DNA from: a virus
Taxonomy: Duplodnaviria; Caudoviricetes
DNA length: 64,000 bases
IMG/VR virus record: IMGVR_UViG_3300013382_000004
Strand: one strand, 5' to 3'
Shown here: positions 1-64,000 of the stretch, in pieces
Numbering within the stretch: the first letter of the stretch is position 1
Layout of the letters: every line of letters starts with the position of its first letter
Made by a program: the position numbers and the translations under genes
The notes under the pieces: model-generated
Seen by the model: the letters and a program-made list of their open reading frames with translations, nothing else
Database searches by the model: none
Told to the model about the DNA's origin: nothing

Positions 1-115
1 AGAATTAAACGTGAAAAAGGTCTCACAATGGATTCTAAACTTGAGCTTAGTACTAAATATCTCAAGCAAATGTAAGTATCAACAACCAATTTGACAAAAG
101 AAAGGAAATAAAGTC

Positions 116-448
116 ATGTCCAAGAAGATGAAAAACACTGTTCGTTCTCTCACCAACAACCCCACCCATTTAGAAGCACCTTCGCTCAATAAAGCGCTTG
201 ATACCTACGGGAATCTGAACTGCCTGATTGATTCTGGCTTAAAGGAAGTCATTAGATGGTGCGCAAAAAGCACCAGAGATGACACGAAAGAAAGATATGT
301 GTTCTCTCTCAAGAATTTAGACTATGTGCTCGAACACATCAGCACTGAGGTTCTTGTAACCATTAAGGTTACTCCACTTGAAGATGAATTTGGACATCCT
401 TGGTGTTGGATGCTTACTAAAATCAGAAAGAAGCGTGTTTGCTTTTAA
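116..448 (+). CDS. hypothetical protein
   Basis: 110-aa ORF, SD AGAAAGGA upstream, TAA stop. Confidence 0.75.
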   Translation: MSKKMKNTVRSLTNNPTHLEAPSLNKALDTYGNLNCLIDSGLKEVIRWCAKSTRDDTKERYVFSLKNLDYVLEHISTEVLVTIKVTPLEDEFGHPWCWMLTKIRKKRVCF

Positions 449-512
449 CCAGATAGCTTAAAACCGAATCAAAATCAAATTTAATACAGACTTGAAAGGA
501 GTCAAAGTAAAA

Positions 513-827
513 ATGAAAAAGATTAGTGTTATGGGTCGTAACTATACTCTTGAGGACACTCTCAATGAGATGAATAGTTCTTGGGGCGTTAAACATCTCC
601 GCAAAGTCAAAAACAACTTCTGCCTTAACATCTGCAAAGGTAAAAGTTGCAAAGCCTGTGACAAATGTGAGATTGAACAATGTTACAATCTTTCACTCAA
701 AGAAATCAAAGAAGGAAAACGTAAGGAGTTAATTCCTTGCGCTGAGTACTTCAGTGATAGAACTAATTATGGTGCTCGTCGTTATTATAACGGCAAGGGT
801 GTCAAGACGGAGGTGTGGCATGTTTAA
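513..827 (+). CDS. hypothetical Cys-rich protein
   Basis: ATG at 513 after GAAAGGAG; CxxxC...CxxCxxC. Confidence 0.7.
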   Translation: MKKISVMGRNYTLEDTLNEMNSSWGVKHLRKVKNNFCLNICKGKSCKACDKCEIEQCYNLSLKEIKEGKRKELIPCAEYFSDRTNYGARRYYNGKGVKTEVWHV

Positions 828-1014
828 GATTACAAACAAATACGGAAAATCCGTAACAGTTATGTTAAAAATGGAAGAACAAACTTTATTTAAAGGTGAT
901 GTTCTCCCAAGTATTATTTGCTCCTTCCTTAACAAGAAGGAAATTAAACCTGATTGGTTTGTAAATTCATTTGACTTTAACCTTTGCAAGCCCTACAAAG
1001 TTGAACGTGTTTAA
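820..1014 (+). CDS. hypothetical protein
   Basis: ATG 820 after GGAGGT, overlaps previous stop. Confidence 0.65.
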   Translation: MFKITNKYGKSVTVMLKMEEQTLFKGDVLPSIICSFLNKKEIKPDWFVNSFDFNLCKPYKVERV

Positions 1015-1092
1015 ACATTGTTAGAGGGATGGAAAATAACTTCCATCCCTCAATAGAGTGTTTAAGCGCCACTTAATCACTCAACCATTTTA

Positions 1093-1301
1093 CATTAATT
1101 TAGCCTACAATGAATTAATGTCTTATTAAATTAGAAAGGAGACAATACTATGTAGAAAATTATTTCTGTTGACCTCATCAATTAGATAATTGCTATTCAT
1201 ATTATCTACAATCGTAATTAATTCATATTAATTGCGTCACAAGTAGAGAGTGTAGGCTTTCTACTTGTGTTCATCTTAGCACACTTGATGATATCTGTCA
1301 A
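1093..1301. other. kissing-hairpin / micro-ORF / antisense-promoter module 1
   Basis: Hairpin A 1093-1120 (loop contains cctaca), hairpin B 1238-1269 (loop tgtagg), minus-strand TTGACA(1301-1296)-17-TAAGAT(1278-1273). Confidence 0.75.
1150..1221 (+). CDS. TAG-dependent micro-peptide MQKIISVDLINQIIAIHIIYNRN (TAG=Q)
   Basis: SD AGAAAGGAG, ATG TAG start, 23 sense codons to TAA, paralogous to 2380 and 6419. Confidence 0.55.
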
Positions 1302-1346
1302 GTGGTAACTACAAACATTTTTGATTTATGAAAGGAATTTAGAATT

Positions 1347-2279
1347 ATGAAGAAGATTAATCTCACCAACGTCAAGAACGAAAAGTCTGTCAGCGAAGTC
1401 CTGTTCGATGCACTTAAGCCCAAAGCAATTACCAATGAACAGTCTAAAACCGTTTACGCTCTTAAACTCTCTGTCGAAAGAGAGATTGAAAAGAAAGAAG
1501 ATGGTCGTAATTGGGCTATTAGAGATATTCCTCTTTATCTCCCTGAAGTTGATTTACACTATCAGCGTGAGCCTAGGAACTTTGAAGTTGCAAAAATTAC
1601 CAATAATTTCAATATTAACAAAGTTGAAGTTAAAGCAGCTTCTATTCGTAAGGTTGGTAATACTTGGCATCTTTTTCTTATGGATGGTGCGCACACTTTA
1701 AGCGCTTTGCTTTATATGCAAAGTAAAGGTTTCCCCATTTATGCTATCACTTGCAAGGTCTTCATTAATCTCACTTTGGAAGAAGAAGCCGAATTATTTG
1801 CTACTCAGAATGAAGGTAAGACTAACCTTCGTGGATATGAAAAATATAAAGCAGAACTTTGTGCTAAAATGCCTACAGCAGTAATTATCAATCAGGTTAC
1901 AAAGGAATTTGGGCTTACTGTTAAGACCAATTATAACAGCACCGTTAATCGTTACAACAACATCAACGCAGTTGAAGAACTGTATCGTATTGTTAAGCGC
2001 GATGGTGAAAACGCTCTTCGTTTTGTATTTGCTGTTCTTCAAGGAACTGGTTGGAAAGATGATATGGTTTATACTCAGCGTATGTTGGCAGGAATCTCTG
2101 CTTGCTACAAGTACTGCGAAGATACCAAAGCATTCAACTATTTCCTTTTGAATCTTAAGCAGTATAAGAGTTGTGACGAGTTTGTTCGCGTTGCTCAGGA
2201 TAAGATTGAAGAACACGAGGGTCATCCTGCTGAGAAGATTCGTGATTATCTTCTTACTTACATGATTTACAAGAAGTAA
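1347..2279 (+). CDS. ParB/Srx-like N-terminal domain protein (DUF6551-like)
   Basis: VDLHYQR and LMDGAHT (DGQHR-like) motifs, then EEEAELFATQN. Confidence 0.6.
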   Translation: MKKINLTNVKNEKSVSEVLFDALKPKAITNEQSKTVYALKLSVEREIEKKEDGRNWAIRDIPLYLPEVDLHYQREPRNFEVAKITNNFNINKVEVKAASIRKVGNTWHLFLMDGAHTLSALLYMQSKGFPIYAITCKVFINLTLEEEAELFATQNEGKTNLRGYEKYKAELCAKMPTAVIINQVTKEFGLTVKTNYNSTVNRYNNINAVEELYRIVKRDGENALRFVFAVLQGTGWKDDMVYTQRMLAGISACYKYCEDTKAFNYFLLNLKQYKSCDEFVRVAQDKIEEHEGHPAEKIRDYLLTYMIYKK

Positions 2280-2327
2280 AAGAAAGAGACTGATAGCTGT
2301 CCAAACTATCAGTCTCACTTAAGACTC

Positions 2328-2557
2328 CAGACTCCTGTAAAGTCTGTTTACATAATTACTCACGAAAGGAGAAATTAATATGTAGAAAATTTTACATGTT
2401 GATATGGATAGATAGATTTCTGTCATCCGTATCGTTTATCACCGTAATTAACCCATCCAATTATGTATGATTAAACACTAACAACACTCATCAAGTAGAA
2501 GTTACAGGCTACTTTGCTTGATGAGTGTAATATAACATAAACAACAACACTTGTCAA
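2328..2557. other. kissing-hairpin / micro-ORF / antisense-promoter module 2
   Basis: Hairpin A cagact-CCTGTAA-agtctg 2328-2346; hairpin B 2484-2528 loop TTACAGG; minus-strand TTGACA(2557-2552)-17-TATATT. Confidence 0.8.
2380..2451 (+). CDS. TAG-dependent micro-peptide MQKILHVDMDRQISVIRIVYHRN (TAG=Q)
   Basis: SD GAAAGGAG, ATG TAG, 23 sense codons to TAA. Confidence 0.55.
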
Positions 2558-2613
2558 GTAGTTTATGAAATTTCTTTTAAATACTTGACACAATTAAGAA
2601 AGGAAAGTATAAT

Positions 2614-2943
2614 ATGAATAACAGAGATTACAATTACGTTCTCGTTGCACATGATGGAGATTCTTTTTATCCCGTCTATTCTTCCAACCACAAAACAGTT
2701 GTGGAAAATGTTATGTGGGCTGTTTGTATTCAAGAAGAGGGATTCAATCGAATCGACAGTAAGAAGTTGATTGATTTCCTCACTTTTAATCGTATCAAAC
2801 CTGTTGACCAGTTGGATAATGAGGATATCCCCGAGTCTCCTGACTGGAGAATTAATCCTTCTCATCTCTTAAAAAAGCTTGAAAACCAGAATTGGGATGG
2901 CTGGAATATGTTTCTATTGACTGTCCCAGCTTTAAACTTTTAA
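2614..2943 (+). CDS. hypothetical protein
   Basis: 109-aa ORF with SD. Confidence 0.75.
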   Translation: MNNRDYNYVLVAHDGDSFYPVYSSNHKTVVENVMWAVCIQEEGFNRIDSKKLIDFLTFNRIKPVDQLDNEDIPESPDWRINPSHLLKKLENQNWDGWNMFLLTVPALNF

Positions 2944-3053
2944 AGGTTGATAGAGTGCAGGATTGAAATATACCCTGCACTTCAATGAGCCTTTAAGCTC
3001 AAATTAATTTTGTCAAGGAATAAGACAGTAAAACCCACGAGAGAAAGGCTATT

Positions 3054-3572
3054 ATGGCTAACATCAACATCAACACCAAGAAGTCCCTCAATCGCGTTCA
3101 GCTTATGAAGGAAAACAATACCAATCTTGAGTACCTTTACATCGACGGAATCAAATACGGCTGCATGGGTTCTGTCAATGACCGCGACCGTGAAGCTGGC
3201 CTTGCTGTTATTCAGCGTATTGTCGATAACAGTGATAAGACTGGTATGGCTCTCGTTATGGAAGTTATGGCTCAGGTTAATTTCGAAGCTTCCATGAACG
3301 AGAAGGAAATCAATCCTGATGAAGTCCTTGAAGTCAAGGTTGATGGTATCACCTATCCCTGTGTTCTCAATTATGAGAAGAAGGCTTTGTACGATGAAGC
3401 TGGTGAGGAAATCTGTAATACCCGTGACATCGACTGTGAGCTTGATGAACGGGCTTTGAAAGCTCTTCTTGAAGCTCGTGCAGTTAATGCTATTCGTGAG
3501 GACAATGAGAGCAAGTACAATGATTATGAAGATGAAGATGAGGATGATGATTGTGAGAAAGATTGGGAGTAA
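3054..3572 (+). CDS. hypothetical protein with acidic C-terminal tail
   Basis: 172-aa ORF, SD GAAAGG, tail DYEDEDEDDD. Confidence 0.8.
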   Translation: MANININTKKSLNRVQLMKENNTNLEYLYIDGIKYGCMGSVNDRDREAGLAVIQRIVDNSDKTGMALVMEVMAQVNFEASMNEKEINPDEVLEVKVDGITYPCVLNYEKKALYDEAGEEICNTRDIDCELDERALKALLEARAVNAIREDNESKYNDYEDEDEDDDCEKDWE

Positions 3573-3672
3573 TCTTTAATTAACTATCTATAAATCATCA
3601 TCAAATCAACAACAAATAGGAGAGGGTTGAAATATACCCTCTCCACTTTAAAATGAAAGGAAATAAAGTAAA

Positions 3673-6027
3673 ATGAAAACCACTTACATCGACACCATCC
3701 CCAGTGAAATCATTGAAAAGAATAAAGCAACTGTTAAAAAGTTCTTATCTACTAATGAAGCGGCCAGTCCCAATCCAGATAGCTGTCCTGATATCACTGT
3801 CTATTGGCAGCAGAAAGCGAACGGTAAGGCTTTTCATCTGTTGGAAGGTGAATATGAAATCGTTTCTTTTAAAGCTGTTGGGGGTCTTCAAACAGTTAGT
3901 GAATATCGCAAAGAGAGAACTGGTTTCTATAATGTAAGCAATATTAAAACCAATTGTATTGTTGTATGTTCTGGTAAAGATGCAAAGGTTGCTTATGCAA
4001 AATATTACCCTGAATTGGAAATGTTGACATTTGGTGTCATGACTATCAATATTAGAAAGATTCCTGAAGAGAAAAGAAGATATTATTTTGTTGAGCGTTA
4101 TTTCCTCTTTAAGAATTGTCCTGCGCCTTTTGATACTAAGGGCAACATTGCATTTGAATCTAAAGGAGGTAAATTCTATAGCTTAGGTTTAGTAGATTAT
4201 CTTTGTCATGATTTGAACAAAGCAATTGTCCATTCCTATTTCTCTGACGCAGTTGAGGAGTTTACAAAACGAGAATGTTCTCCAAAAATAAGATGGACCA
4301 AATGGACTCCTTATACATTCTCAGACTATTACAAAACAATGTATCCTCGTACCATTTCCAAAACATCAACAGATATTTCTAAACTTGTTAATGATTTACC
4401 CGTTATTAACCTTGAGGAACTTCGCAAAGAATTTCCTAAAAAAGCCGTTGATGTTAAAAACAGTTGGAATGACGAACACCACACTGAATATAAAGACACA
4501 ATTTGGGTATTCAATATCTTAAGTGATAATTATTGTGTCATTCGTCAGTTTGGCGGTTATTTTGAGTTTACAGAACAATCTCGCATCCTTATTGATAACA
4601 AAGGGAAAGTAACAATCTTTGAGCCAGCTCCTCTACTTGATGGAGATACAATATTTAGAGTCTCAAGCTCTGCAAAAGCTGGCATCCCAATTGATAGAGT
4701 TTGTTATTTCAAAGGTTTTGAGGATATGTTCAAATTTAAAAGATTGTTTTACATCTCTTCCATTATCAATGATAATGATGTGATGACCAAAGCAAAGTCA
4801 GCAATCTCTAAAATTATTTACACTCTCAGATATCCTTTTATTGAGCAGTTCTATAAAGCTGGATATAAATACATTGCTAACTATCTTATGAGTGCCACTG
4901 CAAAATCTGATTTAAAAGCTCTTTTTGATGGTAGAAAATATTCCGAGTCTGCAAACATCTACGAGCTTAGTGGAATGAATAAGCATCAGCTCAAGTTAGT
5001 TGATGATATGTTCAATAAGAGACAAAATCCTGAGCGTGTAACTAGTTTGTTTTACGGCTCAAGCGCTACTCCTTGGCAAGTAATTGACACCGCACACTTT
5101 GTTTCTGGGGTTGAGAACTTATCTTCTATTACTGATAAGGATTCTGATTTCTATTTCAATATGGCAAAAAGAATTAATCTCGTCCATTCTGATTATCATG
5201 ATTTTCTGTATTTTATTGGTGCAGACAATAGCGTATATACCTATTATAAAGATAGAAGTAGAATAAACAAAAACAATTGGTGCTACATGAATAAAAACAA
5301 AAATATCATTTCAACAACTTCTGAGCAAACCGAAAGGGATAGAAAGAATCTTCTCAAACTTATGCGTCTTCAGGAAAGAACTGATAAAAAGGGCGCAAGT
5401 GAAGATGTGTTTAAAATCTTTTCTGACGCTTTTAATCTGTTTAAACAAATTTCTAACACCAATCGTCCTGATATTGACTTGTATGCTTGTAAGGACGTGA
5501 ATGAGCTTCACCGTTATCATAATATGTTGATTGAAATCAACATCACAGACAAAGAAGTCAGAAATAAAGAAGAACAGGAGCGTCTGAACAAGTTAGCTGC
5601 TAAACTTTATGACCAGCGCAAAGAAAAGTTTGAGTACGCCGATGACAATTTTTCTATTATTATCCCTGAAGAAATGAACAAAATTACAAAAGAAGGTGTA
5701 TATCTTCATCACTGTGTTGGAGGTTATGTCAACCGTGTGGCTGAAGGTCATACTAATATTCTTTTCTTAAGGAAGAATAGTGACATTGAAATTCCTTTCT
5801 ACACGATTGAAGTAAGTAATGGAAACGAAATCATTCAGATTCACGGCTTGTATAATCGTTGGTTAGGCAATGACCCTGATGCGGTTAAATTTATAATTAA
5901 TTGGATTCATGAAAAGGGTATCAAATGTCCAGTTAATATTGTACTCAATAAAGGTCAAGGTTACAGTTCCAGCACTATCAAGCTCAGTGAAAAAGAATAT
6001 GGTTTGGAGGGTAAAAAATATGTCTAA
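3673..6027 (+). CDS. PcfJ-like domain protein
   Basis: C-terminal EGVYLHHCVGGY...ILFLRK...PFYTIEV...IIQIHGLYN pattern. Confidence 0.75.
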   Translation: MKTTYIDTIPSEIIEKNKATVKKFLSTNEAASPNPDSCPDITVYWQQKANGKAFHLLEGEYEIVSFKAVGGLQTVSEYRKERTGFYNVSNIKTNCIVVCSGKDAKVAYAKYYPELEMLTFGVMTINIRKIPEEKRRYYFVERYFLFKNCPAPFDTKGNIAFESKGGKFYSLGLVDYLCHDLNKAIVHSYFSDAVEEFTKRECSPKIRWTKWTPYTFSDYYKTMYPRTISKTSTDISKLVNDLPVINLEELRKEFPKKAVDVKNSWNDEHHTEYKDTIWVFNILSDNYCVIRQFGGYFEFTEQSRILIDNKGKVTIFEPAPLLDGDTIFRVSSSAKAGIPIDRVCYFKGFEDMFKFKRLFYISSIINDNDVMTKAKSAISKIIYTLRYPFIEQFYKAGYKYIANYLMSATAKSDLKALFDGRKYSESANIYELSGMNKHQLKLVDDMFNKRQNPERVTSLFYGSSATPWQVIDTAHFVSGVENLSSITDKDSDFYFNMAKRINLVHSDYHDFLYFIGADNSVYTYYKDRSRINKNNWCYMNKNKNIISTTSEQTERDRKNLLKLMRLQERTDKKGASEDVFKIFSDAFNLFKQISNTNRPDIDLYACKDVNELHRYHNMLIEINITDKEVRNKEEQERLNKLAAKLYDQRKEKFEYADDNFSIIIPEEMNKITKEGVYLHHCVGGYVNRVAEGHTNILFLRKNSDIEIPFYTIEVSNGNEIIQIHGLYNRWLGNDPDAVKFIINWIHEKGIKCPVNIVLNKGQGYSSSTIKLSEKEYGLEGKKYV

Positions 6028-6199
6028 ACGTACACCTAATAATACTATCACCGAATATCCTCAGTATGATGGTATGTACTATGACCGCTGTGAAGGAATC
6101 CAGCGTAAAACTCATGGTAATTATCGGTACAAGATTAACAAACAGTACAAAGAAAAGCGGAAACAGTATTTATACACAATAGAAAAAGAGCAGGAGTAA
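6020..6199 (+). CDS. hypothetical basic protein
   Basis: ATG 6020 after GGAGG, overlaps upstream stop; followed by terminator hairpin 6187-6214. Confidence 0.55.
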   Translation: MSKRTPNNTITEYPQYDGMYYDRCEGIQRKTHGNYRYKINKQYKEKRKQYLYTIEKEQE

Positions 6200-6224
6200 A
6201 ATCCTGCTCTCTTTTGATATATTC

Positions 6225-6346
6225 AGTTCCTATAAACTATTAGTTTAATGTTTATTATTGTTCTATCATTCTTGGCCGTATGTACGAGCTTTAATAACAA
6301 CTTAAACTAATTTATATAAGAGAGCTGTATAGGCAACTCTCTTATA
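6225..6346. ncRNA. ORF-less kissing-hairpin unit (module 3b)
   Basis: agtt-CCTATA-aact 6225-6238, long central stem attagtttaa/ttaaactaat, hairpin 6315-6346 with loop TATAGG. Confidence 0.55.
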
Positions 6347-6356
6347 CGATTATAAC

Positions 6357-6591
6357 CAGTTCCTATAAACTGTTTATATAATTTACCCCTTGTCTAAGGA
6401 GGAAAGGAGTTGAAAGCTATGTAGAGAATCTTCTACGTTGATTATTTCTACAATCTTATGTAGATAATGATTATCTATAACCGTAATTAATCCCACATAT
6501 TGATTACGAAGATGTATAGATGGTAAGTAAGAAGTATAGGATTCTTCTTATCATCTGTACATATATTAACACATAACATCAATCTTGTCAA
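6357..6591. other. kissing-hairpin / micro-ORF / antisense-promoter module 3
   Basis: Hairpin A cagtt-CCTATA-aactg 6357-6372; hairpin B 6512-6562 loop TATAGG; minus-strand TTGACA(6591-6586)-17-TAATAT. Confidence 0.75.
6419..6490 (+). CDS. TAG-dependent micro-peptide MQRIFYVDYFYNLMQIMIIYNRN (TAG=Q)
   Basis: SD GAAAGGAG, ATG TAG, 23 sense codons to TAA. Confidence 0.55.
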
Positions 6592-6619
6592 GTACTTTTT
6601 AGTACAGAAAGGAAAGAAA

Positions 6620-6784
6620 ATGAAAATTAAAACTACTGTTGAAACCGACCTTAGCTATCTCGACCTTCTTACCCAGTTAAAGGAAGATATTAATTCTGAC
6701 ACCTGTATGCCTGTTACAGACCGCAAAAAAGCTGAAAAACTCACTCAAGAACTCTTTGACTTACTTTGGAAGTATTCTTACTAA
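6620..6784 (+). CDS. small hypothetical protein (54 aa)
   Basis: SD AGAAAGGA, ATG 6620, TAA 6784; below ORF-track cutoff. Confidence 0.6.
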   Translation: MKIKTTVETDLSYLDLLTQLKEDINSDTCMPVTDRKKAEKLTQELFDLLWKYSY

Positions 6785-6811
6785 ATAATTTACTTTATTT
6801 AGTTTAAATAC

Positions 6812-6840
6812 TTGACATTTACGGATTAATAAGTTATAAT
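6812..6840 (+). promoter_or_regulatory. sigmaA-type promoter
   Basis: Perfect TTGACA-17bp-TATAAT upstream of the DUF932-like gene. Confidence 0.8.
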
Positions 6841-6889
6841 TATTTCAACAAAATAAAGCTGACGAGCTTAAACGTAGAAAGGAATTATT

Positions 6890-7894
6890 ATGGGTATTCT
6901 TCAGTTTAATAGCGAGAAAGTTGCTCCTATTGCTTCTCGTTTTGAGGGCATTCAGCGCACTGTTTTTACCGATGGTGTTGGTAAAGATATCACTTCAGCC
7001 GGAAATCTTGAGCAAGCTCTTAAATTATCTGGTCTTGATTATAAGGTTGAAAAACGACCTTTACAGTTTCTTCAGCCTGTAGCACAAAAAGTTGGGGACA
7101 AAGAAATCATTGTACAGACTCCTTATCAAATCGCAGATAAAGTTGCTACTGTTCGCACCGATACAATGCAGTCTCTTGGTATCGTTTCTCCCAACTATGA
7201 AATTTTAAATAATGAAGATGCATTTGACTTCCTTGATTCTCTTGTAGAAGAGGGCGCTCATTTTGAAACGGCTGGCAGTTATGGAGCCAATGGTGCTAAA
7301 AACATTATTACTATGAGCACAGAAGGTATGAAAATTTTAGGAGATGATTATAAGCCTTATCTTCTTTTACAAAATTCTCATGATGGTAGCAAAGCGATTT
7401 CTATCTCGTATGTAAGTCTTCGCATCTTTTGTTCTAATTGTTTAGCCAGAGCCAAAAAGGGAATAGTAAATGAAATTAGTATTCGCCACAGCTCTTCTAT
7501 GAATTACAAACTTGAAGCTGCCCGACTCACTTTAAAAGGGCAGAAAGAATATCTGACTGAATTTAAAAAAGAAGCTGAAAAATATGCAACTATCAATTTC
7601 AGTGAAAATCAATTTTTTGAAATGGTTAAACAATTATTCCCTGTAAAAACAGAAGATAGAGACATTATTCAAATTCGCAATTTATGCCAAATTGAATATC
7701 TTATGCGTTGTTACAAAGCAAATGATGTCAACAATTTTAAAGATAAGGGATTTGCTGGACTTCTTGCAGTATCCGATTTTGAAAGTCATCCTGTTGCTTT
7801 AAGAAAAGCAAAAACTCCTATGGGATTTACTAATGTAATGGTAGGGATGCCATTGCTTAATAAAGTTTACAGTATTATTGGAGAAGCCGCATAA
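6890..7894 (+). CDS. DUF932 family phage/plasmid protein
   Basis: LKLSGLDYKVEK, ATVRTDT..LGIVS.NY.ILNN.DAF, ETAG, YLLLQNSHDGS, RIFCSN, SIRHS motifs. Confidence 0.8.
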   Translation: MGILQFNSEKVAPIASRFEGIQRTVFTDGVGKDITSAGNLEQALKLSGLDYKVEKRPLQFLQPVAQKVGDKEIIVQTPYQIADKVATVRTDTMQSLGIVSPNYEILNNEDAFDFLDSLVEEGAHFETAGSYGANGAKNIITMSTEGMKILGDDYKPYLLLQNSHDGSKAISISYVSLRIFCSNCLARAKKGIVNEISIRHSSSMNYKLEAARLTLKGQKEYLTEFKKEAEKYATINFSENQFFEMVKQLFPVKTEDRDIIQIRNLCQIEYLMRCYKANDVNNFKDKGFAGLLAVSDFESHPVALRKAKTPMGFTNVMVGMPLLNKVYSIIGEAA

Positions 7895-7927
7895 GCGGCT
7901 CTCCTTTATACTGAGAAAGAAGGATTT

Positions 7928-8218
7928 ATGAAAAAAATAGATTTAACAGGACAAACATTTGGTGAGCTTAAAGTTATAGAATTTTTTAATCCAAAAGGAA
8001 AAGATGTAGTAGGAGTAAAAGAAATTAACAATTATTTCTTAGGCTTTATTACTTATAAGCATCATTTCCAAAGCAAATCTTTTCATCAAAAAGAAAATGC
8101 TATAAAATGGAGACTCCAAAAAGAATTAGAACTTTTTGGGCCTGAAAAAGCACCTCAACGTCATTTGTTTGAAAAATATCAAATAAAAAAGGAGAATAAA
8201 GAAAATGAAAAAGCTTAA
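7928..8218 (+). pseudogene. internally deleted HNH/AP2 homing endonuclease remnant
   Basis: N-term KIDLTGQTFGELKVIE and C-term ELELFGPEKAPQRHLFEKY resemble the ends of 17608-18357; no HNH core. Confidence 0.5.
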
Positions 8219-8648
8219 TCTGTTTATCCTCGTCATCGCTTTGATTATGTGCTTCCTGTATATGGGAAGAAGTGAACAAGTAATTGCTCTTGGTGATTCT
8301 ATTAAGGATTATCAAGCTCAAATTGATAAGCTCCACTCTCAACTTTGGGAGATTGAAAATAACAAATCTCTTGTGCTTACACAACCTGATACAAATCTTC
8401 CTGATGTAGCTTTTGAAGCAAACACTTATCCTGTGTATGCAGAGTTGGTTGAATCTGACCCTGATAACAACACATATAAATTCAGAGTGCTCAATGCTAC
8501 ACAGGATGATGGCTTCGATGGGATTTATACTCTTGAAACTGATATGGCTGTGTATGAAGATGCTCCTTATATCCTTACAATGGACACCAACGGAACTAAA
8601 GAAACTTCTGATGACTATATTGCTGTTGTGTGGATTGCAACTCCGTAA
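8205..8648 (+). CDS. membrane-anchored or secreted hypothetical protein
   Basis: Hydrophobic N-terminal segment, short coiled coil. Confidence 0.7.
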   Translation: MKKLNLFILVIALIMCFLYMGRSEQVIALGDSIKDYQAQIDKLHSQLWEIENNKSLVLTQPDTNLPDVAFEANTYPVYAELVESDPDNNTYKFRVLNATQDDGFDGIYTLETDMAVYEDAPYILTMDTNGTKETSDDYIAVVWIATP

Positions 8649-8704
8649 TCCACCTTCACATAACACCTATAAACAACACATTTAATTAAGAAAGGAATTT
8701 AACT

Positions 8705-9040
8705 ATGAACACTATCGCTTACAAACCTTTTATTAACAGTAACAAAGAAATGATGGAGAAGGTTAACCCTGATAGCTGGAAAGCTATCATTGAGTTTGAT
8801 TCTCTTGATGAAGTCCTTTGCCTTTATCATGCTCTTGATAATGCAATCGACAATCATTTTGCGGATGCTCGTAACAAACATGTTTGGGCACTTGGGTCTA
8901 AAACTCAAGAAGAATCCCTGTATTATGAAGACCTCGCTGACCAGCAGAGAAGATATGGTTACAAACTCATGAAAATTAAGAACAGTCTTGAAGAAACTTT
9001 TCATTGTTCTGTATATTACTTTGAAGGAGATGCAAAATAA
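8705..9040 (+). CDS. hypothetical protein
   Basis: ORF with SD. Confidence 0.75.
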   Translation: MNTIAYKPFINSNKEMMEKVNPDSWKAIIEFDSLDEVLCLYHALDNAIDNHFADARNKHVWALGSKTQEESLYYEDLADQQRRYGYKLMKIKNSLEETFHCSVYYFEGDAK

Positions 9041-9392
9041 TGATTACAATCGTTCAATGCAAGGATAAGGCAACATTCAAGGTAACTAATGATGTTACTT
9101 TTGATGATGTCACTGTTATGATGCAAGACAAAGAAGATGCGGATGAAATGATTTATCATCTACTTGTGAACGTGATTAAAGGAGAATAAAACATGAAAAA
9201 CAAAATCTTATCTTTCTGTCTCGGTGAAGAAGATGGTACGGCTATCTTCTGTGAAACTCGTGAAGAATTCCTCCAGTACATCAATGAAAAAATTGATGAA
9301 GCTGAAGAACGTGGTCAGGAACATTTCGATTTGACCATTGAGCAGACTGAGTGCTAACAACATTTGTGAATTAAGAAAGGAAGTAAAACATT

Positions 9393-9698
9393 ATGAAGAA
9401 ATACATGGTTATTGATTGCTATGAGCGTGAGATTGGTGAGCCTGAGTTCTTTGATACTATGCTTAAGGCACAAATCTGTATGATTGAAAAGTTTTTTGAG
9501 GCGTGTAGACATATTGATGAAAACAGTTACGATTACGAATTTGAAATCAATTCTATGGAAGATTTGGATAAAGTTATAGATGCGCTTACTAAAGAAGACC
9601 TCTTAGATGATGAAAACAATTTCTCTGAGAATTGTGCTTGGGCTGAAACTTACAATCATGATAACTGGGACTGTAAGATTATCGAAGTTGAAATCTGA
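9393..9698 (+). CDS. hypothetical acidic protein
   Basis: ORF with SD. Confidence 0.75.
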   Translation: MKKYMVIDCYEREIGEPEFFDTMLKAQICMIEKFFEACRHIDENSYDYEFEINSMEDLDKVIDALTKEDLLDDENNFSENCAWAETYNHDNWDCKIIEVEI

Positions 9699-9779
9699 TT
9701 TCAAAACAGTATAATTCAATTTATTATAACTCAATTTATTATCCTGTGCTATCGGGTTTACGGGCAGAAAGGAAATATC

Positions 9780-10271
9780 ATGAATAATACTTATTTCAAC
9801 CTCAAGGTCAATTCCATCCCCGCTGGTCGTTTCGTTAAGATGGCTTATGTTTCTGATATCACTCTTACAGCTCTTGGTCGTAAAGCTGGTGTCTCTGTCC
9901 TTAAGCGTGTGATTGGTACTTATCGTATTGGTATCAATTATAAAAATACCAAGAAAGCAAAGGAAAAGGCCATCACCCAGAACAAGCCTATGGATGCTGT
10001 TGCTAAACTTCCTTGGGGTCAGTGGAAGGATGGCAGCAATCGTATTATCTGTCATGTGAATAAGAAAGGTGAATATAATGAGTATCTCCGTGTGTACGAT
10101 ACTCCCAATAAGCCTCGTGTCGCTTATTACCTTAATGGTAAACCTATTTCCAAAGAAGACCTCCGTAAGACTGGCTTTGTCCCTGACAGTTATTTCACTT
10201 CCAAGAACGATTCTGGTTGTATGACTATCTCAGCAAATAATATCGAATGGATTGGTCAGCCCTCCATCTAA
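9780..10271 (+). CDS. hypothetical basic protein
   Basis: ORF with SD. Confidence 0.8.
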   Translation: MNNTYFNLKVNSIPAGRFVKMAYVSDITLTALGRKAGVSVLKRVIGTYRIGINYKNTKKAKEKAITQNKPMDAVAKLPWGQWKDGSNRIICHVNKKGEYNEYLRVYDTPNKPRVAYYLNGKPISKEDLRKTGFVPDSYFTSKNDSGCMTISANNIEWIGQPSI

Positions 10272-10515
10272 CATCAACAAGGGAGAGAGTGAAATATCTC
10301 TCTCCCTTAAATTAAAATTTGAAAGGAAATATAACTATGTCTACTAACGATTATTCTCAGCTTCGTACTCTTATCTCCGATTTCTGTCGTAACGAACTTA
10401 ACCATGGTCGTTGCACTGAAGAATGTTGTGAATTCTGCTGTGTGAATGAAACCTATGACAAAACCAAAGTCTCTGAAACTTTAGATAAAGAAGAATAAGA
10501 AAGGAAGTATAAATT

Positions 10516-10764
10516 ATGACTATTGGCAATTTCGTTATCACTTATGAAGGACCTTCCACAGACTTAGAAAAGAACAAAGAATACTATATGTTCATTGTCA
10601 CTCGCTTCGATGAAAAACACAAAGTACTTGATAACAAAGTTTTCTACTTTGCATTTAAACCTCATTTCAAGCCCGAAGATTTTGAATTGATTATGGATTT
10701 GTACAGGCTTCCTAATCATTCCAAAATCGCTAGTGCACACATCGTCTTTGATGTAGAAAAATAA
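10516..10764 (+). CDS. hypothetical protein
   Basis: ORF with SD. Confidence 0.7.
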   Translation: MTIGNFVITYEGPSTDLEKNKEYYMFIVTRFDEKHKVLDNKVFYFAFKPHFKPEDFELIMDLYRLPNHSKIASAHIVFDVEK

Positions 10765-10818
10765 TTCTACTCAAATATAAATAACAACACATTTATTGAA
10801 AAGAAAGGAATTTTGATT

Positions 10819-11499
10819 ATGAAGAACGAAACTATGATTTACGCTAAGTATCAGGAAACTTATATGAACGATGAATTCATTGGCTATGAAAGAGCTAAGA
10901 AGTTCATTAATAACTGGGATTCTTGGGAGAAATGCTTCCCTCATGAAGTTCTTGTTTGGCTTGTTCAGAAGAAAATTAAAATGAAGGATGTCTGTGCTAT
11001 TCATTATATGCCTGTGTCCTTTGGCTTAAATAATTATTATGAAGGTCGTTATGAACGTCTTCCTCAAATTAAAAAGCACTTCTCTTTTACCGAAGAAAGA
11101 GGTGGATGGACAAGAGAACACGTTGAGGATGCTTATCAGTATATTATCCCTGCTCGATATCAAAGCGTTCATCTTAGAGACGCTTTTAAGGAAGCTATCT
11201 ATATGGCTTATCCTTATATGGGAAAATATAAGTTCGATGCTTATGTTCCTGATTATAGCACTTCTACTCAAGATATTTACATCACAATGATTTACAAACT
11301 GGATGGTGAGGAAGTCAAAACAAGTCTTTATTGTCCTCTTGAAGCATTGCTTAAGAAAGACCCTGACCTTATTTATAAAAGACATTATGGCTATAATGCT
11401 GATTATTACAGATGCCAACCTGAACGTGCAAAAATTGTCCTTGGTGTTCTCAATAGCCAGAAGTACAAAGCTTTCTGCAAAAAGGTGAAGGAGGGTTAA
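10819..11499 (+). CDS. hypothetical protein
   Basis: ATG 10819 after AGAAAGGA. Confidence 0.75.
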   Translation: MKNETMIYAKYQETYMNDEFIGYERAKKFINNWDSWEKCFPHEVLVWLVQKKIKMKDVCAIHYMPVSFGLNNYYEGRYERLPQIKKHFSFTEERGGWTREHVEDAYQYIIPARYQSVHLRDAFKEAIYMAYPYMGKYKFDAYVPDYSTSTQDIYITMIYKLDGEEVKTSLYCPLEALLKKDPDLIYKRHYGYNADYYRCQPERAKIVLGVLNSQKYKAFCKKVKEG

Positions 11500-11570
11500 G
11501 CCCTCCTCCTTTTAATATATAGTCACTACAAACAATAATAAACATTTGAATTAAGAAAGGAAATTTGATT

Positions 11571-13187
11571 ATGTCTAACACTGCTATCGCCAACTTCTAC
11601 AAGTCCACCACTCACGATTATGAGAGCTTCTTCACCAAGTATGAACCTTCTGAAAAGGAAAATGAAATCAATGCTCGTATTAAAGAACTTACTGACAAAC
11701 TTGAAGCAGCTAAAGTTGAAATGACCAAGGTTCAGAACAGTCGCTACAATAAGGATTTCACTTCTCATGGTAAGAAGATTGTTGTTCATTACAGCTCTAA
11801 TCGTTCTGATATTGAATTGTATTTTGACTTGTTTACTGGAACTCCTGTAAACCGTGATTCTCTTGAGCCTCAGACCTTTATCATCAAGGAGGTTAATTTG
11901 AAAGGTGGTGACTTTTGGGTCAATGTTGGTTATTGCTTCTCTCTTGGTGCTGTTGTGTCTCGTCATTATAGATACAAAATTGCTACTAATAATGCTTTTT
12001 GCAATTTTGTTATGAACGGTGAACAGTTGATTCCTATTCTTGAACCTGATGCCACTCCTATTAGCGATGGTGATGTTCCTGCGTTTGAATCTGGTATGGG
12101 GGATGATGCCACTTATTTTATTTCTCAGATTTGGGATATCCCTGTTGAGAATATCGGTCCTAAATATACTTTTAAAAGATTAAGAGAATCTTTGAAGAGA
12201 AATAAATCCACTGAAATTATTTTCCGTACTGCTCCCAAGTCTGTACAGGAATCTTTGCTTATGCGCAAAATTGAAACTGCCGAACCAGTCTACAAGCTTC
12301 TCAATCTTACTAAGGCAGAATTCAAAGAAGCCTGTGATAGAAATATTATTGGCGACTGGACGAACTTACAAACCATCATTAGGTCTGCTTTCAAGCAGGA
12401 TGATAAAAATTACTATTACGGTAGTAACGATGACATGACTCTTGAAGATTTTTGTCATTACACTAATCAGGAATGGTTTGATATCATCGAGAAAGCAAAA
12501 TATTGGGACGAAGAATTTGCTTTTAATCATGTCCAGATGGGCGGCTATGGTAATAATGCATTGGAATTAACCTTTAGCGCATATTTAAGAAACAATACTT
12601 CTTATAGAAATGCAAAATTCTATCATTTCTATACCTTTGGTAAGTTCATGGATTATGTTTGCGAAGAAGCTGTCAATCAGGGCTTTAAAACTTTGAATTC
12701 TTTTATGACTGAGCTTCGTGACTATCTTGATATGTGTACTTCCATGGATATCAAACCCACTCTTTATAGTTCTTATCTTAAGCAGACTCATGATATTACT
12801 TCTCGTAACTATGAAGTCAAACTTACAGAGGAACAGGCTGAGATGTTTGAGAATGCCTATAAAGGCTTCGAAAACTATACTACCAAAGATAAGAAGTACA
12901 GTGTCATTCGTCCTAAAAATGCTGATGATGTTAAGCACGAAGGTTCTGAACTCAATCATTGTTGCTCTTCTTATATCGGAAAGGTGTTGAAAAGAAATTG
13001 CCTTATCATCTTCCTTCGTAAGACGGATAAACTTGACAAGTCTCTTGTTACTATTGAGCTTAATAACAAAGCTATTGTTCAAGCAAGAGGAAATTCTAAC
13101 CGTTCTATTAGTGAAGAGGAATATATTGCTATTTGTGAATACGCCAAGGAAAACAAGCTTAAGGTTAATGTTACTCCTCGTGATTAA
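11571..13187 (+). CDS. PcfJ-like domain protein (second copy)
   Basis: LRDYLDM, LKQTHD, EGSELNHCCSSY...IIFLRK...LVTIEL...VQARGNSNR. Confidence 0.75.
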   Translation: MSNTAIANFYKSTTHDYESFFTKYEPSEKENEINARIKELTDKLEAAKVEMTKVQNSRYNKDFTSHGKKIVVHYSSNRSDIELYFDLFTGTPVNRDSLEPQTFIIKEVNLKGGDFWVNVGYCFSLGAVVSRHYRYKIATNNAFCNFVMNGEQLIPILEPDATPISDGDVPAFESGMGDDATYFISQIWDIPVENIGPKYTFKRLRESLKRNKSTEIIFRTAPKSVQESLLMRKIETAEPVYKLLNLTKAEFKEACDRNIIGDWTNLQTIIRSAFKQDDKNYYYGSNDDMTLEDFCHYTNQEWFDIIEKAKYWDEEFAFNHVQMGGYGNNALELTFSAYLRNNTSYRNAKFYHFYTFGKFMDYVCEEAVNQGFKTLNSFMTELRDYLDMCTSMDIKPTLYSSYLKQTHDITSRNYEVKLTEEQAEMFENAYKGFENYTTKDKKYSVIRPKNADDVKHEGSELNHCCSSYIGKVLKRNCLIIFLRKTDKLDKSLVTIELNNKAIVQARGNSNRSISEEEYIAICEYAKENKLKVNVTPRD

Positions 13188-13270
13188 CATTTATCTATAA
13201 CAAATCACAAACACAATTAACAACACATTTAAGCTGACCTAACGGCTATACGGGGAGAAAGGTAAACATT

Positions 13271-13846
13271 ATGACGAACACTAAGATTTATAACAACATG
13301 ACTGTTACCGTCACTTGCAGCGAAAGCGAAGATGTTGAAATGATTAATCTTATCAATAAATTCAAAGAAACTCAGAAAACTCATGAGTTTACTGAGAAAT
13401 CCTATGCACCTAAAATCAAAGCAATTGGTGAGGCTAAATGGATTGTTATTGTAAACCAACTTCTTGAGCTTTGCAAAGTTGCTGAAGAACTTGATATCAG
13501 AAACCAGCTTAGTAACTTTATGCGCATTTCCTTTAATAGAGACGATACTGGCGAACTTTATATTCTTCGCCTCGGATGGTATTCGCCCCTTAACCAGTAT
13601 ACCTTAACTTATGGTTATACAGGCTGCATTTACCAAGATGCTACATTGTGGCCTGTAGAGGAATATTGTCCTAAAAGTGAGCTTGAAGATAAGGATGGCT
13701 GGCTTTCTAAATGGGATGAATATGACATTTATAATAAGTTCCGTTCTAAGCTGATGAAAGAAATTCAGCGTCGTACTGAAATTGAAAATGCAAAAACAAA
13801 TGAAATCATTGACCGTTATAACGAGTTCGCAAAAATTGACGAATAA
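13271..13846 (+). CDS. hypothetical protein
   Basis: ORF with SD; terminator hairpin 13854-13891 follows. Confidence 0.75.
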   Translation: MTNTKIYNNMTVTVTCSESEDVEMINLINKFKETQKTHEFTEKSYAPKIKAIGEAKWIVIVNQLLELCKVAEELDIRNQLSNFMRISFNRDDTGELYILRLGWYSPLNQYTLTYGYTGCIYQDATLWPVEEYCPKSELEDKDGWLSKWDEYDIYNKFRSKLMKEIQRRTEIENAKTNEIIDRYNEFAKIDE

Positions 13847-13898
13847 ATAAAATAAAAGAGTGGGTAAGTGTACATCTTACTCACTCTTTTTAAAACTC

Positions 13899-14140
13899 CA
13901 GCCCCGTAAGCTGTTCATATAAATGAAACCCTTGTCTTAAGGAAGAAAGGAGATGAAAAACCATGTAGAAAATTAAATAGATAAACTACAGATTTAATGT
14001 TTATTATTTCGTGATTGTCTTGACAGGCTTCATGGAAGTTTAAATATTAATCTAAAATAACAAACAGTACACATAGGGTCAAGAGGTTACGGGTCTCTTA
14101 ACATTATATGTATTGTAACATATAAAAACATTCTTGTCAA
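13899..14140. other. kissing-hairpin / micro-ORF / antisense-promoter module 4
   Basis: Hairpin A cagc-CCCGTAA-gctg 13899-13913; hairpin B loop TTACGGG 14087-14093; minus-strand TTGACA(14140-14135)-17-TACAAT. Confidence 0.75.
13963..14043 (+). CDS. TAG-dependent micro-peptide MQKIKQINYRFNVYYFVIVLTGFMEV (TAG=Q)
   Basis: SD AGAAAGGAG, ATG TAG, second TAG at codon 6, TAA at 14043. Confidence 0.5.
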
Positions 14141-14180
14141 TAACTTTTAAAAAAATTTTTATTTAGAAAGGAATTTTGTT

Positions 14181-14720
14181 ATGTCTACTAAAACTAATAA
14201 TCGTATCATTTGGAGCAATTACGACCTTAATCTTGAAAACTGGATTGGAGACATCAAAGAAAGACTTGATGAGTGTGGAGTTGACTATTCTGAATGGAGT
14301 GAATATAAGTTCTATGAAGAAATGGTTGAAGTAAACAACCTATATTTTGATGATGAAAGATGCAATCTTAATATTCCCACTGAAGGTCGTATCATCGAGA
14401 TTGCCGATATCGGTCTCTGGAACGGACGTAGAATGGGTTACAACCTTCTCAATGAGCATAATATCAATGCTTGCCTTAATTTTAAGTCTGACTGTGAGTA
14501 TGCTGAATGGTGGGTTGATTCTCATAATAACCTTCGTTCTCGTCAGACTCACCATGATGGAACTCACTATATCCTTTATCGTGAAGTGAAGCCTGAAATC
14601 ACTTCTGACCAGCTTGATAATTTCTGCTGGAAAATATATCGTGGTAAAGCAACCTCTAAAGATATCACCAAGTATACTCGCGCTCTTGGTAAACAGGTCC
14701 GTAATGTTTATGGGTGGTAA
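14181..14720 (+). CDS. hypothetical protein
   Basis: ORF with SD; IADIGLWNGR, HHDGTHY motifs. Confidence 0.8.
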   Translation: MSTKTNNRIIWSNYDLNLENWIGDIKERLDECGVDYSEWSEYKFYEEMVEVNNLYFDDERCNLNIPTEGRIIEIADIGLWNGRRMGYNLLNEHNINACLNFKSDCEYAEWWVDSHNNLRSRQTHHDGTHYILYREVKPEITSDQLDNFCWKIYRGKATSKDITKYTRALGKQVRNVYGW

Positions 14721-14779
14721 TTAATCACCCATTTACATAAACAACAAACAACATTTGATTTAAGAAAGGAAAAATTGCT

Positions 14780-15496
14780 ATGTCTAAGAAGTATGATTAC
14801 AACAAGTCCGATATCGCTAACATCGTTTTGGAATTCAAATCTTTGCTCAAAGAACATGAGTGCCTTGATGATGTTTGTATCTATTACAATAACAGACGTA
14901 CTCGTTATATTCGCAATCTGTGGGATAAAGATGAGAAGAAATATGTCCCTCTGAATTCTTGGATTGACGAAGGGGAGAGTTTTCATCCTACCAAATATTT
15001 TGAGTACGCTCCTTCTACTAATATCATTAGCTTCTCTTCCGAAGGAACTTTATCTGGCCTCATGTATTCAGGCACTCCTGAATGGCTTGAGAATTTTGCC
15101 CTCAAGTATGGTATGTATATTGAAGCTGCAACTTCTTGGTTCTTTTATTTCGCTCCTTGTAATGAATGGAGTGATTATGAAACCGATGATACTGAAGAAT
15201 ATAAAAATTACCCTATTATTCTTCTCTTCCCTGAAGATTACGATGGCTACAAACTCTCCGCTCTTAAAGTTATCGCTCAAATTTGGGAAGACTTATGCAA
15301 AATGTCTGAAGATAAAGGAGGTTGTGCCCTTGGTTACGGTATGATTTTCAGATACAACGGACAGAAATATAAAATGATTCCTCGGTCTGATAAACAGGGT
15401 GAATGGAGCTGGGAACAGTGGGTTGATAAGATTAGGAACTATCTGTCCATGGTTGGTTGTACTGAAATCTATTGGGACTGTGGGCACATGGATTAA
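14780..15496 (+). CDS. hypothetical protein
   Basis: ORF with SD. Confidence 0.8.
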   Translation: MSKKYDYNKSDIANIVLEFKSLLKEHECLDDVCIYYNNRRTRYIRNLWDKDEKKYVPLNSWIDEGESFHPTKYFEYAPSTNIISFSSEGTLSGLMYSGTPEWLENFALKYGMYIEAATSWFFYFAPCNEWSDYETDDTEEYKNYPIILLFPEDYDGYKLSALKVIAQIWEDLCKMSEDKGGCALGYGMIFRYNGQKYKMIPRSDKQGEWSWEQWVDKIRNYLSMVGCTEIYWDCGHMD

Positions 15497-15506
15497 TTAA
15501 AAGGAG

Positions 15507-15704
15507 GTGAATAATATGTTACGAATCATTAATGGAACTGGCAAGTGTTGTCCTGATTGTGGGGTTGAAGTAAATCTCACTTTTGATGATGAGTTTGATT
15601 ACATTTGTCCCGAATGTGGTCAACTTTTTTATTCTTGGGAATGTGGCAACACTGTTGAAACTACCATGCAGGACATCAAAGACCAAGAAGCTTTGGAACA
15701 TTAA
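15507..15704 (+). CDS. small zinc-ribbon protein
   Basis: CPDCG...YICPECG; SD AGGAGG. Confidence 0.65.
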   Translation: MNNMLRIINGTGKCCPDCGVEVNLTFDDEFDYICPECGQLFYSWECGNTVETTMQDIKDQEALEH

Positions 15705-15741
15705 CAACAACATTTATTAAATAAGAAAGGATTTAAGAATT

Positions 15742-16296
15742 ATGTCTAAGTATACCAGCATTGAAACTGTCAAAAACTATATCGAACTGGCAAGAATGAA
15801 TCTGATTCATCTTGGATTTACAGAATTATCCGAAACAAAAATCATTGCAGAATGGAATACAAGAGCTAAGAATCGGCTCGGTCAGTGCTGTCCTAAACGC
15901 TCAATTGACGGTAAGCGTTATTTCATTTTAAACTTTAATAAAAAATATTTTGAGATTGGAGACGATATCAACGTACAAGGTACAATCATCCATGAAGTAG
16001 CTCACTGTGTCAATAATGGTTTAAGCCATGAACACTCAAGCGGATGGTATAAAGCTATTACAAAATACAATGCTGTTTATGGCACACGTATTCAAAGATG
16101 TAGTTTCGATGTAAACTACCTCAATTATCTTAAACAGCAACTTACAGCCAAAGGTAAGTACAAAGTTTATTGTGACTGTTGTAAAAAAGTGGTGAGAGTT
16201 TATCAGCGTGATTGTAATGCAGTTCAAGGTATTCGCTCCAACCCTTCTATTTGGAGATGCGGTTATTGTAACAATCATACCTTAAGAGTTCTTTAA
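15742..16296 (+). CDS. SprT-like zinc metalloprotease
   Basis: RAKNRLGQC, TIIHEVAH, H...W, C-terminal CxxC/CxxC. Confidence 0.8.
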   Translation: MSKYTSIETVKNYIELARMNLIHLGFTELSETKIIAEWNTRAKNRLGQCCPKRSIDGKRYFILNFNKKYFEIGDDINVQGTIIHEVAHCVNNGLSHEHSSGWYKAITKYNAVYGTRIQRCSFDVNYLNYLKQQLTAKGKYKVYCDCCKKVVRVYQRDCNAVQGIRSNPSIWRCGYCNNHTLRVL

Positions 16297-16323
16297 TTGA
16301 ATCATAAGAAAGGAAGTGCTATA

Positions 16324-16578
16324 ATGAATTACACGACTATAACAAACCTCGTTCACTGGATGCCCGTAACTGGTACGAAAGGAGAAAACTTCTATATGTC
16401 TAAGGATGAGAGATACTATATCTCTCGTCCTGTTTTCTCCCGTAAAGGCTGGGAATTAAGCAGAAGGAATGTTATTGATGGCGTGGTTGTTTACACCTTT
16501 ATGAAAGCATTCTCTTCACTTAAAGCTGCAAAAAATTATGTAGCCAATGTTCTATATTCCGATAACTGTAACTGGTAA
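16324..16578 (+). CDS. hypothetical protein
   Basis: ATG after AGAAAGGA. Confidence 0.65.
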   Translation: MNYTTITNLVHWMPVTGTKGENFYMSKDERYYISRPVFSRKGWELSRRNVIDGVVVYTFMKAFSSLKAAKNYVANVLYSDNCNW

Positions 16579-16614
16579 CAAAACAATTTGTTCTAATTTG
16601 AAAGGAGTTTAACT

Positions 16615-16890
16615 ATGAAATACATTTCTTCCACTCTTTACAATTGGCTCACTGATGATTCCTGCTCCAAAACTCAGCTTCATATCTATGCCATCCAAAG
16701 TGAAGAAGAATACCTTAATCTGGATGCTATGATTGAACATAACGAAGAACAGGAAATCCTTGAATATTTGCATTACGAAAGCGATGTTATTCCTGTTGAA
16801 GCTATTCAGGGCAAGGAATACACCACTTACCACTGCAAACTTATTGGTGATTTCCTTGTCGTTGAAGAAACTGTTACTATTGATTGTTAA
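16615..16890 (+). CDS. hypothetical protein
   Basis: ORF with SD GAAAGGAG. Confidence 0.75.
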   Translation: MKYISSTLYNWLTDDSCSKTQLHIYAIQSEEEYLNLDAMIEHNEEQEILEYLHYESDVIPVEAIQGKEYTTYHCKLIGDFLVVEETVTIDC

Positions 16891-17059
16891 AGGAAGTGTG
16901 TAATGACTCGAAAAGAACTTTATGAGGCTAAAAACAAACAATCCATTTCTGACTTTTTAAATTCTCTAGATGATAATTTTAAAGCTTATATAACTGAAAT
17001 TATCAAAAATGAACTCGAATGGAGAAAACAAATGAAACTTAACGAGAAGGAGAACTAAC

Positions 17060-17611
17060 ATGAAAAATCAGCCTATCACCTCTAAGTACACATCTATCAA
17101 TTCTAAAAAATTGCCAGCAATTTATGGTCGTTTAGATTATTCTGCGCTTTTAAATTATTGGGAGTCTTTAACTAAATTTGAAAGAACACCAACGATTTTA
17201 GATTTCGGTTGTGGCCGTTATACTGACCATATTGAACATTTTCTTTCAACCAAAGGCTTTATTTATAAGGGCTATGACCCTTATTGGAAAGGAGAAAAAG
17301 AGAACCAAGATAGTTTGATATGCGAACCTTTTATAGTAATTTGTTCTAATGTTTTAAATGTTATTAACGACGATATTATTTTGAATAAATTACAAAATAG
17401 AGTTAGAAGCTTTTCTTTTACAGCCAATCTTGACAAAAAACAATCTTTATATTATATTAGTATTTATACAGGAAAGGGAGACGCAATTGGAAGAATAACA
17501 AAAAAAGATTGTTATCAAAGAAATCAAAAAATAAGTGCATATAAGTTGAATTCTGATTACCTTAGTAAGAATACTATCACATCTAAAATAGGAAAGGATT
17601 TTTTAATATGA
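17060..17611 (+). CDS. class I SAM-dependent methyltransferase-like protein
   Basis: ILDFGCGR motif I, GYDPY, VICSNVLNVI. Confidence 0.7.
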   Translation: MKNQPITSKYTSINSKKLPAIYGRLDYSALLNYWESLTKFERTPTILDFGCGRYTDHIEHFLSTKGFIYKGYDPYWKGEKENQDSLICEPFIVICSNVLNVINDDIILNKLQNRVRSFSFTANLDKKQSLYYISIYTGKGDAIGRITKKDCYQRNQKISAYKLNSDYLSKNTITSKIGKDFLI

Positions 17612-18357
17612 AAAAAATTGGAGAAACGTATGGTCGTTTAACCATTGAAGCGAAAGATGAAAAAAGAAGTAAAGAAAAGAAAGAAACATACTGGTTGTGT
17701 TCCTGCTCTTGCGGTAATTTCAACTTAGTTTCGGTAAGTAATTCTAATTTGGGAAAAGCTATTAATAGTTGTGGTTGTTTAAGAAAAGAAAATACTAAAA
17801 AACTTGGAAAGAAAAACACTGAAAGAGAAAGAAAGAAGAATAAATATGATTTAATAACTGAAGATTACGGAATTGGTTGGACAGATAAAGGATATCAATT
17901 CTTTTTTGATTTAGAAGATTTTGATAAAATTAAGAACTATTATTGGGAAGTACAAAAAGGAGCAAATGGCTATCTTTATTTGCGTACTTGTATTAATAGT
18001 ACTAATTACACCATGAGCAATTTTATTATGAAAGGAAAAAGCAAAGAGGATAAAACAATTTACGACCATAAAAACCGAAATTCTTTAGATAATCGTAAAA
18101 ACAATCTTCGTATTGCTTCTGTTTCTGAAAATGGAATGAATGTAAAGACAAGAAAAAACAATACTTCTGGAATAACAGGAGTGCAACAAGCTAAAGATGG
18201 GAAATGGATTGCTACAATAAGGATTGATAAAAAACGTACTTATTTAGGCAGATTTGAAAAGAAAGATGAGGCTATTATTGAACGTCTAAAAGCAGAAAAA
18301 GAATATTATGGAGAATTTGCTCCTCAAAAAGAACTGTTTAATAAATATAATATTTAA
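17608..18357 (+). CDS. HNH homing endonuclease with C-terminal AP2 domain
   Basis: GETYGRLT, WLCSCSCG, SCGC, YDHKNRNSLDNRKNNLR, NTSGITGV, YLGRF...EA. Confidence 0.85.
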   Translation: MKKIGETYGRLTIEAKDEKRSKEKKETYWLCSCSCGNFNLVSVSNSNLGKAINSCGCLRKENTKKLGKKNTERERKKNKYDLITEDYGIGWTDKGYQFFFDLEDFDKIKNYYWEVQKGANGYLYLRTCINSTNYTMSNFIMKGKSKEDKTIYDHKNRNSLDNRKNNLRIASVSENGMNVKTRKNNTSGITGVQQAKDGKWIATIRIDKKRTYLGRFEKKDEAIIERLKAEKEYYGEFAPQKELFNKYNI

Positions 18358-18371
18358 AAGGAGAAATTGGT

Positions 18372-18698
18372 ATGTCTATGAAACTTGCTAGAACTCTTGA
18401 ATCTATCTATGGTGACTTCAAGATTTGGTGTCATGATGCAAATATTGAGCATCGCTACCTTATTGAGTTCGAACCTTATCGGTACAACTTTGTTGGAGAA
18501 AGAGATGATACACTTCCAAGAAATTCTTATAGCATCCACATTACATGGGTAGAAGAGACTGAATCTCTTAAAATCACTTGTGTTCGTGATAATAAAAAGA
18601 ATCGTAATCATTGGGTCGATTCTTATCTCCACGTTTTCCAAGGAATTGTAGATAATTTAATTGATACTATCAAGCAGTTAGAAAGGACGTGTGCATAA
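18372..18698 (+). CDS. hypothetical protein
   Basis: ORF with SD AAGGAG. Confidence 0.7.
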   Translation: MSMKLARTLESIYGDFKIWCHDANIEHRYLIEFEPYRYNFVGERDDTLPRNSYSIHITWVEETESLKITCVRDNKKNRNHWVDSYLHVFQGIVDNLIDTIKQLERTCA

Positions 18699-19228
18699 TG
18701 TTAACTTATTTCTGTGGAGACCATATCAATAAGCCTGTTGTCATGATTGCCTATGGAGAGCATGAGTATTATGACAATCTTTCTCTCATTCCTTCTCGCT
18801 ATGATGGGAAGCGTATTGAAGAAGCTTATATGTATGAGTATCTTCGTGATTTCTTGAAGTACCTTAAACAACAGTCTGAAATGACAGAGGAATTTGAAGT
18901 TCCTCCTTGTTATTGGATTGTTGACCTTAAGAAAAATATCACTCTTTGGAGTGGACTGGCTTATAAATCCAGTTACAAGTCTGCAATTACAGCTATTAAA
19001 GCGTACTATGTAACAGAACTTCAGCAGTCTTCTAAAGTCCAAAGATATGAAGTCAACCTTGAGGTTAAAGGAATTCTTGAAGTTGTCGTTGAGGCTAGAA
19101 GTTTTGACGATGCTAAAAACAAAGCTCAAAATCAAGTTCACACCTTCACAAGTGATGACCTTTTCTGCCTTACTACTAAGGCAATCAGTGCTATGGATGA
19201 AGAGAAAACTACCCATGAGTACTGTTAA
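18698..19228 (+). CDS. hypothetical protein, C-terminal DpnD/PcfM-like segment
   Basis: TAATG coupling; YEVNLEV...VVVEARSFDDA. Confidence 0.6.
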   Translation: MLTYFCGDHINKPVVMIAYGEHEYYDNLSLIPSRYDGKRIEEAYMYEYLRDFLKYLKQQSEMTEEFEVPPCYWIVDLKKNITLWSGLAYKSSYKSAITAIKAYYVTELQQSSKVQRYEVNLEVKGILEVVVEARSFDDAKNKAQNQVHTFTSDDLFCLTTKAISAMDEEKTTHEYC

Positions 19229-19280
19229 TATATACAAAAACCATTAATAATTATTGACATTTGAAAGGAAGTATGTTATT

Positions 19281-19931
19281 ATGAAACTGAACGATGCTAA
19301 GTATCTGGAATCTATCTCTTCTCCTGTTGTCTTTATTTCTACTGGTAACTCCAAACTTGGTAAATTTATCGGAGCTATCAACCTTCCTGCTGGTAAAACT
19401 TGTAATCCTGATGCGCCTTGTCGCAAATATTGCTATGCTTTAAAGGGACATTATGTGTTTGCGTCTGCCAAGAGCGTGAGAGAACGCAATCTGAATATTT
19501 ATAAAACTAATCCTAAGTCTTTCTTTAACCAGCTTTCTTGTAACACAGCATTTTTTAAAATGGTAAGGTGGCATGATTCTGGTGATATCGTAGATAGAGC
19601 TTATTTAGAGGGGATGTGTAAAGTCGCAAGAGATAATCCTGATGTTAAATATTTAGCATTTACTAAACAATTTCAGATTGTGAACAACTATTTAGCGACA
19701 GGAGAAACAATTCCTGATAATCTTAAAATTGTTTTTAGCACTTGGGGAAACTGGATTCCTGAAAATCCGTTCCATTTACCTATGACTTTTGTTCGTTTTA
19801 AAGTAAAGGCGATGGAGGGACAAAATCAAAAGATTCCTGAAGATTCTTTTGAATGTTTAGGAAATTGTGCCACTTGTGGTAAATGCTGGAATCTTAAGAA
19901 AGGGGAATCTGTGGTTTTCAACCAGCATTAA
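19281..19931 (+). CDS. Gp88-like Fe-S / radical-SAM-like phage protein
   Basis: GNSKLG, NLPAGKTCNPDAPCRKYCYA, VRWHDSGD, AFTK, C-terminal CxGxCxxCxxC. Confidence 0.7.
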   Translation: MKLNDAKYLESISSPVVFISTGNSKLGKFIGAINLPAGKTCNPDAPCRKYCYALKGHYVFASAKSVRERNLNIYKTNPKSFFNQLSCNTAFFKMVRWHDSGDIVDRAYLEGMCKVARDNPDVKYLAFTKQFQIVNNYLATGETIPDNLKIVFSTWGNWIPENPFHLPMTFVRFKVKAMEGQNQKIPEDSFECLGNCATCGKCWNLKKGESVVFNQH

Positions 19932-19958
19932 TGTTATAATAAGAAAGGAGGTGATACG

Positions 19959-20561
19959 ATGTTGTATGCTTTATTTGCATTCTTTGTAGGTTTGTTTGGT
20001 GCGGTAATCTTCAATCAAGGTTTGTTCGGAAATGCCTTGTCTACCATTGTCGTTTTTCTTCTTACAATTCCTGTTGTATTTGCAATTGGAGGTGAACTTT
20101 ATAAACAAAAGGAGGAAGAACAAAAACAACAAGCAGAATTCGAACGAAAACAGAGAGTCGCAAGAGGTCATCTTGAAGATGATTTAACTCCAAGACAGAG
20201 AGCACTTTGGGATATTCTTCATAAGTACCGTGATAGTGATGTTTTAATATGGAACATTATCAACAGAACTAAAAAAGAACATGAACTGGAAATGTGGAAT
20301 TGGAAGCATAATAAGGAGTTAAAAGAAAAGTATTTTGCTGAGTATTGTAAAGCCGAGAGAGAAGGTGATTTATTAAAAGCAAAAGTTAAGTACAATACAT
20401 TTACGTATTATGAACGTGATACGGAAAATGCAGCTAAAGAACTCAAAGAAAAAGGACTTCTTGACAAATATGGGAATTATACCTTTTGGGATAATTTTCC
20501 TGATAATTGGAAGTTGTCTGATGAAGAGTTAGAGGCATTAGATTATGAGGATGATGATTGA
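19959..20561 (+). CDS. membrane-anchored hypothetical protein
   Basis: Two N-terminal hydrophobic segments; SD GGAGGTG. Confidence 0.75.
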   Translation: MLYALFAFFVGLFGAVIFNQGLFGNALSTIVVFLLTIPVVFAIGGELYKQKEEEQKQQAEFERKQRVARGHLEDDLTPRQRALWDILHKYRDSDVLIWNIINRTKKEHELEMWNWKHNKELKEKYFAEYCKAEREGDLLKAKVKYNTFTYYERDTENAAKELKEKGLLDKYGNYTFWDNFPDNWKLSDEELEALDYEDDD

Positions 20562-20616
20562 AAGGAGGTGATATATATGTAGATTCCTTAAAATCTAATG
20601 AAAGGAGGTGATTTGC

Positions 20617-20691
20617 ATAACTTTTGAAGGTATTGCTCTTTGTTTTGAGCTGTCTATCTTTATTCTTATCTTGATTGGTAAGAGTATGTAA
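20617..20691 (+). CDS. small hydrophobic peptide, holin-like/type I toxin-like (ATA start)
   Basis: AAAGGAGGTGA then ITFEGIALCFELSIFILILIGKSM; hairpin 20701-20735 follows. Confidence 0.4.
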   Translation: MTFEGIALCFELSIFILILIGKSM

Positions 20692-20805
20692 TCACCAAAC
20701 AGGACTGGTAGAAGATAAAAACTTTTACCAGTCCTAACCATCGAAATTCCTGTGTTTTTAATTCACAAAAACTATAAAATTTAAATTTCTTAAAGGAGTA
20801 TTATT

Positions 20806-21090
20806 ATGTCTACTTTTTCTGTTTCTTCTGTTTTTGCTGAAGTTATGTCTGAAATGCTTGACTCTTACTTTGCAGAATGTATCTGTCATTTTAACAAGAT
20901 TTGTATGCGTAAGCGTAAGGGTGAAACCACCCGTTATTTTTTCTCTATGAAAGAAGTAAATTATGTCAAGAATAATCTTCAGAATCCTGATAGTGTCACT
21001 GTCAAACCTTTGTATGATAATGGCTTTATTTGGTGTTATGAAATGGATTATGCTCAGGTAGTTAAAGAAAAGAGAGGTGGTAATAAATGA
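20806..21090 (+). CDS. hypothetical protein
   Basis: ORF with SD AAAGGAG. Confidence 0.7.
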   Translation: MSTFSVSSVFAEVMSEMLDSYFAECICHFNKICMRKRKGETTRYFFSMKEVNYVKNNLQNPDSVTVKPLYDNGFIWCYEMDYAQVVKEKRGGNK

Positions 21091-21277
21091 CAATTATTTA
21101 TCTTAAAAATTATTCTGAGTTATATTGTGACTATATTATTTGGGATGAGCTAAATCAATTCGCTCAGTTATATAGTAACAATAGCAATAATGGTAATAAT
21201 CATAAAGATATTCCTTATTCTGATATTCAGAATATCGAATATAAATAATTTAAAAAAATGAAAGGTAGTGTTAAATT

Positions 21278-21886
21278 ATGACTATGGTTCTCTTTGTTAG
21301 CTTGTTGTTGGCTTTTTGTTGGCAAATTCCTCCTTTGCGTGTTTTTATTATTGTCTGTGCACTTTTCTTCTTATTATGCTTTTTGTTAACATTAACAGAA
21401 AAAGATAAGTATACCTACAAAATCAAAAAGGACAGCAATTGGTCAAAGATAATGGAGGAATATGCTAAAAAGCGAAGAAGACTCGAAATTTATAACGAGG
21501 ATTATGCTTTTCATCGGTGGCAGGAAAATCAATTCAGTTATTATGCACCGCTTTACAAAGAAAAAATGGATAATCCACCGAAGACAAAAGTAATTGTCCA
21601 GCTCAAAGATAAATCAGCTCCTATATATCTTTCAGATGAAATGACCTGTAATGAAAGGTTAAATGAGCTTCATTTGCGATATAGAGGAAAAGATGATGTT
21701 ATTTCTGTTCCACTTGATAAGATAAAAGCTGTTACAGTAGTTTCTGCTGGAGAATGCTTTGCTATTTCAGGAGGCTACATGGGTCTCGTGGAAAGAATGT
21801 GTGGAGGGAAAGCTACACCTGATAAATTAATAACAAAGGACAAACATTTTGTATGGCTTTTTGAAAATCTCCCATCGTATCAATAA
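21278..21886 (+). CDS. membrane-anchored hypothetical protein
   Basis: Two N-terminal TM segments; last + strand gene before the strand switch. Confidence 0.7.
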   Translation: MTMVLFVSLLLAFCWQIPPLRVFIIVCALFFLLCFLLTLTEKDKYTYKIKKDSNWSKIMEEYAKKRRRLEIYNEDYAFHRWQENQFSYYAPLYKEKMDNPPKTKVIVQLKDKSAPIYLSDEMTCNERLNELHLRYRGKDDVISVPLDKIKAVTVVSAGECFAISGGYMGLVERMCGGKATPDKLITKDKHFVWLFENLPSYQ

Positions 21887-22426
21887 ATGAAGTCTTGGTA
21901 GGGAGGGTGGGTTAGACTTCTCAGCACTTATAGTTACTCAGTGACTATAAGTTAAGATTCTTACTCAGTGAGAATCTATTTCCCTTTTTACAGGGAATCT
22001 TTTTCCTTATTTAAGGGGAGATTTTTTCCATATCCTGCGGGGGGTTTTAATCCTTCCCCACCACCACCCCCAAAAATTTAATATCTTCATCAAGAAAAGA
22101 GAAACGCCTTCTTTTCAATAAACCACAAACAAGTGGCAAAACTTTTTCAGGTGCGTCGGTTCCGAAGGGGATACTATGTTCTTATCCTTACTTATTCCTC
22201 CCAACCCACCCACCCCTTTTAAGTAAACCTCGGCGGGACTCTTTTTGTGCTTCGCACCCCCATTTCATTGCTGCTCATTTCAACCACAAAAATCAAAAAA
22301 CAGTTTCCCACAAACCTACTATATCACTTCTAATTTTATCCATGAAAAAAGCCCATCTCTGAAGAGGATATCAGAGTGAGCTTCTTTCAATTTTGGAGAA
22401 CAGAACAGAGAAAATTTATCTAAGTC

Positions 22427-22738
22427 TTATTCAGACTTTTTATTCATTTTTTCCATGCGAACCTTAGCCATATGTCTGCCACGTTCTTTAGCAGCTTCCT
22501 TTTGTTCTTCAGTCATATTTTGACTTCTTGGAGGTTTGGGATTTCTCATCCACTTAGCAGGAACTTTAATAGTTAAGCATCTATTCTGACCATCAGTGTC
22601 ATAGCTATCAGATACAATGCTTACTTCATCAGGATAATCCTTAAGATACTCTTCCATGGTTCTAATTACAGTAAAATAATCAGAACTCCATACTGCTACA
22701 TCTTCTCCATGAATGAAATCAATATTAGTTTCAGCCAT
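22427..22738 (-). CDS. hypothetical protein
   Basis: ATG 22738 after GGAGG; MTEEQKEAAKER tail. Confidence 0.75.
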   Translation of the reverse strand: MAETNIDFIHGEDVAVWSSDYFTVIRTMEEYLKDYPDEVSIVSDSYDTDGQNRCLTIKVPAKWMRNPKPPRSQNMTEEQKEAAKERGRHMAKVRMEKMNKKSE

Positions 22739-23240
22739 TAGAATTATCCTCCTTTGAATTTTTGTTTGCATTATTTAAATTCTCATCATATTTCTTAACC
22801 ATATATTCTGGTTTGTAGTATGGTTTAACTTCTGCTCCATGTTTAATGAGCCATTTATTAATAACCTCACCTAAATCAGAAGCACACCTACTACAAATGT
22901 AAGGTTGCATTTCCTCTACGGCAAAATGATAAGGTGCAAGTGTTGTAAGTAAAGATAGATTTAATCTACGTCCTGAATAAACAGGCTCTTTACAACATAC
23001 ACAATGAGGAGAGTCATCTTTCTTAAGTCTGCTTTTATTTACAGTCCCTACTTCTGCCCCCATTTCAAACTTTGTCAAAAGCTTGCTATCTTCATTACCA
23101 ACTTCTGTCTTGGTAGTCTCAATAGAATCTAACAAAACCTCGTCAGGTTTTGAGACTTCCTTTACAACATCCTCACTAGAGTTCGATGTGACAGTATCAG
23201 TAACGGGCAAAGGATTTTTACGGGGTCTACCTCTCGGCAT
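22731..23240 (-). CDS. hypothetical protein with AT-hook-like N-terminus and CxxC pairs
   Basis: MPRGRPRK; CVCC, CSRC; promoter TTGACA-17-TATAAT ~23279-23307. Confidence 0.75.
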   Translation of the reverse strand: MPRGRPRKNPLPVTDTVTSNSSEDVVKEVSKPDEVLLDSIETTKTEVGNEDSKLLTKFEMGAEVGTVNKSRLKKDDSPHCVCCKEPVYSGRRLNLSLLTTLAPYHFAVEEMQPYICSRCASDLGEVINKWLIKHGAEVKPYYKPEYMVKKYDENLNNANKNSKEDNSNG

Positions 23241-23866
23241 TAATCATACACCTCTCTTTACATCTCTTTACATTAATTATTATAACAGAATGCCTGTAGC
23301 TTGTCAAGGGTTTAATAACATTTCATTACAGATAATTATTAAACTTCTCTTGACTTACTACAGACATTTGGCAACTTCAGTTGCCATGGATTTCATAGGT
23401 CATATAGAGCATACTTGAGTAAAAACAAATCCTTAACAGGATTTGAGCAATAGATATACAACTAAACAAAATTATGGATTAATGGTATTATCTTAAATAC
23501 TTTATATTAATTACTTATAAATTTCGTTCTATTTTTTGTTGCATCATCATTTAGGTAAAAGTATACTACTAATTTTCAGTAGCTTTGTACTTTTGTATTT
23601 AATTATTATTATAATTAAATCTACTTGAAGAGCGGTCTTGGCAAACCCAATACAAATATTATTTTTCTTTTTATTTTAATTTATTTATATTTCTTTTTGC
23701 TTTTCTTTTGATTTAATTATAATTATAATTACTTTTCAGTCTAAATTTAATTTAACCCCTTCCAAGGTCAAATTTATATTCAAACCGTACTCAAGTCCTA
23801 AGCTTGCTTACAAATGAATTATATTAATTATAAATTAATTGCTTTATTATTTAAATTAGCCTTGTT

Positions 23867-24961
23867 TTAATTTTCTCTGGTATAATTAATTACAGGTTCA
23901 TCTTTTAAAGCAAAAAATTTATGTCCACCAATATAGTTAGTGGTACTTCCATCTTCTGCAATATAAGTAATTGGCTTTAAAGTTTTAGCATTTTCATGCC
24001 ATGTACCTTTACTATATGCAGGAGCATAAAAGAATAATACAAAATCATCCGTAGGCATGTTACAATCATCGAATATCTCTTTTACTGCTTGTCTACATTC
24101 ATCAGTAGCATTTGTGTTGCCATAGGCTTTAAGACATTCTTTTTCAAATTCATCAATGTCCTTATATCCACTATAAGAATATTGCTTTCTTACTTGTGAG
24201 GGGGACATATTGTCTCTCAACATAGCATTGTAAATTGCTTGTGCTACGAGCTTTTTGCCTACAAAAGGTTGATTACCACTCTCACCAGCTACAATGCTCT
24301 CTACTACATGACGCTCAGAATCAGTCAGATGAATTAAATATGCGTAGCGATAAGTTGAAGTCTTTGATTCTACTTGTTTAAGACTAGAATTAGTCTTGTT
24401 TAGTTCAAGACTAGAATTAATCTTGTTTAGTTCAAGATTGGAATCAGTCTTGCTTTGTTCAAGGCTCGAACTTTCTGTGTTTGAAGATTCAGAAGTTGAA
24501 CTATTTTGAGAATACTGTATGCTCACGTCTGAAAAATTAAATACAGATTCTTCATCCTCAATAGTAACCAGCTTGTTCATGTCCACATAAAAAATTCTAT
24601 CGGGACTAATATTTTCAAGATTATTCAAGTCCCAATAATTTTCTTTTTGTGTCTGAAAGTTTTCAATTGCTATATAATGAGGAGATGTATTTATGTCTGT
24701 ATCAGAAGAGGAAACTTCATCAACTGTCCTGTTTAAGGCTTGTGCATATCCAATTCCACTTACCACTAAGCTGAATGTAAGACAGGTTGTGATTACAAGC
24801 AACGCTTGTGCGTTAATTGCTTTACGAATACTTGTCTTGATTAGGGGATGTGTGTTTGTGAGTTTTAAATCGTTTTGATTTGTATGTGTGTTATATGCAG
24901 GGCTATATTCAAGTCCACACTTGGGCTTGGCGTATTTAATTGTATATTTCTTGTTTGTCAT
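23867..24961 (-). CDS. SleB/CwlJ-like cell wall hydrolase (Hydrolase_2) with TM anchor
   Basis: IVAGESGNQPFVGKKLVAQAIYN, FFYAP, IGGHKFF; TM near residue 55-75. Confidence 0.8.
   Translation of the reverse strand: MTNKKYTIKYAKPKCGLEYSPAYNTHTNQNDLKLTNTHPLIKTSIRKAINAQALLVITTCLTFSLVVSGIGYAQALNRTVDEVSSSDTDINTSPHYIAIENFQTQKENYWDLNNLENISPDRIFYVDMNKLVTIEDEESVFNFSDVSIQYSQNSSTSESSNTESSSLEQSKTDSNLELNKINSSLELNKTNSSLKQVESKTSTYRYAYLIHLTDSERHVVESIVAGESGNQPFVGKKLVAQAIYNAMLRDNMSPSQVRKQYSYSGYKDIDEFEKECLKAYGNTNATDECRQAVKEIFDDCNMPTDDFVLFFYAPAYSKGTWHENAKTLKPITYIAEDGSTTNYIGGHKFFALKDEPVINYTREN
24381..24463 (-). repeat. 30-bp intragenic tandem repeat (SSLELNK[TI]N-like units)
   Basis: agactagaatta[ga]tcttgtttagttca repeated, degenerate third copy. 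Confidence 0.7.
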
Positions 24962-25199
24962 TTCTTGCTTCTTTGCTTTAACTTTAGTTAAGGCAAAGTT
25001 TTCTTCCTTCCTTAAGTCTATATGATGAATAACTTATATTAAGATACAGATTCTTAATAGGTCACTCACCCTTAACGCTTAGGTCGTTGGCAATAATGTT
25101 TATTACCGAAGCTCTATACAACCTTAGATACATTGTAACATAAAGGAAGGTATTTGTCAAGAAGTTAATGGAGATTTGATTACAAATTGTAACTTTTTT

Positions 25200-25590
25200 T
25201 ATGGTGAATTTTATGGTGAATGCTATAATAAAAACGTTGGATGGTTGAAAACTAGAACGTGGTCTAGAATGGAGTACAGAATGGAGTTTGGAATAGAATC
25301 TGGAATGGTTGTGAACAAATTATGAACTTTTTGTAAAAATTTTTTGAATAAATGCGAATTGGTTTTGCCTCCCTCTCTATACCTAAAAGAGCACCAGAAC
25401 GGGAAAATGGGCAAAATTGGTGCTCGATACGTCAGTCCAAATGTACCAAATATTCCAAGAATGTTCCAAACATTCCATTAAATGTACTAAACATACCATA
25501 ATGTTCCATACAATGTTTTTTCTCAGGCAAAATTATCGTTTAACGATAATTCCACTCACAAACTTCTCACAAACTTCTCACAAACTTCTT
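25200..25590. repeat. non-coding short-period repeat tract
   Basis: atggtgaat x2, agaatggagt x2, degenerate aatgt[at]cca units, cacaaacttct x3 at ~25557-25589. Confidence 0.6.
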
Positions 25591-25738
25591 GCTACCTCAC
25601 TTCACTTTTACAAGATTCTTGTTACTATCAAGACACCCGTCAACTCACAAGTAAAGTCTATTTTACGCACTACGATTTTTCCCGTGACATTTAAGGCTGA
25701 AACCTAATCCAACCATCAATTCATCGCATGAGCGATTC

Positions 25739-26329
25739 TCAAATTTCATCACAAAGTTCCAATCTCTTCAAATCTTTATCAATCCCTCTTAAAATCTCAT
25801 TCCCATACTTTTCATTCCCAAGTTCCCTCATGAAACCATCCAATTCTTCTCTACTCATATTACCAGCAACAGCATAAAACTTATAGTTCACAAGTCTATG
25901 TTCGCTATCTGTAGGAAAGTTAATAGTCTTATATCTTTCAAGTTTTCTTTCTTCAAAACAATTAGCGCATACCCCAGTATATCCAGAATTAGGATTATAT
26001 TTGGGATAGTAAATATAACATCCACACTTAGGACACTTATCTACAAACCACTGAGTTACGTATCTTAATTTTTCACTCTTAGCATTACGAATATTAACAG
26101 GAAAGCGTAATTTACCTCTCAACAAATTCTTTAAGTCATAATTGTCAAGTTCCAAATCTCCATTATTAACTTTAAAATCTAAAATATCAAAAATATTTTT
26201 CTCAATATAAACAGTAATCATGACATTATCGCTTTTAAAGCACTCATTTAACTCATTGAGCTTTAACATATATTCATCATCAAGTCTTTGTTTAGCTTTT
26301 CTTAAATAAGTATTTTTATCCATTACCAA
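25739..26329 (-). CDS. hypothetical Zn-ribbon protein
   Basis: CPKCGC...VCANC; paralogous to 26356-26760. Confidence 0.7.
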   Translation of the reverse strand: MVMDKNTYLRKAKQRLDDEYMLKLNELNECFKSDNVMITVYIEKNIFDILDFKVNNGDLELDNYDLKNLLRGKLRFPVNIRNAKSEKLRYVTQWFVDKCPKCGCYIYYPKYNPNSGYTGVCANCFEERKLERYKTINFPTDSEHRLVNYKFYAVAGNMSREELDGFMRELGNEKYGNEILRGIDKDLKRLELCDEI

Positions 26330-26355
26330 AAGACCTCCTGTTTTGGTAAATTTAT

Positions 26356-26760
26356 TTACCAGTACACTTCCTGTTCAGGATTAGTACAATTGAGAGCGTC
26401 ACTCTCGTGACAATCTTTCATAAATTCATCAAATTCATATTCACTAATAATACCATATCTATGCCATGTATTCAAGACCTGACAAGGGCTTGTCAGATTT
26501 GTCTTAACAGTTCCAACAGTTGCCATAGATACTTTTTTAGCATCTTCTTTAGTCTTGAAAGTAATAGCAAAATCACCCACAAGATGTTCCTTGAAACATT
26601 CAGAACAAACAAACCAATCTCTATAACAATAAAAAGTATTACAACCACAATTACACTTATAAGTAATCCATTTATTAACAGTCATCTTATAATACTTAAG
26701 TTTTCCTGCTAACAAATCTCTAATATTATCTCTCCAAGTATTATCACAACCGCAATACAT
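26356..26760 (-). CDS. hypothetical Zn-ribbon protein (paralogue, possibly 5'-disrupted)
   Basis: LLAGKL, CNCGC, VCSECF match the previous gene. Confidence 0.6.
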   Translation of the reverse strand: MYCGCDNTWRDNIRDLLAGKLKYYKMTVNKWITYKCNCGCNTFYCYRDWFVCSECFKEHLVGDFAITFKTKEDAKKVSMATVGTVKTNLTSPCQVLNTWHRYGIISEYEFDEFMKDCHESDALNCTNPEQEVYW

Positions 26761-27329
26761 ATCACAGTAATTTATCGCGCGAGCGATGCTCGCAAATCAT
26801 GATGGCCGTAACAAGAAGATTGTTGATTATCAGTAAAGATAAGCACATATAATTTATTTTCATCTAAAGCTTCTTCAAGATTCTTCTCAAGCTGTTCTTT
26901 TTTCTTTTTAATATACTCTTCCTTATTCATAACATTCACATCTATTCTCTATCAAAATTCTATCCACAACAATTATAAATATAATAAACTTTTTCTCTAC
27001 AATTAATTCTAACTTAAAATAGGTCAAGTTATATCCCTAAAATTAAAATCGAAATTAGAAAGAAATTTTATTACAATTATAATTATTTTATATTTACATC
27101 ATTCCAACTGCGACAGCCAAACCAAGCACGCAAATAAAAATAATACCAATAACAGCCATATTCTTATTCCTTTATCTCATTAAAAAGATATACCAGTAAG
27201 CATATCCATACATACCTAAAAAGAAAAGACTTACTACTAAGCAAACAATTTTAAACAATTTATCCATATCTTTTATTAAGTATTAGTTAAGAAATAGTAA
27301 ACTTCTCCATTCTTTTTTATTCTTCTTTA

Positions 27330-27644
27330 TTATTTTTTTCTATATTCTTGAGCTTGAGTAAGATATTTATAAGCATCAACACCAAAATGAATCATAAGAG
27401 GTCTGATATTAATATCAATTCCAATATAGTCCATATCATTTACATAATTAAGAGTTCTTAAAGTTCTATTAAAATAGATAGAGAATTGATAGCCATGTAA
27501 AAAGATATTATCAATATCAAGCTCTGTAAAATAAGTAGCAAACAATACCATATTATATTTCTTATATTTAAGATACTTAATCTGAAACTTATTATTTTTA
27601 TACTTAGCAGAAGTATTGAGATGAATATTGTTGTTGTTTTTCAT
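27330..27644 (-). CDS. hypothetical protein
   Basis: ORF directly after 27647 gene. Confidence 0.6.
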   Translation of the reverse strand: MKNNNNIHLNTSAKYKNNKFQIKYLKYKKYNMVLFATYFTELDIDNIFLHGYQFSIYFNRTLRTLNYVNDMDYIGIDINIRPLMIHFGVDAYKYLTQAQEYRKK

Positions 27645-27646
27645 AA

Positions 27647-27973
27647 TTAATTCTCTTTATTCTCAGGATATTTTCTTTTCAAAAAGTAATAAGCATTTTC
27701 ATTAAAGCACTTCATAAGAGTTCCAAAAGAGATAGGGTCATTAATAATCCAAACACCTAAAGACATATCTTCACAAGTAAAAGAAGAAACAACATTATTA
27801 TAAGAAGTCTCAAAGAAGATATACATAAGGTCAACATTATTTTTAAGCACATTACGCTTATAATAAGCAGAGACAGAAGTATTATTAAAATTAATATGCT
27901 CAAGAGTAGTAATTTTATATTTCTTATTACTTAAAGCACTCATCATATTTTTATTAAGAGAAATAGACTTCAT
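27647..27973 (-). CDS. hypothetical protein
   Basis: ATG 27973 after AAGGGAG. Confidence 0.6.
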   Translation of the reverse strand: MKSISLNKNMMSALSNKKYKITTLEHINFNNTSVSAYYKRNVLKNNVDLMYIFFETSYNNVVSSFTCEDMSLGVWIINDPISFGTLMKCFNENAYYFLKRKYPENKEN

Positions 27974-28249
27974 AATACAAACTCCCTTTATAGGGGAAGT
28001 TCTAAGTTCAGTGTTCGCACAAGTGCTCCACTTCACGTAAGAACTTCCAGAATCTCACATTACGAAAGATATATTACTTATTAATCCAATTCTTTTTTTA
28101 CTTGTTCTATTTGCTAAAGTAGCGTTTTTTCTACTTATTAAAGTAGTATTCTTTCTTACTATAGATATAATAGCAGATAAAGGTATGAAAGTCAATAGTT
28201 TAATAAGAAAAGTAACAAAAAATATAGAAAAAGTGTTACGAATCCCAAC

Positions 28250-29069
28250 CCGTTAACCACCGTGATGCGGTGTTTGTATCATTATGAAAGATGGTCGCAT
28301 TACGCTCCGCCTGTCGCTAATGCTCTCTCTTTCATAATGCAAACATCCTCTCGCGGTTACGACTGCCAAATGAAGAAAGGGGGTAAGAGTTTGTAATCGT
28401 TCGCACGGCTCACTTCAACAAACTCTAACCTTTCTTTCATTTTCTGTCGTATGGTTTTTAAATGAAACAGGGAGGTATTATTTATTATTATCATTATAAA
28501 ATAAAAAAGGGTAAATACAGAAATTAAAAGTTTTAGAAAAATAGAGTTTCTTAGTGAATACGAGCGTCAGCGAAGTATGAAGTTAGAAACTCTCCTATTG
28601 AGGGACTTTTTCAAAAAACGTACATTTTGAAATTTTAGCAAATTTTTAAATGCAGTAAACATAAGGGTTTTAAGAGGGTCAAGTCAAAATTCGTCCTAAG
28701 AATAATATATAATATATCTATAGACAAATTTTGACCTGACCTCTTCAAAAGCCATATAAAATAAGGGTTTAAAAAATTGTCGATTTTTCAAAATGTACGT
28801 TTTTGGATTTTTAATAGTAAAACAAAGGAACAAATCAAAAATGGTGCAAAAATTTAAAAACAGCAAAAATTTTTAAAAGAAAAACACCAATAAAAATAAG
28901 GTAAAAAAGAAGGTCAAGGGAAATACCTTTCTCTTGTATTAAATAATAATATATATCCGAAAGATATTTCCCTTTTAAGAAAGAAAAGTCATATTTTTAA
29001 AGGGAAAAAAGGCTGTCTATTTTTTTTAATTTTTCAAATTTTGCACCATATAAGAAAAAATAAGTAAAA
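28250..29069. other. putative replication origin region: two ~200-bp imperfect palindromes, hairpins and TAAGG(G)T repeats
   Basis: 19-bp perfect IR 28614-28632/28786-28804; IR 28841-28851/29039-29049; both centred on AATAATATAT; GC-rich hairpins 28250-28450. Confidence 0.5.
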
Positions 29070-30458
29070 TTAAGGGTCTTGAGAATTCTATATTTTAGAC
29101 CAAGATTTATTAAATAAATTTTCCCACACAGAATTTTTTTCAGAAGGATTAGAAGAAAGAGATTCAAGATTCTGAGGTATAAGTTTATCTAAATTAAGTT
29201 GAATCAAGTCTTTATTTAATTTTTCATATAAGAAAATTTCATACTATTGCGAAAGCTATACCGCTTTTTCTTCTTCTTTATTAGGAAATTCAACAGTTCC
29301 ATCTTGTTTTTTTATAACGTGTCTTGATTTTATAATTTCAGTGTGTTGTCTTTCTTCTTTAAGTTTAAGAATTTTCTTTTGAGATTCTTTGTTATTAGTA
29401 GTAAGATTCTTTCGTAAAAGTAATTCATCAAAAAAATCAGAAGTTTGATTTTTATAATGGGATTCATTTAAAGCAACAAGGGCAGTAGAATATTTAATTA
29501 AATAAGAAGGATAAGCAAAAACTGCTCCAAGACGGTTAATAAGTCCTTGTGTCATTTTTTGTTCAAATTCTTTTTGTTTACCATTTGAAATTAAACTTGA
29601 AAAACAATTGCAGCCCAAGTCTATAAAAATTTGACCTCTAAGATTAACATAGGTATCTATTTCTTTAGAAGTTAAAGGTCGTTCTTTATAAGTAACAAGA
29701 AGTGGTTCTTTGTTTTTAAGAGGTAAATAAAAACTTCCATTCTCTTCATATATAGCTGAATAGTCTGCATCAAATGGTAATTTATCTTTATCAATAAATC
29801 CACCTACAATAGTATTTTGTAAAAAAATAACTCCTTCTTTTTCTAATTGGCTTAAAATGGATTCTACTTGATAATAATTCTACTTTGAGGTATGGGAATC
29901 ATAATCTTCTAATACACTCATTGTATGTTTTGCTAAAACAAATTCATTCTTTTTTCTTGTTTCTCTTATTTCTTTTTTAGGTTCTGTGGCAAAGGGATAT
30001 CTAGAATCTTTTAAATCTAAAGTATATTTTTCTAAACGCTTACCATAAATATAGGGAGAAGAATGGAAATGTTTGAAATTTTCATTCTATAAACCTATTG
30101 CAGTAGCCAAATCTCCTTTAGAAATACAAAGATTTTCTCCATTCGTATATTGTCCATATATATTAAGGAACGAGCAAAAAATCCAGATAGCAGTATTTTG
30201 GTATAATTCTTTAACTACAGCTTGATAATATTCTTCAGGAGGAACAACTTTGATATTGATAAATTTATCTTTGCTTTTTCTCCAAGTAAAACATTTTTTC
30301 CAATTTTCTAATTGTTTCTTTTGATGTTTCTTTTGCGACGGTTTGGAATAATCGGTTTCATCAAGCAGCTTACAAAGTTCTTTATAATTATCAACAGAAG
30401 AAACATTAGATAGTTTTTCCTAAACTCTAAGATAAAGGCTCTATTTCTAATTAGCCAT
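29070..30458 (-). CDS. 462-aa TAG-recoded protein, possible replication-initiator-like DNA-binding protein
   Basis: SD AAGGAG + ATG 30458; frame open to TAA 29070 except 8 in-frame TAGs; N-term NYKELCKLLDE...KKQLENW; own promoter 30528-30556. Function inferred mainly from position. Confidence 0.8.
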
Positions 30459-30641
30459 AAATTATCTCCTTTATATAAATAGTATTAATAATTGCACAAT
30501 ATGGCAAATTCTATTAATCCAAATACATAATAACACACAAAAGTCAAGTTGTCAAGTACAATTTAAAACAAAAAATAAACTTGTTTATCCGATATGAGAT
30601 AAACAAGTTTATATATAGATTTATATAAATATTTTTAATAT

Positions 30642-32135
30642 TTATTTATTATCTTGAAGATACCGAATAACATCATTAAGAGCTTCGATAACGTCATTCA
30701 ACTTTTCAGCAGTATCAGTAGTGAGTTTAGTATTTACTTCATAATTATAAGTAGAATCAATAAGATTGAGCTTACGGAGATAATTAGGAAGTGAAGAAAT
30801 AATAAGATTTTCTCTTGAGGATGAAGGTGCTGTATCCGAAGGTGCTGTATCATTTGATGTAGATGTGTTAGAATCTTTTTCATCATTCTCTTGGGTTTTA
30901 AAATCAGTTACATATCTATTAAGATAAGGGAACTTTTTAAGATTGTCTTCGTTTAACTTATAAACAGAATCAATACGAGTAATTTCCTTAATACAATTAG
31001 GGTCAGACATAAGATAATTGCCGATACGCTTGTAATAAGTTTCATAAGGATAAATTAAGCCAAGCTCTTTACCAACTTCAAGATAGTTATATGTTCTATC
31101 TTTATAAGAAACAAAAAGAGGTGTCCAATAATAATAACAATACTTATCAGCATAGCCAAGGCGAGAAATATAACCAACAGAATTATTATTATTATAAACA
31201 ACATCTCCGAGCTTAAAGACAGGCTTAGGCTGTTCTGTATCAGTACTACTAACTTTATGCGTCCCAGTATCCGTATCATTATTATCAATAGTAATAATGG
31301 GCTTATTATCATTTACATTAATGATTTTAGTTTCAGACTGGGTTTCAAGTTCGGGGTCTTTCTTAGATTTCTCTTCAATATAATTTTCATAATCATTTTT
31401 ATAATCATTATATTTCTCTTTCAGGAAGTTTTTAAGTTCGCCAAGAGTTTTCTTAGAAAAGTCGGAAGCGTTAAAGAAAGTGTCCACGAGTCGTGTACAA
31501 AATTCTTCGTTAGAATAAAATGCGGATTTTAATTGAGTATCGGCACCCGTTTTTCCCTTATTTTTAGGGAAGTAATTTTTTTCATTTTCTGCCATCTGTT
31601 TGTCCTCTTTCGGGAGACATTTTTCAGTCTCTTTTTCAATTTTATTTTTCAAACCATCAAGAGTTCGTAAAGTAGAAAGTTGTTCAATCTTTCCTTCATA
31701 TTTCTTATCTGCCTCTTGAGTTAAAAGTAATAACTTATGAATATCTTCCTTCTCTTCTTTGGTGGGAGAAGTGGTAGGAGAGTGCATTGTGTCAAGAATG
31801 CTCCAAATAGTATTATAATTCTGGACAAAAGTGCTGACAGTCCAATCTTCGACAGCGGGAATTTTAACTTGCTCGTCATCAATATAAAGATAATATTTGG
31901 AAGCAAGGTCGTAACGAGTTAATTTTTCATGCTTTCCATTGTAATATCCGCCAGCCCATTTTGAACTATCGACACAACAAAGATTAATTTCAATTTTACG
32001 GCCATCAAAAATAGTATACGAAGAAACTTCCCAAATATTTTGAAGTTTATCCATCAGGGTATCTCCATCTTCGATGTTTTCCCAAACATATTGAGCAAAA
32101 GCTACTGGGTTAGTGGGAAAATCATTCTTTTTCAT
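30642..32135 (-). CDS. hypothetical protein
   Basis: 497-aa ORF with SD; hairpin 30575-30612 downstream. Confidence 0.8.
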   Translation of the reverse strand: MKKNDFPTNPVAFAQYVWENIEDGDTLMDKLQNIWEVSSYTIFDGRKIEINLCCVDSSKWAGGYYNGKHEKLTRYDLASKYYLYIDDEQVKIPAVEDWTVSTFVQNYNTIWSILDTMHSPTTSPTKEEKEDIHKLLLLTQEADKKYEGKIEQLSTLRTLDGLKNKIEKETEKCLPKEDKQMAENEKNYFPKNKGKTGADTQLKSAFYSNEEFCTRLVDTFFNASDFSKKTLGELKNFLKEKYNDYKNDYENYIEEKSKKDPELETQSETKIINVNDNKPIITIDNNDTDTGTHKVSSTDTEQPKPVFKLGDVVYNNNNSVGYISRLGYADKYCYYYWTPLFVSYKDRTYNYLEVGKELGLIYPYETYYKRIGNYLMSDPNCIKEITRIDSVYKLNEDNLKKFPYLNRYVTDFKTQENDEKDSNTSTSNDTAPSDTAPSSSRENLIISSLPNYLRKLNLIDSTYNYEVNTKLTTDTAEKLNDVIEALNDVIRYLQDNK

Positions 32136-32155
32136 ATTATTCTCCTTTTTCCCTT

Positions 32156-32596
32156 TTACTTAATGGGAGCGCCCTTAAAATCAACAATATCAGTAGGAAC
32201 ATCATTGGTGTCATATTCAATCTTAACACCAGTGTTCTTATAAGGCGCATCTTTAAGAGTAAGCTTTTTGTCAATCATGGGAGTTAAATCAAAGTACTCC
32301 TCAATTTCTTTACCAGTAAGAAGAAGAGCACCAGTAAGCGCACCTACAATCAAATAAAGCGGGTCTTTATGATTATCCTGAGATTTAAGCTCCGTAGAGA
32401 AGATAGTACACTGAGTATCATTCTCCTTAAGAATGTACTTAATATTATCAGGATTATCACTATCTTTAGTATCAGGAGTGGGAAGATTCTTCTTGCAAGT
32501 CAGTTTGGGAAATTCCTTCTGACGAGCAAGAAGTGTGTAGTTACGAGAAATGCCCTTACGAGCCTTAAAGTTATGTGCCATACGAGATTTAGGCAT
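32156..32596 (-). CDS. hypothetical protein
   Basis: ORF with SD AAGGAG. Confidence 0.75.
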   Translation of the reverse strand: MPKSRMAHNFKARKGISRNYTLLARQKEFPKLTCKKNLPTPDTKDSDNPDNIKYILKENDTQCTIFSTELKSQDNHKDPLYLIVGALTGALLLTGKEIEEYFDLTPMIDKKLTLKDAPYKNTGVKIEYDTNDVPTDIVDFKGAPIK

Positions 32597-32630
32597 TATA
32601 GTTATCTCCTTTTTTAAATTAATTTATTTT

Positions 32631-33455
32631 TTAAATCCAATAATTGTAATAATTGTTATGTGCTCTTTCTCTTTCAGTGATAGGAAAATTATCCCTAAAA
32701 CTTAATATTGAGTTAACTGCATTAACAGACAAATGAAGTTTGTGAATTGTAATCATTGTTTGTCTTATTTCATTACAATTTTCTGGACTATTTATAATAC
32801 TATGCTGTTTTAAAGTGCGCCAAATATGAAATTTTTCTTCGTATTTATCAAGAGCAACACGAATTGTTAAATAATTAAGAACGGCAAAAGCAAATTGTAA
32901 ATAGTTCCAACGACGAGTAATATAGAAGCTCAAACTTCTAAAATAATTATCGCAATTTGTGTTTTTACAATTTAATGCGCGTTCAATTGCTTGATTAATA
33001 ATAATCTCATCTTCTTTAAAACTAGCGCAACTTTCAATAATATTAAGCCAAGTGATATGAAAAGAGTTGGCATTTAAATTAATCATATAAGATGTGCCAT
33101 TATTAAGATAAGTAAAAGGTTGAGGCAGTTTTCCATATGTTTTTGCGTTCCACATTACAGCATTGTTAATAAGAGACATAAACCAGCTTGGTTGCCATAC
33201 AATTAATTCCTTATAATATTCAAGAATGGCATCGAACTTTTTAGAAACGCTCCAAAGAATCATCCAATCATTTTTACATTTAGGCTTTTTATAAACTGCT
33301 TCTCCAAAATCTGCATCATCCAAATCTTTAACTAAACAAGTCATAGTCGCAATAAATTGAACAATGTTATGTCTAATAGGCTTTTCACCTTTTGAAAGAA
33401 TTTTTACTTTTTCGGACTGGTATTCATCTAAACCATACATATCTAAATAAATCAT
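32631..33455 (-). CDS. hypothetical protein
   Basis: ATGA-coupled ORF. Confidence 0.75.
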   Translation of the reverse strand: MIYLDMYGLDEYQSEKVKILSKGEKPIRHNIVQFIATMTCLVKDLDDADFGEAVYKKPKCKNDWMILWSVSKKFDAILEYYKELIVWQPSWFMSLINNAVMWNAKTYGKLPQPFTYLNNGTSYMINLNANSFHITWLNIIESCASFKEDEIIINQAIERALNCKNTNCDNYFRSLSFYITRRWNYLQFAFAVLNYLTIRVALDKYEEKFHIWRTLKQHSIINSPENCNEIRQTMITIHKLHLSVNAVNSILSFRDNFPITERERAHNNYYNYWI

Positions 33456-34300
33456 GTTGCCGTCCTTAAGAGAATGTTAAGACATTCTTCTGCCATTCTT
33501 TCTTGGTGAGCACGCAATCTTTGGCTCTCTTGTCTTTCATAAATAGTAACCATTCTTTGAGCAATAATGTTAGCTCTGGTTTGAGGAATAAAGGCCATAG
33601 GGTTTCCCATACCACCTCTAATAGCTTCTAAATCTGCTTCTGTTGGAGTGGGAAGATTCTGATTTTCGGTTGTAAGGGGATTATAAATAATTTCATGCGT
33701 TTCTGGATTGTGAATATAAATTGTATTATTCCTGTCAAAAGGCCCGATATTTCCTTTTTTCTCCATAATATAATTTCCAAAGAAGCCTGTTAATTTAATT
33801 AAAGCTCTCAGAGCTTTATCAGAAAGGTTTTTATAAATATGGGCGAGATAATTCTTTGGGGTATCAAGTACAAGAAAGAAATCATCTATAATTCTAATAC
33901 AATTCTTCAATCTAATAATGTATTTATACATCAAACTATAATTCTTTAGATTGTTTTGACTGATGATAAAATCTTTATTAAAAGAAGTAACCATATCAGA
34001 ATAAAAACCAACCCAATTATTAAATTTAATTACTTTTAAACCTGTAGAACTCAATTTTGTATCAAAGAAAATAAAATTTAGATTATCAACAAAAGTTACA
34101 TCAGGATTTTCAGTTCTGAGCATAGTGACATAAGAAAGTAATGGAAGAGTAGGCTTGAGATAATCAAACAAAACAGCAAATTTATCAAGGCTAATTTCTT
34201 CATTGTCAAAGAAAAAGCCGAAAGGAATTTCATCAACAATCCTCAAATAAGAGGCAAACTGCTTTCTAATATCCTCATAAGGAATTGTTTTATTTTCCAT
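33452..34300 (-). CDS. hypothetical protein
   Basis: TAATG-coupled ORF. Confidence 0.75.
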   Translation of the reverse strand: MENKTIPYEDIRKQFASYLRIVDEIPFGFFFDNEEISLDKFAVLFDYLKPTLPLLSYVTMLRTENPDVTFVDNLNFIFFDTKLSSTGLKVIKFNNWVGFYSDMVTSFNKDFIISQNNLKNYSLMYKYIIRLKNCIRIIDDFFLVLDTPKNYLAHIYKNLSDKALRALIKLTGFFGNYIMEKKGNIGPFDRNNTIYIHNPETHEIIYNPLTTENQNLPTPTEADLEAIRGGMGNPMAFIPQTRANIIAQRMVTIYERQESQRLRAHQERMAEECLNILLRTAT

Positions 34301-35088
34301 TAATAACCCTCCTGATAATTTTCAACGACAGGAATATAGGGAGCGGGATTAACATCATGTTCATTAAAACCATGATAATAAATACATTTTTCCATTTCTC
34401 TACTAATTCGTGTAATAGGTAAAAGATTACAAGCAAATTTGTCTTTCTTTGAAGTAGCTTCATAAAGCTTTAATTCATTTGTAGAATAATAAGTAAGGTC
34501 AGTAACATGAGTGCCGAAACAACTACCTTTAGGCATCGTAGCTATTGGATATTTTTCTTTTATCAAATCTCTGAAAGCCCAAATTACATCTACTGCCCAC
34601 CAAATATGTTCCATAACATAATACAAAAGAACAAAAAAACTTTTTATATTTTGTTTTTTTAAAGAGATAATTAATTTATCAGCGTTTTCAAATAAAGTAC
34701 TTCCTGATTCAAGATATTTATATTGTAACTGTTCTGGTCTTAAACCATAATCAAGAGTAATTTTATCAAAGTTTTTGGTGTGAGAAACTAATAAGTTCTC
34801 TTCTTGGCAATCAAGCAATGTACTGTTAAATATGATTGATTGTTTAGCAGAAAAAGAATAAAAACTACGAGGATTCTTTAAAGTTAAAAGGTACTCATAA
34901 GTAGGAACAAAAGCAAAGAACCATTCACGATATTGAAATAATATATCAAAAGTCATTTCATTAAAAAGAACTGGTTTGAATAATACATCTTTGTTTTGCT
35001 CAATTAATCCATCCCTACCCAAAATATGTTCAACCACATCTACTGCGTTAATAATATTTGCTTCAGGCGGAGTTACTTTCATCGTCAC
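34300..35088 (-). CDS. hypothetical protein
   Basis: ORF with SD GAGGTG and upstream promoter. Confidence 0.75.
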   Translation of the reverse strand: MTMKVTPPEANIINAVDVVEHILGRDGLIEQNKDVLFKPVLFNEMTFDILFQYREWFFAFVPTYEYLLTLKNPRSFYSFSAKQSIIFNSTLLDCQEENLLVSHTKNFDKITLDYGLRPEQLQYKYLESGSTLFENADKLIISLKKQNIKSFFVLLYYVMEHIWWAVDVIWAFRDLIKEKYPIATMPKGSCFGTHVTDLTYYSTNELKLYEATSKKDKFACNLLPITRISREMEKCIYYHGFNEHDVNPAPYIPVVENYQEGY

Positions 35089-35180
35089 ACACTTTCACCT
35101 CTATCCTTTTATATAATACAACAAAAAGCCTTATTTGTCAAGAGTTTAATCTCAACAAATAAGACTCTTATTATATATTT

Positions 35181-35444
35181 TTAAGTGTTTTTATAAAGAA
35201 GAGCGCAACGAGGAGCAAGATTTTGAGCTTTCATAATTGAAAGATTCTTGATAGCCACAGCGTAGAACTTGTTGAACTCTTCAAGAGAAGACCAACAAAT
35301 GACGTTATCATCGTCTTTCTGACCAAAGTAGTAATACTTATCAAAGCTGTCCCAACAAAGATAACTATCATTGGTATCACTATAAATAGTCAGAATGGTA
35401 TTATGCATAGGAGTAACTTTAAATTTCTCATTAATGTTAAACAC
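35181..35444 (-). CDS. hypothetical protein
   Basis: GTG start after AAGGAG. Confidence 0.7.
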   Translation of the reverse strand: MFNINEKFKVTPMHNTILTIYSDTNDSYLCWDSFDKYYYFGQKDDDNVICWSSLEEFNKFYAVAIKNLSIMKAQNLAPRCALLYKNT

Positions 35445-35459
35445 GATAAAATTCTCCTT

Positions 35460-35723
35460 TCAATTTAATTTCGCCCAATGAACACAATTTGTATCAATCT
35501 CATGAGGAGAAATGTCCCAAGAATATTTATCAGGATATGATTTAAAATCACTTAAATATATCAAATATTCATCTGCGTAATAATCAAATTTTCTCCCTTG
35601 AAATTTTGCTGTGTAAACATTATAACTGCCACCAAAAATTTCGTCCATAAATTGAACGTCTTCAAGTATAAGGACTTCTTCACCGACACGTGGCTACCTA
35701 TCTTCAAAACTATACCATTCCAT
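35460..35723 (-). CDS. DUF551-like small protein, TAG-recoded (codon 10)
   Basis: MEWYSFEDR[TAG]PRVGEEVL aligns to paralogue MEWFDFEKKQPHIGEEIL; ends HWAKLN. Confidence 0.8.
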
Positions 35724-35744
35724 TTTTGTTAATCCTTTTTTATT

Positions 35745-35984
35745 TCAATTTAATCTTGCCCAACGTAAACAGGAAGATATAAAACAATGAAATTGGCTTG
35801 AATAATTTTTTTGAATATATCTTTTAAAATTGTCTAGTTTAACATCACATACTCCACGACTATCTATTCTTTCTCTTCCTAAATAGGTAGCAACAAAGAT
35901 TTTATGATGCCCAAGAATGGTTTTCATTACGAGAATTTCTTCGCCAATATGGGGTTGTTTCTTTTCAAAATCAAACCATTCCAT
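35745..35984 (-). CDS. DUF551-like small protein
   Basis: MEW...P..GE.IL...WARLN. Confidence 0.75.
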   Translation of the reverse strand: MEWFDFEKKQPHIGEEILVMKTILGHHKIFVATYLGRERIDSRGVCDVKLDNFKRYIQKNYSSQFHCFISSCLRWARLN

Positions 35985-36006
35985 TTTTTGTTAATCCTTT
36001 TTATTT

Positions 36007-36288
36007 TTAATATAATCTTGCCCAGTGAAGAAATTTTGAATAAAGACTCTTTTCATCTAAACAAAGATAAAGTTTTTCTCCACCAATTATTTTTAAATTG
36101 GTAAGTTTTACTAAGCTCATATCTTGGCTGTTATATTCTGTTTTTTTAAAGCTCTTATAATTACATTCGTAAATGGTGTAATGATTGGTGGAATTGCGCC
36201 CTACAAGTTCATAACTTGACCACTCGTGGATAATTACAATTCGCTCCCCGTTTTTAGGAAGATGCTCAAGAAAAGATTCCCATACCAT
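36007..36288 (-). CDS. DUF551-like small protein
   Basis: MVW.SF..HLP..GE...HWARLY. Confidence 0.75.
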   Translation of the reverse strand: MVWESFLEHLPKNGERIVIIHEWSSYELVGRNSTNHYTIYECNYKSFKKTEYNSQDMSLVKLTNLKIIGGEKLYLCLDEKSLYSKFLHWARLY

Positions 36289-36291
36289 GAT

Positions 36292-36549
36292 TTAATACAA
36301 CCTCGCCCAATGAACATTATCAAGCCAAAAAGAACAATACCATATGGATTTTTTATTTATAGTTGCTTTGCCTGAGATTAAAACTAAATCATGTAAAATC
36401 ACACTTCCAGAACATTCATTTTTAAAAATGCATTTGTACACAGGATTTGAAGATGTTCTACATTTTACTTGGCTTATTGCTGTTGAAAAACAAATCCAAA
36501 TTAACTCTCCTTTTCGCGGGAGCTTTTCTGCAAAAGTGTGCCATTCCAT
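36292..36549 (-). CDS. DUF551-like small protein
   Basis: MEWHTF.EKLP..GE...HWARLY. Confidence 0.75.
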   Translation of the reverse strand: MEWHTFAEKLPRKGELIWICFSTAISQVKCRTSSNPVYKCIFKNECSGSVILHDLVLISGKATINKKSIWYCSFWLDNVHWARLY

Positions 36550-36567
36550 AATTAATCAAATTTAGGC

Positions 36568-36810
36568 TTAGATTTCCTCCTTTACAACTTCCTTGTTAGT
36601 TACATCAGCAATTCTAATGATAAAAGTTTTAGTTGCAAAAGACATTTCCTTGTCATGGAAATTAACAATAAGACCAGCATCATTTTCATTTTCATAATGA
36701 AAATCAATATAGTCTACACCAAGAACTGCGTTCTCACCAAAGAGAGCTTTAACAATATCTTTTCTTAAATCTTCCTGAGTGTATGCAATAAGATTTTCAG
36801 TTCGTTTCAT
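36568..36810 (-). CDS. hypothetical protein
   Basis: ORF with SD. Confidence 0.7.
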   Translation of the reverse strand: MKRTENLIAYTQEDLRKDIVKALFGENAVLGVDYIDFHYENENDAGLIVNFHDKEMSFATKTFIIRIADVTNKEVVKEEI

Positions 36811-36816
36811 AAAATA

Positions 36817-36871
36817 ACAGCTCCTTTCTTTACTGTAACTATATTATAGCAAGTAAGAAAGAAGCTGTCAA
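36817..36871 (-). promoter_or_regulatory. sigmaA promoter whose spacer is complementary to the downstream SD
   Basis: TTGACAgcttctttcttacttgcTATAAT...gtaaagaaaggagctgt. Confidence 0.75.
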
Positions 36872-36899
36872 GTGTTTATTAAATTTTAATTGAAATTAT

Positions 36900-37724
36900 T
36901 TAGTCAAAGATATCAATATCGCTACGAGGGCAGTAGGAACGCGACTCTTCAACAGACTTTTTAGCCTGAGCATTTGCGGCGTTAATTTTTTCAATAATCA
37001 GGTTACAGTTTTCGAGCTTGTTAATAACTTCCATCTGTTCCTTAACAGTACGTCTTGCAATGAGAATATCTTGGAGCTTTTTAAAAATAAGATAACCATT
37101 GCAAGCATCAAGGTGAGAGAACTCAATGTAATGAAGCACATCAACAATTTGAGCATTGTAATCGCCCAACTGCTTTGCCAAGTCTTCATTAGAGGGAAGA
37201 GAGTTGATAGAAGAAGCGATTTCCTCAAAAGTACTGGACATAGATTCTAAAGTAGGAAGAATCTTATCCTTGGTATATTTACTTGCCTGATATTTTTTAA
37301 GAGAGTCTTTGACAGGAAGTTCATCACCATCAATCATAGCCTTTGCACAATTAGTATGAGGAACAAATGGCAAAAGAGAATCTTTGAATTGCATTTCGAT
37401 AGGATTTCCACTTGTAACAGGTGCTTCGCTTAAACTTTCCTGCATATTAAGGACTGCTTTAGAAATATTCAAACGAATTAATCCTTTATTTGCCACATCG
37501 GAAACGAGCTGGTCATACACCAAGCTATTGGTTTCAGCATGATAAATAGAAAACACACGATTTGACAAAAACTTGTCAACAATAGAGTGATTGAGGACAA
37601 TGTTTGCAGCTTTGTCAATATCCTTAAACAAATGTTTCTTGTTAGGATTTGAAATATAGCTGTATTGATTGCTCACAAACTGAATATAAGAGTTAGTTGT
37701 GGTTTCTTTCAGATAAAAGCTCAT
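36900..37724 (-). CDS. hypothetical phage protein with coiled-coil C-terminus
   Basis: IVDVLHYIEF...GY...L...RR.VK...Y.PR. Confidence 0.75.
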   Translation of the reverse strand: MSFYLKETTTNSYIQFVSNQYSYISNPNKKHLFKDIDKAANIVLNHSIVDKFLSNRVFSIYHAETNSLVYDQLVSDVANKGLIRLNISKAVLNMQESLSEAPVTSGNPIEMQFKDSLLPFVPHTNCAKAMIDGDELPVKDSLKKYQASKYTKDKILPTLESMSSTFEEIASSINSLPSNEDLAKQLGDYNAQIVDVLHYIEFSHLDACNGYLIFKKLQDILIARRTVKEQMEVINKLENCNLIIEKINAANAQAKKSVEESRSYCPRSDIDIFD

Positions 37725-37794
37725 ATCAGCTTTATCTCCTTTCAATTTTGATACGACAATTATACCAAGATAAAAGGATTATTTCAAGGGTTTA

Positions 37795-38169
37795 TTAAGA
37801 AATTTTTTCAGGGTCCGCAATAGAATAATTAATTCCAACCACAAGAAATTCATCACGATGAGACAAGTAAAACAAATGAATTACTCTTTCTCCGAGATAA
37901 ATCTCTTCGTCTGCATCAAGCAACATATATCTCTCATGTTCAGGGCTAATTTCATAAATATCTGTCCTAATTTCTGTAATGGTTTTAAGTTCATTTTCAG
38001 ACAAAAGATTATCCCCTTTATTATCCATAACAGAAATTTCATTCAAGGGGACAAAGTTTCCAAGCAAGGAAGAATTATTAGAAGTTAAACAAACTCCAAT
38101 TTTTGTGTCACCATGCCAAACAGAACTTACCCCTTTAAGGCCAACAGGCATAGAAAAGATATTATTCAT
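37795..38169 (-). CDS. hypothetical protein
   Basis: TAATG-coupled ORF. Confidence 0.7.
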   Translation of the reverse strand: MNNIFSMPVGLKGVSSVWHGDTKIGVCLTSNNSSLLGNFVPLNEISVMDNKGDNLLSENELKTITEIRTDIYEISPEHERYMLLDADEEIYLGERVIHLFYLSHRDEFLVVGINYSIADPEKIS

Positions 38170-38789
38170 TAAAATTTATTTTTAACCTCAATCATATATT
38201 CTTCTAAAAACTTATTCGCTTTTTCATGTTTACAATATTTCATAAAAATATGTCCAAATACAAGGCCGCTAAAAAGTCCTGCAAAATGAGCAATATTACC
38301 AATATTGGGAATAAATAAATTTATTCCAACGGCAGAAATGATTACAACAATTAAAATTTTAAATCTATCTTTTTTATCTACAACAGTAGTAATGAAAAAT
38401 CCCATTAATCCATAAATAGCACCAGAAGCGCCAAGACCAACAGCATTAGGAGAAAACCAAGAATAAGCAATAAAGGTAGCGATTTCTGAAATAATACCTG
38501 TACCTAAATAGACGCAAAGAAATTCTGTTTTTGTAAGATATCTTTCTACAAGGCTTCCTAAATAAACAAGACTAAGCAAATTTGCCACCAGATGATATAA
38601 TTGGGCGTGAGTAAAAACAGGAGTTACAAATCGCCAAATTTCAATGGAACTGTTATATAGTAAATTGTAACTCCATAGATAACAAATAAGAGTAGGATTA
38701 ATTAAAACTGCAATATAAACTGCAATGTTAATTAAAACCAACCAAAAGGTTAAAGTTTTAGAAAATTCTTTTAATTTGGTCATCAACAA
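38169..38789 (-). CDS. rhomboid family intramembrane serine protease
   Basis: WRFVT..F.H...HL..N, GASGAIYG, AHFAG; multiple TM segments. Confidence 0.9.
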   Translation of the reverse strand: MLMTKLKEFSKTLTFWLVLINIAVYIAVLINPTLICYLWSYNLLYNSSIEIWRFVTPVFTHAQLYHLVANLLSLVYLGSLVERYLTKTEFLCVYLGTGIISEIATFIAYSWFSPNAVGLGASGAIYGLMGFFITTVVDKKDRFKILIVVIISAVGINLFIPNIGNIAHFAGLFSGLVFGHIFMKYCKHEKANKFLEEYMIEVKNKF

Positions 38790-39030
38790 TTTTCCTCCCG
38801 CAATAAGGACAGAAATTCATATCAGGATGCAATTGTTCGCCACATTCAGAACAAACTTTGATAGTTCTAATATAACTCCTGTTTATGTTTACAAGTTTCT
38901 TTTTACAAGTTACATTACAGCCAAGACTAAAGCCAAGAGTGTTTAACTGGTCTTCTGCAAGGCTACGTTCCCAAGCAACTTGTTCGTAAACATCGTATAA
39001 TACAGTATCAGGATGTTCTTTGTTATTCAT
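38758..39030 (-). CDS. zinc-ribbon protein
   Basis: CSECG...NFCPYCG. Confidence 0.7.
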   Translation of the reverse strand: MNNKEHPDTVLYDVYEQVAWERSLAEDQLNTLGFSLGCNVTCKKKLVNINRSYIRTIKVCSECGEQLHPDMNFCPYCGRKIVDDQIKRIF

Positions 39031-39344
39031 TAATATAAATCCTCCGAATAAAGTTCAATTTCTTTTCGCTGTTCTTTAAAATAAATAAGAGAAGCAGGAA
39101 GAGAATCTTTTACAAGTTCAAAGGCTTTTGCTCTATTGTAAAAATTTCCAGCTTCATCAATAAAACCTCCTTCTTTAACCCAATCGGTAGCTTTATGATT
39201 TCCTGTAAGCATATTGCTAATACAAGCAAAATTTCTATAACCATCACCATGACGAGAGCAAGGAAGAATAATGCTCTTTTTTGGACATCCTCTGTTAATG
39301 TTACTAGGCGTAAACCTAATAGCGGCACATACAATTTTTGACAT
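39030..39344 (-). CDS. hypothetical phage protein
   Basis: MSKIVCAAI...RH...GFIDEAGNFYNR..A...LYSEDLY. Confidence 0.7.
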   Translation of the reverse strand: MSKIVCAAIRFTPSNINRGCPKKSIILPCSRHGDGYRNFACISNMLTGNHKATDWVKEGGFIDEAGNFYNRAKAFELVKDSLPASLIYFKEQRKEIELYSEDLY

Positions 39345-39358
39345 ATTATACCTCAATT

Positions 39359-39586
39359 TCATCCATTTTCCATAAAAGCCCCACAAGCGGGACAGTAAGG
39401 ACTTGAAATAACATATATACCAACATCATTAATATTTGTTCGAACAATGCCTCTTTTTTTGCAACTCCCACAAGTAGCCATAGCAAGAGTCTCAAGGAAG
39501 GGCTTGACATCATAATAAAAATCAATGTTATACCAATGATTTTGTTCTGGAGAAATAATTTTAGATTTAATATATTTAGTCTTCAT
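39359..39586 (-). CDS. zinc-ribbon protein
   Basis: CGSC...YCPACG. Confidence 0.65.
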   Translation of the reverse strand: MKTKYIKSKIISPEQNHWYNIDFYYDVKPFLETLAMATCGSCKKRGIVRTNINDVGIYVISSPYCPACGAFMENG

Positions 39587-39587
39587 G

Positions 39588-39902
39588 TTAAAGCTCCATT
39601 TCTTCAACAGGAAAGATTTGGTTCTTCATGCCATTATCTTTAGGAATAGCTACAAACTTGCCATAATTCTGGGGATTGTTAGGATTCTTGTCTCCATACC
39701 AACAACCCATAAACATACCAAATGCTTTCTGATATCTATTATAGAAAACCTTTCCCATATAGGAATGGTTCTTACCCTTGATTTCATAAAGATTACCAGT
39801 GATAATATTATTACCATTGGCATCAAGAAGAGAGGTTACAATACCACAATTCTCTCTCTTGTCACGAGTGGGAGCTTTACGTCCCTTTTTAATGCGTTCC
39901 AT
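39588..39902 (-). CDS. YopX-like small protein
   Basis: TSLLDANGNNIITGN resembles the YopX TGLxDxNGxEIYEGD motif. Confidence 0.5.
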   Translation of the reverse strand: MERIKKGRKAPTRDKRENCGIVTSLLDANGNNIITGNLYEIKGKNHSYMGKVFYNRYQKAFGMFMGCWYGDKNPNNPQNYGKFVAIPKDNGMKNQIFPVEEMEL

Positions 39903-40300
39903 TAGTAACGCTCCTTCCATTTATAGGTATATTTGAAAAACCAAATCTGCTCTGTACGACCTTTATATTTAATGGTCATAGGCTTAGACAAACCTGTGTT
40001 GTGTGATTTGATTTTGCCAATCTTTTTTACAGCAACAGGTTTTTTAATCCACCTTTCTCCCGTAGCAGGAGCATCACAAACACGACTTCTACAAGAGTAT
40101 CCTTTGAGCTTTTGATTAACAGGAGTGTAGACATAATATTCCATGCTAATATCTCCTAATGCTGAAAGACAACCTTCGATAGTAGGAGCAAAACAAACTC
40201 TTGGAATAGATACATCTTCATTATAAGGAATCGCTGTATCAGGAATCTGTGGTGTCAGATTTGTAAGATTTGGGTCATGAGAAAGATGATATAACATCAT
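39902..40300 (-). CDS. putative ADP-ribosyltransferase-fold protein
   Basis: LYHLS...[14 protein letters not shown]...YVY...DA..TGE.WI. Confidence 0.45.
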
Positions 40301-40551
40301 ACTCTCCTTTCAGCATCAGGCTGAGTGTACACACGACGAAACATCTGACTATAAAGTTCTTTGGTAAGGACAAGCAAACTTGTATCTAAGCAGTCGCCAT
40401 AAAAATTTTTTAAAATTCCTTTGCCATCAGTGTCTGCAAGAATAATTACACCGTCAGCAAATTTTTCTCCTTGGTACCAGCATTCTCTATTCCACATTTC
40501 TTCAATAACTTCTTCAAAAGTTAAATCATAAGTGTACTTTTTCTTTTCCAT
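40297..40551 (-). CDS. hypothetical protein
   Basis: ATG 40551 downstream of promoter cassette. Confidence 0.65.
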
Positions 40552-40606
40552 AAAATTCAACTTCTTATCTTTGATACTCAAATAATACCAAAAAGATAAG
40601 GAGTTG

Positions 40607-41305
40607 TCAAGTATTTAATCTTTTTTTCTTGCCAAGAATTGCAAGCAAACGAACAAAGATATTAATAATATCAAGATAAAGGTCTGTTGCACAACTAATG
40701 GCATTATAAGGTGTAGCAGCATATCTCTGAGAACAATACCAGTCATAGCCAATATAAAGAGAGAACAGAGCTACCACAGCATAATCAATTACATGACCAT
40801 CGTAGCTAAGGAAAAAAACCAAAGTTCCTTCAACAAGGACAATACTAATCAAAGCAATTAAAAGGATATGCCCAAGAGAACAGAAATACTCAGGGAATAC
40901 AGTGCTAATAGTAGCCATGATTACTACAATAATACCTGTAAGAAGACACACATAGCTGATACTCAAAGCGGTATACTGACTTACATAAACACTTAGAAGT
41001 GCTCCAATAGGCAAACAAATAAGGTTAAATCCAAGGAAAGCAATTAAAGCATTTTCTGTGCCACTAATAATAATAGCTCCAAGAAAAGCTAAAGCAAAAT
41101 ATCCCAGAATAAAAAGAAGAGGATGAGCCGCTACGAAATTAAAAACCTGCACCTCAAGGAACATACAGATAAAGAAATTACAAATCAAGCCCCAAAGAAT
41201 AGTACATCCCATAAGAGCATTGAATCCTGCATCTGTCATTTGCATATCTTCTGGCATACAGTCAAAAGTAATTCTATCTTCTTTTAAATTAAAGCCATTA
41301 TCCAT
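40607..41305 (-). CDS. Bax inhibitor-1/YccA family membrane protein
   Basis: About 7 TM segments; LFSLYIGYD, A.DLYLDIINIF..LL.I. Confidence 0.85.
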   Translation of the reverse strand: MDNGFNLKEDRITFDCMPEDMQMTDAGFNALMGCTILWGLICNFFICMFLEVQVFNFVAAHPLLFILGYFALAFLGAIIISGTENALIAFLGFNLICLPIGALLSVYVSQYTALSISYVCLLTGIIVVIMATISTVFPEYFCSLGHILLIALISIVLVEGTLVFFLSYDGHVIDYAVVALFSLYIGYDWYCSQRYAATPYNAISCATDLYLDIINIFVRLLAILGKKKRLNT

Positions 41306-41606
41306 TCTTAGTTTCCTTTTCTTTTTCTAATTTCTTCTTCTGTATTTTCAAGTAATCATCAAGGTCAAGAAAAGAAGTGTTGTTAGCTAAACCTTCTTTA
41401 ATTTTATCCAGCATTATTTTTGCTAGGTAATACTCGTTTTTCCCAAAAACGCCTAAACTACAAGAGGATTTATCAGTAAGTTCAATAGTAATAGTATAAG
41501 TTGGAGTATTTACTGACCAATCCACATTGTTAAAATCAGCATCAAGGTGAATAGCTCTCCATCCCATATACAAATTAATAATCTGGTTGTCGTAACTAAT
41601 AACCAT
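41298..41606 (-). CDS. hypothetical protein
   Basis: ORF with SD, coupled to next gene. Confidence 0.7.
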   Translation of the reverse strand: MVISYDNQIINLYMGWRAIHLDADFNNVDWSVNTPTYTITIELTDKSSCSLGVFGKNEYYLAKIMLDKIKEGLANNTSFLDLDDYLKIQKKKLEKEKETKNG

Positions 41607-41659
41607 TATTTATTTCTCCTATAAATTTATAGATAACACAAATAAAAGAAATCTTTTAT

Positions 41660-42334
41660 TTAAAAATCCGCTTCGTCATCATCAAGGTTAGTAATCATTG
41701 AAGGAGCATTACCATATCCTGTTTTCATCTTTACAGGTGTAATAATATCTTTTCCAGCAAAATTATTATGATACCAACGTAACTCTTGATTATTAAGATT
41801 CTCTTTGACTTTTTTAGAGATTTCTGCCGCTTTGCTAATTTCTTCTTCGGATTTCTTTTTAAGAATTTCAATATCAGACTGAGCACTTTCAAGAATAAGT
41901 TTGAGATTTTTTACTTCTTTTTCGTTAGTTTCTCTGGCTTTTTTGGCTTTAATATAATTACGTCTCCACAATGAATATTTTAGATTACCAACAAAGCCAA
42001 AATCTACATAAACATCTTTAGCGTCAAAATAATTCAAACTCCAATAATTATTTAGAACTACATCTCCATGCTTGTAATTGTGGTTGTTAATTCTGCGATG
42101 AGGAAGGCAGCTTAAGCCCCATTTCTTAGTATTTAAGCAATAAATATCATACCACTTATCGAAATCCATCTTGACACATTCTTCGCGTTTGCGCTTTTCT
42201 TTAATATCATCTAAATCAGCGCCAAAAATTCCTTTGAAAATAAGTGGCCCAATTAAAAGCCCAAAAAGAAGCCACACAACAACTCCACCTGAAGTAATTA
42301 AAACTAAAAATAAAACAATTTTTAATGCCAACAT
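41660..42334 (-). CDS. membrane-anchored coiled-coil protein
   Basis: N-terminal TM; paralogue of 42336-42878 (F..W...Y.L...KW.L; FGF.GN.KY). Confidence 0.75.
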   Translation of the reverse strand: MLALKIVLFLVLITSGGVVVWLLFGLLIGPLIFKGIFGADLDDIKEKRKREECVKMDFDKWYDIYCLNTKKWGLSCLPHRRINNHNYKHGDVVLNNYWSLNYFDAKDVYVDFGFVGNLKYSLWRRNYIKAKKARETNEKEVKNLKLILESAQSDIEILKKKSEEEISKAAEISKKVKENLNNQELRWYHNNFAGKDIITPVKMKTGYGNAPSMITNLDDDEADF

Positions 42335-42335
42335 G

Positions 42336-42878
42336 TTAATTCTCCCATCTATCAGTAGACTTTAATTCAATGTTACTGTTCATGTAAGATTCTTGAATTT
42401 TATCTGTTTCTTCTTTGGCTTTGTTGATTTCTTCTTCGGCTCTTTTTTGAATTTCTTCAATATCTCTTTGCACAGCTTCAAGAATATATTTTAAATTGTC
42501 TTGGGCATTTCTAATAGAGTCGCTTTTCTTTTGTTTGTTGTTCATGTTATATTTAAAAAAGACATATTTAATATTTCCGATAAAGCCAAAATTAACATAA
42601 ACGGTATCCCAAACTCCATTTTTGGTTCTAACTGTTCGTTTAGGGGCAAACCACATTAAAGTCCATTTATCAGGAGCTAAAATATAATACTTTTTCCAAT
42701 CGTTAAATTTCAAATGCGCCCAATCGCGCCATTTTTTATGATGAGCTTTAACAAACTCAAGCGGCGTATTTGCGCATCCACCATCTTCATCCTTGATAAT
42801 ATAAGCAAAAAGACAAATGAAAGCGATAAAAGCGAGGATGAGTAATCCACTAATAACATACAACAATTTACCGAGCAT
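42336..42878 (-). CDS. membrane-anchored coiled-coil protein
   Basis: N-terminal TM; paralogue of previous gene. Confidence 0.75.
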   Translation of the reverse strand: MLGKLLYVISGLLILAFIAFICLFAYIIKDEDGGCANTPLEFVKAHHKKWRDWAHLKFNDWKKYYILAPDKWTLMWFAPKRTVRTKNGVWDTVYVNFGFIGNIKYVFFKYNMNNKQKKSDSIRNAQDNLKYILEAVQRDIEEIQKRAEEEINKAKEETDKIQESYMNSNIELKSTDRWEN

Positions 42879-42881
42879 AAA

Positions 42882-42936
42882 AACACCTCTCCTTCTTTAG
42901 TACACTCAATATACCATGAAGGAGAGGTGTTGTCAA
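42882..42936 (-). promoter_or_regulatory. sigmaA promoter with 14-bp spacer/SD inverted repeat
   Basis: aacacctctccttc 42882-42895 / gaaggagaggtgtt 42918-42931; TTGACA-17-TATATT. Confidence 0.8.
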
Positions 42937-42956
42937 CTATTTATTAAATTAAATTT

Positions 42957-43262
42957 TTAATTCTTTTTGGGCTTAATGTGAAGAATTGAATCAATCTTCT
43001 TAACATATACAGTAAATCCATAATATTCATTAATCATATCACATAAATCTTTAAAAAGTTGATGATTGATAACAGTTAAATATTGAGGATACCTTGTATA
43101 AATATAAATATTCTCAAGTTCATAATCGTAATCAATAAAAACTGATTCTGTTAAAGTTGCAAAAGTGTCATCAGCATCAATAATTCTCTAAATAAAATTG
43201 GCAACTTCCTAATCAATAGGTGTGGTAATATCAGGAATTACCTCGTAATTTTTGTCAACCAT
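42957..43262 (-). CDS. 101-aa TAG-recoded hypothetical protein
   Basis: SD AAGGAG, ATG overlapping upstream gene end, 2 in-frame TAGs (43211, 43190), TAA 42957; fills an otherwise empty gap. Confidence 0.75.
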
Positions 43263-43599
43263 TTTCTTTCTCCTTACTTAAATATTCATCTAATACACTA
43301 TCAACATTACCACTTACAAAAAGAATAGGGGGGTCTTCTTTGGAATAGGGGTAAGAAGTTGAATTAAGGTATTCATAGTCTTTAGGCATTACGCAAGCCC
43401 AATGATTTAGTTTGGGTACATAAACAAGATTAGAAAAACCCCAGTTATAAAACAAATCAAGTTCTCTCGCAGTAAAATTTAATCTGTAAGCTTCATGTTT
43501 ATAATATTCAGATTTCTTTTTATCGTTTATTTTATTAGAAGCTTTAAGATAATCTTTTAAAATTTCTTCAATTTTAAGACAGGCATCAAAAATTTTCAT
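43255..43599 (-). CDS. hypothetical protein
   Basis: TAATG-coupled to upstream gene. Confidence 0.7.
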   Translation of the reverse strand: MKIFDACLKIEEILKDYLKASNKINDKKKSEYYKHEAYRLNFTARELDLFYNWGFSNLVYVPKLNHWACVMPKDYEYLNSTSYPYSKEDPPILFVSGNVDSVLDEYLSKEKENG

Positions 43600-44630
43600 T
43601 ATTCCTCCACATAACAGATATAGCAATTATATCCTTTTTCAGCTAAATCAGCTTTAACCTTTTCAGCCCCAGACTTTTTAGCAAAGAATCCAACTTGAAC
43701 TTTATACAACTTAGTTTTTGGGTCCATTATACAGAAAGCTGTAGAATAATCAATAATGCCCTTTAAAGTGCGAATCTCGTTACGATAAGTGATTGCGCGA
43801 GTAGAATTGCTAAAAGCGCCTAACTGGCAACGATAGCCGACTTTCTTGGGACGATTCTGTTCTTTCTTATCTTCCTTGTTTTGTTTCTTCTCTTCAAGTT
43901 CTGCCTTTTCTCTTTCAGCATTAGAACGAAGCCAGAAAGCGAGAATGGAATCGACAGGTCTTAGCCAACCAGATGCAGATAAACGTGTACCTTCAAAATT
44001 GGTATAAGTAGAATTTCCGCCATCTTGATTGCAACAATACTCTACATCAGGAAAAATCGACTTAACAAGATTCTGAGCCTTAGAAAGTTTCATGCCGCCA
44101 GAAACTACAGAGATAATAAAATATTTTTCATTCTTAGGATTACCATCTGTTTTTGTCCAACCAAACATCTGTCTTTTAGCTTCATAATCAATATCAGCGT
44201 AATCCTTTACAGACTGAGGCTGCTTATTTTTAAACAAAGCAGGATATTCCGTACCGAAATCTCTCCAACCAACACCGTTGTTAAATACGCCATTCATAAT
44301 CTTACCAGCGTTAGTAATACCCCAACCATTAGAGAAATTACCGTCTTTAGCATAAACAGTATTATTACTTTTAAGATTCCAAATAGAAGTTCCACTTTCA
44401 GTATCAAAGAAGAAAGCGTTCGTTACAATATCGGGTTTATAACCATAAAGATTATACATCTTTTCTGGACTTAGTTTAGGCTGAGTGCACATATCTATAC
44501 TTGCACTCTTTAATTCGCTCTTGGGCCATTCAATTACAACTACATTGTTATAAGTAACCCCTCTTACAATAGGGTGATACCAACGAAGCAGAGAATTGTT
44601 TTTGCCATAATGATACTAAATATTTGCCAT
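43599..44630 (-). CDS. putative cell-wall enzyme: phosphodiester-glycosidase-like domain + C-terminal SPOR; TAG at codon 5
   Basis: SD GGAG + ATG 44630 (MANI[TAG]YHY); NQDGGNST (LDGGGS-like); YRCQLGAFS and YKVQVGFF SPOR repeats. Confidence 0.65.
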
Positions 44631-44763
44631 TTAAATCTCCATTCTTCTGTACTATTTCAACAGATTTGTTTTAATTAAAATAAAGGACAGGTATCCTTTT
44701 CTATTATTACCTTAACACAAAAAAGGATACCTGTCAATATTTAAATTGTTAAATTTTTATGAA

Positions 44764-45135
44764 TTAAATAATTGGGGCAACAGGAATTTCTGTCTTTTTC
44801 TTTTTGTTGTAGATGCGTTTTGGCTTATCTTCCTTTACAGATTCAGTGGTCTGCCCCTCTTTGGAAAGATTAATCTTTTCTACAGGAACAAGTTTAAGTT
44901 CTTCAATAGTAATGCTTGCCCAATCGTAATAATCAGGAGGAAGATTAGTTTCATCAAAATTAAACTTGAGCCCCTTTTCAGCAGAAAGAGGACAATTAAA
45001 ACGCTTGGCACGGTCAAAGTCTACGAAGAATCCACCCTCACCAAAACTTTCTCCTGCAAAAAGTGTTTTGATTTCTGAATCTCGATTTGCTTTAATGGTA
45101 ATATAATATGCAGAGCGATTCTTAAGAGGAAGCAT
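44764..45135 (-). CDS. hypothetical protein
   Basis: ORF with SD. Confidence 0.7.
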   Translation of the reverse strand: MLPLKNRSAYYITIKANRDSEIKTLFAGESFGEGGFFVDFDRAKRFNCPLSAEKGLKFNFDETNLPPDYYDWASITIEELKLVPVEKINLSKEGQTTESVKEDKPKRIYNKKKKTEIPVAPII

Positions 45136-45146
45136 AACAATCTCCT

Positions 45147-45479
45147 TTATTTTAGAATAGAATATTTACTACCAATTTCAACCTTAATGATTTTCATGTA
45201 ATTAAAGTCATATTCCTTGGCGTAAGACTTGTTTTCAAGGAAGAATTTCTTGTTCTTCACCCACCATTCCCTTGCATCTTTTTCACTTTCAAAAGAAAAA
45301 CAAGAAAGAGTATAATTCTCAGCAAGAAGATAAGGCATATTAGACCAACCTCTATTGGCAAAAGCGTAAGAAGAAGTTTCACCATAATTAAGAGGAAGTT
45401 TCTTGCGAGGAATGCCAATACAATAATAGGTCTCCATGTTAGAATGTGTGAGACCAGCATCTGTAATATTAAAAATCAT
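45147..45479 (-). CDS. hypothetical protein
   Basis: ORF with SD. Confidence 0.7.
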   Translation of the reverse strand: MIFNITDAGLTHSNMETYYCIGIPRKKLPLNYGETSSYAFANRGWSNMPYLLAENYTLSCFSFESEKDAREWWVKNKKFFLENKSYAKEYDFNYMKIIKVEIGSKYSILK

Positions 45480-45520
45480 TTTTGTTCTTATCCTTTTCTA
45501 TAATGCGCTTAAATTTCACC

Positions 45521-45859
45521 TTAAATATTTTTTAGCTCAATTACAGTTTTAAGAGTGCAAGCATTCTTACCAGCAAACACAAAAACAAAACCTTTGTGAT
45601 AATAAATCTTTTCGCTGTTAGATTTAGTACGAAAACGTCTCTTAAAAGCCCACATTTGTTCACAAGTAAGACCATTCTTTTCGTAATTATAAATGGTCAA
45701 AGCATCAAGGTTAACACCCTTATTACGAGCATTACAAGCTAACTGACGAAGTTCTCTTTCATTCTTAATACCAAGTCTTTCTAATCCACGGTCACGAGAA
45801 TGAAAAGTTAATTTGATTTTATCAGAGCCAATCTTGTTATGGAAATTACGGTTATACAT
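45521..45859 (-). CDS. hypothetical basic protein
   Basis: ORF downstream of promoter/anti-SD cassette 45864-45928. Confidence 0.7.
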   Translation of the reverse strand: MYNRNFHNKIGSDKIKLTFHSRDRGLERLGIKNERELRQLACNARNKGVNLDALTIYNYEKNGLTCEQMWAFKRRFRTKSNSEKIYYHKGFVFVFAGKNACTLKTVIELKNI

Positions 45860-45935
45860 TTAAACAACTCCTTTCAAGAATGATTTACTTTATGTTTAAA
45901 GTATACCAGACCTAAAAGGAGTTGTCAATAGTTTA

Positions 45936-46424
45936 TTAATTTGTTTCGGGAAAAATTGATAGTCTTTCTCTAAGACTGGAATATTCATCTAAAAGATGCT
46001 TATAATTAGCAATAGCATCTTTAGTTTTTTCTTCTGCTTCTTTGATGGTAAGAATTTCAAAAGTGGAATTATCTCCACGTTCATCAATCTTTAGACCAAT
46101 AAGATAATACTTTTGGTCCTTTTTCTGTTCTAAACAGGCTTTAGCTAAAGTTTTCTTTTGCCAAGAGCTGATGTAGACTCTTAAAGAATATTCTAAATAA
46201 CCTAATAGATAAGCAGGGGTCGCTTCTTCCCCCATAATAAACCAATATTCGGTTTCGCTTTCATAAGGGTTAGGGATATAGAAACAGCGTTCTGTCATTA
46301 CAGCGCGAATATCTACTCTTTTTTCATAAGCAAAGCATTCTTCTTCTGTACTAAACATGCGCCCATCTTCTGCGACCCAGAGCGTCCTTTCTTGGGCAGG
46401 GATTAATTCTTTTTCAATTTTCAT
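45936..46424 (-). CDS. hypothetical protein
   Basis: W.AEDG..F.TEEEC..YE motif. Confidence 0.7.
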   Translation of the reverse strand: MKIEKELIPAQERTLWVAEDGRMFSTEEECFAYEKRVDIRAVMTERCFYIPNPYESETEYWFIMGEEATPAYLLGYLEYSLRVYISSWQKKTLAKACLEQKKDQKYYLIGLKIDERGDNSTFEILTIKEAEEKTKDAIANYKHLLDEYSSLRERLSIFPETN

Positions 46425-46425
46425 A

Positions 46426-46779
46426 TCAATTAAAATCCCTTTCTACCTTGTTATAAAATTCTTCTTTTAATTCATCGGTGATTATTCCTGTTTTATTTAA
46501 TTTATCATTTACGTTAATTAATACAGATTTTACAAAATCGTCATAATTAAAAACCCACATATAAGCCATCGAAATATTCAAAATGGGTATCGCACTTACT
46601 AATACCATTTGAACAAGTGTCCATATTGAGTTCCCGTTGTTTATAATTGTAACATCTACATTTCGAGCATTAAAAAAGTCATTGAGGTATTTAGTACACT
46701 TTTTCACAGAAAAGAAAAAACCTAAAATATCTAAGATAAAGAAAAACTGCCAAATTTTAATTAGAATCTTTAGAATCAT
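46426..46779 (-). CDS. membrane protein
   Basis: Two hydrophobic segments, IPILNI. Confidence 0.65.
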   Translation of the reverse strand: MILKILIKIWQFFFILDILGFFFSVKKCTKYLNDFFNARNVDVTIINNGNSIWTLVQMVLVSAIPILNISMAYMWVFNYDDFVKSVLINVNDKLNKTGIITDELKEEFYNKVERDFN

Positions 46780-46993
46780 CCGCTTTTGTTTCTATCTCCT
46801 TCACTTCTTCTACTTTTTTAACCTCTTTTGGTTGCTCCTTAAATTTCTTACAAAGATAAGATAAATGTCCCATGGAATTATATGTAAAACCACTATCAGG
46901 ATGTCTTACACAATCCTTCCATGGACATTTCTTTTCATCACAGCCAGTAAAAGGAAGTAAAGATGTTTCTCTATCTCCTTTTGGGATATACAT
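46757..46993 (-). CDS. small Cys/His protein
   Basis: C....CP...C.RH...C. Confidence 0.6.
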   Translation of the reverse strand: MYIPKGDRETSLLPFTGCDEKKCPWKDCVRHPDSGFTYNSMGHLSYLCKKFKEQPKEVKKVEEVKEIETKADDSKDSN

Positions 46994-47021
46994 TTGTCTC
47001 TCCTATACACACATTATTTAA

Positions 47022-47558
47022 TTACCCCTTAATTTGAATATAAGGGATGGAATCAGGACCACAATCAAAGTCCCATCCATTTTCAACAACCTTCTGAAGA
47101 AAAGTTCTGCTGTTTGTCAGTTTCCAAGCAATAGGACTACAACAATCTTTATGAATGGTATAATAAGGATGCTTGATATTCTTCTCACGACCAATTTCAA
47201 AGAGACGACCCATAATAACATTGAAGAAATAGCTTACATCATTATCTTTAAAAGTTTTATTCCAAACTTCTGCATCTTCTCTTGCCTTTACACTGGTTAC
47301 ATCAACCCAAGAACCATCTTCATTCTTTTGAAAAGTAAGTTCATAACCTCTGCATTCACAGAGTTCCTTAAAGCGCTTGTCGTTGGTCATAATTCTCCAC
47401 ATAGTAGGAGTGAGCTGGAAGTTCTCAAAACGAGCCACACCATAGCCCAAACTGGAATTATGGTCAAGACGTTCCTCGATATAACCAAGAAGTTTCATAA
47501 TATTGTCATTCTTATTGTTATTCTTGTATTCTTCAAGATATTCCTGTTTGGTAAACAT
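47022..47558 (-). CDS. hypothetical protein with internal duplication
   Basis: Two similar halves (WR/KI.TND/NS..F). Confidence 0.75.
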   Translation of the reverse strand: MFTKQEYLEEYKNNNKNDNIMKLLGYIEERLDHNSSLGYGVARFENFQLTPTMWRIMTNDKRFKELCECRGYELTFQKNEDGSWVDVTSVKAREDAEVWNKTFKDNDVSYFFNVIMGRLFEIGREKNIKHPYYTIHKDCCSPIAWKLTNSRTFLQKVVENGWDFDCGPDSIPYIQIKG

Positions 47559-47633
47559 AATTTAACAACTCCTCTTACTTTTTTATTTTGTATTTATATA
47601 ATACTATAAGTAAGAAGAGTTGTCAAGTGGTTA

Positions 47634-48023
47634 TTAATTTTTCTTGCCAATTTTATAAGGGTACTTTTTTAATTCTTCTGGTAAATCCTTATACTGAATA
47701 GCTTTTTCTTCAATGAGATAAAAATACTTTTTCTTTTTTGCAGATTTCTCATCTTTAAGATTTTTACTACCACAGTAAGGACAATAGATAAATTCTCTTT
47801 CAGGAGAATATCTTGTAATAAATTCTGGCTCAGATAAATATGAAGTAGGATGGAGATATCTTCTACAATTTAAGCAATAAGAATAAAAAGCTCCATCATT
47901 GATAAATTTAACTACAAGCCAGTCTCCATTACGGAATAGAATTTTGAAACGAGGGTCGTTATCATTATATTGATAATCACTGAATTTCGCTTGTCTTATC
48001 TTCTTCCTTTGTTTCTTTGACAT
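47634..48023 (-). CDS. zinc-ribbon protein
   Basis: CLNC...YCPYCG. Confidence 0.65.
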   Translation of the reverse strand: MSKKQRKKIRQAKFSDYQYNDNDPRFKILFRNGDWLVVKFINDGAFYSYCLNCRRYLHPTSYLSEPEFITRYSPEREFIYCPYCGSKNLKDEKSAKKKKYFYLIEEKAIQYKDLPEELKKYPYKIGKKN

Positions 48024-48360
48024 TCTCTTCATCCTTTACTTCGGATTTATCAGTGACTTCCGTAACAGCTTCGGAGAGACCTCTGCCCATCATTTCTGCC
48101 ATGGCTCCCATCATATCAACCATCCCATTAGGATTTTGCTGAATAGTATTATAAGAAGTTCTGAGGAGCTTATAAAACATAATTACGCAATCAGCAAATT
48201 CATACTCTTCGTTGAGTTTTGCTTGAATTGCAGTAATATCATCCATACTGTCAATCTCTTTGTCAAGAGTTCGCTCTTCATTGCCATAAGTAGTAATAGT
48301 TGCCTCGGGCTTCAAGCCCATATATACAATATAATAAGTATAGCTCTTCTTCAAATTCAT
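47977..48360 (-). CDS. hypothetical protein
   Basis: ORF with SD. Confidence 0.7.
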   Translation of the reverse strand: MNLKKSYTYYIVYMGLKPEATITTYGNEERTLDKEIDSMDDITAIQAKLNEEYEFADCVIMFYKLLRTSYNTIQQNPNGMVDMMGAMAEMMGRGLSEAVTEVTDKSEVKDEENVKETKEEDKTSEIQ

Positions 48361-48361
48361 T

Positions 48362-48631
48362 TTAAAAATAATCTCCTTGAAATAAATATGCTACTGTAGT
48401 ATTAGTTTTTTCTGCGATAATTACAAAGTCTCTATATGTTAAGAAAAATCTTTTATGAGCAATCTTTCTTACATCTTTTTCTGACCTATTTAAAAATTCA
48501 GCCCATTGCTTATATGAATAAGGACTTGCTTTCATTACTTTACTTACTCGCTTCAGCTTGTCCATATAAGATTTGTTGGGATAAATATAATAGAATTTAA
48601 TATAATTCCAAAGACAAACTAATCTTTTCAT
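48362..48631 (-). CDS. possible XRE-like HTH protein
   Basis: SYKQWAEFLNRS...IAEKTNTTVAYLF. Confidence 0.5.
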   Translation of the reverse strand: MKRLVCLWNYIKFYYIYPNKSYMDKLKRVSKVMKASPYSYKQWAEFLNRSEKDVRKIAHKRFFLTYRDFVIIAEKTNTTVAYLFQGDYF

Positions 48632-49122
48632 TTACTAATCCTATCTGCAATCGTGCTTGCTACAAAACTGTCTGGTTTAACTGTAGGCTCATATCCCGCA
48701 CCTTTTAACCATCCAACAATTTCTGGAATTACTTGACCACTTGGTCCAGCATATCCAGCATCAACATGAATTCCAATACTAGTGTACTTTTCATAGTCAA
48801 AGTTTTCTTGGATGGCTAAAGTTGCTAATTCATCAAACAACTGGTCTGCATATGCAATGCTCAATTCAGTTTCTTTGTGAATCTTAATTTTTAAATTTAA
48901 AATAATTGGTAGTTTTTGAATCTCATAGAAGAACTTTCCACCCTTGCCATCGGTATAGACAGCGATAACAATGACGGCTTTTGTTTCATCTTTGTGATTC
49001 TGACTATCAGTACCAATGACAATATGATTATGTTCTGCTACATCTGCATGGTCTTTAATGTAGTTAAAGACAATTTCAGCTATTCTCTTCATGTCTACTC
49101 GTCCGTAAGTAGGACTAATCAT
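48628..49122 (-). CDS. RNase H-like YkuK (DUF458) family protein
   Basis: VIGTDSQ, GKGGKFFY, ETELS, IHVDAG, KPDSFVASTIADR. Confidence 0.85.
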   Translation of the reverse strand: MISPTYGRVDMKRIAEIVFNYIKDHADVAEHNHIVIGTDSQNHKDETKAVIVIAVYTDGKGGKFFYEIQKLPIILNLKIKIHKETELSIAYADQLFDELATLAIQENFDYEKYTSIGIHVDAGYAGPSGQVIPEIVGWLKGAGYEPTVKPDSFVASTIADRISK

Positions 49123-49147
49123 ATTATCATCCTTTCATTTAATTTAA

Positions 49148-49723
49148 TTACAACTTGTTAAGTTTAGCTACAAGTAGGTTAATCTTGTCGATTGTTTTTG
49201 GAGAAAATACATATCTTTTGTTCGTGTCTTTATCATAAACACTTCTGATTACGCTTCCAGAGTCAGATTTGAGGTAAAAATCTTCTTCTGTAAAATAAGG
49301 AAGTTTTACTTTAATTTCTTTCATAGGCATCTCTGTAACTACACGAATTGTTGGAATAATTTCATAATCTTCTGGATTATAAAACCAATTCAATTCTTGT
49401 TTAAGAGTAGTCTTTGAAGTAAAATATTTGGCTCCATCTTTATCTGTAACAAGAGGGGTGTCTCCAAAAGTGCTCATTCCTTTATAATAGCACTCTTCAA
49501 GATTGGAACCTTTGATGAAATTAGCGTTAATTTTAGCAAGGAAAACTTTTTGCTCTTTTTTATTTTGTTCTTTTGTATTTTCTTCTTCAACTTTATTAAG
49601 ATTAAGATTGCGTCCACATACAGGACAATAATTGGCATGAACATAAAAATCGCCATGGTCAATAAGATTCTTTTTGCTTGTAGCGTTAATAGTGAATCTA
49701 TAATTCTCACACCATTTACACAT
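49148..49723 (-). CDS. hypothetical protein with N-terminal Zn ribbon
   Basis: MCKWC...NYCPVCGR. Confidence 0.7.
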   Translation of the reverse strand: MCKWCENYRFTINATSKKNLIDHGDFYVHANYCPVCGRNLNLNKVEEENTKEQNKKEQKVFLAKINANFIKGSNLEECYYKGMSTFGDTPLVTDKDGAKYFTSKTTLKQELNWFYNPEDYEIIPTIRVVTEMPMKEIKVKLPYFTEEDFYLKSDSGSVIRSVYDKDTNKRYVFSPKTIDKINLLVAKLNKL

Positions 49724-49793
49724 ATAGAAAGACTCCTTTCAGTCTAAATTACTATCATTAGTATAGACTAAAAAGAGTCTGTTGTCAAGAGCT

Positions 49794-50018
49794 TTATTTA
49801 ATTTTCTTCTGTTTTCTTATTTCTCTTTGAATCTTAAACCAGTAAATTGCAGCCCGAACGAGAGCAATAGGCCAGCAGAAAATCAAAGTTAAATAATGCA
49901 ATAAGGTTACTTCTTTATCATTTCTATTAGCAGGACAATTATAAACATTATATGTTACTGCAAGCCCACATAAAAGATAAAGAGCAAAACCTATTAGAGA
50001 TACATCATTCAATCTCAT
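49794..50018 (-). CDS. small membrane protein
   Basis: ATG 50018 after AGGAG; two TM segments. Confidence 0.65.
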   Translation of the reverse strand: MRLNDVSLIGFALYLLCGLAVTYNVYNCPANRNDKEVTLLHYLTLIFCWPIALVRAAIYWFKIQREIRKQKKIK

Positions 50019-50043
50019 CAGCAAACTCCTTTGCAAAGGAATG

Positions 50044-58964: not shown

Positions 58965-59403
58965 AAAGCATTACCTCATCATTGGTTGTCAAAAAGCCAG
59001 CTTCTACCCAACCTCTATTAATAGTATAAATCTTATGATTAGGAGTACAAATAATAGTTTTATCTTCGACTGTGATTTTAATTAATTCTCCATTATAATC
59101 ACGTTCATAAAGTTTAACGACAGGCTTCAATTCTTTAATATGATTTTCCAAATTATAAGAATCAACAATATCTCCGATATTCACTTCTTCAATCGGGACA
59201 TCGTTTCCATTAACTTTTACTTTTACTCCAGCAGGAAAACAGAAACTACAACCCTGTGCGCAATTATTAGTAATTTTATAGTCGCAACATTCTGGAAAAT
59301 CAGCCTTGAAAAAGCTTAAATCATTTTCACGAGTCTTGGTCCCATTGTCCAAGTCGATGGAAACCATATAATTACCGTTCTGATAAGTCTTAATATTACT
59401 CAT
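58957..59403 (-). CDS. radical SAM N-extein (54 aa) fused to split intein N-part (94 aa)
   Basis: KITNNCAQGCSF|CFPAG...IEEVNIGD.V...CTPNHKIYT..GWVEA..L...DEV then TAA. Confidence 0.85.
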   Translation of the reverse strand: MSNIKTYQNGNYMVSIDLDNGTKTRENDLSFFKADFPECCDYKITNNCAQGCSFCFPAGVKVKVNGNDVPIEEVNIGDIVDSYNLENHIKELKPVVKLYERDYNGELIKITVEDKTIICTPNHKIYTINRGWVEAGFLTTNDEVMLYN

Positions 59404-59660
59404 TAATCCATCACCACTTTCTTCATATCTTCTTCCTTTTCCCAAACTTCCTCAATTGCAGGATAAACAACAGAAGAAGTCATTTTGTGATTACACTTGG
59501 GACATACATACTCATAAAGAGGTGTAAAAATAGCACAAGCCATTTCACTCAGCTTCATTTCAACATCACAATCACTACAATAGATGCGATGAACCTTGCG
59601 ATACTTAAGATATTCTTTTGTTACACGTTCGCTATACAATTTAACTCCATTAGTGCTCAC
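59403..59660 (-). CDS. zinc-ribbon protein
   Basis: YCSDC...YVCPKC...YP. Confidence 0.7.
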   Translation of the reverse strand: MSTNGVKLYSERVTKEYLKYRKVHRIYCSDCDVEMKLSEMACAIFTPLYEYVCPKCNHKMTSSVVYPAIEEVWEKEEDMKKVVMD

Positions 59661-59680
59661 AGAGATTGTCCTCCATATTA

Positions 59681-60190
59681 TTAGTCATTTTTTATTTCTT
59701 TCTGATGCTTTTTGTAAACCTTGTTATTAACTACTTCAATATATCCAAAATCCCAAGGCGCTTCTCCTTGGTAATCAATAATTCCATTAGCAACATATCC
59801 ATTAGGGGCAAGAAAATTATCAATGAGATACTTCAACCAATCAACATAATTGTAAAATTTTTCTGCTTCATTCCAAACTAATTTGTTTTCATCATTAATA
59901 ATCCATTTACACCAAAGACCAGCTTGAGTGTAAGGAGGGTAGTTGTTGTCAATAACAGAATCATCAGATTCTTGCCCAGCAAATCCCAAACCGCCAATAA
60001 AATATTCTCCCTCTTCACCCAAATTTCCATTGTAACAAAGATTTTCCCAGTTTGGAAATACTTCTTTAATTTTTTCATTATCTCGCTTCATGCGGCGAGT
60101 ATAACTAAATTTGTTAATGTACTCTTTAAGTTCAGAAGAAATTGGCTTGTTAAAAGAAATTGCCCCGTTAAATTCAGTAGTATACCCCAT
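59681..60190 (-). CDS. hypothetical phage protein
   Basis: MGYTTEF.G...LWC.W...EKFY.Y..WL...NG.I.YQGE. Confidence 0.8.
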   Translation of the reverse strand: MGYTTEFNGAISFNKPISSELKEYINKFSYTRRMKRDNEKIKEVFPNWENLCYNGNLGEEGEYFIGGLGFAGQESDDSVIDNNYPPYTQAGLWCKWIINDENKLVWNEAEKFYNYVDWLKYLIDNFLAPNGYVANGIIDYQGEAPWDFGYIEVVNNKVYKKHQKEIKND

Positions 60191-60381
60191 AATTAGTTCT
60201 CCTTTTTAATGTTCAACACGGGGATTATCCTCTATATACTTCTTTACTCTGTCACCATCATAACGAGAGGGACAGGCATTACAAAGGTAAGAACCATAAT
60301 ATTCACAAGCATGAACCTCTTCCTGAGACTTGGGAGCAGACTCACAATTCAGGTGGTCGAATGCGCAATAAATCTTCATTT

Positions 60382-60744
60382 TTATTCGTTTCCTTTCTCT
60401 CGAACAATGTAAATGTTATTTCCTTTATTTTCAAGGATTTCGTAATCCTGTAAAAATTTGGTCGGAATATTTTCTTCAAATTTAACCATATATCTTTCTT
60501 CATAAACAGGATTAAATGCCATTTTAAACATTTTACCAGAGGCAAAAGTGAACAAAGAAACGGCTACAATACAAACAAGCGTTAGCCAGCCAAATTTTTC
60601 TTTTATACATAACACCAAAAAATAGAATAAAAGCAAAGCAAAAACAGCAAAAATAATTCCTGCACCAATCAATTCATCTAAATCAGCAGAAACTCTTACC
60701 ATTTCAGAAGTTAAAACTTCAACGCCATCAATCATTTTTGTCAA
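60382..60744 (-). CDS. two-TM membrane protein
   Basis: Paralogue of 60728-61114. Confidence 0.7.
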   Translation of the reverse strand: MTKMIDGVEVLTSEMVRVSADLDELIGAGIIFAVFALLLFYFLVLCIKEKFGWLTLVCIVAVSLFTFASGKMFKMAFNPVYEERYMVKFEENIPTKFLQDYEILENKGNNIYIVREKGNE

Positions 60745-61114
60745 CCCTTTCTTTTAACGTGTAGATTTTTCCTTCTCTGGAAATAATATAATTTTCTTCG
60801 AGTTTTTCGTAATCAGTTAATGAAAAATGGTCTGGGTCAGAGAATTTAACTTCATAAGAGATGATTTTAACTGGATGAGTCATTGCGTGCAAATTAATTC
60901 CCGAGATTACTCCAAGAATAATGGTCGCTACAAGAAGCAAATCAAATCCGTCCATGAGAACTTTAGTTTGAATCCAATCTACAATAAAAGTAATTATACA
61001 AATAATACAAAGAGCAGCGAGAAGACTAGTAATAACAAAAACAAAGAGGTCTCCACCTTTAGTAGTTACTATTGTATTGAGAATTTCAATGGCTGGATTA
61101 TTTTCAATCGACAT
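60728..61114 (-). CDS. two-TM membrane protein
   Basis: YEVKF...Y.I...EG.IY...E shared with neighbour. Confidence 0.7.
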   Translation of the reverse strand: MSIENNPAIEILNTIVTTKGGDLFVFVITSLLAALCIICIITFIVDWIQTKVLMDGFDLLLVATIILGVISGINLHAMTHPVKIISYEVKFSDPDHFSLTDYEKLEENYIISREGKIYTLKERVDKND

Positions 61115-61217
61115 TTTTACATCTCCTTTCGAGTAATCAAATTATACTCTACAAAAAGAAAAAAGTCAAGGAGTTAATAAAAAATAATCTCCTTGACCTA
61201 TTAAAATATTTTAATTG

Positions 61218-61661
61218 TTAGTTATAACCATAAGCACAAGTAATAACAAGTTTATCACCACTGGGAGAAGTATAATGAGAAGTCTTAGTTTCAAGGCCAT
61301 CACTATTACAGTCCTGCATAAACTCTTGATAAGTTAAACCAACTCCCTCATAGTCGAAAAGAGAATCCTTTTCTTGTCTACGTTGTTGGGAAATACGAGT
61401 ATAAGTATATTCTTCTTTTTCTGCGTCTGTAAGTTCAAACCAATCCTTATAATATTTACCTTTGCATCTATTATAGTATTCTTCTGCTTCTTTCCTGTCT
61501 TGCTTAGTAATTCTAATGGAGTTTTTAATAAAAGTTTCATTCCATTTATTAAAAAGCAGTTTCCCATCTTGCCAATCTTTATACTCGTCTTCGGTACAAA
61601 TAGCAAGGGTATGAGTAGAAGAAGAGTTGGTTTCAAATACATTTTTACGAATTTGTTTCAT
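61218..61661 (-). CDS. FETNSSS-motif protein 2
   Basis: MKQIRKNVFETNSSSTHTL; C-terminus unrelated to the other three. Confidence 0.8.
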   Translation of the reverse strand: MKQIRKNVFETNSSSTHTLAICTEDEYKDWQDGKLLFNKWNETFIKNSIRITKQDRKEAEEYYNRCKGKYYKDWFELTDAEKEEYTYTRISQQRRQEKDSLFDYEGVGLTYQEFMQDCNSDGLETKTSHYTSPSGDKLVITCAYGYN

Positions 61662-62094
61662 TTAATTTTACCTCCTCTAAAATTTTAGCTTCTACTAATT
61701 TATTCATTCGATTTTCATATTTGTCAACAATCATATCAAGGAAAGGAAAACTGTGTCCACTATCTTGTGCTCTAAAAAAAGCATTATATGGTTGACCAAA
61801 ATCATCGTCAATGACTTCAAGATTATCAAAATCATTCCAAGATTTAAGGTCATCAAGGTCAATCGCTACATCAAAGCTAAATTCATATGAAATTCTTTCT
61901 TTTTTGGAGTTAAAAAGACAAAAATGATAAGTCATCCAATAATGGTCAGACTTTTTAGATTCTCTCCAAAACCCTTCTTTAAAACCTGTATCAGTAAGAA
62001 GGACAATTTGTTCTGCTGTGGTTAAAGAAAGAAAATAATTAGATAATTCATAACGCTTCATCTTATGCTTTGTTTTCATGCGAAGATTCTGCAT
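61645..62094 (-). CDS. hypothetical protein
   Basis: Coupled ORF; exact start uncertain. Confidence 0.65.
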   Translation of the reverse strand: MQNLRMKTKHKMKRYELSNYFLSLTTAEQIVLLTDTGFKEGFWRESKKSDHYWMTYHFCLFNSKKERISYEFSFDVAIDLDDLKSWNDFDNLEVIDDDFGQPYNAFFRAQDSGHSFPFLDMIVDKYENRMNKLVEAKILEEVKLNETNS

Positions 62095-62710
62095 CTTTCT
62101 TCTCCTTCTCTGCTTCTAATCGAGCCAAATACTGTTCTTTCCATTTAGCCTCATATTCAACACGGCTATCATGGATAATTTTAGTAGTATTTACTAAACC
62201 AGAATCTTTAATATGAAGCCACGTATTATATTCATCGCCATCCACAACCACAATATATCTCTTATTGGTCAAAAACTCTTCAAGAGATACATTGTACTTT
62301 TTAAGCCAACCCTCGATTTCATAGTCATCAGTTCCCCCATAATTGGGAACAGGTTCATCTGCTTCTACATAATCTTTAACTTCTGAATTCCAAATATAAT
62401 CTTTGGTATCGAATTCAAAATCTGTGAATCCATCAATGTATTCCCTGCAAATTTTTCTACATTCATCTACAAGATTGCCATTAGAAGACGCAATAGCATA
62501 TCTCAATTTATCTTTGAAAGTTGCAAGTATATCAAAAGGTGAGCGGTAAAATTCAAGGGAGGATTCCCACAATCTCACTTTACCTTCTTTGGTAAGATAA
62601 AACTCATCGTTAATTTCTTCTCTTGTGTAATGTTCATTATCAGTAGTAATCACAAGAGAATGACTTGAGCTACTATTGGTTTCAAACACATTATGCCTAA
62701 TTTGTTTCAT
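62063..62710 (-). CDS. FETNSSS-motif protein 3
   Basis: MKQIRHNVFETNSSSSHSL. Confidence 0.8.
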   Translation of the reverse strand: MKQIRHNVFETNSSSSHSLVITTDNEHYTREEINDEFYLTKEGKVRLWESSLEFYRSPFDILATFKDKLRYAIASSNGNLVDECRKICREYIDGFTDFEFDTKDYIWNSEVKDYVEADEPVPNYGGTDDYEIEGWLKKYNVSLEEFLTNKRYIVVVDGDEYNTWLHIKDSGLVNTTKIIHDSRVEYEAKWKEQYLARLEAEKEKKDAESSHENKA

Positions 62711-62715
62711 AAAAA

Positions 62716-62769
62716 TACCTCTCCTTATTTTTCTACTGAAAGAATATCATAAGGAGAGGTAAATGTCAA
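62716..62769 (-). promoter_or_regulatory. sigmaA promoter with 13-bp spacer/SD inverted repeat
   Basis: tacctctccttat 62716-62728 / ataaggagaggta 62749-62761; TTGACA-17-TATTCT. Confidence 0.75.
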
Positions 62770-62796
62770 GCCTTTATTAAATTATTTTCCGTTTAA

Positions 62797-63000
62797 TTAC
62801 TGAAGAGAAATTTCCTCAATAATTTCAAACTGGCTTAAATCATTTGCGTCAAACTTCTTATCCTGTTCACAATACATAATGCCTACAAGACCAAGAGCAC
62901 CAAACTGATTAGGAAGAGGCATAATCTGATATACACGATAGGTCTTACCATCAAGCGCATTCTTCTTCTTACATTTAAACATATAACTATTATTAGCCAT
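62797..63000 (-). CDS. hypothetical protein
   Basis: ORF with SD AAGGAG. Confidence 0.7.
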   Translation of the reverse strand: MANNSYMFKCKKKNALDGKTYRVYQIMPLPNQFGALGLVGIMYCEQDKKFDANDLSQFEIIEEISLQ

Positions 63001-63050
63001 TTATAATACTCCTTAAAATTTCACTTTTATTCTATCTTGTTTTATTTTTG

Positions 63051-63599
63051 TTAGTGATTATCGTTGTCGATAATCAAACTATAACCTTTATTAAAAATAT
63101 AATCTTCTAAAGTAATTCTGTCTCTTGTAAAAATATAATACATTCCATCAGAAACATAATAATCAAGACTTTGATGGTCTACATAACCATCTTCATCAGG
63201 ACTAATTTTGATTCCTATAATGTGAATGTCATGTTTAGAAAGAGCATACTTTACATCATCTTCGAACTTTTGGAAATCATCAGATTCCATAACTTCTTTA
63301 ATAGCTTCTTCTTTATCTTCTCTGCTGCTCCAATTAACATTGTAACCTTGAAAACAAGTTATAGCAGTTAAGATATATTCAAGTTTAGCTACTGCGCTAT
63401 TTTCGTCTAAGTTAGATTCCCAACCCCAGCCAAAGGCTTCAAAATTTAATTTTAGATATTTACCGTAACCATTGTGACCATAATCTTCTTCAATATAATC
63501 ATCTAATTGAGTATAATCATAATTATCTTTATTGCTAATACTCAATGAATGAACACTTGAAGAATTAGTCTCAAAAACATTTTTTCTTGTTTGTTTCAT
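63051..63599 (-). CDS. FETNSSS-motif protein 4
   Basis: MKQTRKNVFETNSSSVHSL; FGW, GYVDHQS, IIDNDN. Confidence 0.8.
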   Translation of the reverse strand: MKQTRKNVFETNSSSVHSLSISNKDNYDYTQLDDYIEEDYGHNGYGKYLKLNFEAFGWGWESNLDENSAVAKLEYILTAITCFQGYNVNWSSREDKEEAIKEVMESDDFQKFEDDVKYALSKHDIHIIGIKISPDEDGYVDHQSLDYYVSDGMYYIFTRDRITLEDYIFNKGYSLIIDNDNH

Positions 63600-63600
63600 A

Positions 63601-63816
63601 TTAATACCTTACCCGACGTAATTGGTCAAAAATTTCAATCCGCTTATCAAAACCTAAAGACCATAACACATCTTCCATTAAACTATCCATTGCTCTATGT
63701 CCCCAGCCATTTAAAAGAGCCGCATCACCTTGACATAAATCTACAATCTCTTGCGCTCTTTCGGCAAATTCTTCTGGCGTAAAAGGGACAACTGTTTTAC
63801 TTTCTAATACTTCCAA
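63601..63816 (-). CDS. hypothetical protein
   Basis: TTG start after GGAG; H..MD.LM...L.SLG. Confidence 0.6.
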   Translation of the reverse strand: MEVLESKTVVPFTPEEFAERAQEIVDLCQGDAALLNGWGHRAMDSLMEDVLWSLGFDKRIEIFDQLRRVRY

Positions 63817-63845
63817 TCATCGAAGTCTCCAATCTTGGCTAACTT

Positions 63846-64000
63846 TTAGCCAGCATCATAAATCCTCTCAGGGATTTTGCTATTATCCTTCTCAGGAACA
63901 TAGCCATCATTTCTATTAAATTGTATATCATGTTCAAACTGCGGCCTAAAATCTCCATCACCATCACTGTAGAAACCAATCAAAGTGGAATGCCCAATCT
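63846..64000 (-). CDS. partial hypothetical protein (3' end)
   Basis: Open frame ...FYSDGDGDFRP...YDAG to TAA 63846. Confidence 0.6.
   Translation of the reverse strand, partial: IGHSTLIGFYSDGDGDFRPQFEHDIQFNRNDGYVPEKDNSKIPERIYDAG

What the first reader, a model, noticed from the sequence alone, without database searches (positions are those of the whole stretch)
1093..14140. Repeated module: covarying kissing-loop RNA, ATG-TAG micro-ORF and convergent antisense promoter (candidate code-gated peptide/antisense system)
Seen in sequence: four dispersed copies (1093-1301, 2328-2557, 6357-6591, 13899-14140), each shortly downstream of a + strand gene's 3' hairpin. Every copy has the order hairpin A, SD GAAAGGAG, ATG TAG ... 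TAA, hairpin B, then a near-consensus minus-strand sigmaA promoter whose +1 falls at hairpin B. The A and B loops are complementary and change together between copies: CCTACA/TGTAGG, CCTGTAA/TTACAGG, CCTATA/TATAGG, CCCGTAA/TTACGGG. With TAG=Gln, three ORFs give 23-aa paralogues (MQKIISVDLINQIIAIHIIYNRN, MQKILHVDMDRQISVIRIVYHRN, MQRIFYVDYFYNLMQIMIIYNRN) with synonymous changes at conserved VD/IY positions; the fourth gives 26 aa. Each has exactly two TAGs, one always at codon 2. Inference, two options: (a) type I toxin-antitoxin-like loci whose peptide is locked both by antisense RNA and by a stop at codon 2 until the phage switches code; (b) trans-acting sRNAs that display anti-SD/anti-AUG sequence (CUCCUUUC...CUACAU) on a kissing-loop scaffold. 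I know of no described element with this architecture.
Basis: partly seen in the sequence, partly recalled or inferred. Interest (0 to 1): 0.92.

Follow-up and report, generated by a model that had tools for sequence, protein, structure and literature searches.

The report
Amber-locked, antisense-guarded phage mini-genes
A large gut phage that rereads the TAG stop codon as glutamine carries many tiny peptide genes, each opposed by an antisense RNA, usually interrupted by TAG and clasped by two hairpins whose loops pair and mutate together; this looks like an undescribed way of keeping a peptide off until late in infection, but the peptide's function is untested.

Summary
Observation confirmed. 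The window holds four full cassettes and a fifth truncated one (6225-6346). About 190 homologues occur in ~165-220 kb TAG=Gln gut phages, 6-12 per genome. Loops A and B are Watson-Crick complements in 161 of 193, in ten co-varying types. The 23-27 aa ORFs are under purifying selection (pN/pS 0.20, shifted frames about 1). Wobble asymmetry places hairpin B on the sense mRNA and the upstream hairpin on the antisense strand as its terminator; the antisense -10 box is conserved. TAG at codon 2 is not universal, but all 121 Gln-containing variants keep at least one TAG (85% of Gln codons, against 18% in late genes and 0 of 163 in neighbouring window genes); 13 variants have none. Best reading: type I toxin-antitoxin-like cassettes silenced early by antisense plus amber and released late. 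Toxicity, transcription and the role of the kiss are untested; most peptides are not typical transmembrane helices. The trans-sRNA option is not supported. No Rfam, Pfam, NCBIfam, PHROG, PDB or literature match was found. This scan noted the same element on other genomes before.

The parts
1007..1069 (+). Long stem with a bulged A upstream of cassette 1, RNase III-site-like; its 3' arm overlaps an alternative hairpin 1056-1082
   Evidence: E+ -34.5 vs E- -26.5; RNase III role is inference
1092..1121 (+). Cassette 1 hairpin A, loop CCTACA at 1104-1109
1134..1221 (+). Cassette 1 SD (1134-1141) and 23-aa ORF 1150-1221, TAG at codons 2 and 12
1238..1269 (+). Cassette 1 hairpin B, loop TGTAGG at 1251-1256
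1273..1301 (-). Cassette 1 antisense sigmaA-type promoter (TTGACA-17-TG-TAAGAT); no clear terminator for this RNA
2286..2316 (-). Terminator-like hairpin for antisense RNA 2 (predicted about 243 nt)
2328..2346 (+). Cassette 2 hairpin A, loop CCTGTAA at 2334-2340
2364..2451 (+). Cassette 2 SD and 23-aa ORF 2380-2451, TAG at codons 2 and 12 (CAA or CAG at 12 in orthologues)
2484..2528 (+). Cassette 2 hairpin B, loop TTACAGG at 2502-2508
2529..2557 (-). Cassette 2 antisense promoter (11/12, extended -10)
6182..6215 (.). Terminator-like hairpin upstream of the tandem pair (called on both strands)
6225..6346 (+). Fifth, truncated cassette: broken hairpin A (loop 6229-6234), 3' part of a 26-aa-type ORF (6232-6294, SD and start deleted), hairpin B (6315-6346, loop 6328-6333); intact in sister phages
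6351..6378 (+). Cassette 3 hairpin A, loop CCTATA at 6362-6367
6402..6490 (+). Cassette 3 SD and 23-aa ORF 6419-6490, TAG at codons 2 and 15
6512..6562 (+). Cassette 3 hairpin B, loop TATAGG at 6535-6540
6563..6591 (-). Cassette 3 antisense promoter (10/12, extended -10)
13854..13890 (.). Bidirectional terminator-like hairpin upstream of cassette 4
13899..13913 (+). Cassette 4 hairpin A, loop CCCGTAA at 13903-13909
13945..14043 (+). Cassette 4 SD and 26-aa ORF 13963-14043, TAG at codons 2 and 6
14068..14111 (+). Cassette 4 hairpin B (partly degenerate), loop TTACGGG at 14087-14093
14112..14140 (-). Cassette 4 antisense promoter (11/12, extended -10); predicted RNA about 256 nt

Best explanation
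Each cassette is a self-contained mini-gene for a 23-27 aa peptide in the early, host-polymerase-transcribed block of a TAG=Gln jumbo phage, held off by up to three locks and released late. SHOWN BY SEQUENCE COMPARISON: the peptide is selected; a sigmaA-type promoter and terminator define a ~230-260 nt antisense RNA covering the whole SD and ORF; in-frame TAG is kept far above genome levels; hairpins A and B carry co-varying complementary loops, and B is optimised on the sense strand. INFERRED: the sense RNA comes from read-through of the early operon. Early on, host RF1 stops ribosomes at the TAG, including during co-transcriptional translation, which other type I systems block with metastable hairpins. 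The antisense RNA removes most mRNA through RNase III. Molecules that close the A:B kiss have both loops occupied, so they resist loop-nucleated antisense pairing and end decay and build a dormant pool, like full-length hok or aapA1 mRNA. Late, when host-promoter transcription of the antisense RNA falls and the phage CUA tRNA reads TAG, the pool is translated: an AND gate on infection stage. The peptide is most likely a growth-inhibitory or envelope-acting late effector; its target is unknown.
For: pN/pS 0.20 in frame vs 0.92 and 1.15 in shifted frames; TAG/CAA/CAG interchange at aligned positions. 121 of 121 Gln-containing variants have a TAG, including all 25 without TAG at codon 2; both copies with CAG or CAA at codon 2 have TAG at codon 6. 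TAG share of Gln codons: 153/180 here, 118/662 in late genes of G001, 11/627 in flanking genes, 0/163 in the window block. CUA tRNA in G001, G002, G003, G005. Given a selected -35, the unselected -10 is conserved at 17 bp (T 1.0, A 1.0, T 1.0; TG 0.99/0.97). Upstream hairpin: minus strand more stable in 48/60, A-tract before it in 54/60; hairpin B: plus strand more stable in 74/82, G-U 103 vs A-C 54. 161/193 with a Watson-Crick loop pair, ten types, cognate-only matrix. At most 14 nt shared between cassettes of one genome, so each antisense RNA is cognate. Recoded stops concentrate in late and lysis genes (10.1101/2021.08.26.457843).
Against: No expression or toxicity data. 13 of 134 variants have no TAG, so the amber lock is dispensable in some slots. 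About 30 of 193 cassettes lack the loop pair, and loop types recur within a genome. The kiss does not cover the SD or start codon, so it is not a classic SD-sequestering fold-back; start-codon pairing is not above synonymous shuffles (mean z 0.3). Only 18/118 peptides reach a 19-residue Kyte-Doolittle mean of 1.6. No dedicated sense promoter was found, and 18/60 upstream hairpins (including cassette 4's) have a T-tract on the sense side that should cut read-through. Hairpin A shows no clear strand preference (26 vs 31). Homologues are related (27 clusters), and codon-2 TAG was part of some search patterns.
Confidence: 0.55

Rival explanations
1. Carrier-state addiction and competitor sensing. 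The phage persists as an episome. TAG-free cassettes act as ordinary addiction modules, and TAG-containing ones fire when a co-infecting TAG-recoding phage supplies a suppressor tRNA and shuts off the antisense RNA, aborting the rival's infection.
For: Same anatomy as the best explanation. Multi-copy type I systems stabilise C. difficile prophages (PMC7699646). Sensing of same-code superinfection was proposed in 10.1101/2021.08.26.457843. GC-skew switch with converging genes near 22 kb; both TAG-free and TAG-bearing slots coexist.
Against: No evidence for a resident state. The only tyrosine recombinase carries in-frame TAG in 4 of 5 relatives, so it is not a standard-code integrase. The phage's own code switch would also open the lock.
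Confidence: 0.15
2. The peptide is not a toxin but a late-acting ligand (beta-hairpin or three-stranded meander) that binds a host or phage protein, with the same RNA-level control.
For: 48% beta-branched or aromatic residues, a conserved D/N-Y-x-x-N segment and a Gly-containing second turn in the 26-27-mers. The second AlphaFold model shows short strands (pLDDT 63). Only 6/119 peptides pass a simple 17-residue membrane-insertion sum of 2 or less.
Against: The first AlphaFold model is one helix (best pLDDT 87, others 58-75; query padded). No significant 100 or 170 degree periodicity. No family or structure match.
Confidence: 0.13
3. Code-sensing leader (attenuator): translation of the mini-ORF switches expression of the downstream early gene.
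For: Each cassette sits just before another + strand gene, with a hairpin after the stop codon.
Against: Only 7/117 B hairpins have a T-tract. Downstream genes vary widely for one peptide type. A consensus + strand promoter lies right after cassette 2 (2585). The conserved antisense unit is not needed by a leader.
Confidence: 0.06
4. Trans-acting minus-strand sRNAs that display anti-SD/anti-AUG on a kissing scaffold.
For: The minus-strand promoter and terminator are well supported; three of four minus-strand RNAs fold better than shuffles (z -2.3 to -4.7); one loop variant (L301) is a wobble only on the minus strand.
Against: Selection acts on the sense reading frame; hairpin B is sense-optimised; three other loop variants (L245, L267, L293) wobble only on the sense strand; no target above shuffles in G001. 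Host targets were not tested.
Confidence: 0.05
5. Start-stop decoy: abundant closed AUG-UAG RNAs occupy RF1 or ribosomes and help the code switch; the peptide is incidental.
For: AUG-UAG behind a strong SD in 96 of 134 variants; sister genomes encode no release factor or GlnRS, so how RF1 is overcome is open.
Against: Purifying selection over the whole peptide; 38 variants lack TAG at codon 2; an antisense RNA would destroy the decoy.
Confidence: 0.05

Closest known systems
ibs/Sib type I toxin-antitoxin family (E. coli)
   Same: Multi-copy; very short hydrophobic peptide; the antisense RNA spans the entire ORF (PMC8594479); cognate specificity.
   Different: No sequence match. Ibs peptides are membrane helices (PMC8309996); here polar residues interrupt the core. 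No in-frame stop or intramolecular kiss is reported for ibs in the papers read. Here a Firmicutes-type phage operon with no dedicated sense promoter found.
aapA/IsoA (Helicobacter pylori)
   Same: Multi-copy; stable mRNA closed by a 5'-3' interaction; loop-loop contacts matter (PMC5416894).
   Different: There the kiss is between mRNA and antisense RNA and the 5'-3' helix hides the SD; here the kiss is between two hairpins of the same mRNA, leaves the SD outside, and co-varies.
hok/Sok tac-fbi fold-back (plasmid R1)
   Same: A long-range 5'-3' contact gives a stable, antisense-resistant mRNA pool (PMC9841398).
   Different: tac-fbi is a helix coupled to SD sequestration and 3' trimming; Sok is short and 5'; no mok-like leader here; no amber gate.
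Prophage type I systems of Firmicutes (C. difficile CD0977.1/RCd11 family; B. subtilis bsrG/SR4, yonT/SR6 from my own knowledge)
   Same: Phage-borne, convergent sigmaA antisense promoter, several copies per phage (PMC7699646).
   Different: Those toxins have a hydrophobic N-terminal region, a charged tail and their own promoters; in the B. subtilis-type families the antisense overlap is partial and 3'.
Stop-codon-gated late genes of alternatively coded gut phages (10.1101/2021.08.26.457843)
   Same: TAG read as Gln with a CUA tRNA; some gene families prefer the recoded stop, proposed as a timing device. Genome size and dispersed recoding resemble the Jade or Sapphire clades (not tested by phylogeny).
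   Different: Those are lysis, tail and endonuclease genes. Mini-ORFs within a TAG-free early block, with antisense RNAs and kissing loops, were not found in the sections read.

Membership tests
Type I toxin-antitoxin system | Small protein of under 60 aa encoded by a selected ORF | tested here: met
   23-27 aa, pN/pS 0.20
Type I toxin-antitoxin system | Antisense RNA complementary to the mRNA | tested here: inconclusive
   Promoter and terminator signatures conserved, but no RNA data
Type I toxin-antitoxin system | Peptide is toxic and the antisense RNA neutralises it | not testable with these tools
   needs expression experiments
Type I toxin-antitoxin system | Stable mRNA, unstable antitoxin | not testable with these tools
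   needs rifampicin decay assays
Membrane-associated type I toxins | Hydrophobic alpha-helical transmembrane segment | tested here: inconclusive
   18/118 reach KD19 1.6, 6/119 pass the insertion sum; AlphaFold gave helix for one padded member and weak strands for another
Named type I families (Ibs, Hok, Ldr/Fst, AapA, SprA and others in Pfam, NCBIfam, Rfam) | Match to the family's peptide HMM or antitoxin covariance model | tested here: not met
   short peptides limit HMM sensitivity
hok/aapA-type fold-back mRNA | 5'-3' contact sequesters the SD | tested here: not met
   loop A ends 37-54 nt before the start codon and pairs with loop B, not with the SD
TAG-recoded (code 15) phage | In-frame TAG aligned to Gln codons; TAG avoided as stop; CUA tRNA | tested here: met
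   (tRNA seen in sister genomes, not in this window)
Leader-peptide attenuator | Terminator with U-tract after the leader, tied to a specific downstream gene | tested here: not met
   7/117 with T-tract; downstream genes vary

The most novel reading that the evidence does not exclude
A new class of phage timer: mini-mRNAs closed by a co-evolving intramolecular kissing loop are stockpiled early and translated only when two infection-stage signals coincide (loss of host-promoter antisense RNA and the switch of genetic code), producing a diversified family of peptides unrelated to helical type I toxins.
Probability: 0.3. Interest if true: 0.9.

Novelty: new variant of a known kind. Interest (0 to 1): 0.78.

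Why it matters
Whether stop-codon recoding in phages is a regulatory switch or tolerated drift is an open question (10.1101/2021.08.26.457843). These cassettes give unusually clean comparative evidence for selection: TAG is kept in 121 of 121 Gln-containing variants, moves between positions, and sits in a block whose other genes avoid it. A 250-nt cassette can be tested in a lab strain with and without a suppressor tRNA. A co-varying kissing loop that closes a bacterial-type mRNA around its ORF was not found in Rfam or in the papers searched, and could serve as a natural stabilising or AND-gate part.

Tried and rejected
No whole genome is held for the window; sister genomes were used. Rfam at gathering and E-value thresholds: nothing credible. 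Pfam, NCBIfam, PHROG and PDB sequence searches with peptide alignments: nothing. No match among GenBank phages. Sequencing runs: no RNA holder listed; laid runs were contigs, probably DNA, so no evidence on expression. GTDB genomes: no relative of the DUF932 gene; the pattern search found cassettes only on one 28-kb contig of a Bacteroidaceae MAG, with none elsewhere in it, probably a misbinned phage contig since the SD and promoters are Firmicutes-type; host not identified. A conserved hairpin over the start codon as the reason for ATG-TAG: not supported. My beta-hairpin reading of the peptide: not settled. To reach the 30-residue minimum, the AlphaFold queries were padded with in-frame upstream codons (7 for cassette 1; for L336 an upstream in-frame ATG plus one codon); the two models disagree and carry little weight. 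Orthogonal loop codes per genome: rejected, types recur within a genome. Minus-strand ORFs in the antisense RNAs: none with a convincing SD. Release factor, GlnRS and sigma70 region 2: not found in five relatives. Eight literature searches found no description of the element; the library lacks most subscription papers. R-scape was not available.


Full report
1. Observation. The four modules are present as described. Each has hairpin A, GAAAGGAG, an ORF starting ATG-TAG that is 23 or 26 codons long under code 15, hairpin B whose loop is the reverse complement of loop A, and a minus-strand TTGACA-17-TG-(-10) promoter whose predicted start falls in the 3' arm of B. A sequence model finds exactly these four full copies in the window and a weak fifth at 6227-6355. 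The fifth is a tandem copy that lost its SD and first codons; it is intact in sister phages. Other runs' contigs confirm the assembly.

2. Context. The window belongs to a ~33% GC phage. Relatives with 94-96% identity in the gene between cassettes 1 and 2 are 206-221 kb near-complete gut phage genomes. None of 35 + strand genes in the block ends in TAG or contains it. Long genes in the structural region of G001 use TAG for 18% of Gln codons. Four of five relatives have a CUA-anticodon tRNA; none has a release factor, GlnRS or sigma70 region 2 match. The cassettes cluster in one ~20 kb block, 6-12 per genome. SD use and the promoter consensus point to a Firmicutes host (inference).

3. The peptide is real. 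Homologues came from TAG-containing patterns and, without that bias, from flanking genes and the model: 193 distinct cassettes and 134 peptide/codon variants in 27 clusters. Within clusters pN/pS is 0.20, against 0.92 and 1.15 in the shifted frames. Lengths are 23, 24, 26 or 27 aa, with one frameshifted copy seen (L059). The shared pattern is M, Q/K/R, K/R, a hydrophobic stretch, D/N-Y at 8-9, N/Q at 12, a second hydrophobic stretch and a conserved tail. No family or structure matches. Most are too polar for a standard transmembrane helix; the composition suggests strands, but two padded AlphaFold models disagree.

4. The amber codon. 153 of 180 Gln codons are TAG, against 11 of 627 in flanking genes. 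All 121 variants with any Gln have at least one TAG. In 25 of them codon 2 is not TAG and the first TAG is at codon 5, 6, 10, 12 or 15; the two with CAG or CAA at codon 2 both have TAG at codon 6. Taking one value per cluster, 25 of 25 is expected with probability about 1e-16 at the late-gene share and 1e-6 at a 50% share (clusters are not fully independent, and codon-2 counts are inflated by the search patterns). So selection appears to keep a TAG somewhere, not at codon 2 itself. Thirteen variants have no Gln and no TAG; checked examples keep the antisense promoter and loop pair, so the amber lock is an added layer. A start-codon hairpin does not explain ATG-TAG.

5. The loops and their strand. 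161 of 193 cassettes have a Watson-Crick A/B pair (162 by script, one spurious), in ten types with loop A CCTACA, CCTATA, CCCACA, CCCGTA, CCCGTAA, CCCGTAT, CCTGTAA, CCTGTAT, CCTGCAA or CCGTG; between types each A matches only its own B. Hairpin B is more stable on the sense strand in 74 of 82 distinct sequences (G-U 103, A-C 54). The upstream hairpin is an internal control with the opposite bias (minus strand in 48 of 60; A-C 43, G-U 14; A-tract before it in 54 of 60), as expected for the antisense terminator. Hairpin A is undecided by energy (26 vs 31). Of single-site loop variants, three are G-U on the sense strand, one on the antisense strand, two on neither. In L123 loop A pairs with a single-stranded 9-mer just after the stop, and in L260 A and B are 17-bp inverted repeats: other ways of making the same bracket. 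Many loop-less cassettes follow a long bulged stem like window 1007-1069, whose 3' arm can refold into a new hairpin before the SD; this resembles RNase III processing of phage SP82 early mRNA (cited in PMC4838370) and is inference.

6. The antisense unit. With only the -35 hexamer selected, the -10 positions T, A and T are invariant at 17 bp and an extended TG is 97-99% conserved across cassettes with a promoter. With the terminator bias this supports a ~230-260 nt RNA covering B, the ORF, the SD and A. It has no convincing ORF, shares at most 14 nt with other cassettes, and its RBS-complementary part has no other phage match above shuffles. No RNA data could be had.

7. Mechanism. The anatomy is that of a type I toxin-antitoxin locus of the ibs/Sib geometry (PMC8594479) with two additions. 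The amber codon would block co-transcriptional translation until the phage changes the code, as proposed for lysis genes (10.1101/2021.08.26.457843). The kiss does not hide the SD, so I infer that it protects: it occupies the two loops through which an antisense RNA would nucleate (as IsoA1 does on aapA1, PMC5416894) and ties the ends, giving a stable pool analogous to full-length hok mRNA (PMC9841398). Late loss of antisense transcription and arrival of the CUA tRNA would release the peptide. These steps are untested. Weak points: no sense promoter found, sense-side T-tracts upstream of about 30% of cassettes, TAG-free and loop-less members, and no evidence of toxicity. Rivals: carrier-state addiction or competitor sensing (0.15), non-toxic ligand (0.13), leader (0.06), trans sRNA (0.05), RF1 decoy (0.05).

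8. Novelty. No Rfam, protein-family or literature match was found. It works like a type I system, fails membership of every named family tested, and cannot be filed as a toxin-antitoxin pair until toxicity is shown. I class it as a new variant of a known kind, with a 0.3 chance that it is a categorically new timer. Earlier notes of this scan describe the same element on other genomes; they are not independent evidence, and the tests above were run here.

Noticed in passing
window 1007-1069 and 2939-2997: Long stems with a bulged A and a shared TAGAGTG motif (opposite arm in the second); repeated in the early block of relatives; RNase III-site-like, with a refolding alternative at 1056-1082
   Followed up: partly
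window 6225-6346: Truncated fifth cassette, apparently a deletion between loop A and codon 7 at a short shared sequence; gives B-A adjacency with identical loop type to cassette 3
   Followed up: yes
window 2585-2613 and 6812-6840: Perfect + strand TTGACA-17-TATAAT promoters; the first overlaps the SD of ORF 2614 and would start inside it
   Followed up: no
window 53788-55515 (-): 575-aa DUF2828/DUF7788 vWA protein, PHROG 850 'RNA-binding protein'
   Followed up: no
window 57080-58592 (-): Fe-S oxidoreductase-like ORF with five N-terminal TAGs and a weak intein hit, next to a TAG-containing HNH endonuclease
   Followed up: no
window 29070-30458 (-): 462-aa ORF open only under code 15 (8 TAGs), no family match
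   Followed up: partly
window ~22000: GC-skew reversal where + and - gene blocks converge, with several strong hairpins at 21900-22400; possible replication terminus
   Followed up: no
window 3673-6027 and 11565-13187: Two PcfJ-like paralogues in the early block
   Followed up: no
L260:1070 cassette: Hairpins A and B are full 17-bp inverted repeats of each other, hinting at origin by inverted duplication or kiss-to-duplex conversion
   Followed up: partly
L119:11033 and L120:5594 slot (G003, G005): Two copies of the B loop sequence after one ORF
   Followed up: no
G001:161561-162094 and orthologues: Single tyrosine recombinase with in-frame TAG in 4 of 5 relatives
   Followed up: partly
L163 / G007 contig 181: Ten cassettes on one 28-kb contig inside a Bacteroidaceae MAG; probably a misbinned phage contig
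   Followed up: partly
L124:5776-8300: Several 26-mers carry Q-L-D-Y near the N-terminus, loosely like the sliding-clamp binding motif; absent from the 23-24-mers
   Followed up: no
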